From positions 389,781,483 to 389,839,383 of the forward strand of contig NC_058133.1 of assembly GCF_016433145.1 (NCBI RefSeq): a stretch of DNA of 57,901 nt, given 5' to 3'. The notes beneath the pieces are model-generated. The model made no database searches, was not told the origin of the DNA, and saw only the letters and a list, made by a program, of their open reading frames with translations. Source of the stretch: Gracilinanus agilis (Eukaryota). Made by a program: the position numbers and the translations under genes. Positions 1-57,901 of the stretch are shown here, one piece after another. Numbering within the stretch: position 1 is the stretch's first letter; every line of letters starts with the position of its first letter.

Positions 1-64
1 AAGGAAGGAAGGAAGGAAGGAAGGAAGGAAGGAAGGAAGGAAGGAAGGAAGGAAGGAAGGAAGG
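1..64. repeat. (AAGG)16 microsatellite, cut by the left window edge
   Basis: Perfect AAGG units read directly. Confidence 0.97.
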
Positions 65-1343
65 AAGCTACTTAAGAGAAGAAGAAAAAATTCTGCTAAT
101 TTTAAAGAGGGGTTTACTAACTTGTTATTCATAATGTATACTTTATATCTATTAACTTACTGTATGTATAGACAAGACTAACTACTTATTTAGAATTAAT
201 GCAAAGAGACACAGCATGATGTCACAGATGGTGGCTTGGTTTTGAAGTCAAAATTCTGACATAGGATTTTAGGATCTTTTCCTTCTTCTGACACTTAATA
301 TATTTGTGGTCAAGGGCAATTCACATAACTTCTCACTGCCCATAGCCAACTCTACAGGATTATAAATTATTCACAAGTTGTCCGTTCTTAGTGGAGGGAA
401 TTTCCATACCATCATTTCCCCAAAGGAATGAAATGACAAATAGGTACAGTTCACCCCTATCATTCATACACTAATTAATTATAGTTGTTGAGCAGATATA
501 GTAGGAAAGATCAAAGTGTGAAGGGGAGTTGCCATTGTGAAGTTTTAGGCTGGTTTTAGTTGCTATTTTATAGACAGACTGTGGGGTTCTTTATGCCACA
601 GAGAAACTCACCAAAGTAGTTCAACTGGTTTTCTAGATGTCAAGATATTACTTAATTCTAACATCATGTCTTGCTGCTTCCTATACAATGCACATGTCTT
701 ATATGATGTGGGTGTATGAGTGTACATATACTGTTTACATATATTTTGTATATGCATGTGTATAAGGTATACAAATATATCAATGTGTAATATTTAATAG
801 ATATGAATATATAATGTATCTCAAAAATATTAGTGTAGTTTTAAGTTATTCAAATATAAAACTGCACTAATAATTTAGGACACCAGCATTTGATAAGTAG
901 AAAGAAGATATAATTTGTAATGATGAGCCCTGAGTTCTGACATGGGCTGGTCATATGACCATGAACAAGTCTTTTAGCCTCTGGGTATCCTCCCTTATAC
1001 CTCCTTCAGCAACTCTTTAACTTTGTAAGTTGAACAGTAATTGCTGATCTGCTTTGTAGAAAGAAATTTCCACAGTGGAAGTTCCTCACATTGAGGAAAT
1101 AAGAACACACATAGAGAATATACATTCTGAGCTTCAAATAAAGTTATTCTCTGATTCCTCAATGTAATATGGAAATAATCAAAGGTTCTCAAGATTTCTA
1201 CCAGTGGATCCAAATATTTCATGCAGATCCAAAGTAAATAGACAATGTATAGATGCAATAATAGCTTATATATTTGTGGTCTGGGGACTAGCCAGAAAAA
1301 GAAAAAAATTTCTAATAATTAGTTGAGGAGTTATGCTCTATAT

Positions 1344-1556
1344 CATTGATGACAAACTTTTTAGAGATTGAGTGCCAAAACCATCCTCTCACACTGCATG
1401 TCAGCTGCTCTCTTACTCCTGACATGGGAGGAAGGAAGCACTCTTATTGGGCTGCTGGGCAGAGGGGTGGGTGATGTGAAAAATATTCTCAGGTAAGGTG
1501 GAGAAGGGGAGGGGAACAACCCCCTCTGCACGGGTTCCATAGGTTTGCCAACATGG
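1344..1556. mobile_element. Non-autonomous hAT-type DNA transposon (MITE), 213 bp
   Basis: Degenerate TIRs: CATTGATGACAAACTT and reverse complement CCATGTTGGCAAACCT (11/16). Flanking 8-mers CTCTATAT (1336-1343) and TTCTACAT (1557-1564) match 6/8, consistent with a hAT 8-bp TSD. Interior is similar to 39497-39841. Confidence 0.75.
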
Positions 1557-1624
1557 TTCTACATGGACAGCCAGTACCACAGAAATTATAATTTGTGGTT
1601 TAAGGATTAGGAGAAACCATTAAA

Positions 1625-1845
1625 ATATGCACATCTATTTATATACATATGTGTGTTTATATACATATAGACAGGTGTCCTAAAAAAGTACAATTTTAAG
1701 CTGTGGTAGCTACATCTGAAAATATATACAAATGTCTATATATAGGTATATGTGTGTAAACATATGGATATATACTTGAAACTCATATTTGACTTTATAC
1801 CAATACATATATGTGTATGTGTGTGTGTGTGTATACATATATGTG
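1625..1845. repeat. Alternating purine-pyrimidine low-complexity tract (TATA/CATA/TGTG)
   Basis: Read directly; includes a short (TG)n run near 1815-1832. Confidence 0.8.
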
Positions 1846-2025
1846 AGAAGCTAGGACATTTACCAGAAATTAGACTATCAAAAAATGAAACACACAGAAC
1901 ATAATGACATACTTACAAATGTCTAAATCTTGTGAAAAAAATGATTAATTTATGTTCCTATAAACAGTAGCATAGCAGAATAAACTTCTTATTAATGGTT
2001 ACTGGGAAAATTTTCCTCTCCTTTT

Positions 2026-2167
2026 TCACACCTAATACCACAGGGATTCTATCTTAGTGGTTTTCTGTGAATGACATTTTATTGGCTGAGTTCCTGAAAG
2101 GTCCCAGTACTTTGGGCATTAACTCAGAGTTAGCAATGTAAAATAGGGCAAAGTAATAAAAGGTGAT
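2026..2167 (+). promoter_or_regulatory. Putative promoter module of first TAAR7-like gene
   Basis: TCACACC (2026), CAGGGATTCTATCTT (2041), ATTGGCTGAGTTCCT (2081), GTACTTTGGGCATT (2107), TATA-like AATAAAAGGTGAT (2155). The same motif series lies upstream of the other two + strand TAARs. Confidence 0.7.
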
Positions 2168-2224
2168 CCTTGAATCAAAGAATCCTTGAGCATATCACTG
2201 AACTTGCAGAATAGATTGTCAGAG

Positions 2225-2554
2225 GTACAGCAATAGAGAATTAAAGGGAAATTTTACCAGGTAGATAAGAATTTACTGTCATGATAACAATCCTTAGTAT
2301 ATACTCAGTGTTATTTATTTAATTATTTTGATTTGGGAAAGCAGTTAATATAACATAGAATGGGGATTCTTTGTTTATAATAAAGGGAGATGAAATTAGG
2401 CATTTAATTAGTGCCTACTATGTGCAAAGCAATGTGCTATGTGCTTTACAAATGTTATCTCAGGGAAATAGATTATAATGCATGAAGGAGAATCTTTGAA
2501 CAGATAAGCATTTAATTTATCTTTTTTTCCTCCCATTAACATTAAATATTTCAG
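2225..2554 (+). other. Predicted 5'UTR intron of first TAAR7-like gene
   Basis: Donor CAGAG|GTACAG sits at the position homologous to the gene-2 donor (alternative ACCAG|GTAGAT at 2261). Acceptor TTAAC..ATATTTCAG ends at 2554. Both donors are weak; inference only. Confidence 0.4.
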
Positions 2555-2616
2555 TGATAGTTTCTCTGCGATTCCAAAGAAAAACAAAGATACACCATAA
2601 CTCAGAGAGAGGAACA

Positions 2617-3669
2617 ATGAGCAGCAGCAATAGTTCCCAGCCTGTAGCTGTGCAGTTCTGCTATGAAAACATGAATGGGTCCTGTATCAAAACCTCCTAC
2701 TCCCCAGGATCCCGAGTCATCCTCTACTTGGCCTTTGGATTTGGGGCTCTGTTGGCTATTTTAGGAAACCTCCTGGTGATGATTTCAATTCTTCACTTCA
2801 AGCAGCTGCACTCTCCAGCCAATTTTCTCATTGCTTCCTTGGCTAGTGCTGACTTCTTGGTGGGAGCCACTGTGATGCCCTTCAGTATGGTGAGGTCAGT
2901 GGAGAGTTGCTGGTATTTTGGGGAGAGTTACTGTAAATTTCATTCCAGTTTTGAAGGGTCATTTTGTTATTGTTCCATTTTTCACTTGTGTTTCATCTCC
3001 ATTGATAGATATATTGCTGTCACTGACCCTCTGGTCTACCCAACTAAGTTCACTCTGTCAGTTTCAGGAATGTGCATTATGTTCTCCTGGCTCCTGGCCA
3101 TCACATTTAGTTTTTCACTTCTTTACACAGGTGTCAATGATGATGGGCTGGAGGAATTAGTAAGTGCCCTCGCCTGTGTGGGAGGCTGTCAGATTGCTGT
3201 GAATCAAACCTGGGTATTGATTGACTTCCTGTTGTTCTTCATTCCCACCCTAGTTATGTTCTTTCTTTACTGTAAAATTTTTCTGGTAGCTAAACAACAG
3301 GCTAGAAAGATTGAAAGTATGAGCAGCAAAACCGAGTCTTCCTCAGAGAGTTACAAAGCCAGAGTGTCCAAGAGGGAGAGAAAAGCAGCAAAAACACTGG
3401 GCATTGCAGTGGCTGCATTTCTGATTGCATGGTTCCCTTATTTTATTGAAACTATAGTTGATGCATTCCTAGGGTTCATCACCCCAACATATATATATGA
3501 AATTTTAGTTTGGGTTTCCTATTATAACTCAGCTATGAACCCTCTGATTTATGCTTTCTTTTACCCTTGGTTTCGAAGAGCAATTAAACTGATTGTCACT
3601 GGGAAAGTCTTTACAGGTCACTCTTCAACAATAGATTTGTTTTCTGAACAAATTAAGGTTTTAGACTGA
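2617..3669 (+). CDS. TAAR7: Trace amine-associated receptor, TAAR7-like paralog A (350 aa from ATG 2617)
   Basis: 7-TM aminergic GPCR with TAAR signatures ([45 protein letters not shown]). [17 protein letters not shown] and [12 protein letters not shown] resemble rodent TAAR7 as recalled. The ORF track's GTG start at 2554 is probably not used. Exact paralog name is uncertain. Confidence 0.9.
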
Positions 3670-3778
3670 AGAAGTAAAATATGTAACAAAGTTAAAAATT
3701 AAATAGGTGAATTATTATTATGAGTTTAAAGTGTGCTTTCTACATTCAATCCTAATCTGAATTTCAGACTTCATGTTT

Positions 3779-3784
3779 AATAAA
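3779..3784 (+). terminator. Candidate poly(A) signal of first TAAR7-like gene
   Basis: First AATAAA, about 110 nt after the stop codon. Confidence 0.4.
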
Positions 3785-4383
3785 ATTCATTTACCACACC
3801 AATTTATATGTGAATAGTGTTTAAAAGTTGTCTTCAGAGATGACCTTCAAGTCCTCTCCTTTTTCATTTGAAATTTGTTTTAGTTTATTATTCCTTAACT
3901 GTGTAGTAAGAAGAAGAAAAAGGACTTTTTTCTTCTATAAAGAATATTTTTTAATCTTATTTTATTCCCTCCTAAGTCTTTAATTTACTGGAGATAAGGC
4001 ACCTCTTTTGCCTATTATGATTCCTTCCAAAAACATCTCTGATTTATTTTTTCCTTTTAAAATTAAAAAAATTCACATTTAATGAATCATAATAATTCTC
4101 TGTGTTGCTATTAATTATATTGATTTAAATCAGTAGATCCTAAATGTTTTCAGCTCTGTTCAGAAGGATAAAATTTTGAGGGTTTTTTTTCTTTCTTTCT
4201 ATATATTTTCCTTTAAAAAAAGTGAAGGGATTTCCCTCAGAAAATAGATCATGCAATGACAATGGTTTTCTACCCAAAAAGTCTTTGTCTTTCTTATTGA
4301 GAATATCCCTTGCAATTTTCTTAGCCTCATACAGGTGTTTTTTGGAATATATGTGCCTTTTATAATTTCTTCTTTAATCACAA

Positions 4384-4622
4384 GCATTTATATAGGATTT
4401 ACTATGTATCAGGCATTGTGCTAAGTGCTTTACAAATATTTTCTCATTTGTTCTTCACAACAACCCTGAGAGGTAGGTGCTATCATCCTCCCGATTTTAC
4501 ATTCGGGAACCTGAGGCAGAGAGAAGTAAAGTGACTTGCCCAGAATCACAAGGATCTGAAGTTGAATTTGATCTCAGATTCAAAGTCCAGCATTTGTATT
4601 CACTATACCAAGTAGCTGCCTC
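4384..4622 (-). mobile_element. MIR-type CORE-SINE
   Basis: CORE segment AAGTGACTTGCCCAGAATCACA and MIR tail CATTGTGCTAAGTGCTTTACA in reverse orientation. Confidence 0.8.
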
Positions 4623-5819
4623 ATTAACAATGAGATAATGAGGCAATACATTACCAATAAATATACTTCAATAATAATAATAATAATACAAATCAGAAGT
4701 TACAGCAGATTCTAATTTGTTTTTGTAACATTATAATTTTGTTGTTATTATATGTGACATATATGATTATTACTGTATTAATTATGTTATACTATTATTA
4801 ATATTTTGCTCAGTTGATTAATATGAGATTCCTTCATTCATCTAAAAAAGGTATAAAATTAACATTGAATGGTATTGATTTTACATTGTAATTGCAATTA
4901 AATATACATAAATATAAATATGTATATATGTACACATAAATATATATATGCTATTATCCATCATACATGCTATGTTTCAACAATGCATACTAAACTTTTT
5001 TCTTATGACTTGCTATATAGTCATCAGCCCATGGATGCAGTTTCTTTTCTCTTTAAATAAAAATGCGAGATATTTTAAAAGAGATTATAGATGTGTTTGT
5101 TTTAAATCTTTAAGAACTAAATTATAGTTTCATATATATATAAACATTAAAATATTTAAATAATTCTTTGTGCATTTCAATGCTCAGCATGTCTGTTAGA
5201 AAATATGTGCTGTGATTTGTAAACTGAATATTAAAATTTCATATGAACTTTGTCTTCTTTATAATTTAATACATTGCTGATATTAGTCTTGCATCCTCCT
5301 GATGGGAACTGGATCTTCCAGAATATGGTCCCTGGACTATCTTAGAGCACAGATTTTTAAAGAGGGGCTTTTCCTTGCCTGGGGTATATTTGAAAGTTTC
5401 TCATCCTTTGTTGTTCAGTACTTGAGCATTTTTAATTTATTTAAGTGGTCAGAAGATGACTTCAGTACTCATTTTACTCTCTTGATTATATAAAAGGAAT
5501 GCTGGCTGGTCACATACCCCAGTTGGAATATGTAGTAGGTATAGAAAGATTTTATACCTTGGACTTTTCACAGCATGTTTCCAACTGGCTTTTGCCTTAA
5601 AAAGAGATAATCCATTTCAGTGCTATTAATGTGGACAAAGGGCCCATCTGTGATGAATATTATACTCTATAGTTTCCAGCTCCTATTCAGAATCCTGAGA
5701 CAATCCACATTTTTGTTTGCCAGATATTTCAATATACTTATATAAAAAGTTCTCTCTCTGAGATGTGAATAGGAGAGACAAAATATAACAAAGACATCAA
5801 AATGGAGCATAGAGGAGCA

Positions 5820-6013
5820 TAGTTTTAGACTTGGAAGGGACCTTAGAGACCATCAAGTCTAAGACCCTCCTTTTTCAAATGAGAAAACTGAGGATCAGCA
5901 AGATTAAATCATTTGTCCATAGCCATTTAGCTAACATGTCTAAGAAAGGATTTAACTTCAGGTCTTCTTGACTTTATGTCCAGCATTCTATACACTCTGC
6001 CACTTAGCTGTCT
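5820..6013 (-). mobile_element. MIR3-like CORE-SINE
   Basis: TAGACTTGGAAGGGACCTTAGAGACCATC tail plus AAACTGAGG core, reverse orientation. Confidence 0.7.
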
Positions 6014-6791
6014 AACAGTTCCAATGTTTGGAGAGTAGGCACAGATTACAAAGGCCTCACTCCCAAATTGATGTTTCTAAAGCCTCCAAGTTGATTATAT
6101 GATAATCTGTTGATTTTGTTCTCTTGATGATAATACTGGTATGAGAAGTCCCCTGCACCTTTACTAGATGTATAGGATTTGATTCAACTTTATTTTTCAT
6201 GAAAAAAAATGTTTATTTCTAGGACATAAAATCATTGTGATGCTCTCCAGTCCATCCTTCATCTTGGCTGTTTTGGGTCAGAAATAATATAGGGAATCAA
6301 GGTTTTTCTAAGTCCTTTATGGGGCGACATAAATCTGACTGGTAACTAACTATTAAAAAAAATGTGTCATAGGACTTCAAATTCAAACATTCTCTGGTAA
6401 TATAGGCTTCCATATTCTGAAAAAAAAATGCCTCTGACCTCCCATAACACTGATGTTCACAAAATTCACTCCACTCTTCTCCTCCCTAAAGGTCATATTT
6501 AAGTCTAGTTGTCCAGAAAGTCCAAACTTATACCCTGTATAGCTTAAATTTAACCTACATGGGTCTCGGGTTTTTTATACTAAATTTTTTAATAGTACAA
6601 GATGATCTCTAAGATACCTTAAAATTTTTATTTCAATAAGTTGGACATTTCTAATTCTTCTTTGGAGATAGTATTCTTATTGGTATCCGGTGAATCCCAT
6701 TGTGCTTCTATTGTAAATTATGGCACATTTTCTCTCATATCCCCTGATATAAGAAGCTTATGAAAATAATGTGGCAATCCAATGATAAATA

Positions 6792-7042
6792 GAGGCAACT
6801 TGATGGTGCAGTGGATAGAATGCTAGGCTCGAAGTCAGACTCATCCTCTCAAGTTCAAATCTGGTTTCAGATACTAGTTTGCACAGTCTTGGGCAAATCA
6901 CTTAACCCTGTTTGCCTCAGTTTCCTCAACTGTCAAATGAGTTGGAGAAAGAACTTGGAAAGCTCCTCCAATATTTTTGCCAAGAAAAATTCCAAATGAG
7001 GTCACAAAAAATCAGAAATGACTGAAAAAAAAGACTGAATAA
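6792..7042 (+). mobile_element. MAR1-type marsupial SINE (tRNA head, CORE, RTE/BovB-like tail)
   Basis: GTGCAGTGGATAGAATGC head, GTTCAAATC B-box, CORE, tail CCAATATTTTTGCCAAGAAAA..GACTGAA. Confidence 0.8.
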
Positions 7043-7596
7043 TGTTAAATGACAAGGCTGAAGGTGGGAAGGCAATTTCTAAATACTGTTGAAATTATTT
7101 CTAAATACTAACAAGGTAATTGAGCTATCTACTACCCAAATTTCCTTCTTTCATGATTCAGTCTTTTGTTGTATAAAATATGAAAGTTTTAACCATAGGA
7201 TATTGATTCCAAGAATGTCAACTTAATTCAGAGGTTATTCAGCTACAGGGTCTTGTTTATTGGCACCAATAAAAAGGAAATATGATCTAGGCTTGGCAAA
7301 AGTCTCCAAAAAAAAGCAAAAAAATGCTAGGTCCTGGGGATTGGAAGCAAAAAATGAAATGGACCCTGCCCTCAAGCATATTAAAGTTTTATCAAAGAAA
7401 ACTACATAGGGTCATAGATTTATTACCCTCTCCAACACCACAAAGACTTTCAGTGGTCATGTAATCTACCTCCTCTCATTAAAAAAATTTTAAAATAATG
7501 AAATTCAATTTCAGAGAGATTAAGCTACTTGACTAAGATCCCCCAAATAATATTGGGCAGAAGAAGGAATTGAACTAGATCCTTTGTTGCCAAGCA

Positions 7597-7832
7597 AGGG
7601 GCAGCCAGATGGCAGAGTGGATTAAGTGCCAGACTTGGAGTCAGGAAATTCAACTCTGGCCTAAGATGCTTAGTTGTGTAACCCTTGGCTACTTGTTTGC
7701 TTCAGTTTCTTCATCTGTGAAATGAGGTAGCGAAGGTAATGGTAAACAACTCCAGTATCTTTTCCAAATAGACCTCAAAAAGGATCACAAAAAGTCAGAC
7801 ATAACTTAAGATGACCAAACAACATCAACAAC
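7597..7832 (+). mobile_element. MAR1-type marsupial SINE
   Basis: Same architecture; tail AACTCCAGTATCTTTTCCAA..GTCAGACA..CAACATCAACAAC. Confidence 0.75.
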
Positions 7833-8326
7833 CCTTGATGGCAAAGGCTCTATCTTTCCACCGTACCATATTGCTACATTTCCTATGCATATATACTGTT
7901 AAGGTTTAACACATTTCTAATGGCTTTTTTGATGTTTATAATGTCAAGATTATTGAGAGGAAATGGATACCTTCAATAACTTTGCAATGTTCCAGCCCAA
8001 AATGGTCAACGTGCCCTGAACAGTGCCCACACTTTCTTCTACTCCTTAGCAAAGTTGCATACTAGCCATTCCAAAATAGTGACAGTACATTTCTTGTGCT
8101 GAGTTGAAATTTCCCACATTATCTAATCCTAAAAGATCACCCCTGCTCTTTGTCTTGAAACACTATATAAGCCTGTACCTCCTTTATACCGTTCTCTCCA
8201 GGGGGAACCATGGGTCTGTCCAACACCAACCTACTCCCACATATGTGTATTTGAATTCTTTCAGTGGATTATAAACATCTTAGCCTTACAGTTGTATGCT
8301 TGTTTGGTTTAATGTTGACAATATAT

Positions 8327-8512
8327 TGAGGCAATGTGGTGCAGTGAAAAGAACAGTGAACTTGGGAGCTCACAAAACTGAGTTCAAATGCCACTTCTAA
8401 CCCTTCTAACCCCAAGAAATTCATATCATGTCTCTTGATCTGTTTTCTCACCTGTAAAATTAGAATGTTGAATGAGATGACTTCTAAAGTCTCTCATAAA
8501 TCTGTAATCTTC
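8327..8512 (+). mobile_element. MIR3-like SINE
   Basis: Degenerate tRNA head, CTGTAAAAT core, GATGACTTCTAAAGTC tail. Confidence 0.6.
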
Positions 8513-8544
8513 TAAGTATAAGAAAATACATGCAAAATAAGCAC

Positions 8545-9358
8545 AGGGTAATTTTAGGATGCAGGAGGCACTAAATTTGGGGGCGGAGAATTAGAAAATG
8601 TTTCATGTAAAAGGTGGTGCATGAGATAAATTTTGAAAGAAGTTGGAACTTCTAAATGATAGGAGTGAGGATAAATTCTACTCTAAGCATTGGGGAAGTC
8701 TGTTTAAAAGGCACAGAGATAGCAGATTCAATGTTATCTGTGAAAACCAGCACAAAGGCCAGAATGGCTAGATCATAGTATTCCTGAAGGAAATAAAAAC
8801 TCTAGAAAGGTATGCTTGACTCTGATTCCCAACAGAGAACTTTATGTCTTGATGGAGAAATAAAATAGAACCTCTGGAGATGTGATCTTATATGATAATA
8901 GGCCTAGAAGAATAAGTTTGTAATGCCCAATACTATATAAATAAAAATATAATTAAAATGAAAATAAACCCCAAAACTGAAAAGCCAATAATGGGTCTTG
9001 AAGTGGATAATGAAATATGCTTGCCTATTTTCAGCAGGGAATGTTGCATCTATTAAATAAAGTAGTCAATGTATTGACTGTGTTGTTGCTTAACCATTTT
9101 GCTTGGTTAAAAAGGATAGTTCAAATATGTGGAAGTATAGGGGAAGAGGGTTGAGCTTACCTGAAAATGACTATGATGCAAAGACTCATGGCATTAAACA
9201 AGATGACAACAAAAAAATCAGGAAATACTTATATGAAGTGATTCAAAGTAAAGTGAGCAGACCAAGGACAACATTGTACACAATAACAACAATAATGTAT
9301 GACAAACAACTGTGAATAGTTTTGCTATTCTCAGCAATGATCCAAGATAACCCCAAAG
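8545..9358. mobile_element. Decayed L2 (-) fragment followed by L1 3'-end (+) fragments
   Basis: 9230-9358 resembles the marsupial L1 3' region (GTGAGCAGACCAAGGACAACATTGTACACA..GCTATTCTCAGCAATGATCCAAGA). 8545-8830 is a purine-rich L2-like antisense stretch. Confidence 0.5.
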
Positions 9359-10874
9359 TAGAGTTTGTAAGAAAGATTCCTAGCTAAGCCAAATGAAGCC
9401 AGAATCACTCTAGGCTATAAGTTCCTGAGTAGTAACATTATTAGAGTGTTACATTACTGGTTGTAGGAATGGATCAAAGAAAATAGTGTTCTGTGTTGTC
9501 AAGTAGTGAAACAGGCAGATATATTTAGTTCTCAACTCATTAACTGAAATATATTAAATATTTTTATTTATATTTATTAGACATCCACTATGTCAGGGTT
9601 TGTGCGCACAGAACATACAGGAATTATTACAATTGTACTGTAAAACTTACGTAAAATCCACTGTTTGCTTATTGAATTTGAAAAAAAGTAAAATCATTCT
9701 TACATATTTATTGGCAAATGATAAAATCAGAAAAGTTAATTCAGAGAAATAAGTAGGTTGCATGGACTGCTGATATGGTGGCCTACTATATTGTCTTGAA
9801 AATAGTTCTTCAAGTAAGTACTCCCCAAAGATAAGTTTAGCTTGATTTTCATTCAAAGATCCTAAATTTCATGAGTCTAATCATAAAATCATGGGGAAAA
9901 AAGTGATTATTGGTAACAATACACACTGGAATCATTAAATGAACTCAGATCATGAGGAAATTATATAATCATAGATCAATTAATAAGCAAGCACTTATGA
10001 AGTACCTACTATATAATGTCAGAGACAGCAGCAGGCATCAGATATATGAATAGCAGTCCCCGTAGCTTACATTTTATCTGAGGAGTCAACAGGTACACAC
10101 ACACATTCACATAGATATACACATATATAAAGCAGAATATATGTATCTATAGAATATTACATGTATTAATGTAGAAAGATATTACATATCTAATATTACT
10201 GAATATATATATGAGTCTAAGGTTCTAGGGAAGGAGAGATAAGAAAAGACTACAACTAGAAATAAAGTTTATAGTCTGTATTCAAGGAAGTATGGGATTC
10301 TACAAGATGGAGGTAAGAAAGGAAACCATTCCAACATACCATGAGGTTTGGCCAATGTAAGAGTACAGAGATGGGAAATAGATTGTTAAGTCTGAGAAAA
10401 TACAAAAAGGCCAGTTTGGTTAGACCACAGATTGTTGCAAGAAGAACAATATATAATAACAGCTGAAAGGTAGGTTAAGTCCAGGTTGTGAAGGTTATAA
10501 AAGCCAAAAAACCTGTTTTTCAAAGTTTAACTGAAGACTATTAGTGAAGATGGAAAGATGAAAGATGAAAGGTCCAACTTTTCAATAGAAACCCTGAAAA
10601 ATTTCAGAAAACTGCCCTGAAAAGACCAATGATAAAAGCAAAAAAAGAAACCAAAGTAAGCTCCTCCATCCAGTCTAGAAGTACCGAATAAAATAGGAAG
10701 AAGACTGAAAGGATGTTGGGAGTACAGATGAACAATAAAGACAATGGCTTCTCAGAATCTCATAACATTTTAGTGTTATCTATAAAGATGTGATCTGCTA
10801 GAAAATATCATTTGCAAAAACCTCACTCTTTCCTTGTCATGTCTTCATTAAGTATTCCTCCAATCCCCCAAAAT

Positions 10875-11317
10875 TCTGAAAAGACATATGAAGTGATACA
10901 AAATGAAATGAGTAAAGCAAGGAGAATGTTGTACATAGCAACAATGATAATATATGATGATTATCTATAAATGACCTAATTCTTTTCACAAGACAAGGAT
11001 CCAGGACAGCTCCAGGGGAATCACAACAAAGAAGAATATTCATTTTCATAGAAGGATCAAATATAGTCTGAATGCAAATTGAAACATACCATTCTTTATT
11101 TTATTTACTCCATGAATTTTTCTCTAGTGTAAGAAATATGTATTTTGATTCATAGCATGACAAAAACGGAAATATATTATATGATAATATTTGTACATCT
11201 TACATAATATTACCTTCTTTCTTGGGGAAAGATGAGGAATGAGGAAAGAGAGAACCTGGATTTCAAAATGTCAGAAAATGAATATTAAAAATTATATTGA
11301 CATAATCTGGAAAAAAT
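10875..11317 (+). mobile_element. L1 3'-end fragment
   Basis: GAAATGAGTAAAGCAAGGAGAATGTTGTACATAGCAAC..GTCTGAATGCAAATTGAAACATAC..GGAAAAAATA, typical of marsupial L1 3' ends. Confidence 0.7.
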
Positions 11318-11690
11318 AGCCATAATATTAATACCTTCCTCCCAGGGTTGTTGTGAGGATCAAATGAGATAATAATTTACAAAGTTCTTAGCCCAGTGCC
11401 TAGCTCATGGTAAATTCTAAATAAATGTTGGCTATTATTATTATGATTTTTAACAAAATTAGTGCTATATTTTGTCAAAGGCTTTTTCTATATTAAGTGA
11501 TAATTAAACTAAAATTTAAAATTAATAAAAGAGCATCTTCAATGTATATAGCTCCTTTCCATGAAGATTTCTGAGAAGTGGTTCAATATGGGTCAATAAT
11601 AGTTATTGATATTTTAATTTTCTCAAACCATTTGAGATCCTCTCCTTTTAAATGTCTTCAGAATCAATTCCTTATAATTCTCAAAATTTT

Positions 11691-11868
11691 NNNNNNNNNN
11701 NNNNNNNNNNNNNNNNNNNNNNNNNNNNNNNNNNNNNNNNNNNNNNNNNNNNNNNNNNNNNNNNNNNNNNNNNNNNNNNNNNNNNNNNNNNNNNNNNNNN
11801 NNNNNNNNNNNNNNNNNNNNNNNNNNNNNNNNNNNNNNNNNNNNNNNNNNNNNNNNNNNNNNNNNNNN
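11691..11868. other. Assembly gap (178 N)
   Basis: Run of N. Confidence 1.
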
Positions 11869-13189
11869 AAACTGTTCTGTCTTCATAAGGGAAGACAGTA
11901 GTAGTATAGATGTAGCCAAGACTGAAAAAATGAAAGTATTTTTCAGTTGTCTAATAAGGAGAGGGGAATAAGGGGGCAGGGATATAGGGAGCTTAACTCT
12001 AGTGGTGCCCATTCTGAAAGAGTCTGTGGGGGATGGTGGGCAAGGGGAAATACCCATTTTCTTGATATATATTCTTGACATACATTCATCCTGAGAATAT
12101 ACCAGTTTGGTTCTCTCCAACCAGTACATATTCCATCTTCTAATTGGCCATTAATTTTTTTACTTTGGTGTAACAATTCAAAGATCTCACCAAGGAGCTT
12201 ACATTACCATGGGAAAAAATAATTACACAGTGAGTGATTTCACTGGAATCACAATGAATGTAATCAAAGGAAGCCCAAACAACTGAATTGAGTTAATGAA
12301 TGAAAGATATTAAGTCTTTCATCAGTTTGAGAGATCTAAAGTACTTTGATCATTGTATGAACACATATTTCATATAGGAATTTTTTAAGAGTTGAATGAA
12401 ATAATCAGATGTACCTCTGATCTAAGTATAATATTGCAAGCCACTGTAATTTGCACAGTCCATGAGCAATCAAATCTAGTCAAGTTTACATCCAGTGATG
12501 AAAAATTCCTGAGAGAAAGTTGTTCTGGAGGGTTGGGGAAGGAGGCAATAGAGTTTTGTCTGGGTCCAGAGGTCACTTGTGAAAGCTCATTAGGGCATGT
12601 TCTGCTGTTCTGCCTGGAAATTCAAACTCTGAAATTCTGGAGTGCCCTCTTGCCATTTTCAAATTCATAAGATTGAGGGAACCAATTCTTTTACTTAAAA
12701 TGGGAAAAAGAAATTTCAAACATCAAAGAACAAGGTTTTTATACAGAACCACAAGGTCTCAGAAGGAAAGATGTCCCAAGTCCTCTCTTTTTAGAGTACT
12801 GTCTCTCATTAGATATTTAGAGCAAAAGATTCACCATGAACCAACAAGATGGAAACTGAAGAGAATGACTCAAGGAGAGGAAACCAAAAGCTGACTAAGC
12901 CTTTTCAAAGACACTATAGTTCTGGCCATGCAGATAACAACAATTAACTTTTATGTATTATTTACAGTGGACCTGGCACTATTCTAAGAAGAGTCTTCCT
13001 AACCACGATTGACAGACAAGAGTCAGTTATATCTCTATAGTCTCTCCAACACACTTCTATTCTATGTCATCATAATTCTCCCAAATGCTAGCTCTTTATC
13101 TTCTCTGTTAGAGGAGATATGGTCCCAGGTGCTCTGCACATGTGTTCAACCTCTTTTATACTTTTTCTATTAGGATATCAAAATATAAA

Positions 13190-13690
13190 CAAATAACAAA
13201 CATTTAGGTACCTACTATGAACTAGGCACTGTACTAAGCATAGTTATACAAAGAAAAAAGAAAACTATAAAATAGTCTATGACCTCAAAGAGTCTACATT
13301 ACAATGGGGGGGTCAAAAAGTACATACATATCAGGGGAGCTTTCAACCCAACTCCAATGAAAGCAAACCAGAATTTCCAGGTAGCTAGATTGAATCAAGA
13401 AATCTTAATCAATCAAAGGTGTTCTCTAAATTCAAATAAGACCTTAATTTAGGAGAAATAAAGAATCAAAGGGGCCTTCCTTATTCTTCATCTTTCTTGA
13501 CCTTTTTTTCAGCCTTTGACACTATTATTAATCTCTCTTTTATAGTTTTTTGGTGAAATTATTCTCTTGATTCTCATCCTACCTCTCCAATTGCTCCTTG
13601 GCTGGTTCATCATTTATATTATGCCCATTTATAGTGGCTGTATCTCTTTTCTAAGTCTTTGTTCTGATTCCTTTTCTCTTTTCTTTCTAA
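13190..13690. mobile_element. L2 fragments (3' tail on - at 13190-13320; ORF2-derived on + at 13470-13690)
   Basis: CATTTAGGTACCTACTATGAACTAGGCACTGTACTAAGC..GACCTCAAAGAGTCTACATT is an antisense L2 tail. The downstream C/T-rich stretch is L2 ORF2-like. Confidence 0.55.
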
Positions 13691-14206
13691 ATTAGGAGTC
13701 CTTTTTTTATTTACCATTTTTATATCTAATATATTAAAATATATAACAATAATAATATATGTGATTTGTTATAACTATGTAATAAATTATGTTTATCCAA
13801 GAGAAACAAATTCTCACATTAGCTATGTCTAAAATTCCATATATCATTTTCCCTTTCCCTCCCATATTAACCAGATAATATGACATAGGCTGTACATATA
13901 TTATCATATATTTCCTTGTTTTTCATGTTTTGAGACAAGACATATTGCCTACAGCAGAGAAAAATTAGTGAAGGAAATAAAATGAAAAATGCTATGTTTC
14001 AATCTATATTTGGACTCCATATGTTCCTCCTATGGAAATGGATATAATTTTTTATCATGAGCCTCTTGATGTTGTCCTGCATCCTTGCCCTGTTGATAAT
14101 AGTTAAGTCATTTGAAATTGGTCATTATACATTAGTGTTGTTACTAAGTACAACTTTCTCCTGATTTTGCTCACTTCACTTTGTATTACTTCAGATAAGT
14201 CTTTTC

Positions 14207-14210
<4 letters not shown>

Positions 14211-14252
<42 letters not shown>
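14211..14252. repeat. (TG)21 microsatellite
   Basis: Read directly. Confidence 0.97.
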
Positions 14253-14253
<1 letters not shown>

Positions 14254-14395
14254 TCATCTTGTCTGTCATCTCTTATGGTACATAATATATCATTACAGTC
14301 ATATAATCCAAATTGTTCAGTCATTCTACAAATGATGGATATTATTTCATTTTCCAGTTCTTTGACACAACAAAAAGAGCTGCTCTAAATCTTTT

Positions 14396-14577
14396 TTTTT
14401 TAAAACCCTTAACTTCTGTGTATTGGTTCCTAGGTGGAAGAGTGGTAAGGGTGGGCAATGGGGGTCAAGTGACTTGCCCAGGGTCACACAGCTGGGAAGT
14501 ATCTGAGGCCGGATTTGAACCTAGGACCTCCTGTCTCTAGATCTGACTCTCAATCCACTGAACTACCCAGCTGCCCC
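14396..14577 (-). mobile_element. Young opossum-type SINE1 nested in L1, with 13-bp TSD
   Basis: TSD CTCTAAATCTTTT at 14383-14395 and 14578-14590. Intact head GGGGCAGCTGGGTAG, B-box GGTTCAAATCC and A-tail. Confidence 0.88.
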
Positions 14578-15604
14578 CTCTAAATCTTTTAGAATATATA
14601 ATTTCTTTTCCTTTTTCCTCTATCACACTAGCAAATAAACCTAATATCAGTATTAGTGGGTCAAAAGGTATTTAACGTTTTATAACTTTTTGAGCATAAT
14701 TACAGATTGCTCCCCAAAATGATTGGATCAGTTTACAGTTTCACCAACAATGTATTAGTGTCCCTCTTTTCCACATCACCTCTAGCATTTGTCATTTTAC
14801 TCTTTTATTATCTTAGTAGATCTGATAAGTGTAAGAGGATATCTCAGACTTCCTTTGACTTGCATTTCTCTAATCAGTAATGATTTAGAGAATTTTTCAT
14901 GTAATTATATATAACTTTGATTTCCTCATCTAAAAACTATCTGTTCATATCTTTTAACCATTTATCAATTGGGAAATGGCTCATATTCTTACATTTAACA
15001 AAGGTTTCTATATATTTTAGATGAGACCTTTATCTGAGAAACTATTTATAAATTTGTTTTCTCAATTTGTTGCTTTCCTTCTATCCCTGACTAATTTCAT
15101 TTTACTTATACAAAACATTTTCAATTTAATGTGCTCAGAGATTATCCCTCTTACATTTCATAGTGCTTTCTATCTCATATATATTAATAAATTCTTTTCC
15201 TATTCATAAATCTGACAGGTAATATGTTCCCTATTCTAGTTTCTTTTTAATATCTCCCTTTATACTTATATTACATATCCATTTTGATTTTATATTGGTA
15301 AATGGTATAAGATATTTTTCTATATCTAATTTCTGCCAAACTTCTTTCCAATTTTCCAAGCAATTTTTACCAAATAGTGAATTCTTATTCCAAAACCTTG
15401 GATCTTTACCTTTGTGAGCACAAGTTACTACAATCTTTTACAACTGTTTGTTAGTTCTATTCTGGTCAACTGATCTATTTTTCTATTTCTTAGGCAGTAC
15501 TAGTAGTTTTGATAAATACTACTTTAGAATATAGTTTGAAATTTGATATTGTTAGACCTCCTTCCTTAACATTTTTTCATCATTTCCTTTGATATTCTTG
15601 ACCT

Positions 15605-15835
15605 GGATCTCAGAATATTTGAAGAGAGTAAGGTATAAGAAGACTGGAAATATTGAAAGGGCTATATTATGAAGGGCTTTAAGAACCAAGCAGAGAACTT
15701 TATGTTTGATCTTAAAAGTAACAAGAAGACACTGGAGTTTATGGAATTGTGGAGCTATATAATCAGACTGGGTATGTTCTTTAAGGATATCTCTTTAACA
15801 GATGAGTGGAGAATGAATTGGAGTGAAGTGTATTG
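15605..15835 (-). mobile_element. L2 fragment
   Basis: GAAGGGCTTTAAGAACCAAGCAGAGAACTTTATGTTTGATC..CACTGGAGTTTAT, antisense L2 ORF2-type. Confidence 0.6.
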
Positions 15836-16317
15836 GTCTCTAGCACTACCATTTCAGAGGAAGATCACACCAACAGATTAGGGGAAGAAAACTACTTTAA
15901 AAAAAAAAAAGGCAAAAAATAGGGTTGAAACATGAGAGAAAAGAGGGGAAAATATCCGAGGCATGGATATTTCTGAAATCTAATTTCCAAGATGAAAGGG
16001 TTAGGAGCAGAAAGACCTTAGAGGACATCTAGTCCAAACTTTCATTGATAGATAAGAACATGGAAGTGCAGAGTATTTAAGACACTTGACTGAATTGTTT
16101 TGCTGGGATTTGCACCCATGAATCTTACTGCAGCATCTCTTGCTATTTCCCCTTACTCCTATTATATTACAAGCCTGGCCTTCTGTCCTAAAAGCAAAAG
16201 AGTCAGAGCAGTCTCATTTCTAGTGGTTTACCTCCTAAATCTAGCTCCCTTTATGGAAAATTTTATGGACTCAAAGATTATCACAGAGATTTAAAAAACA
16301 AAATTATTCAAGGCTAC

Positions 16318-16475
16318 CAGAAAAAAATAGCTGAGTGATCCAGTGGACAGAGTGCTGAACTTGAGAAGCAGGAAGAACTGGATTTGATTCCTGCCTCACA
16401 CACTTTCAAGCTATGTGATTTCAGAAAAGTCATTTAGTCACCTTTTAGCCTCCATTTCCTCAAGTAGCATTAGGG
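16318..16475 (+). mobile_element. MIR-type SINE, 5' part
   Basis: CAGTGGACAGAGTGCTGAAC head; GCTATGTGA..AAGTCATTT..CCTCCATTTCCTC core. Confidence 0.6.
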
Positions 16476-17177
16476 TCAGATGGCAATGGTTTCTCCCCTG
16501 TCTGAGATCAGAGGAGAAACAGGCAAACTTGACTGGATGGGAGGGGCAGGAGCAAGTGGAGTACTTCTCCAACTTCCCCACACTGGAAGCAATTGGAAAC
16601 AGTTAACAGAATACTCTCAGAGCTGGTTATGGAGGCTATTCAAGCTTGGTAAATCCTGGGCCAAGATGATAAGTGGATAGAGATCAAACCCCTTGAGATA
16701 ATAACTTTCTTTGTATAAATTATTCTCTCACAGGTTAAAAATATATGAGTTTAAGGTCTTCTACAGATCAGACCATAGGTTCTAGGACAATGACAGCCCC
16801 AGCTCCAGCTTGGATGTAATACTTGGCTTGGTAAAAGGAAAGTGGTAAGTTTGACCCTAAGTTAACTGGATACAAAAGAACAAATGAATTTAATGATTTC
16901 AAGGAACAGGGAGAAGGATGTTTAAGGAAAGAGGTGGGAAATTAAACTGGCCAAAACAGCTAAATACAGGCTAGCAACACATTCCCCTGGGGTTGGGGGG
17001 ATGTATATTGAATGGCTGAACTCCTACCTAAGCCCCTAAATAATGTTCCTTCTATAACCTAAACAGCTAAACTGAAGGTAGACAATGATCTTGCTTGAAG
17101 GTCTATCTTGAGGATAGCTATCAAAGTAAAGCAGCCCCTGGCTGTCAGAGACTGAATGCCTCAGTCCCTGAAGCTAC

Positions 17178-17182
<5 letters not shown>

Positions 17183-17228
<46 letters not shown>
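17183..17228. repeat. (GT)23 microsatellite
   Basis: Read directly. Confidence 0.97.
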
Positions 17229-17230
<2 letters not shown>

Positions 17231-17709
17231 CAAGAACCAAGAGCCAAGAGTCAAGACCCTTGCAAGAGGGGTGACCTGGTTTTAATACCAGGACTCCAAC
17301 TGCCCTTAACTGCCCCCTCCCTTGGAGTTCTGGGGGACACTATGGAATTCTGTGATGCAGCTTGAACCCCTCTCAGAAACATGGATGTTACACTCATCTG
17401 TAAAATATTGATGATAATGGCATCTAGTTGTTGTGAAGATTAAAAGAAACAATACATGTAAAGCACCGAGCAAACAGTAAAGTGTTTCATAAATATTGGC
17501 TATTTTTTATTGAAAATATGTATAAGTACATAGAGAGTATAGATAGATAAAATTCCCAATAATATTATTAAATCAATAAATCAACTTATAAATGTATAAA
17601 AATATTCATTGACCACAAAAAATAGAAAATCACTTTCCTAAACATTCAAACAAGAATAGTACAAACTAATATTTCTGATGATGGCTGAAAAAAAGGTTAT
17701 TCTTTCAGT

Positions 17710-17850
17710 TCACACCTCACACTATAGGGATTCCATCTTGGAGATTTTCAGGGGATGGGATTTCTTTGGCTGACTTCCTAAATGCTCCCAGGGTGCTTTG
17801 GGCATTTACTGTTAACTGATACCATGGGAGACAGCACAGGAATAAAAGCT
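17710..17850 (+). promoter_or_regulatory. Putative promoter module of second TAAR7-like gene
   Basis: TCACACC (17710), TAGGGATTCCATCTT (17725), TTTGGCTGACTTCCT (17765), O/E-like CTCCCAGGG, GTGCTTTGGGCATT (17793), AATAAAAGCT (17841). Confidence 0.7.
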
Positions 17851-17913
17851 AACCTTTGCGCTGAGTGATCACATCACATTTCACTCCTTTTGAAAAAGAG
17901 AAGCTCCTCAGAG

Positions 17914-18180
17914 GTAAGAATCAGAGTCAAAGCAAAATTTTCTTAGATAAGCAGCTAAGGCATTTATACATATTCAGAGAAATTTTTGGTAGATTTATTG
18001 AAACTAATATTTGAATTGCTTTGAGATTAATTGCAAAAGTGTTTCTGAGTTACAGAGAATTCTGAATATGTATGAAAAGATTTGTAATTTATGGTATCGG
18101 TGGAAAAAGTTCATAATTTATTTAAAGATAGTAATTGGTAGATTTCTTAAGTCATTAATTCAATGCAACTTTATTTTAAG
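17914..18180 (+). other. Predicted 5'UTR intron (267 nt) of second TAAR7-like gene
   Basis: Strong donor CAGAG|GTAAGA. Acceptor CTTTATTTTAAG|GAGAG, with the same GAGAG exon start as the TAAR6 acceptor. Confidence 0.55.
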
Positions 18181-18255
18181 GAGAGAACTGGAGATTTCAA
18201 TGACTCCAAAACAAAAAAATTAATGATAATTCTGCAAAGTTCAGAGAGAAGAATC

Positions 18256-19320
18256 ATGAACAACAGCAATGGGTCCCAATCTACAATTGTGCAGCTTTGC
18301 TATGAGAATGTCAATGGATCCTGTTTTAAGACTCCCTATTCCTCTGGACCTCGAATGATCCTCTATGTGGCTTTTGGCTCTGGGGCTCTACTGGCTATCT
18401 TGGGAAACCTCCTGGTCATGATTTCAATCCTTCACTTCAGACAGCTGCACTCTCCAGCCAATTTTCTCATTGCCTCCTTGGCTTGTGCTGACTTTTTGGT
18501 GGGAGCCACTGTGATGCCCTTCAGCATGGTGAGGTCAGTGGAGAGTTGTTGGTACTTTGGAGAGAGTTACTGTAAACTTCACTCTTGTTTTGAAGGATCA
18601 TTTTGCTATTCTTCCATTTTTCACTTGTGTTTCATCTCCATTGATAGATACATTGCTGTCACTGACCCTCTGGTCTATCCAACCAAGTTCACTCTGAATG
18701 TTTCCCTGGTATGCATCACATTCTCATGGCTTCTTGCTATTGGTTATACCTTTTCACTTCTTTGTAGTGGTGTGAATGAGGATGGGCTGGAGGAATTAGT
18801 AAGTGCCCTCACCTGTGTGGGAGGCTGTCAGATAGCTTTGAATCAAACCTGGTCAATGATAAGTTTTCTACTGTTCTTCATCCCCACTCTGATTATGGTC
18901 ATTCTCTACTGTAAGATTTTTCTAGTAGCTAAAGAACAGGCTAGAAAGATTGAAAACACAAGTAGCAAAGGGGAATCTTCATCCTCAGTGAGTTACAAAG
19001 CCAGAGTATCCAAGAGAGAAAGAAAAGCAGCAAAAACACTGGGAATTGCAGTGATTGCATTTGTGATTTCATGGTTCCCTTACTTTATTGAAGTAATAAT
19101 TGATGCTTTCCTAGGGTTCATCACCCCAACATATATTTATGAAATTTTATTATGGTTTTCCTATTATAACTCAACCATGAACCCTCTGATTTATGCTTTC
19201 TTTTACCCTTGGTTTCGAAGAGCAATAAAATTGATTGCAACTGGGAAAGTCTTCAGAGGTCACACTTCAACAATAGATTTATTTTCTGAAAAGGTAAAGG
19301 TCTCAGATGAAACAAATTAA
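18256..19320 (+). CDS. TAAR7: Trace amine-associated receptor, TAAR7-like paralog B (354 aa from ATG 18256; alternative in-frame ATG at 18223)
   Basis: Intact 7-TM ORF with TAAR motifs and FEGSFCY in TM3; closest overall to 2617-3669. ATG 18163 of the ORF track falls in the predicted intron. Confidence 0.9.
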
Positions 19321-19889
19321 AATTCATTGTAAAGAAATTTTTTATCAAGGAGTGAAAAAAAACTAAGGTATAGTACTTTTTAATATGTAAAAAAATGAAT
19401 TCAAATCTTTTATTTCAGTCCCAATGGAATTTGGCAAAATTCATGGCCAAGTACGATTACAAGAGAACAGTATTTACAGATTATTTTCCAAACTTCCTAC
19501 CAGTGCCAGTCCCTTTCTTATTCCATATTTATTACTACTTCTTAGTCCTGGGTTCCCTTGGTTCTTCTTTTGCCCTTTTATTTCATAACACTTTTCATTC
19601 TAATCCATTTCTTAGGTTAGCATTTCAAATGAAGCATAAAAGTCACCTGTTTTAATTTTTTTAAAACCTTTTCCATGTTTCTTTATATATCTATTTTTTA
19701 ATTTACCTGTGATGTATCTCCACCAGTCTCTGTTTCTGTCTCTCTGTCTCTGTCTCTCATTATCTCTTTCTCATTCTCTCCAGCCCATTCAATATCCACT
19801 CCATTCCAGATCCAGGAACTTCCTTTTTCCCCTATGATTTTAAAGACAAATAAAATATAATCCATACCTACAACAAATAATAAAAATAA

Positions 19890-20185
19890 TTTGCCACCTT
19901 TGCAAGGCTGTTCCCTATGCCTACAGTACTCTCTCTCCTTAACTTTATTTCTATTTCCTCAAAAAATTTTAAGGCTCACTTCAAGTTCCATCTCATCCAA
20001 AATTCCCCCCAATTCTTAGCCACTCTCCTCCATATTACTTTATATTCATTTTGTATATGTCCTTTATTTATTTCTATACGAACATGCTATATCTCCCAGG
20101 AGAAGATAAATTCTTTGAGATTAAGGACTGTCTCACTTTCCCCAGTACTTAGTATAGTACCTAGTATACAATAGGTGCTTAATAA
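19890..20185 (+). mobile_element. L2 3' end
   Basis: GGACTGTCTCACTTTCCCCAGTACTTAGTATAGTACCTAGTATACAATAGGTGCTTAATAAA tail. Confidence 0.7.
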
Positions 20186-21039
20186 AATATTTATCAGTTT
20201 ATTGCCTAACAAGGTAAGGAAATCACTCATACAGCTTTATTTCCATAGATGTCCTTTACTTTCTCTGTTTCCATATTTCTTGCAGAAATACCTAAGAGTA
20301 TCTTTGCCCAACCAAAAGGATTGTTTGGTTTATAAATTGCTTTTTTAGTCATTGCTGTGATTTCATTAACACTAAAAACAATGTCAAATTAACAATTAAA
20401 ACAGGTTCTAATTTGCTTTCACAACTATTTGATTATTCCATTAATATAGTAGACTTCTTCCCTAATCTAACTGGTCAAAATTTCCATTCATTTCATTCAA
20501 CACATTTCAGTTTGCTATTCCAATTAGTATACCAACATAATTAAGCTTCTGCAAAAAACAAAACAAAACAAAACATTTAAAGCACTAAGAATGACGAACT
20601 TTTTTTACTACCTCATATATTTAGAAGTTCAATGGAATTTTACTTTTGTTTCTAAGTAAAAATTAAATAAAGCCAAGTTGTAGATGTACTTCTCTTTAAG
20701 ATGCACTCCAATAAAGATCTTAAAAACACTGGAAAGTTTTACTAGTTTTTTTGTCCATTTCAGAGCACACCGGGTACTTTAGGAAACCTGATTCTCTTTG
20801 TTTTGTAATTCATGAAAATGAACCTAATAAACGTGTATGTCAAAATGTGAGGCAAATTTTGTCTTGCCTGTAATTTGATACACATGTAATCTTAGCCTTG
20901 GAACTTTGGGAGCCAGATACAACTTCTGAGGTACAATTTGTCATCAGTCTATCTCAGTTATTGTACTAAGCCTTCTTAATCCTGGTTCTAAGGATTTGCC
21001 AGCTATGTGTTTTTCAATAACACCTGTGGGCTCGCAGGA

Positions 21040-21290
21040 AGCTGAGGCAGGTAGGTGGCACAGTAAATGGAACTCTGGACCTGAAATAAGGAAGACCTGA
21101 GTTCAAACCCAGTCCAAGACACTTACCTCTATGACTGGGGAAGTAATTTAACTTTTGCCTCAGTTTTCTCATCTATAAAATGGAGATACTAATAATATCT
21201 ACCTATCAGCATTGTGGTAAAGATCAAATGAGAGAATATTTACAAAGCGTTTTGCAAAACTTAAAATATAAATGCTAGTCATTATTATTT
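21040..21290 (+). mobile_element. MIR-type SINE
   Basis: Head, GAGTTCAAA B-box, CCTCAGTTTTCTCATCTATAAAATGG core and tail. Confidence 0.8.
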
Positions 21291-21339
21291 AAGCTTTTAC
21301 TAGATCATTTCATTTGTATGAGTGAACCGGGAAAGTTTT

Positions 21340-21597
21340 GAAATTTTTAGTTTTCATACCTTTTGCTTTATTTATGGTTTCATGTTGGTACTTTGGTTTT
21401 ATATGAGTATTCTCTTACAACATTGGCCAATATGGAAGCATATTCTGCATGATAATACATGTATTACCCAGTTAAAATTACTTACCATCTCTGAGAGGGG
21501 GGAGAGAAGGGAGGAAGGGAAACAATTTGGAACTCATAATTTTGGAAAACATGTTGAAAATTATTACTATATAATTGGGAAAATAAAATATAAAAGT
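21340..21597 (+). mobile_element. L1 3'UTR fragment
   Basis: GCATGATAATACATGTATTACCCAG..GAGAGGGGGGAGAGAAGGGAGG..GGGAAAATAAAAT. Confidence 0.65.
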
Positions 21598-24169
21598 AAT
21601 GTCTAATTCAATATTGTATAAGCCTTTTTATTAAACATAATGAGAACATGGGGATTTTCCAGCTCTGTTTCAAAAACTTGGGACAATTGATCTGCTACTT
21701 ACATAGGCTAACCATTCTGCTTTTGTTGCCTTCTACCATTATCAAGTACAGTGCTAATTATATATTAGATAGACAATAAAATCAAGGACTATGCAAAATG
21801 GGAAACTGTCAATATCTCCAATAGAATACATGTTCAGGTTACTCAAAGACCTAGTCTCTAACCTACCCCCCTCCCCACTGATGCTGCCAGAGCTGCTCCA
21901 TCCAGATCTTTTATATTCTATATTATATGGATCTAACCCTCTCTAGTGAATCTGATATACAGACAGCTGAAATAGATAACACAAGGGTAACACATACAAC
22001 CACACATCCTAATTCTCTTATAACACACCCAATCGGAGCTTTGGTTCACATGTTCTTCTTAATTAAAAACCAAAATGTTTCTCTCTTGTTCACAGAATTA
22101 TAGTGCTATTATCTAGCCCTTCCTCTGTCTTATCTTTATAAGAGAGGAATAATAAAAGAAAATCCACTGACCCACATCACACCCAATATTTCCCCTTTCC
22201 TATAGTGCACCCTGAAGGACCACTAAGTCTCGTCATCATCCCCGACAAGTCTAAGGAACTCCGGGCCTTTTCATATATTCTATCATTTAATTCATATATA
22301 CATCATCTTCCAATTAGGAAGCAAACTCTGTAATAACAAGAAGTGTCTCAAATTTATATTGATATAGCATTTAGCAAAAGACTTCACATATTGAAAGGGC
22401 TTAATAGACTTTTCCTTTCCATTCTACACATGGAAACTGCATTTTGAAGAGCTTAACTTACATCTATCACATATAATTTCATTTTATATCCTTTAGTGTA
22501 AAATGAATTCACCTGATATTATCCTTTAAATAATATATGTAACTAGAATGTTAGAAAGACTAGTCCTAGTTGTTAATTAACTGCATATAAGCAGTGAGTT
22601 AAAGAGCTCCTGTTATAAACCTTCTTGTGTGAAGTATACATTTTTACCATCTCTTGATTCTGAATAAAGATAACAGAAGAAATCATAGAGTCAGTGATAA
22701 AAGTAGGAATAGTATTTGTTTTTCTAAGAATTTATATCAATAACAGGGTCCTCAGATTTTATGACTCACAGAGATGACTGTGTTTACCTTTATGTCTTCT
22801 TAAGAGTTATTGCCTGAGGTTATTAGTTATAAGATCAATAAATTGCTTGGACCTTGAACTAGAATTTATCAACTATTACCTAACATACTTTGAATATGTG
22901 GGTTTGTTAAGCGATGATTTGTATCAACTGTCAAAAGCCCACAAAACCAAATGTGAACATCTATAAGATGTCTTTCACCACCAACTGGGAATGAAGGGAC
23001 CATTGACTATTAACTCATGAATAAAGTCAGTTTTCAAATCAAAATTATAGCCCCAAAATTTCTTTATTTCTTACAATTTATCTATTGTGACTACTTATCT
23101 CTGGCTTGACAACTCTTGGAAAAGAGCAATTTACTTAACATAACTCAAATTTCAAATTTTCTTTGTAGTAGAAAGCTTCATCTGCAGAAAGACAAATGTC
23201 TCTCTCTTCCTCTCCCCATGAAGCTCACAAGAATCATTCTTTCCTGCATGTCCCCAAATTCCAATCTAATATTTGTTCAGGTGTGATTATTTACTTTCAT
23301 CATAATATCATTGACTTAATATTACACATAATCAGCCCAAGTTCTAATGATAAACTCAATTCTTCCATTGCCCTGGGAGCAATCCTGTTGAACTTGCCAA
23401 CTGTTGGCATACTTCCTACGTTTTTTAAGGTAGCATAGTAGAATGGGTAATGATTTTGTATGTAGATGATCTACTTTCAAATCTACACCTCCTAATTTTC
23501 TACCTGGAACTTAACCTCCCTGGGCCTTAGGTTCTTAAACTAACAATGATCATTTCTCACCTAAGTTTTCCTTCCAACCCCTGGGGCACCATCCTTTGAC
23601 TACTTTAACCTTATCTTAGTTGACTTAACATTATGGTATCTCCTGAGGATGTGTTCTATCCTTTGGTATGTCCACTGAATATTACAGAATTGCAACTTCA
23701 AAGTCCTCAATTCCAGGATTTAAAATGCTTGCAAAATAGAGAAATGGACGAAACCATAGGGCATGGGTTCAAATTTAGCCTTTAGTACATAACTTGTACT
23801 TCTGAAGTATCAAATTTGAGCTCCTTCCTTGCTCCTGTTTCTTTGTTTCTTTGTTTCTGTATTTACGACTCTTTTTGACTTTTTCTACTTTGCCTCACAC
23901 TTAAAAATGTTAATTCATGAAGGATGTCATGAGAAATGGAAATGGTATTCTGTGGTTGTAGTCAATATATGTACCAAGTCATGAGGGCAGATCATACTTC
24001 CTGTTCTTACTTTGATCACTTTTCACTACTGAAGCTACGTTATCCTCTCCCTGGTACTATATCATCCTTGCCATTCTGGGTTGTTTGGAGGGATTTTTTT
24101 TGTCACGCTCTCTCCTAAAGGTATATAATCTCCAGTTAAATGTATAGATTCTGATCTTCATTCTCTACT

Positions 24170-24960
24170 AATTTAATTCTATGCTACCCACAAACATGCC
24201 CTCCTACAAAAAAAAGAAAAAAAAACTCATTTTACTCTGCCATCCCCTCAAGCTATTGTTCTATATGCCATAGTAAAACTCAAATACTGTCTATATTTTC
24301 TACTTCCTCTTCTCTCTCTCTCAATTCTAGATCCTTTGCTTTCTGGCTTATGATTTCATCATTAGACTAATTCTATTTTTTTCAAAGTTACCAATTTTAT
24401 TTGCCAAATCCAAAAGTCATTTCTCAGTCCTCATCTTTCTTCACCTCTCTGCTACATTTAGTACTGTCAGCAGATACCCCCGCCTATATTTTTAAGCCTT
24501 TACCTCTATCTTAGAATCAATCCTGTGTATTGGTTCCAAGGCAGAAGAGTGGTAAGGTCTAGGCAATGGGGGCTAATTGACTTGCCAAGAGTGAGTTATA
24601 TAGGAAGTCACATTTGAACACAAGACTTCCCATCTCTAGGAATCATTTCCCTGCCTGACTCTGGGGTTTGTTTTTTAATATTGCTTTCTTACAATTTTCT
24701 CCTTGCCTTTTTTTTACCACTTCCTCTTGCTCTAACTGCAAGTGCACACCAAGCATCTCTCCTGTATCATTTTCTTTTTCTACATACTTTCTTTTGTTGG
24801 CCTCATCAGTTCCTAAGGGATCAATTATTGTCTCTATATAGATTACTTCCAGATCTATATATCCAAACCTATTCCCACATCACCAAATATCTGCCGGATA
24901 CATTAAACTGAATGGAGCATAGCATCTTAAATTCAACTTGTCCAATACAGAATTCATTGT
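24170..24960 (+). mobile_element. L2 fragment with a partial SINE1 (-) inserted near 24490-24640
   Basis: L2 ORF2-like pyrimidine-rich sequence. The insert carries the SINE1 tail CTTAGAATCAATCCTGTGTATTGGTTCCAAGGCAGAAGAG. Confidence 0.6.
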
Positions 24961-25264
24961 TTTCTTCCTCACAACCATCTTTCCTTGTGGTGCAAGTACA
25001 AAAGCCAGTCCCCAAGACAGCATGAATTATTCTCCATGCTTAACTGGTATCCCCACATGGCTAATACAGGGGCACTGAACTGAAAGAGCACTATATTCTT
25101 GCTGTAGCCTTTTCCATGCTGTGATCAAGGAAATTTCTTTTTGTGAACTAGAAGATGGTCAGCAAATGGCTTGTTTTATTCCAATTTCAAACTTGAAGTA
25201 TCTGACCAGCTTGAATCATGCCAAGAGAATAGCAGATAGGTATTGTGGTTTCCTTTCCATATAT

Positions 25265-25320
25265 GTATAGATATAGATATAGATATAGATATAGATATAG
25301 ATATAGGTATAGATATATAG
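25265..25320. repeat. (ATATAG)n microsatellite
   Basis: Read directly. Confidence 0.9.
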
Positions 25321-25934
25321 TATTACTTCTTTTGAGGCAGTGCATAGACCTTAGAAATGTTTATTTTAAAAGGATACTAACTCAACAAACTCCTTAAAAT
25401 TTTTACCAATCTATTTTTATTTCAACAATACTATTTAATTCCTATCCAGAGTGGCGCTCATCATGTATTTGACCAATTCAGTCCAATTCAATTAACTAAC
25501 AAAGGATTTTGTACCACAGAACATAACCCTGTTAAATGCTTTCATGGGTTTCAACTCTGGCCTGGGGAGCCTCAGCCATAGTGGAAGATGTGGGGAAAGG
25601 GGTAAGTTGTGGTGCACCTATAGTTCCTATACTACCAGAAGGTATACAATAAAAATGCAAAAAAATCTTTAAAAAAGACCTGAAATTTGCTGTAAAAGTA
25701 AAAATCAGAAGTGTTGCAGCTTGAGAGTTATTGTGAAATTTTCTGTATTTTCTCAGTTTCTTCAGATGAAATCTGATATTAATGTAAGAATATAAATTTA
25801 GGTTTTTATACTAACATGAGAAGCCTATAGTAATATTGTGGTCGCTGATTTAAAGATATTATAATTTAAGTCAAAAATGACTTTTAGTAGTTTTATTTAC
25901 AAGGAGGTAGAAAGTAAAAATAGAAAAAGGTAGC

Positions 25935-26290
25935 TAAAGAGACAGGTTTTAACAAGATTACTAGCCCTTCTCTGGTGAAGTGAAGCTCAGCCCCACAGGA
26001 GCTTCCCCAGGTCCCGTGGTGTCTTCAGCTAGAATTCCACCAACCCAGCCTCTTCCAAAGCCAAAATCAGGGATATCTGGAACCAATCTTTCCAGAAGCC
26101 AGAAAAGGAAGGCCAGCTACTCATCCACCCAAGACAAACTCCAAAGGAGAAGACTGAAGGCCAAGTCCCAATGTCAAGTCCTCCAACACTGAAGTCCAAA
26201 GGAGAAGATCCAGGAGCAGTCCTCCAAGAAGCTGAGAGCCAAGGTTGAAGGTCTCCTGGACAGGAAGTTCAGTGAATATATAATTTCTAT
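25935..26290. mobile_element. LTR-like fragment with internal repeat (TCCAAAGGAGAAGA..GTCCTCCAA twice)
   Basis: GC-richer island in AT-rich DNA with a diverged tandem unit. Family not identified. Confidence 0.35.
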
Positions 26291-26789
26291 TATGCTCAAA
26301 TCACTCACTAATATATCAAATGTGTTGTAACAAAGTCACATTTTCAAAATGAACGTTATATCTAAACTGACTGTATTCACAATTAATGTTAATTTTCCAG
26401 CGTCTAAATAAACTTTCCACTGTGATGGTTCTTTTTCTTTTTTAACCAACCATGCCACTCATATTCTATTGACTAAAAACCCACAAATATCTCATGTTGG
26501 GCAATTCCAGTCATCCCACTTCCTGTAGTCTCTTCACTACCCCCTCTACTAGAAATTTAGATTACATGCCTTTCTCTTACTTACTATAATAGATGAAACT
26601 TTTGTCTTATCTTGCCAGGAATCAGAGTTCCACACAACTTCCCTCCCTCTTCTTCCCTCTTACCTTCCTCCATCAGAATATGAACTCCTTCAGGACAGAC
26701 ACCATTTTGTTGGCTTATATCTATATTCCTAACTCTTTGAAAAATGACTTTTATAGACAACTTCACAGCTTTTAACACTATCATTCTAA

Positions 26790-28225
26790 TCTCCCTGATA
26801 ATCTTTTCTATCTATGCTCTCTCTTGGTTCTCCAACTACCTTACCACTCTTTCTCATTCTGTGTTGCTGGATCTCCATCTAAGTTTTGCCTGCTAACTAG
26901 GGGTGTCCTCCAAGGTTTCTTCTCCCTTTATACTATTTCATGGTTTCAATTATCAACTTCATGCTGAATATTATCAAATATACTTATCCATTCCTAACCT
27001 CTCTGATAACCTTTAGTCTCACATCTCCAATTATTCAAATTAAATATTTTTTAAATATCTTAAATTCAGTATGTCCAAAACCAAAAGCATTATCTTTTCC
27101 CAAAAATCCTCTCTTCCTCTTAATATTTCCTGTTATTTTAGAAGGTACCACTTTCCTCCCACTCAATCAAACTCAAAACTTCAGTGCCACCCTCCATTCT
27201 TCCTTCTCTCTTACCCTCTATATCCAATGTTTGCCAAAGCCTGTCAATTTTACCTTTTTAACATCTTTCCCATATGTTACTTTCTCTTCTCTACTACTGC
27301 TATCAGCCTGGTGTAGGCTGTTTTAACCTCACATCAAGCCTCTTTCAATAACTTGATGGTTGGTCTCTCTGCCACAAATCTCTCTCCATTTCATCTTTCA
27401 TTCAATTTTTAGAGATCTTCCTAAATCAAAGGTCTGACGATGTCACCTCCTCTACTCAATAAATTTTGGTAGCTTCATGTCACTTCTAGGATCAAATACA
27501 AACTTTCTGTTAGCCACTCAAAACCCTTTATAACTTTCTCTCCTCCTCTTCTTTTAGTCTTCTTATACTTTACCCCTGAAGAGTATGGTGTTTAAGGAAG
27601 ACTAGCTCTTCTGGTGTGAGGGCTTCCTGAGTCCTTTTCAGGGCTGCTCATCCACCTTTGGGGTCTACCTGGCACTCAACTCTCACCTATAATTCCAAGA
27701 AGTTGTAAAATATTCAGCAGCCACACTCTGGTAAACCATTTCAGCAGATAGGCTAATAGGTTGAGGGTGACAGAGGGGCCATAAACATGTCAGTGAGTGA
27801 ATGAGATATCTACCCAAAGCATGTGAAGACTTTCCCTGGTGAAATACATGAATGAGAACAATTTTTTCCAATGGCTACAAAGGCAATTGAAGCCAGGCAC
27901 TGTGGATCTTCGAAGATGCAAAGGTCATCTGCTGCATCCTGGGCTATTGCCAATCATTCTGACTTTTGCCTTGCTATTAGACCTGGATAACTCTGGAAGA
28001 GAGAGCGAGGCTGATGACTTTATGCAACTCTGCCTCAGTTAAAAACAATTCATGCACAAATCAAGATACCACCCTAGTGATGTCATTGGTCCTCTTCAAA
28101 AATGAAGGACAAACAACAATAATTTTAACCCTCTAATCCATCAAACTCTCATATACTCTGCAATCTAGTGACACTGGCCTTCATGCTATTCTCTGAAGAT
28201 GATCAATCTCCTCTCATCAAGAGTT
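26790..28225 (+). mobile_element. L2 fragment split by an RTE-derived element
   Basis: L2 ORF2 motifs such as GGTGTCCTCCAAGG and CAGTATGTCCAAAACC. L2 sequence resumes after 28125 (CTAGTGACACTGGCCT). Confidence 0.7.
27575..28119 (+). mobile_element. RTE-derived SINE (RTESINE/WALLSI-like), about 545 bp
   Basis: Starts CCTGAAGAGTATGGTGTTTAAGGAAGACTAGC; ends in the RTE-type tail GATGTCATTGGTCCTCTTCAAAAATGAAGGACAAACAAC. Confidence 0.6.
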
Positions 28226-28229
28226 CTTT

Positions 28230-29780
28230 GGAATTGTCATATGTCATTGTGTTCATTAGTTAAGAAGTCTTTCAAAGTTGATTATCCACATAATATTGCT
28301 ATTACCGTGTAGATTGTTATATTCACTTCATTTTGCATTAATCTCTGAAGGGTTTTCTGAAAACGTCCCCTTACTCATTTCTTACAGCACAGTAGTATTC
28401 CATTAAACTTATATACTATAACTTATTCGTCCATCTCCCAAATGATGGACATCTCCTCAGCTTCCAAGCCTTTGTCATTAAAGAAATAACTAACAATTAT
28501 TTTTGTATGTTTGATCCTTTTTTCTTTCTTTGATGTCTTTTAAATACACCCCATGACAGTGGTATTTCTGGGTCAAATGGTATGCACAGTTAAAGAGCTT
28601 TTTAGTCATAATTCCAAATTTCCTTCTAAAATGGTTATCCTAGTTCATGACTCCATTAATAGGGAATTTCCCCATATTCCTGTTAATGTTTGTCATTTTC
28701 CTTTTTTGTTATCCTACTCAATCTGATAGATGTGAGATGGTGCCTCATGATTAAATTATATTTCTCTGCTTCTTAGTGATTTCAAACATTTTTTAAAATG
28801 TGTCAATTGATAACTTTGATTTCTTCCCCAGAAAACTGTCTATTCAAATCTTTGGAACATTTATTAATTAGAAAATGTCTTTCTTATTCTTGTAGATTTT
28901 ATTTCATTCCCTATATATTTTAGAAATGAGGCTTTTGTAAGAAAAAATTTACTCAAAGATTTTCCCTTAATTTCCTGATTTTCTTCTAATTTTAGCTGCA
29001 TTGGTTTTGTTTGTGCAAAAACTTTAATTTTAACTAATTAAAATTATCAATTTTGCCTCCTGTCAATATCTCTCTCTTGTGTGGTCATAATCTCATCCTC
29101 TATCCATATATCTGACAGAAAATTTCTTTCCTAGTTGACTAATGTGCTTATGTGACACTTTATGTTTAAATCATGCACTCATTTTGAACTTATCTTGATA
29201 TACATTGGACAATTTACCTGGTTTATTTGAGACTGTTTTCCAGTTTTCCCAATAGTTTTTTATTTTTTTAAAACCCTTAACTTCTGTGGTAAGGGTGGGC
29301 AATGAGGGTCAAGTGACTTGCCCAGGATCACACAACTGGGCAATGTCTGAGGCCGGATTTGAACCTAGGACCTCCCATCTCTAAGGCTGACTCTCAATCC
29401 ATTGAGTTACCCAGATGCCCCCCAATAGTTTTATCATATAATAAATCCTGCCACAAGAGCCAGAATCTTTGGATTTATCAACTACTAGTTTACTATGTTC
29501 ATTTGCCTAGTCTGTTATACTGATCAACCTCTCTGTTTCTTAGCCTGCACCAAATTGTTTTGATAATTACAGCTTGTATATCTAATACCTTGTTTAAGAT
29601 GAAGTCCTCTTCCTTCCCATTTAAAAACATTTATTCTTTTTATATTATTTACTTTTGTTTGTCAAAATGTTTTTTAATTATTTTTCCAGCTTGAAAAAGT
29701 AGTTCCTTGGTATTTTGATATAGCACTGAATAAATAATTTAGGTGATATTGTCATTTTTGTTATGTTGTTTCAGAATCCC
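28230..29780 (-). mobile_element. 5'-truncated L1 fragment
   Basis: Antisense L1 ORF2/3' motifs shared with 13700-15605 and 42285-43640. Confidence 0.75.
29260..29420 (-). mobile_element. Young SINE1 with internal tail deletion, nested in L1, 12-bp TSD
   Basis: TSD CCCAATAGTTTT at 29248-29259 and 29421-29432. Confidence 0.85.
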
Positions 29781-30234
29781 AACCAGTGATGGAGAATAAA
29801 GGTGGTAAAGAGGGAAGGAAAGAAGGAAATGAGTATTTATTAAGCACCTACTATATATGAGACTAAGTACTTTATAAATATGATCTCATTTGATCCACAT
29901 AATAACCCTGGGAGGTTGGTGCTATTAATTACCACTAAGGATTCTAAAGCACAGATTAAGCAACTTGATTTTTATTGTTTTCATCCACATTACTCATTTG
30001 ACTTCATTAGAGTTTAGTGGATTTGGGCCCAGAAAACTGAAGTTTCTTGCTTACTATCAAAAACAGATATTACCAAGACCAGTACTAGTATACATGCCTT
30101 CTGAGTCTGCATACATGTCATTTTCACTAAAGAATACTAGCCATGATTTAGTGCACTAGTATTGAAAAGTAACTCGATGAACTCGAGATAAATATCAATA
30201 TATGATAAGCAATAGAAAACGAACTACTCCACCA

Positions 30235-30500
30235 TTAGGTAAACACAGTGGATAGAGTGCTAGGTCTTAAGTAAGGAAGATCTGATTTCAAATTCCAAGT
30301 TTAAATCTGATCTCACACACTCACTGTTTGAACCTGGGCAAGTCACATCCCCTTTGTCTGCCTCAGTATCCTCAAATGTAAGATGGGGATAACAATATCC
30401 TCTACCTATCGGGGTTATTGGGAAATCAAATAAGATAATACTCATAAGGCACTTAGCAGAGTCCCTGGTACAGAGAAGGTGCTTAATAAATTTTTGTTCC
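30235..30500 (+). mobile_element. MIR-type SINE
   Basis: CAGTGGATAGAGTGCTAGG head, CCTGGGCAAGTCAC core, AAGGTGCTTAATAAAT tail. Confidence 0.8.
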
Positions 30501-30977
30501 CTTCCTTCACTCTGATCCATGGAATAGTAGAATAGAAGAGCATGAAGGTACCTTAGAGATTATCCAATCCAACCTTTCTTGAAATGCACTGCTACATGAG
30601 CAAATGAGCAAATACGGAATAACACTAAATATACATGGGCTATTTCACAGTTTAAGAGTAACCCTAACAATCTGGACACCCATTGTATGAATGCAGGCAT
30701 TTTAAATATAGACAGGCTGCCAAGAAATTCTCACATTTCCTTAGTTTACTCCAACAGTATTCTAGGGAATCAGGAAAATTACCTAGATCTCTAAAGATTG
30801 TCTGCTCAGAGCGACCATCACCCACCCTGTGGTGGTGTTCCACATACATCTCTAATAACACTGCTCTGAATTATATTCTTCTCACCTTTGACCAGGATGC
30901 CCTCCTAATTTGAGCTCCTATTAAAGAGGGGATCATTGCTCTTTGTTTTATACATACATATATGTATTATGTAAACC

Positions 30978-31146
30978 NNNNNNNNNNNNNNNNNNNNNNN
31001 NNNNNNNNNNNNNNNNNNNNNNNNNNNNNNNNNNNNNNNNNNNNNNNNNNNNNNNNNNNNNNNNNNNNNNNNNNNNNNNNNNNNNNNNNNNNNNNNNNNN
31101 NNNNNNNNNNNNNNNNNNNNNNNNNNNNNNNNNNNNNNNNNNNNNN
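30978..31146. other. Assembly gap (169 N)
   Basis: Run of N. Confidence 1.
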
Positions 31147-31318
31147 TTTTAGAAGGTTATATTGGTTCCAAGGCAGAAGAATGATAAGGACTAGGCAATT
31201 GGTATTATGTGACTTGTCCAGAGTCACATAGCTAGGAAGTGTCTGAGGCCAGATTTGAACCCAAGCCCTCCTGTCTCTAGACCTGACTTTCTATCCACTG
31301 AGCCACCTGGCTGCCCCC
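31147..31318 (-). mobile_element. SINE1 copy, tail end runs into the gap
   Basis: ATTGGTTCCAAGGCAGAAGA..GAGGCCAGATTTGAACCC..CCACCTGGCTGCCCC. Confidence 0.8.
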
Positions 31319-31849
31319 TGATCATATATCTTTATAAATCTCAAGTTTCTAGCTGTATACAAAAGGATTATCCTGTCTTAATGTAGATGCCCAACAAGCA
31401 ACCACAAGGAGAGAATCTTTGAAAGCCATGGCCAGATAGGTTCCTGATAGAATTTAAGTTCCTATTTAATGAGCAATTTATTAATTTGTTGAATCCTTGA
31501 TGTTGGCAGACAGTCAACAAGCATTTATTAAATTCCAGGCACTGTGCTAAATGCTAGATGTTGGATAGAAACTTTCCAAATCTTTCTTTGAATCTGTGCT
31601 TATAGGTCAGTTCTAATATAATAATTAATAATATAGGTATATATTGGGGGGGTTTGTGCCAGATTTCTGATTTTGTTAATCTTGCAAGTTGTCTAGCCAT
31701 ATAGATCAGTATTTACTCTACAACCTAGAGCTTTAGAGAGTTTCTAGGGCAATAAATGAAGTGATAGTTTTGTGTCATATAGCAAGTACAAATCAAAGTC
31801 TTCTTGAGTCTGAGGCTAGCTTTCTATCCTTTAGGATTCTATTCATACA

Positions 31850-32500
31850 TGCAAACACACACAGGCACATATATATACACAAATACCTATAAATACAAAC
31901 ACCTGTGTGTGCATATATATGCACATGGTACATACTATACAATAGATGTTCATGTGCATTATTATATAAATACATGCATGTTTATATTGCATTGTGCATG
32001 GATATGTACATATGCACATACCATATATTTATATATTATGTTGTATATAAAATATTTATGGATTTGTAAGTATGTGTGATCATATAAAGTCCACAGCAAC
32101 TTGGTAACTATTATTTTGTCCTAGACAACCCATGAAATGGATAGAAGTGTGTAAAATGCATTAGATAGATGGATGGATGGATAGATGGATATAGATAGAT
32201 AGATAGATGGATAGATCAATATAGATAGACAGTCAGACACAGAGAGAGAGATATAGATAGACAGACAGATGATGATAGCATATAAATTGTATATATAGCC
32301 TATATATAGTTTCAGTCATTTCTGAATTATGTGTATGTGTATGTGTATACATGTAAATGTATACTTATACCAGCATACATACATGGACATACATGTGTGG
32401 ATCATCCTAGAAAAGTACGCGTCTATGTGTACACACGTGTGCATTACATACGTATGTGCTGTGCATATGGATATGTGTGCATAGATGTTACTGGATATAA
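31850..32500. repeat. Long RY low-complexity block with embedded (GATA/GATG/GACA)n
   Basis: Read directly; GATA-type units at about 32160-32270. Confidence 0.85.
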
Positions 32501-32566
32501 ACTGCATCTTTGTAGGAAAACTTCCTTGATAATGATTCCTGAAAAAAAAAAGTTTAGCCTCTCAAT

Positions 32567-32708
32567 TCACACCTTACACTACAGGGATTCTATCTTAAGG
32601 GTTTTCAAGAGATGAGATTTCTTTGGCAAACTTCCTAAAAGTAGAATGTGCCTTGGGCATTGGGTCTGATCTGACAACATAAGGGAGGCCACTCAAATAA
32701 AAGGTGAT
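32567..32708 (+). promoter_or_regulatory. Putative promoter module of TAAR6
   Basis: TCACACC (32567), CAGGGATTCTATCTT (32582), TTTGGCAAACTTCCT (32622), GTGCCTTGGGCATT (32648), AATAAAAGGTGAT (32696). Confidence 0.7.
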
Positions 32709-32801
32709 TCAGCAGCAGCATTATCATGTTATATCTCCCAGTTTTTGACAAAGAGAAGCTGCTAGAGATACCAAACCAGAAGATAAAGAGGAGAAGCTAT
32801 G

Positions 32802-33050
32802 GTAAGAGCAGGTATGGTATTTTCTTTGTTTCTACACATCAGAGGTTGATGTGTTTAAACTTAATAATGTACTTGGTTTTCACCTATTTACTGAAAACAC
32901 AATTATAAGTTCATCTTGTGATTATACATAATAATTTAGAGTTTACAGATGAAACAGAAAAGGGTCATAATGAATTCAGGTGAAGTAACAGTAAGAATTT
33001 GGGAACAGATTTAATTTATTTTATTTAAATTTAATCTGTCTTTTTTGCAG
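32802..33050 (+). other. Predicted 5'UTR intron (249 nt) of TAAR6
   Basis: Donor ATG|GTAAGA; strong acceptor TTAATCTGTCTTTTTTGCAG|GAGAG. Confidence 0.55.
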
Positions 33051-33113
33051 GAGAGTTGAGAATTTCATGATCATCAAGAATACAGATTCTCCCAAATCTC
33101 ATAGAGAAGAGTT

Positions 33114-34169
33114 ATGAGTAGCAGCTCTGAGTCTCAGCCTGCAGCTGTAGAATTCTGCTTTGAGAATGTAAATGGGTCCTGCATTAAAAATCCCTACTCC
33201 CAGGGACCCCGATTGATCCTCTACTTGGTGTTTGGTTCTGGGGCTGTGCTTGCAGTTTTTGGAAACCTCCTGGTAATGATTTCTATCTTTCATTTTAAGC
33301 AGCTACACTCTCCAGCCAACTTTCTCATTGCCTCCTTGGCTTGTGCTGACTTTCTGGTGGGAGCCACTGTGATGCCTTTCAGCATGGTGAGGTCGGTGGA
33401 AAGTTGCTGGTATTTTGGAGATACTTTTTGTGCATTTCATAGCTGTGGTGATACAGCATTTTGCTATGCTTCCCTCTTTCATTTGTGCTTCATCTCCATT
33501 GATAGATACATTGCTGTCACTGATCCTCTGATCTACCCAACCAAGTTCACAGTCTCCATTTCTGGGCTGTGCATCGCTCTCTCCTGGATCATCCCCATTA
33601 CTTACAGTGGTTCTGTTTTCTACACAGGTGCCAATGATGATGGGCTGGAGGAATTAATAAGTGCCCTTACCTGTGTAGGGAGCTGTCAGGTTTACGTGAA
33701 TCAAAATTGGGTGCTGGTAGACTTTTTGTTGTTCTTCATGCCCACTTTAATTATGGTCATTCTTTATGCTAAGATTTTTCTTGTAGCAAAAATCCAAGCC
33801 AGAAAGATTGAAAATACAAGCAGCAAGGGGGAATCTTCATCCTCAGAGAGTTACAAAGCCAGAGTGGCCAAAAGGGAGAGAAAAGCAGCAAAAACACTGG
33901 GCATTGCTGTGATTGCATTTCTGATTTCATGGTTACCCTATTCTATTGATGCAATGATTGATGCTTTTGTGGGCTTCATCACCCCTGCCTATATTTATGA
34001 AATCCTTTGTTGGTTTGCTTATTATAATTCAGCCATGAATCCTTTGATTTATGCTTTCTTTTACCCATGGTTTAGGAAAGCAATAAAGCTGATTGTAACT
34101 GGGAAAATCTTACAGGATAGCTCTTCAACCATGAATTTATTCTCTGAGCAAGGCAAAGGATTAGAATAA
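33114..34169 (+). CDS. TAAR6: Trace amine-associated receptor 6 (351 aa)
   Basis: Intact ORF. VNQNWVL.DF, WI.PI.YSG.VFYTG, YSID..IDAF and MNLFSE match human TAAR6 as recalled. It is the last + strand TAAR before the - strand TAAR5, as in human. TAAR8 is the nearest alternative. Confidence 0.85.
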
Positions 34170-34379
34170 GGAATTTTATAATATCTATTCTAATGTATTC
34201 ATGATTTCTGAATGTGTGGGCAATTGCTATATGATTACAGAAAGAAATATGTAAGAAAGAAATGAGATCTTTCAAAATTAGACAGGCCAAATAATAAGGC
34301 TTGTCAGAGTCTTTGAATGTATGGATTTTCTGGTCACTGCTGCAAAAGCTTTTGCTTACCTAAATTATGCAAAATTAAC

Positions 34380-34770
34380 TAAGGGCCTTATATTCTCCAT
34401 AATAACTTATCTTGGAGATTCTATTTTCTTCCTCTATCCTGCTGACCTTTTGTTTTACACAATCTGTCCATCCTTCAAGGCAGCTCAAATACCTTAGCTA
34501 CATACTTTAAGAAATTTCCTCCATTTTTCTAGTTGCTAGTGTCAGCCCATCCTCATATTTTTTTATTATACATATATATGTATATAAGTCCTGTATTTAT
34601 TTATCTTTGGACATTGTATATTCTAATACTACCACTACCACTTAACCCTTCCCTAGAATAGAACACTTAAGGACAGGGATTTTCTTGATTTTTTTTTTAC
34701 TTGTATCCCCAGTACCTAGCATACCCGGAGCATAGCTGGTACTCATTTGAATATTTATTGATTGACTGAT
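34380..34770 (+). mobile_element. L2 3' end
   Basis: AAGGACAGGGA..TTGTATCCCCAGTACCTAGCATA..TTTATTGATTGACTGA tail. Confidence 0.7.
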
Positions 34771-47769: not shown

Positions 47770-49110
47770 TAGATGAGCTGGAAGATATCTCAAAGATCAT
47801 CTAATCCAACCCTCTTCTTTCACAAATAAGGACACTGAGGTTTAATGAGGTAGAGATTTGCCCAATATCATGCAGATAGTAAAAGAGGAAATTCAAACTA
47901 ATATCTTTTTCTTTCTTTTTCCATCTAAATTTTCATCTTTAAAAAAATTAACAATAAACTATTTTCTCTCCCTCCTGCCCCCTCAACCCATTGGGAGGGG
48001 GAAAAGCAAATTATTGCATTGGTCATGACTAAATATATATATATGTTCTCATTCTTCATCATGAATCCATTGCTTTTCCATCAGGAGTCAGTCCTTTGGA
48101 ATTATGGTTGGTCACTGCATTGATCAGAGTTCTTAATGGCTTTCAAAGTTGTTTGTGTTTATGATGTTGTTGTTAGCATATAAATTATTCACTAGGTTCT
48201 GCTCACTTTACTCTCCATCATTTCATAGGGATCCTCCCAAGTTTCTCTGAAACCAGATACTTCATCATTATGTATATCCTAAGAGAATGATATAATATTC
48301 ATTTACTATAATTTGTTCATGATTCAGAATCACTGGATTTGGGTTAAGAATAATAGTTTTAAATAGATGATGACTCAAATGAACCTGGGTGTAACTGAAA
48401 GGTATCACATTGAGGGGCCCTTGTCTAATTAATTCACATTTAATAATAATATAAGTAATAATAATCTCAACAAAAATAGACAAGTAAGACAAAATTTTAA
48501 AAGTGAAACCACAAACTCCAAACAATTTATATTTATTAAGAAGGAAAGAATATAACAATTAACATATAATAAAATATCTTATTTGTTCTTTATTTCCCTT
48601 CAGATTTCTTTTATATCTTTGTAAGGTCTTATATGGATAATCTTTATGTAGTTATTTTATAAATTATGACTTTATTTTCTTTTTTCCATACCACTCAATT
48701 CACATTTCCATATTTCCTCACATTCTTCATACTTATATAACATTTGTGGTATAATAATAATCTATTAAACTAATACAGTACAGTTAAATCAGTTATTCTT
48801 CAATCATGTAATATCTTTTCCAGACTTTTGCTATCACAAAATTGCTATGAATATTTTTGTCCACATACATTTTTCTTCTCGTTTAATAATAACCTTAATG
48901 TTTAGCTTTAATGGGTATATCACTGGGTCAAAGATTATTGTTTTTGTACTTTGTCATGTTGACAAATTGTGCTACAAAAATATCAATAATTCAACCATCA
49001 ATATAGCTTCATGTCTTTTTCCTCATGGCCCTGCCAATAATCATTGTTGTCACTTTGTTATTGTAGCTAATTTAATCTTATACATCGTATTTTATTTCCT
49101 TTCTTAGAGT
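47770..49110 (-). mobile_element. MIR3 fragment followed by old L1 3' fragments
   Basis: GAGCTGGAAGATATCTCAAAGATCATC tail, then antisense L1 motifs (GGTTCTGCTCACTTTACTC, TTGCTATGAATATTTTTGT). Confidence 0.55.
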
Positions 49111-49309
49111 TGAAAAATAAGGAGATTTTTGTTATGAACTTAGTAACCATCAAAAAATAGATAAATGTATAAATGTCATCATATTAAGAAAAGCACCCTC
49201 TACCACTGCACATCTTTAAGTCTTCTATAACTCAGACTTTAGTAGCATCTTATATCACTGAGAGGTTAAAAGATTTTCTCATGGTCACACAACAAGGATA
49301 TATGCTAAC

Positions 49310-49560
49310 AGTAACAATAGCTACCATTTATATAGCACTTTAAGGTTTTCAAAGCACCTTACAAATATTATCACGTCTCACAACAACCTTGGGAGGTAGG
49401 GTGCCATTATCACCCCCATTTTACAGATGAGAAAAACCAAGACAAGTTAAATGACTTATCCAGGGTCATATAGCTAGTATGGATGTGAGACTAAATTTGA
49501 ACATTAGTCTTTCTGAGTCCAGGTCCAACTCTCTACCTACTGCATCTTCTATCTACTCCT
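49310..49560 (-). mobile_element. MIR-type SINE
   Basis: CACAACAACCTTGGGAGGTAGG..TTTTACAGATGAG..GACTTATCCAGGGTCATATAGCTAG. Confidence 0.8.
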
Positions 49561-49699
49561 ATATCGGAAATGGGATTTGATCTCAAGTCTAATTGACCTG
49601 TTTACCATTCATCACAATATACTGATTCATTTTGTAGTGAGCTTTACAACCACTACATGGTTGAAACTAAGATCCAGAACTGAATCATGGAGTTCATAA

Positions 49700-50620
49700 A
49701 AGGAAATAAAATGTAAAAAAAACCAGAAAGTCAGGAAGGAACCAGATTGTGAAGGACTTTAAATGTCATAGAATTTTTTATTTGATACTGAACATAATAG
49801 AGAGCCAGTGAAGTTTATTAAGTAGAGGGAATAGCATAGTCAGATTTGTGCTTTAGGAAAGCCACTTTTACAACTAACTGGAAGAGGGATTGGAGTGGAG
49901 AGAAACCTGAGTCAGGAGGATAAACCAGAAAACTATTGTAATAATCCAAGGAGGAGGTGATAATAGTTTGAACTAGGATTATGACTTTGTGATTAGAGAA
50001 AATAAAATGTGTGTAAGAGATGTTGTGAATGTAGAAGTAGTCTTGGCAAGAAATATTATTTATGGAGTCAGTGTGAGAAGAGTCAAGAATGATAACACAT
50101 TTTGAGCTTTGGTGACTGAGAGGATAGTGATGCCTTTGACAGTAAGAAGGGAAGAGGTTTAAAGGAGTAAATAATGACATTTTGAGTAGGAGATGACTAT
50201 GGAACATACAGTTGGATGTGTCCAAAAGCAGCTGCTGATGCAAGATTGGAGTGAGCTCGAGTAATGTTGAGGCTAGTTATATAGATCAGGGAATTAACTG
50301 CCTAGAAGTGATAAATGAACCCTTGAGAGATGATGAAATCACTTAAGCAAAATAGTATAGAGGGAAAAGACAAACTTCAAGTCAAAATCTTGGGAGCTAT
50401 GTATAGTTAGTAGATATGACCTTGAGAAAGAACCAGTAAAGGAAGCTGAGGAGTGTACAGGTAAGTTGGAGAACTATAAGAAAAAGAAAGTATTGCCACA
50501 AAAACATAGAGAAGAGAAAGTACCCAGAAGAAGAGAATGATCAAAATCAAAGATGGCAGAGAGATCAAGGATGAAGATAGTGAAAAACATATTTTTCAAT
50601 TGGACAAATCCTTGGTGACT
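49700..50620 (-). mobile_element. L2 fragment (about 0.9 kb)
   Basis: Antisense L2 ORF2 pattern (GAGCCAGTGAAGTTTATT, ATTGTAATAATCCAAG, GAGGATAGTGATGCCTTTGACAG). Confidence 0.7.
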
Positions 50621-51334
50621 TTTCAAATCCCATCTAATTACAAATCTGTGATCTAAAATCTACAAAACTTCGTTTGGGGAAAAAATGATGAAATAAGAAA
50701 TTGTAGTGGAGAGAATAGAATCTCTCAGACCTGAAACAGGGTAAAAAAGTTAGGGGGCAGAGAATAAACATCATCTTTACTTACCTGATAAGTCACCTGG
50801 AACACAAACTATTTTTACATCACTGCTACTAGTTTTGAAATTCCTTATGAAACTAGAGGTTTTTTAATTTCAAACAGATATGTGATTTTAGTACTTGTGT
50901 TTCCAAGGGAAATTGTCAAACTATATAGTGGAGTTTTTGTTTTTTACTTCATAACAAATTATAAAATGCGAATGTAAAGGGAAAAAAAAGTTGAACTAAT
51001 AATATGACTAAAGATATCAATTACAGAAAAACGTCCTAACTTTTTTCCAGATTAACCAATGAAGGGATGAAATGTCTTTCTAAACTGTGAAGACTCTACT
51101 TACTGAGAGAAATTATTTGCCTGATGATGGGGAAAATAATCGGTGAGAGGGAGTTGACTCCCACTCCAAAGTCACTAGTTTTAAAGACCAAACTGGTTCA
51201 GAGTAAATAATGGAGATGAATCAATATTCCAGAATGTTTCAGAAAATAGGTATCCCAAGATTCAAGTAAAGAAACAGGGCTATAAAGTGAAATAGTGACT
51301 TTAGAAAATTTCATCAACTAAGAATCATAAATGT

Positions 51335-51590
51335 CTAGAGTTGTCACCTTCTCTATAATGCCTTCCAAACCTTCTCTTCTCTCCCCCACTACAAGTGAAA
51401 GTGACCCTCTTTCTCTTTTCTCAAATTACTCAAAGAATTTTGGTTTATACCTCTCCTTTTCACTGATTTTCACATGTCTTACGTCCATATTATACTGGAA
51501 GTTCTTTGAAAATAAAGTCCATGTCTTATTTATCTTTGTTGCACAGGGATCTTCCATGTATTAGAAACTTAATAAATGTTTCTTTTAAAA
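51335..51590 (+). mobile_element. L2 3' end
   Basis: GGAAGTTCTTTGAAAATAAAGTCCATGTC..CTTAATAAATGTTT. Confidence 0.55.
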
Positions 51591-51846
51591 TTATTAAATT
51601 GTAAGGTTTTTTTTTTTTTCATTAGCTAGTAAGGATATTAGGAGCAGAGAGTTTAATTAGCTTGTCCAAAGGCACACAGACCTTGTCAGTGCCAGCACTA
51701 GACTCTGACTACCAGTCAATGAATGATTTTTTAATTGTACTTTCATCCACCACTCTATTTTAGATCTTTGAAAGGGAGAGAAATAAGAGAAGCTAGATAA
51801 CCAAAACTCCAGTAATTTTGTCTGGCTGACATTGTAATGGTATTAC

Positions 51847-51876
51847 TCTTCTCCTCTTCTTCCTCCTTCTCCTTCT

Positions 51877-51908
<32 letters not shown>
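51847..51908. repeat. (CTT/CTC)n plus poly-T tract
   Basis: Read directly. Confidence 0.9.
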
Positions 51909-51912
<4 letters not shown>

Positions 51913-52077
51913 CATGCAGAAGCTCCACACTAGGAAAGTTTACGTTATTTCTAATTTCAGAATCTTTCTTTCACCATTCCCAGTTCCAAAAACTCTCTCT
52001 TGACTCTGCCAAGTTTCCTGGTCAGAGACATTCTGTGGCTCTCCTTTACCTGGCCCCTCCCTTGTAAAAATAATGGG

Positions 52078-53109
52078 TTAGTCTTGGTACAAGTCAATGG
52101 TAGGTGTCCTGGGGGAAAAGACCTCCCGGCTCAGAACAAGTTTCAAAGCTTTTCTGAACCATTTATAGGAAAAGACATAGATCAGAGGATTGCATGCTGA
52201 GTTGAAGTAAGCAAACCAGATGAAGATGTCAAAGACTAGAGGTGGGGTGATGAAATTAAGGAGGCTGTCCACCAAGGTATCAACGGTGAATGGCAGCCAA
52301 CACAGGAGGTAAATACTGACTGCTATCCCCAGGGTCTTTGCAGCTTTCCTCTCTCGCTTAGAAGCCCCTATCTGACCGGAAGAGGTGCCCGTGCCCTTGC
52401 TCATGGTGCTGATCTGCTGGGCCTGCCTGTTGGCCACAATGAAGATCTTCACATACAGACTAATCATAATGACACAGGGAAAGAAGAACACGGGGAAGTT
52501 CAGCCAGCCCCAGAATTTATTGAACAGCAGCTGACAGCTGCCCACACAAGGCATCTCATCCAACAACATGCCCAGTCCTTCTTCCACCACATCAGTGTAG
52601 AGAAAGAAGGCAGTGTATGCTGCCGGGAGCCCCCAGCCCACCATTATGTACCTGAATGCCACCTTGACAGTGAACTTGGTAGGATAAAGCAGGGGATCGC
52701 AGATGGCACAATGGCGATCGATGGAAATGAAACACAAATGGAAGATGGAGGTAAGGCAGAAGAGTGTGTCTAGGTAGGTATGCAACCTGCAGAGGAAGTC
52801 CCCAAAGAACCAGCAGCTCTCTACTGATCGAACTGTGCTGAAAGGTAACACGAGGAGCCCCAGGAACATGTCAGCCAGTGCCAGGGAGAGCAGCAAAAAA
52901 TTAGTAGGAGTGTGGAGAGCTTTAAAATAGGACACAGCAAACACCACAAGCAAGTTTCCCAGGACGGTAATCAACATACCTATGGCACATGCCAGGTATA
53001 TGATCAACTGGACGCCCAGAGGGTGCAGCGTTCGAGGGCAAGACCCATTCACCTGATAGCATAAAGTTAAAGGCTGATCTTCAGACACAAATTCCTGGAG
53101 AGCTCCCAT
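52078..53109 (-). CDS. TAAR5: Trace amine-associated receptor 5 (343 aa)
   Basis: CYQVNGSCPRT, SYFKALHTPTNF, LHTYLDTLFC, DRHCAICDP, NKFWGWLNFP and TPPLVFDIFIWFAYFNSACNP are near-identical to human TAAR5 as recalled. Syntenic position and strand fit. Confidence 0.96.
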   Translation of the reverse strand: MGALQEFVSEDQPLTLCYQVNGSCPRTLHPLGVQLIIYLACAIGMLITVLGNLLVVFAVSYFKALHTPTNFLLLSLALADMFLGLLVLPFSTVRSVESCWFFGDFLCRLHTYLDTLFCLTSIFHLCFISIDRHCAICDPLLYPTKFTVKVAFRYIMVGWGLPAAYTAFFLYTDVVEEGLGMLLDEMPCVGSCQLLFNKFWGWLNFPVFFFPCVIMISLYVKIFIVANRQAQQISTMSKGTGTSSGQIGASKRERKAAKTLGIAVSIYLLCWLPFTVDTLVDSLLNFITPPLVFDIFIWFAYFNSACNPLIYVFSYKWFRKALKLVLSREVFSPRTPTIDLYQD

Positions 53110-53180
53110 TTTTGACTTCTCGAAAGAATCCCGGAACCTGAAAAACTAGTCCTTCCCTTAAACCCGGAGCTCAGCTTCGT

Positions 53181-53330
53181 CTGCAAAATAAGCAAGAGAA
53201 AGAGAATAGCCACTCCCACGCCCCCAAAGTGGCTACCTCCAAACCCAGGGACCCTATTTGAATAACAAAGGTTTCTCACAGTTGGCGGGGCGGGAGTTAC
53301 TCAGTTTAAGAATTTTGCCCAAGGGCAGGA
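53181..53330 (-). promoter_or_regulatory. TAAR5 proximal region: splice acceptor, O/E-like sites, GC box
   Basis: Minus-strand acceptor TTCTCTTGCTTATTTTGCAG ending at 53181; CCCAGGGA (53244-53251); GGCGGGGCGGG (53284-53294); TGCCCAAGGGCA (53316-53327). Confidence 0.4.
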
Positions 53331-54827
53331 AAAGAGACCTGCAAAATATATTCTCCCAGAAAAAGTCTAGATCTTCCTCTGGGGTTAGTCAAGTAGAAGA
53401 ATATTACTCAATTGTGAAAAAAAAAAAGAGTCGGGTGAAAATGACACTGAAGTAGAATTTTTAGACTGCATTTGACTTCATGTTCCAAATTCAAAAAAAG
53501 AGGCATAACTTTTTTGTTTTGTTTAACTAAATCATCACATGGTCCTCAATTTCCAGGTTCACAGTTTGAAAAATTAGTGAATGTGAAAAATTGATTCTTA
53601 AAGAATCATGTTCAGAGATTCCAATTGAATGATTTATGTCAATGGCTACCAACCCCACTTACAATACCTTTGCAATTAAAGGATTAGAGAATAGGCCAGT
53701 AGGATTTCTATTCACAGTGCATGATTTCCAAATCCTGCACTTTACTAGGATTTTCAGACTTTGAAGCATTGATAAGATTAAGGCAGGAAATCCTGATTAA
53801 TATATTCTGGAGCAGGGTAATAGAATCTTAAATAAATGAAACTGACAGTTTAATATTCCTCTGTTGTTCTAATACTTACTGAGGTGAAAATGGCAAGCAA
53901 TGCTTTGGAATAGTGTCTCCTGCATCCAGTAGGTTTTGTCACATTGTGAATTTCTTCTTAGGGCTCTGTTTAGATCAAGGGATGGGTGAAATCCATTCAG
54001 GTATTTATACTTCAATAGAAAGTCATTTTCACTCAATGGAATGTGGTATCCAATCAGCACTAAAGTTAGTCTCAAAGGAATTCCTTTACTGGATACACAG
54101 CATACCAGGCTCAGGTGTTTAAGAATCAAACAAATCCCAGTTCAACATAAATAAACATCAAGTGCCCTAACATTTCAAGTTGGAATTCATCCTTGCCAAA
54201 TTTATTTTCTGGGCAATCCCCTGGCTTTTTTCTTTTTTTGCTTTTGTAGTCTGTCATATGTAAATTTCTTTTCAAATGGAAGATTTCTGGAAGAATTCAA
54301 GGTATAAAGTCCAGAAGCCTTTGCCATTCCCTAATTAACATATTTCTGAAAAATTACTAATTCAAGAGAAACCAGGCTTTCAGTGGATGCATAACTATGG
54401 ATAAATAATATAAAAGAAAAATGAATATTGCAAGGCTAATGAATAATACTAATGAATTTCTAAAACTGCATAAATTTCTCAAGCAGAAAAATTAACTCTG
54501 TTCAATACAGAGAGGGGATCAGCAAATTTTAACTAAGGAGAATACAGGAAAGGTGATTATCAAAATTTCACCAAGAACAAAGTCTAATAAAAAATAACAA
54601 TTAAAAAGTCAGAAATATTTAAGCCTCCTTAATAATTAAGCTTGTCATTGCTTTTCATAACTTTTGACTCTAATAAGAATCTTTATGATCCTCAGAATTA
54701 ACAATTATTTCAATTTACAATCCTCATTTGGCATAAAAGAAGGAAATAATTTTGAAAGATGGAATTCATAAATAAAGATAGCTCTCATTTAAGGTTCATT
54801 AGATATAGATATAGATATAGATATAAA

Positions 54828-55037
54828 TTTTAAACCCTTTCCTTCTGTCTTAGAATCAATACTGTGTATTGGTTCCAAGGCAGAAGAGTAGTAATGGCTA
54901 GACAATGGGCATTAAGTGACTTGCCCAGGGTCACACACTTAGGAAGTGTCTGAGGCCAGATTTAAACCTAGGACCTCCCATCTCTAGGTCTCTAGGCCTG
55001 GCTCATAATCCCACCCAATGGGCCACCCAGCTGCCAC
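54828..55037 (-). mobile_element. SINE1 preceded by (GATATA)n
   Basis: CCTTCTGTCTTAGAATCAATACTGTGTATTGGTTCCAAGGCAGAAGAG tail; CORE GTGACTTGCCCAGGGTCACAC. Confidence 0.85.
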
Positions 55038-55104
55038 CCACCCCCAATTTTCTAAATATTAAAGGAGTTGTGAAGTATCACAATATGGAAGATCACCCAA
55101 TTCA

Positions 55105-55529
55105 ACCCTCTCATTTTCATTTTTTTAAGTTTTATTGATGGGTTTTATTTTTCATATCAATCTTTCCTCAGTATAAGATATTTCAAAAGTCTACTGTCCC
55201 ACCCCTTTCCATTGAATTGAATCTTAGTTGTAATGAGGGAAAAAAAAGTTAAGTAAAACTACAGAACAAAATTGCTTTAATAATCAATCTGCTTATGTCT
55301 CTATCAAGTGAATGAAAGTGTTTCATCATCTGTTCCCCAATCCAAAAATCAGTCACTAATTGATCAGAATTTAGTTGCCTTTTATAGGTTTTCATTTACA
55401 TTATTATAGTACTTTGTATTCTGTACTCTGTTTTATTCACTTTTCTATGCCTCATAGAAGTCCTTTCTAAGAGAGATTTCCTAACAAAGCCATTGTATTC
55501 ACAAGAATAGCTGCCAAATCTTATGTTCA
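55105..55529 (-). mobile_element. Old L1 3' fragment, apparent insertion target of the CCNE2 retrocopy
   Basis: T-rich antisense L1 3' pattern ending ACAAGAATAGCTGCCAAATC, immediately before the retrocopy T-run. Confidence 0.45.
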
Positions 55530-56815
55530 TTTTTTTTTCAAAAAGTATGATTAACTTTATTTTTTTAAACAAAGTTTAAAATAAAACAGTATTAAAATAT
55601 TACATTTATACAATATATGTACAAATAAGTTGTGGTGTTTTCCACAAGCAATGCACTGAAACATTTTAGGGAAAATAAACTAACTTAGTGCAGTTTCTTC
55701 AAAAGAAGAAAAGGTTTCACAGGTCAAGTAGCAGAAATAATATAGTGTAATTTTTTTCTGATGAAGTCCAGTTGCTTAGCTACTGAGCTAAAAATATTTA
55801 TTTACATAGAAGCTTTTTTTACACCAAGTTCTGGAGTGCTCCCGCTTTGAGTTCTTACATTATTTTTCCAGTAAGTTTTCTAGAAACCACTGTATATACA
55901 TCTTTATTCTGCTTTAGTCTTTTCAACTTTAAATCATCTCATATTGTCCTTTTTTCATAATGTACTTTTTGAGGGGAACCCTAAATTTTATGAACATAAA
56001 TGACTTTAGTCTACAGTTTTTAAAAAGTACCTTAAAGGGGATATTTTCTTTGATATTTTCATAAAGCTATTCTTCATATAAAAATTTTCCCTACTAAAAT
56101 CATTGTGATAATATACAAAGGTTTTATATTAAAACAACCCGTATATTAAACAAAGCTCTGATTAAGATGTGCACAGCTATTTTGCTGAATCTGGAGTTTA
56201 GAAAAGCCAACCTTTTCCTTGTTTTATCTTTTTTGTTCTTACCCAAAGATTATACTGAAATTCACAAAAGTTCATGTATTTTGGAGGAGAATGCTATGGC
56301 AGCTGTAATGAAAATGTCATCATCTTATTCTATAACTTAAACCTCTGTAAACAGTCAAGAATTTTTTCAAGAATTAACTGAATAGCACCAATCAAATGAG
56401 TTCTTGAACTTCCAGAGTACAATTTAAAGTGGCACTCATCTAGTCCAAAACATCTCAAACAGTAACATTCCTAATTGATCAGAATGAACTTTGTTGCACG
56501 AGTCCCAAAAATGTAGCTAAGGTAAAAATTAGACTGACTACATAGTTCTTGGATCTGTATTCACCCTGGGAATGAAATACTAATATTTGTAAACTAGTTC
56601 GGCTGTTGTTTTTTTTGACAGCTAAGATTTGAACTATGGTTATCCCATTCTGAATGGGTAGAGGCTTTTAACTCGTTCATGGCAGTGTAATTTCTGAATT
56701 GGTTAGGACTATTACTAAAGTTGTTTTAGCTTTTTTAGTACTCCAAAAGGAATATAATATTCTACTGCCAAGTCAGAACAAATCCACTCGGCAAGCTCTC
56801 AGTTCAACTTTGCCT
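55530..56815 (-). other. CCNE2: 3'UTR, poly(A) signal and poly(A) remnant of the CCNE2 retrocopy
   Basis: AATAAA at 55561-55556 (minus), then 17 nt, then A9 (55538-55530). The terminal 120 nt resemble the recalled human CCNE2 mRNA end (GAAAACACCAC..TGTACATAT..TTTTAATACTGTTT..AAAAAATAAA). Confidence 0.8.
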
Positions 56816-57901
56816 TTAGTGTTTTCTGGGGGATTTTTCTGTGCTCTTCGGTGGTGTCATGATGCCTCCGTTGCACACTGGTGACAACTGTCCCACCTTT
56901 GTGAAAGCAGACACATAATTGACTTCCTCCAGCATAGCCAAATAATTTGTGTGTGTCTGGATATTATGTCTGTCTTCTACAGAAATCTTCTTAAAAATCT
57001 TCAGTTTCACCGGAGGTCCACCCTTCACTACTCTGGCAAAAGGTACCATCCATTCTATACATTCTGAAATATTGTCCCAGTCTAAACCTGACGCTTTCTT
57101 AACAACTTCAATGGAGGTAAAATGGCATAAAGCAGCTGCTGCCAATATTCTATACTGGAATTCTAATGAGTCAATAGAGAGAATACACAGATCCAGGAGC
57201 TGGGCTATCTGAACAAACTTTTCCTGGGAATACTGAGGTAGGAGTACTTTAGGAACATCTTTTAGAGCATCGACTTGGAGAAAGACATTCAACCAGGCAA
57301 TAACTGTTACTGGACAGAGCTCCCACTTTAAAGCCTTTAATATAATGAGTTCCATCCCTATGATATCATCTTCACTGCAAGCACCATCAGTAACATAAGC
57401 AAATTCTTGTAATTTAGGAGCATAGATTTCCTCAAGTTTTGCAGCAATGAATAATGAGGTAATACCAATAAGCTGAAGCATATTTTTGTTTATATCCTTT
57501 TGTGTCAACATAAATCTATCAAAAAAATCTTGAGCAAGATAAAACGTTTCCCTGTGAAGTGTATATACTTCACATACCTCTAAAAGCCAGTCTAGAAGTA
57601 TTGATCTCATCTGTGGTTCTAAGTCAGAATGTAGCATTTCAAAATGTTTATCATGAACATATTTGGTCTCCTTTTTTAACATATTAAACCAGACATCCTT
57701 AGAACATCCCCAACTTAGGTCAGGCAGAGGTGAAGGATTTATAAAAAGGTTTTTAAACCTGTAGTTAGTAAACCTGGAGAAGTCACTGGTGACAGTTTCT
57801 TTGTGTGGGGTTTCAATAATAATGCAAGGAGTGATACCCCCAGATAACACAGGTGGCCAACAATTCCTAATTTCATATTGCTGTCTCTTGGCTCCAGTCT
57901 C
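56816..57901 (-). CDS. CCNE2: Intronless cyclin E2 retrocopy (retrogene candidate), 5' end outside the window; 361 open codons visible
   Basis: Reading from the edge gives [35 protein letters not shown]..., with cyclin box [33 protein letters not shown] and C-terminus [15 protein letters not shown], closely matching human CCNE2 as recalled. No introns although the parental gene is multi-exon. Whether it is functional cannot be decided from sequence. Confidence 0.92.

What the first reader, a model, noticed from the sequence alone, without database searches (positions are those of the whole stretch)
56816..57901. Intact intronless cyclin E2 retrocopy: candidate marsupial retrogene
Seen: 361 consecutive sense codons with no stop or frameshift up to the window edge. 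It retains the cyclin-box MRSIL motif, the CDK-contacting KLEE segment, the N-terminal ETPHKE site and the C-terminal MTPPKS phosphodegron. Established: parental CCNE2 is multi-exon and lies elsewhere, next to INTS8; TPPKS is the FBXW7 degron; I know of no such gene in the human or mouse TAAR cluster. Inference: an L1-mediated retrocopy that is either very young or under purifying selection, which would give this lineage a third E-type cyclin. Differences from recalled human CCNE2 ([16 protein letters not shown]) cannot be assigned to retrocopy or lineage without the parental gene.
Basis: partly seen in the sequence, partly recalled or inferred. Interest (0 to 1): 0.78.

Follow-up and report, generated by a model that had tools for sequence, protein, structure and literature searches.

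The report
Young cyclin E2 retrocopy in opossum
This is a real, reverse-transcribed, intron-free copy of the cell-cycle gene cyclin E2 that landed beside an odorant-receptor gene in the agile gracile opossum a few million years ago; its reading frame is still open, most likely only because it is young, and nothing shows that it works as a gene.

Summary
On the minus strand, 56819-57901 is 361 sense codons followed by TAA at 56816-56818, with both cyclin domains.

It is a processed CCNE2 retrocopy:
- eight parental GT-AG introns are precisely absent, and a ninth lies in places I could not analyse;
- the 1,279-nt 3'UTR is colinear with the parent as far as AATAAA and the cleavage site;
- seven untemplated A follow.

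The window is from Gracilinanus agilis chromosome CM028238.1, 2.4 kb upstream of TAAR5. I recovered this species' own parental CCNE2 on another chromosome, next to INTS8.

- **Changes on the copy's own branch:** 3 replacements (L181I, V282I, G359R), 1 synonymous change, 8 UTR substitutions and 1 UTR indel. That is about 0.5% divergence.
- **Selection test:** dN/dS on that branch is 0.6-0.8, with a 95% interval of 0.10-2.4. This fits neutrality and has no power to show constraint.
- **Open frame by chance:** a neutral copy of this age keeps 361 codons open with probability about 0.4-0.55.
- **Age:** the copy carries Gracilinanus-lineage changes, so it inserted after the split from Monodelphis. 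It is not a marsupial-wide gene.
- **Control:** Monodelphis has its own independent CCNE2 retrocopy. It is cut by an L1 yet still in frame.
- **Not testable here:** the 5' end (about 44 codons and the ATG) lies in a 4,457-N assembly gap, and expression could not be tested.

Verdict: an ordinary young retrocopy, probably a processed pseudogene.

The parts
56819..57901 (-). Intronless CCNE2 coding sequence: 361 codons, corresponding to residues 45-405 of the 405-aa parental protein. It carries the Cyclin_N and Cyclin_C domains. Its 5' end runs into an assembly gap.
   Evidence: It aligns without gaps to the species' own parental exons.
56816..56818 (-). Stop codon TAA, at the same position as in the parent.
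55537..56815 (-). Retroposed 3'UTR of 1,279 nt, colinear with the parental last exon down to the cleavage site. Against the G. agilis parent it shows 11 substitutions and 1 single-base indel.
55556..55561 (-). AATAAA polyadenylation signal inherited from the parental mRNA, about 19 nt before the end of homology.
55530..55536 (-). Seven untemplated A: the remnant of the poly(A) tail. The parental genomic sequence continues with TGGG at this point. Homology to the parent ends here.
56929..57866 (-). Span holding the eight visible exon-exon joints. The corresponding GT-AG introns are present in the parental genes of four marsupials and precisely absent here.
57321..57360 (-). After they were masked in every script (codons 181-194 left out of the counts) and sent to no search tool. 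The L181I replacement at their border is known only from earlier calls.
56827..57566 (-). Retrocopy-specific coding changes against its own parent: 57566 (synonymous), 57058 (V282I) and 56827 (G359R). Two further differences, at 57188 and 56870, are synonymous changes on the parent's side.
   Evidence: polarised with Monodelphis, Sarcophilus and Trichosurus.

Best explanation
A spliced, polyadenylated CCNE2 mRNA of the Gracilinanus lineage was reverse-transcribed and inserted 2.4 kb upstream of TAAR5 on another chromosome, presumably by LINE-1 machinery. This happened well after the split from Monodelphis, at roughly one eighth of that branch. From memory-based split dates, that is a few million years ago. 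Since then the copy has collected changes at about the same rate in replacement, silent and untranslated positions. That is the pattern of a sequence under no detectable constraint. Its open frame is what a copy this young shows about half the time by chance. It is most likely a young processed pseudogene, or at best raw material for a gene, and not a working third E-type cyclin.

Shown: retrocopy nature, parent, lineage, and the number and kind of changes. Inferred: the L1 mechanism, the absolute age and the lack of function.
For: - **Retrocopy nature.** Intron loss is exact at 8 visible parental GT-AG junctions. The 3'UTR is colinear to the cleavage site, then AATAAA and seven untemplated A follow.
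- **Parent.** The window lies on GCA_016433145.1 CM028238.1. The species' own parent lies on CM028235.1 next to INTS8. The assemblies are named in PMC11438212.
- **Changes on the retro branch.** There are 3 N (non-synonymous) and 1 S (synonymous) changes, 8 UTR substitutions and 1 UTR indel, giving d=0.0051. Omega by N/S is 0.80. Omega by N/(S+UTR) is 0.59, with a 95% interval of 0.10-2.36. P(N<=3 of 12)=0.32.
- **Parent branch over the same time.** 0 N, 2 S and 3 UTR changes.
- **Open frame by chance.** P(361 codons stay open under neutrality)=0.40-0.55.
- **Lineage.** The copy shares Gracilinanus-lineage derived states with its parent: 11 UTR columns of pattern AABBBB and 3 or more CDS sites.
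- **Internal control.** The Monodelphis retrocopy L002 has 8 N and at most 1 S changes and 13 UTR changes, and is cut by a 6.3-kb L1. Even so, its 361 homologous codons are still in frame.
- **Context.** Earlier notes list many intact young retrocopies in this genome (unchecked).
Against: - With only 12 changes on the branch, the test cannot exclude moderate purifying selection. The lower bound on omega is 0.10.
- All three replacements are mild or peripheral: L to I, V to I, and G to R three residues from the C-terminus.
- Every named motif is kept.
- The deposited annotation calls a 377-aa coding gene here, with an exon upstream of the gap. That model looks homology-driven.
- No expression data could be examined, so transcription is untested rather than absent.
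Confidence: 0.8

Rival explanations
1. A functional young retrogene. The copy is transcribed, perhaps from a recruited upstream exon or promoter and perhaps in the germ line, and makes a CDK2-binding cyclin E2 paralogue. This would give Gracilinanus a third E-type cyclin.
For: - The frame is open over all 361 visible codons.
- Both cyclin folds and the phosphodegron motifs are intact.
- There are only three replacements, and all are conservative or peripheral.
- The point estimate of omega is below 1, at 0.59-0.80.
- The deposited annotation models a 377-aa product with an upstream exon.
Against: - The omega interval of 0.10-2.4 includes 1.
- An open frame is expected by chance with P of about 0.45.
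- An L1-broken Monodelphis copy of greater divergence is equally in frame.
- The start codon and 44 codons are unseen, inside a 4,457-N gap.
- The sequence beyond the gap shows no parental 5' homology.
- The same kind of annotation pipeline 'splices out' a whole L1 to call the Monodelphis copy coding, so a gene model is not evidence of function.
- Most young retrocopies are not functional (general knowledge; review PMC5470649 was listed but not read).
Confidence: 0.13
2. An older retrocopy whose low divergence from the parent is kept up by gene conversion with the parental gene.
For: Nothing specific. This is only a formal alternative reading of the 99.5% similarity.
Against: - Parent and copy are on different chromosomes.
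- The 17 differences are spread evenly over CDS and UTR, with no converted tract visible.
- The copy shares every Gracilinanus-lineage state of the parent along the whole 2.36 kb, which is what a late insertion predicts.
Confidence: 0.04
3. An assembly artefact, such as cDNA contamination or a mis-join at a contig end.
For: - The copy abuts a gap.
- The assembly is a linked-read build with 8.25% N and a contig N50 of 57 kb (PMC8390783).
Against: - The copy is contiguous with 2.4 kb of unique flank and TAAR5 in the same contig.
- It differs from the parental mRNA at 17 positions.
- A public run of the same organism label holds 74% of its sampled words, though that run may be the source sample.
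Confidence: 0.01

Closest known systems
Parental CCNE2 of Gracilinanus agilis (L007; GCA_016433145.1 CM028235.1, next to INTS8; 405-aa product)
   Same: The copy is 358 of 361 residues identical. It has the same stop codon, 3'UTR and polyadenylation signal, and all cyclin-box and degron motifs.
   Different: - The parent has GT-AG introns at each of the 8 visible joints; the copy has none.
- They lie on different chromosomes.
- The copy ends in an untemplated A-run.
- The copy carries L181I, V282I and G359R.
Monodelphis domestica 'G1/S-specific cyclin-E2-like' (XP_001379931.2, P0123; locus L002)
   Same: It is also a processed CCNE2 retrocopy of a didelphid, with colinear CDS and 3'UTR and a short A-tail. 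Its frame is still open on both sides, and it is annotated as protein-coding.
   Different: - It is an independent event. It carries Monodelphis-lineage states, sits at another locus near a KRAB zinc-finger-like ORF, and shares no flank homology with the window.
- It is interrupted by a 6.3-kb L1 with an 11-bp duplication.
- It shows a clearly neutral pattern of 8 N against at most 1 S changes.
Young mammalian retrocopies with intact ORFs, the general class (Carelli et al. 2016, PMC4772013; only its abstract was seen)
   Same: It is an mRNA-derived, intronless duplicate that has lost its parental promoter. It is lineage-specific, and its ORF is intact because little time has passed.
   Different: Nothing here departs from the class. 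What marks a retrogene out from the class (expression, constraint, conservation) was either not testable or not found.

Membership tests
Cyclin E2 (CCNE2) sequence family | Cyclin_N and Cyclin_C folds, and closest similarity to CCNE2 orthologues. | tested here: met
   Pfam gives E=9.9e-43 and 5.3e-11. The ORF is 98-99% identical to marsupial CCNE2 and 87-88% identical to eutherian and monotreme CCNE2.
Cyclin E2 (CCNE2) sequence family | MRSIL cyclin-box motif and the N- and C-terminal TP phosphodegron motifs are retained. | tested here: met
   Read directly in the translation. These columns are invariant in the 17-sequence alignment. That they act as FBXW7 degrons is established knowledge about cyclin E and was not tested here.
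Processed (L1-type) retrocopy | Precise absence of the parental introns. | tested here: met
   Eight GT-AG introns of the parental genes of G. agilis, Monodelphis, Sarcophilus and Trichosurus are missing at exact joints. A ninth joint lies in the masked places; it was seen only.
Processed (L1-type) retrocopy | Colinear 3'UTR ending at the polyadenylation site, followed by an untemplated A-tail. | tested here: met
   The 1,279-nt UTR is 99% identical to the parent. AATAAA lies at 55556-55561, and seven untemplated A lie at 55530-55536.
Processed (L1-type) retrocopy | Target-site duplications flanking the insert. | not testable with these tools
The 5' end lies inside a 4,457-N run.
Processed (L1-type) retrocopy | A genomic location unlinked to the parent. 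| tested here: met
   The copy is on CM028238.1 beside TAAR5. The parent is on CM028235.1 beside INTS8.
Functional retrogene | A complete ORF with a start codon. | not testable with these tools
   Codons 1-44 and the ATG are in the gap. The first in-frame ATG in the visible part is codon 74 of the 361.
Functional retrogene | Purifying selection on the retrocopy's own branch (omega significantly below 1). | tested here: not met
   The branch has 3 N, 1 S and 8 UTR changes. Omega is 0.59-0.80, with a 95% interval of 0.10-2.36, and P=0.32. The test has low power, so it fails to show constraint; it does not prove neutrality.
Functional retrogene | Transcription that can be told apart from the parent's. 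| not testable with these tools
No G. agilis RNA run was offered, although kidney, muscle and liver RNA-seq exists according to PMC8390783.
Functional retrogene | Conservation of the insertion and its frame in related species. | tested here: inconclusive
   Shared derived states date the insertion after the Gracilinanus/Monodelphis split, so no Monodelphis orthologue is expected. The Monodelphis TAAR5 locus itself could not be fetched. No closer relative was available.

The most novel reading that the evidence does not exclude
The copy is a newborn working gene: a Gracilinanus-specific third E-type cyclin, transcribed from an upstream exon or promoter beyond the gap, as the deposited 377-aa model suggests. 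It could be germ-line-specific and still bind CDK2.
Probability: 0.12. Interest if true: 0.5.

Novelty: new member of a known kind. Interest (0 to 1): 0.17.

Why it matters
As found, it matters little. It is one more young processed copy in a genome where LINEs make up 42% of the sequence (PMC8390783) and where many such copies have been noted.

It is useful mainly as a worked example. An unbroken 361-codon frame with every motif intact is not evidence of function when the copy is only 0.5% diverged. The neighbouring species supplies a control: an L1-broken copy that is equally in frame.

One mild curiosity is that CCNE2 has been retroposed independently at least twice, and probably three times, in didelphids. 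That fits high germ-line or early-embryo expression of the parent.

If the copy did prove to be expressed and constrained, it would be an extra G1/S cyclin in a semelparous marsupial. That would interest people working on cell-cycle evolution.

Tried and rejected
1. **Retrieving the 5' remainder.** The locus fetched through TAAR5 shows that window base 57902 onward is 4,457 N. The 753 real bases beyond it have no similarity to the parental 5' exons.
2. **Reads.** The look-up of sequencing runs offered one run of the same organism label and many runs of two relatives. There is therefore no expression evidence, no read-level check of the parent and no relatives' contigs. After that call those places were masked in all scripts and sent to no search tool.
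3. **The Monodelphis TAAR5 locus.** The TAAR5 search and the cluster look-up did not expose a Monodelphis TAAR5 protein to anchor on.
4. **The third Monodelphis copy.** P0014 (F6PVW2) is not on record for context. P0245 turned out to be a TAAR inside the window.
5. **An indirect selection estimate made before the parent was found.** It compared the excess of UTR changes on the Gracilinanus lineage with replacement changes. It gave omega of about 0.3 with 2lnLR 1.4-4.9. I reject it in favour of the direct comparison. The Gracilinanus parental lineage itself proved faster in the UTR than the Monodelphis one, which had inflated the estimate.
6. **'No indels in the CDS against many in the UTR' as a sign of frame selection.** Rejected. 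The parental UTRs collect indels at a similar rate, and only one UTR indel is specific to the retrocopy.
7. **Orthology of the Monodelphis 'cyclin-E2-like' gene with this copy.** Rejected: the flanks differ and the lineage states differ.
8. **Literature.** No paper mentions a CCNE2 retrocopy.

Full report
**1. The observation**

The minus strand of 56816-57901 reads as 361 sense codons followed by TAA. The plus strand is full of stops.

The product carries Cyclin_N (E=9.9e-43) and Cyclin_C (E=5.3e-11). It is 98% identical, without gaps, to Sarcophilus cyclin E2.

**2. Source and surroundings**

An exact look-up of the neighbouring 343-aa ORF (52078-53109, minus strand) places the window on GCA_016433145.1, chromosome CM028238.1. 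PMC11438212 names that assembly as the agile gracile opossum, AgileGrace.

The neighbour is TAAR5, 94% identical to wombat TAAR5. Three further intact TAAR ORFs lie on the plus strand.

The same look-up shows that the window does not simply stop at 57901. In the assembly, the next 4,457 bases are N. The assembly is a linked-read build with 8.25% N (PMC8390783), so this looks like an ordinary gap.

The expected 44 N-terminal codons, the start codon, the 5'UTR and any target-site duplication are therefore out of reach. The 753 real bases on the far side of the gap have no similarity to parental 5' exons.

The deposited annotation calls a 377-aa cyclin gene here. Its range runs across the gap and beyond the fetched locus.

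**3. It is a processed retrocopy**

I compared the copy with the parental CCNE2 genes of Monodelphis (L003), Sarcophilus (L004), Trichosurus (L005) and G. agilis itself (L007). All four lie tail-to-tail with INTS8. The window sequence aligns to them as nine exon blocks.

Every visible joint coincides with a GT-AG intron in the parents. Eight joints are visible. A ninth lies in places I could no longer analyse (see section 7).

After the stop codon, 1,279 nt of 3'UTR run colinear with the parental last exon. They reach AATAAA (55556-55561) and the cleavage site. There the parent's genomic sequence goes on with TGGG, while the window has seven extra A (55530-55536), and homology ends.

Parent and copy are on different chromosomes. 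These are the defining marks of an mRNA-derived, L1-type insertion. Only the target-site duplication could not be checked.

**4. The parent of the same species, and the selection test**

The G. agilis parent was found by guessing that its 405-aa product is identical to residues 112-516 of the Monodelphis protein P0125. The exact look-up hit GCA_016433145.1 CM028235.1.

FIAAKLEE (A instead of S) is the parental didelphid state. DDIIGMEL (L181I) belongs to the retrocopy.

In the 347 codons I could analyse, copy and parent differ at 5 bases. In the UTR they differ at 11 bases and one single-base indel. Polarised with Monodelphis, Sarcophilus and Trichosurus, the two branches look like this:

| Branch | Replacement changes | Synonymous changes | UTR substitutions | UTR indels |
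|---|---|---|---|---|
| Retrocopy | 3 (L181I; V282I; G359R) | 1 | 8 | 1 |
| Parent, same time span | 0 | 2 | 3 | 0 |

- Divergence on the retro branch is 12 substitutions in 2,362 nt, or 0.51%.
- Omega is 0.80 by N/S. It is 0.59 when silent plus UTR sites serve as the neutral yardstick, with a 95% interval of 0.10-2.36.
- The chance of 3 or fewer of 12 changes falling on replacement sites under a uniform rate is 0.32.
- The pairwise dN/dS of 0.18 (2 N against 3 S in the analysed codons) is a mixture of a constrained parent and the copy. It rests on five changes.

The data therefore fit neutrality and cannot show constraint. It is not excluded either.

**5. Is the open frame surprising?**

About 3.9% of transition-weighted single-base changes in this ORF would create a stop. 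I assumed 0.51% divergence and an indel-to-substitution ratio of 0.08-0.15. The retro branch itself shows 1 indel per 8 UTR substitutions. Under those assumptions, the chance that 361 codons stay open under no selection is 0.40-0.55.

Monodelphis supplies a natural control. Its 'G1/S-specific cyclin-E2-like' gene (P0123, L002) is another CCNE2 retrocopy.

- It is about twice as diverged, with 8 replacement changes, at most 1 synonymous change and 13 UTR changes.
- It is split by a 6.3-kb L1 flanked by an 11-bp duplication.
- Its 361 homologous codons are nevertheless still in frame.
- It is still annotated as coding, because the L1 is treated as an intron.

A gene model and an open frame therefore carry little weight here.

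**6. Age and lineage**

The copy has the didelphid-specific parental residues (G3, P17, A154 and I302 in the numbering of the 361). These are absent from Australidelphian, eutherian and monotreme sequences.

It also shares with its own parent the changes that arose on the Gracilinanus lineage after the split from Monodelphis. These are 11 UTR columns of pattern AABBBB and at least 3 CDS sites. It has none of the Monodelphis-lineage states.

It therefore inserted in the Gracilinanus lineage. Its branch (0.0051) is about 13% of the per-lineage silent divergence between the two opossums (dS 0.0765 in total).

From memory, the split is about 20-30 million years old. That puts the insertion at roughly 2-4 million years; the absolute date is an estimate and was not measured here.

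The Monodelphis copy L002 carries Monodelphis-lineage states and shares no flank homology with the window. It is an independent event. A third Monodelphis product (F6PVW2, P0014) has about 11 private replacements. It probably marks another copy, but its locus could not be fetched.

'Marsupial retrogene' is thus too broad. This is a Gracilinanus-lineage insertion.

**7. What could not be done**

I masked them in all scripts, so codons 181-194 are left out of the counts. The L181I change at their border comes, made earlier.

Expression is therefore untested. No G. agilis RNA run was offered in any case, though kidney, muscle and liver RNA-seq exists (PMC8390783).

The Monodelphis TAAR5 locus could not be anchored. 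Absence of the insertion there is therefore inferred from shared derived states and was not seen directly.

**8. Verdict**

This is a real, young, lineage-specific processed retrocopy of CCNE2. Its mechanism of origin is clear, though the role of L1 is inferred. Its present state is most likely a processed pseudogene that has not yet had time to break (confidence about 0.8). A newborn functional retrogene remains possible (about 0.12-0.13).

No paper in the library mentions a CCNE2 retrocopy, but the phenomenon is ordinary. Earlier notes of this scan list many intact young retrocopies in the same genome (unchecked).

Noticed in passing
window 2554-3669 (+), 18163-19320 (+), 33114-34169 (+), 52078-53109 (-): There are four intact single-exon TAAR ORFs. 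The three tandem plus-strand genes are about 48% identical to TAAR5 and look TAAR6-9-like; the middle one equals the annotated 354-aa product P0245. The fourth is TAAR5, on the minus strand.
   Followed up: partly
L002 10291-16609 (Monodelphis GCA_027887165.1 CM051224.1): A 6.3-kb L1 is inserted into the coding sequence of an independent Monodelphis CCNE2 retrocopy. It shows an ORF1 fragment and an ORF2 split into 439-aa and 716-aa frames, and is flanked by an 11-bp duplication. RefSeq models the L1 as an intron and names the 405-aa product 'G1/S-specific cyclin-E2-like' (XP_001379931.2). This is likely an annotation artefact.
   Followed up: partly
P0014 (UniProt F6PVW2_MONDO): This 333-aa Monodelphis cyclin-E2-like prediction has about 11 private replacements and two internal gaps. 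It probably marks a third, older CCNE2 retrocopy in Monodelphis. Its genomic place is not on record in the collection.
   Followed up: partly
L007 and L003 (parental CCNE2 of G. agilis and Monodelphis): The canonical 405-aa CCNE2 proteins of the two opossums are identical, although silent divergence is 7.65%. That is zero replacements in the 347 codons counted. The parental 3'UTR changed more on the Gracilinanus lineage than on the Monodelphis lineage (about 14-16 against 8-9 substitutions), while silent coding sites did not show that excess.
   Followed up: partly
window 11691-11868, 30978-31146, 41332-41822; L001 754-5208: These are runs of N: 178, 169 and 491 bases inside the window, and 4,457 bases just past its end. 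They fit an assembly with 8.25% N. They were left untouched.
   Followed up: no
window 54800-55050: A (GATATA)n microsatellite is followed by a marsupial SINE-like element, about 500 bp downstream of the retrocopy's A-tail. The element's only matches in the Monodelphis locus L002 are two short hits of about 55 bp.
   Followed up: no
L001 1-6294 (window 56816 to beyond 63109): The deposited annotation of G. agilis calls a 377-aa cyclin product here. Its gene range crosses the 4.4-kb gap and starts upstream of the fetched locus. That implies a modelled upstream exon contributing about 16 residues in place of the canonical 44.
   Followed up: partly
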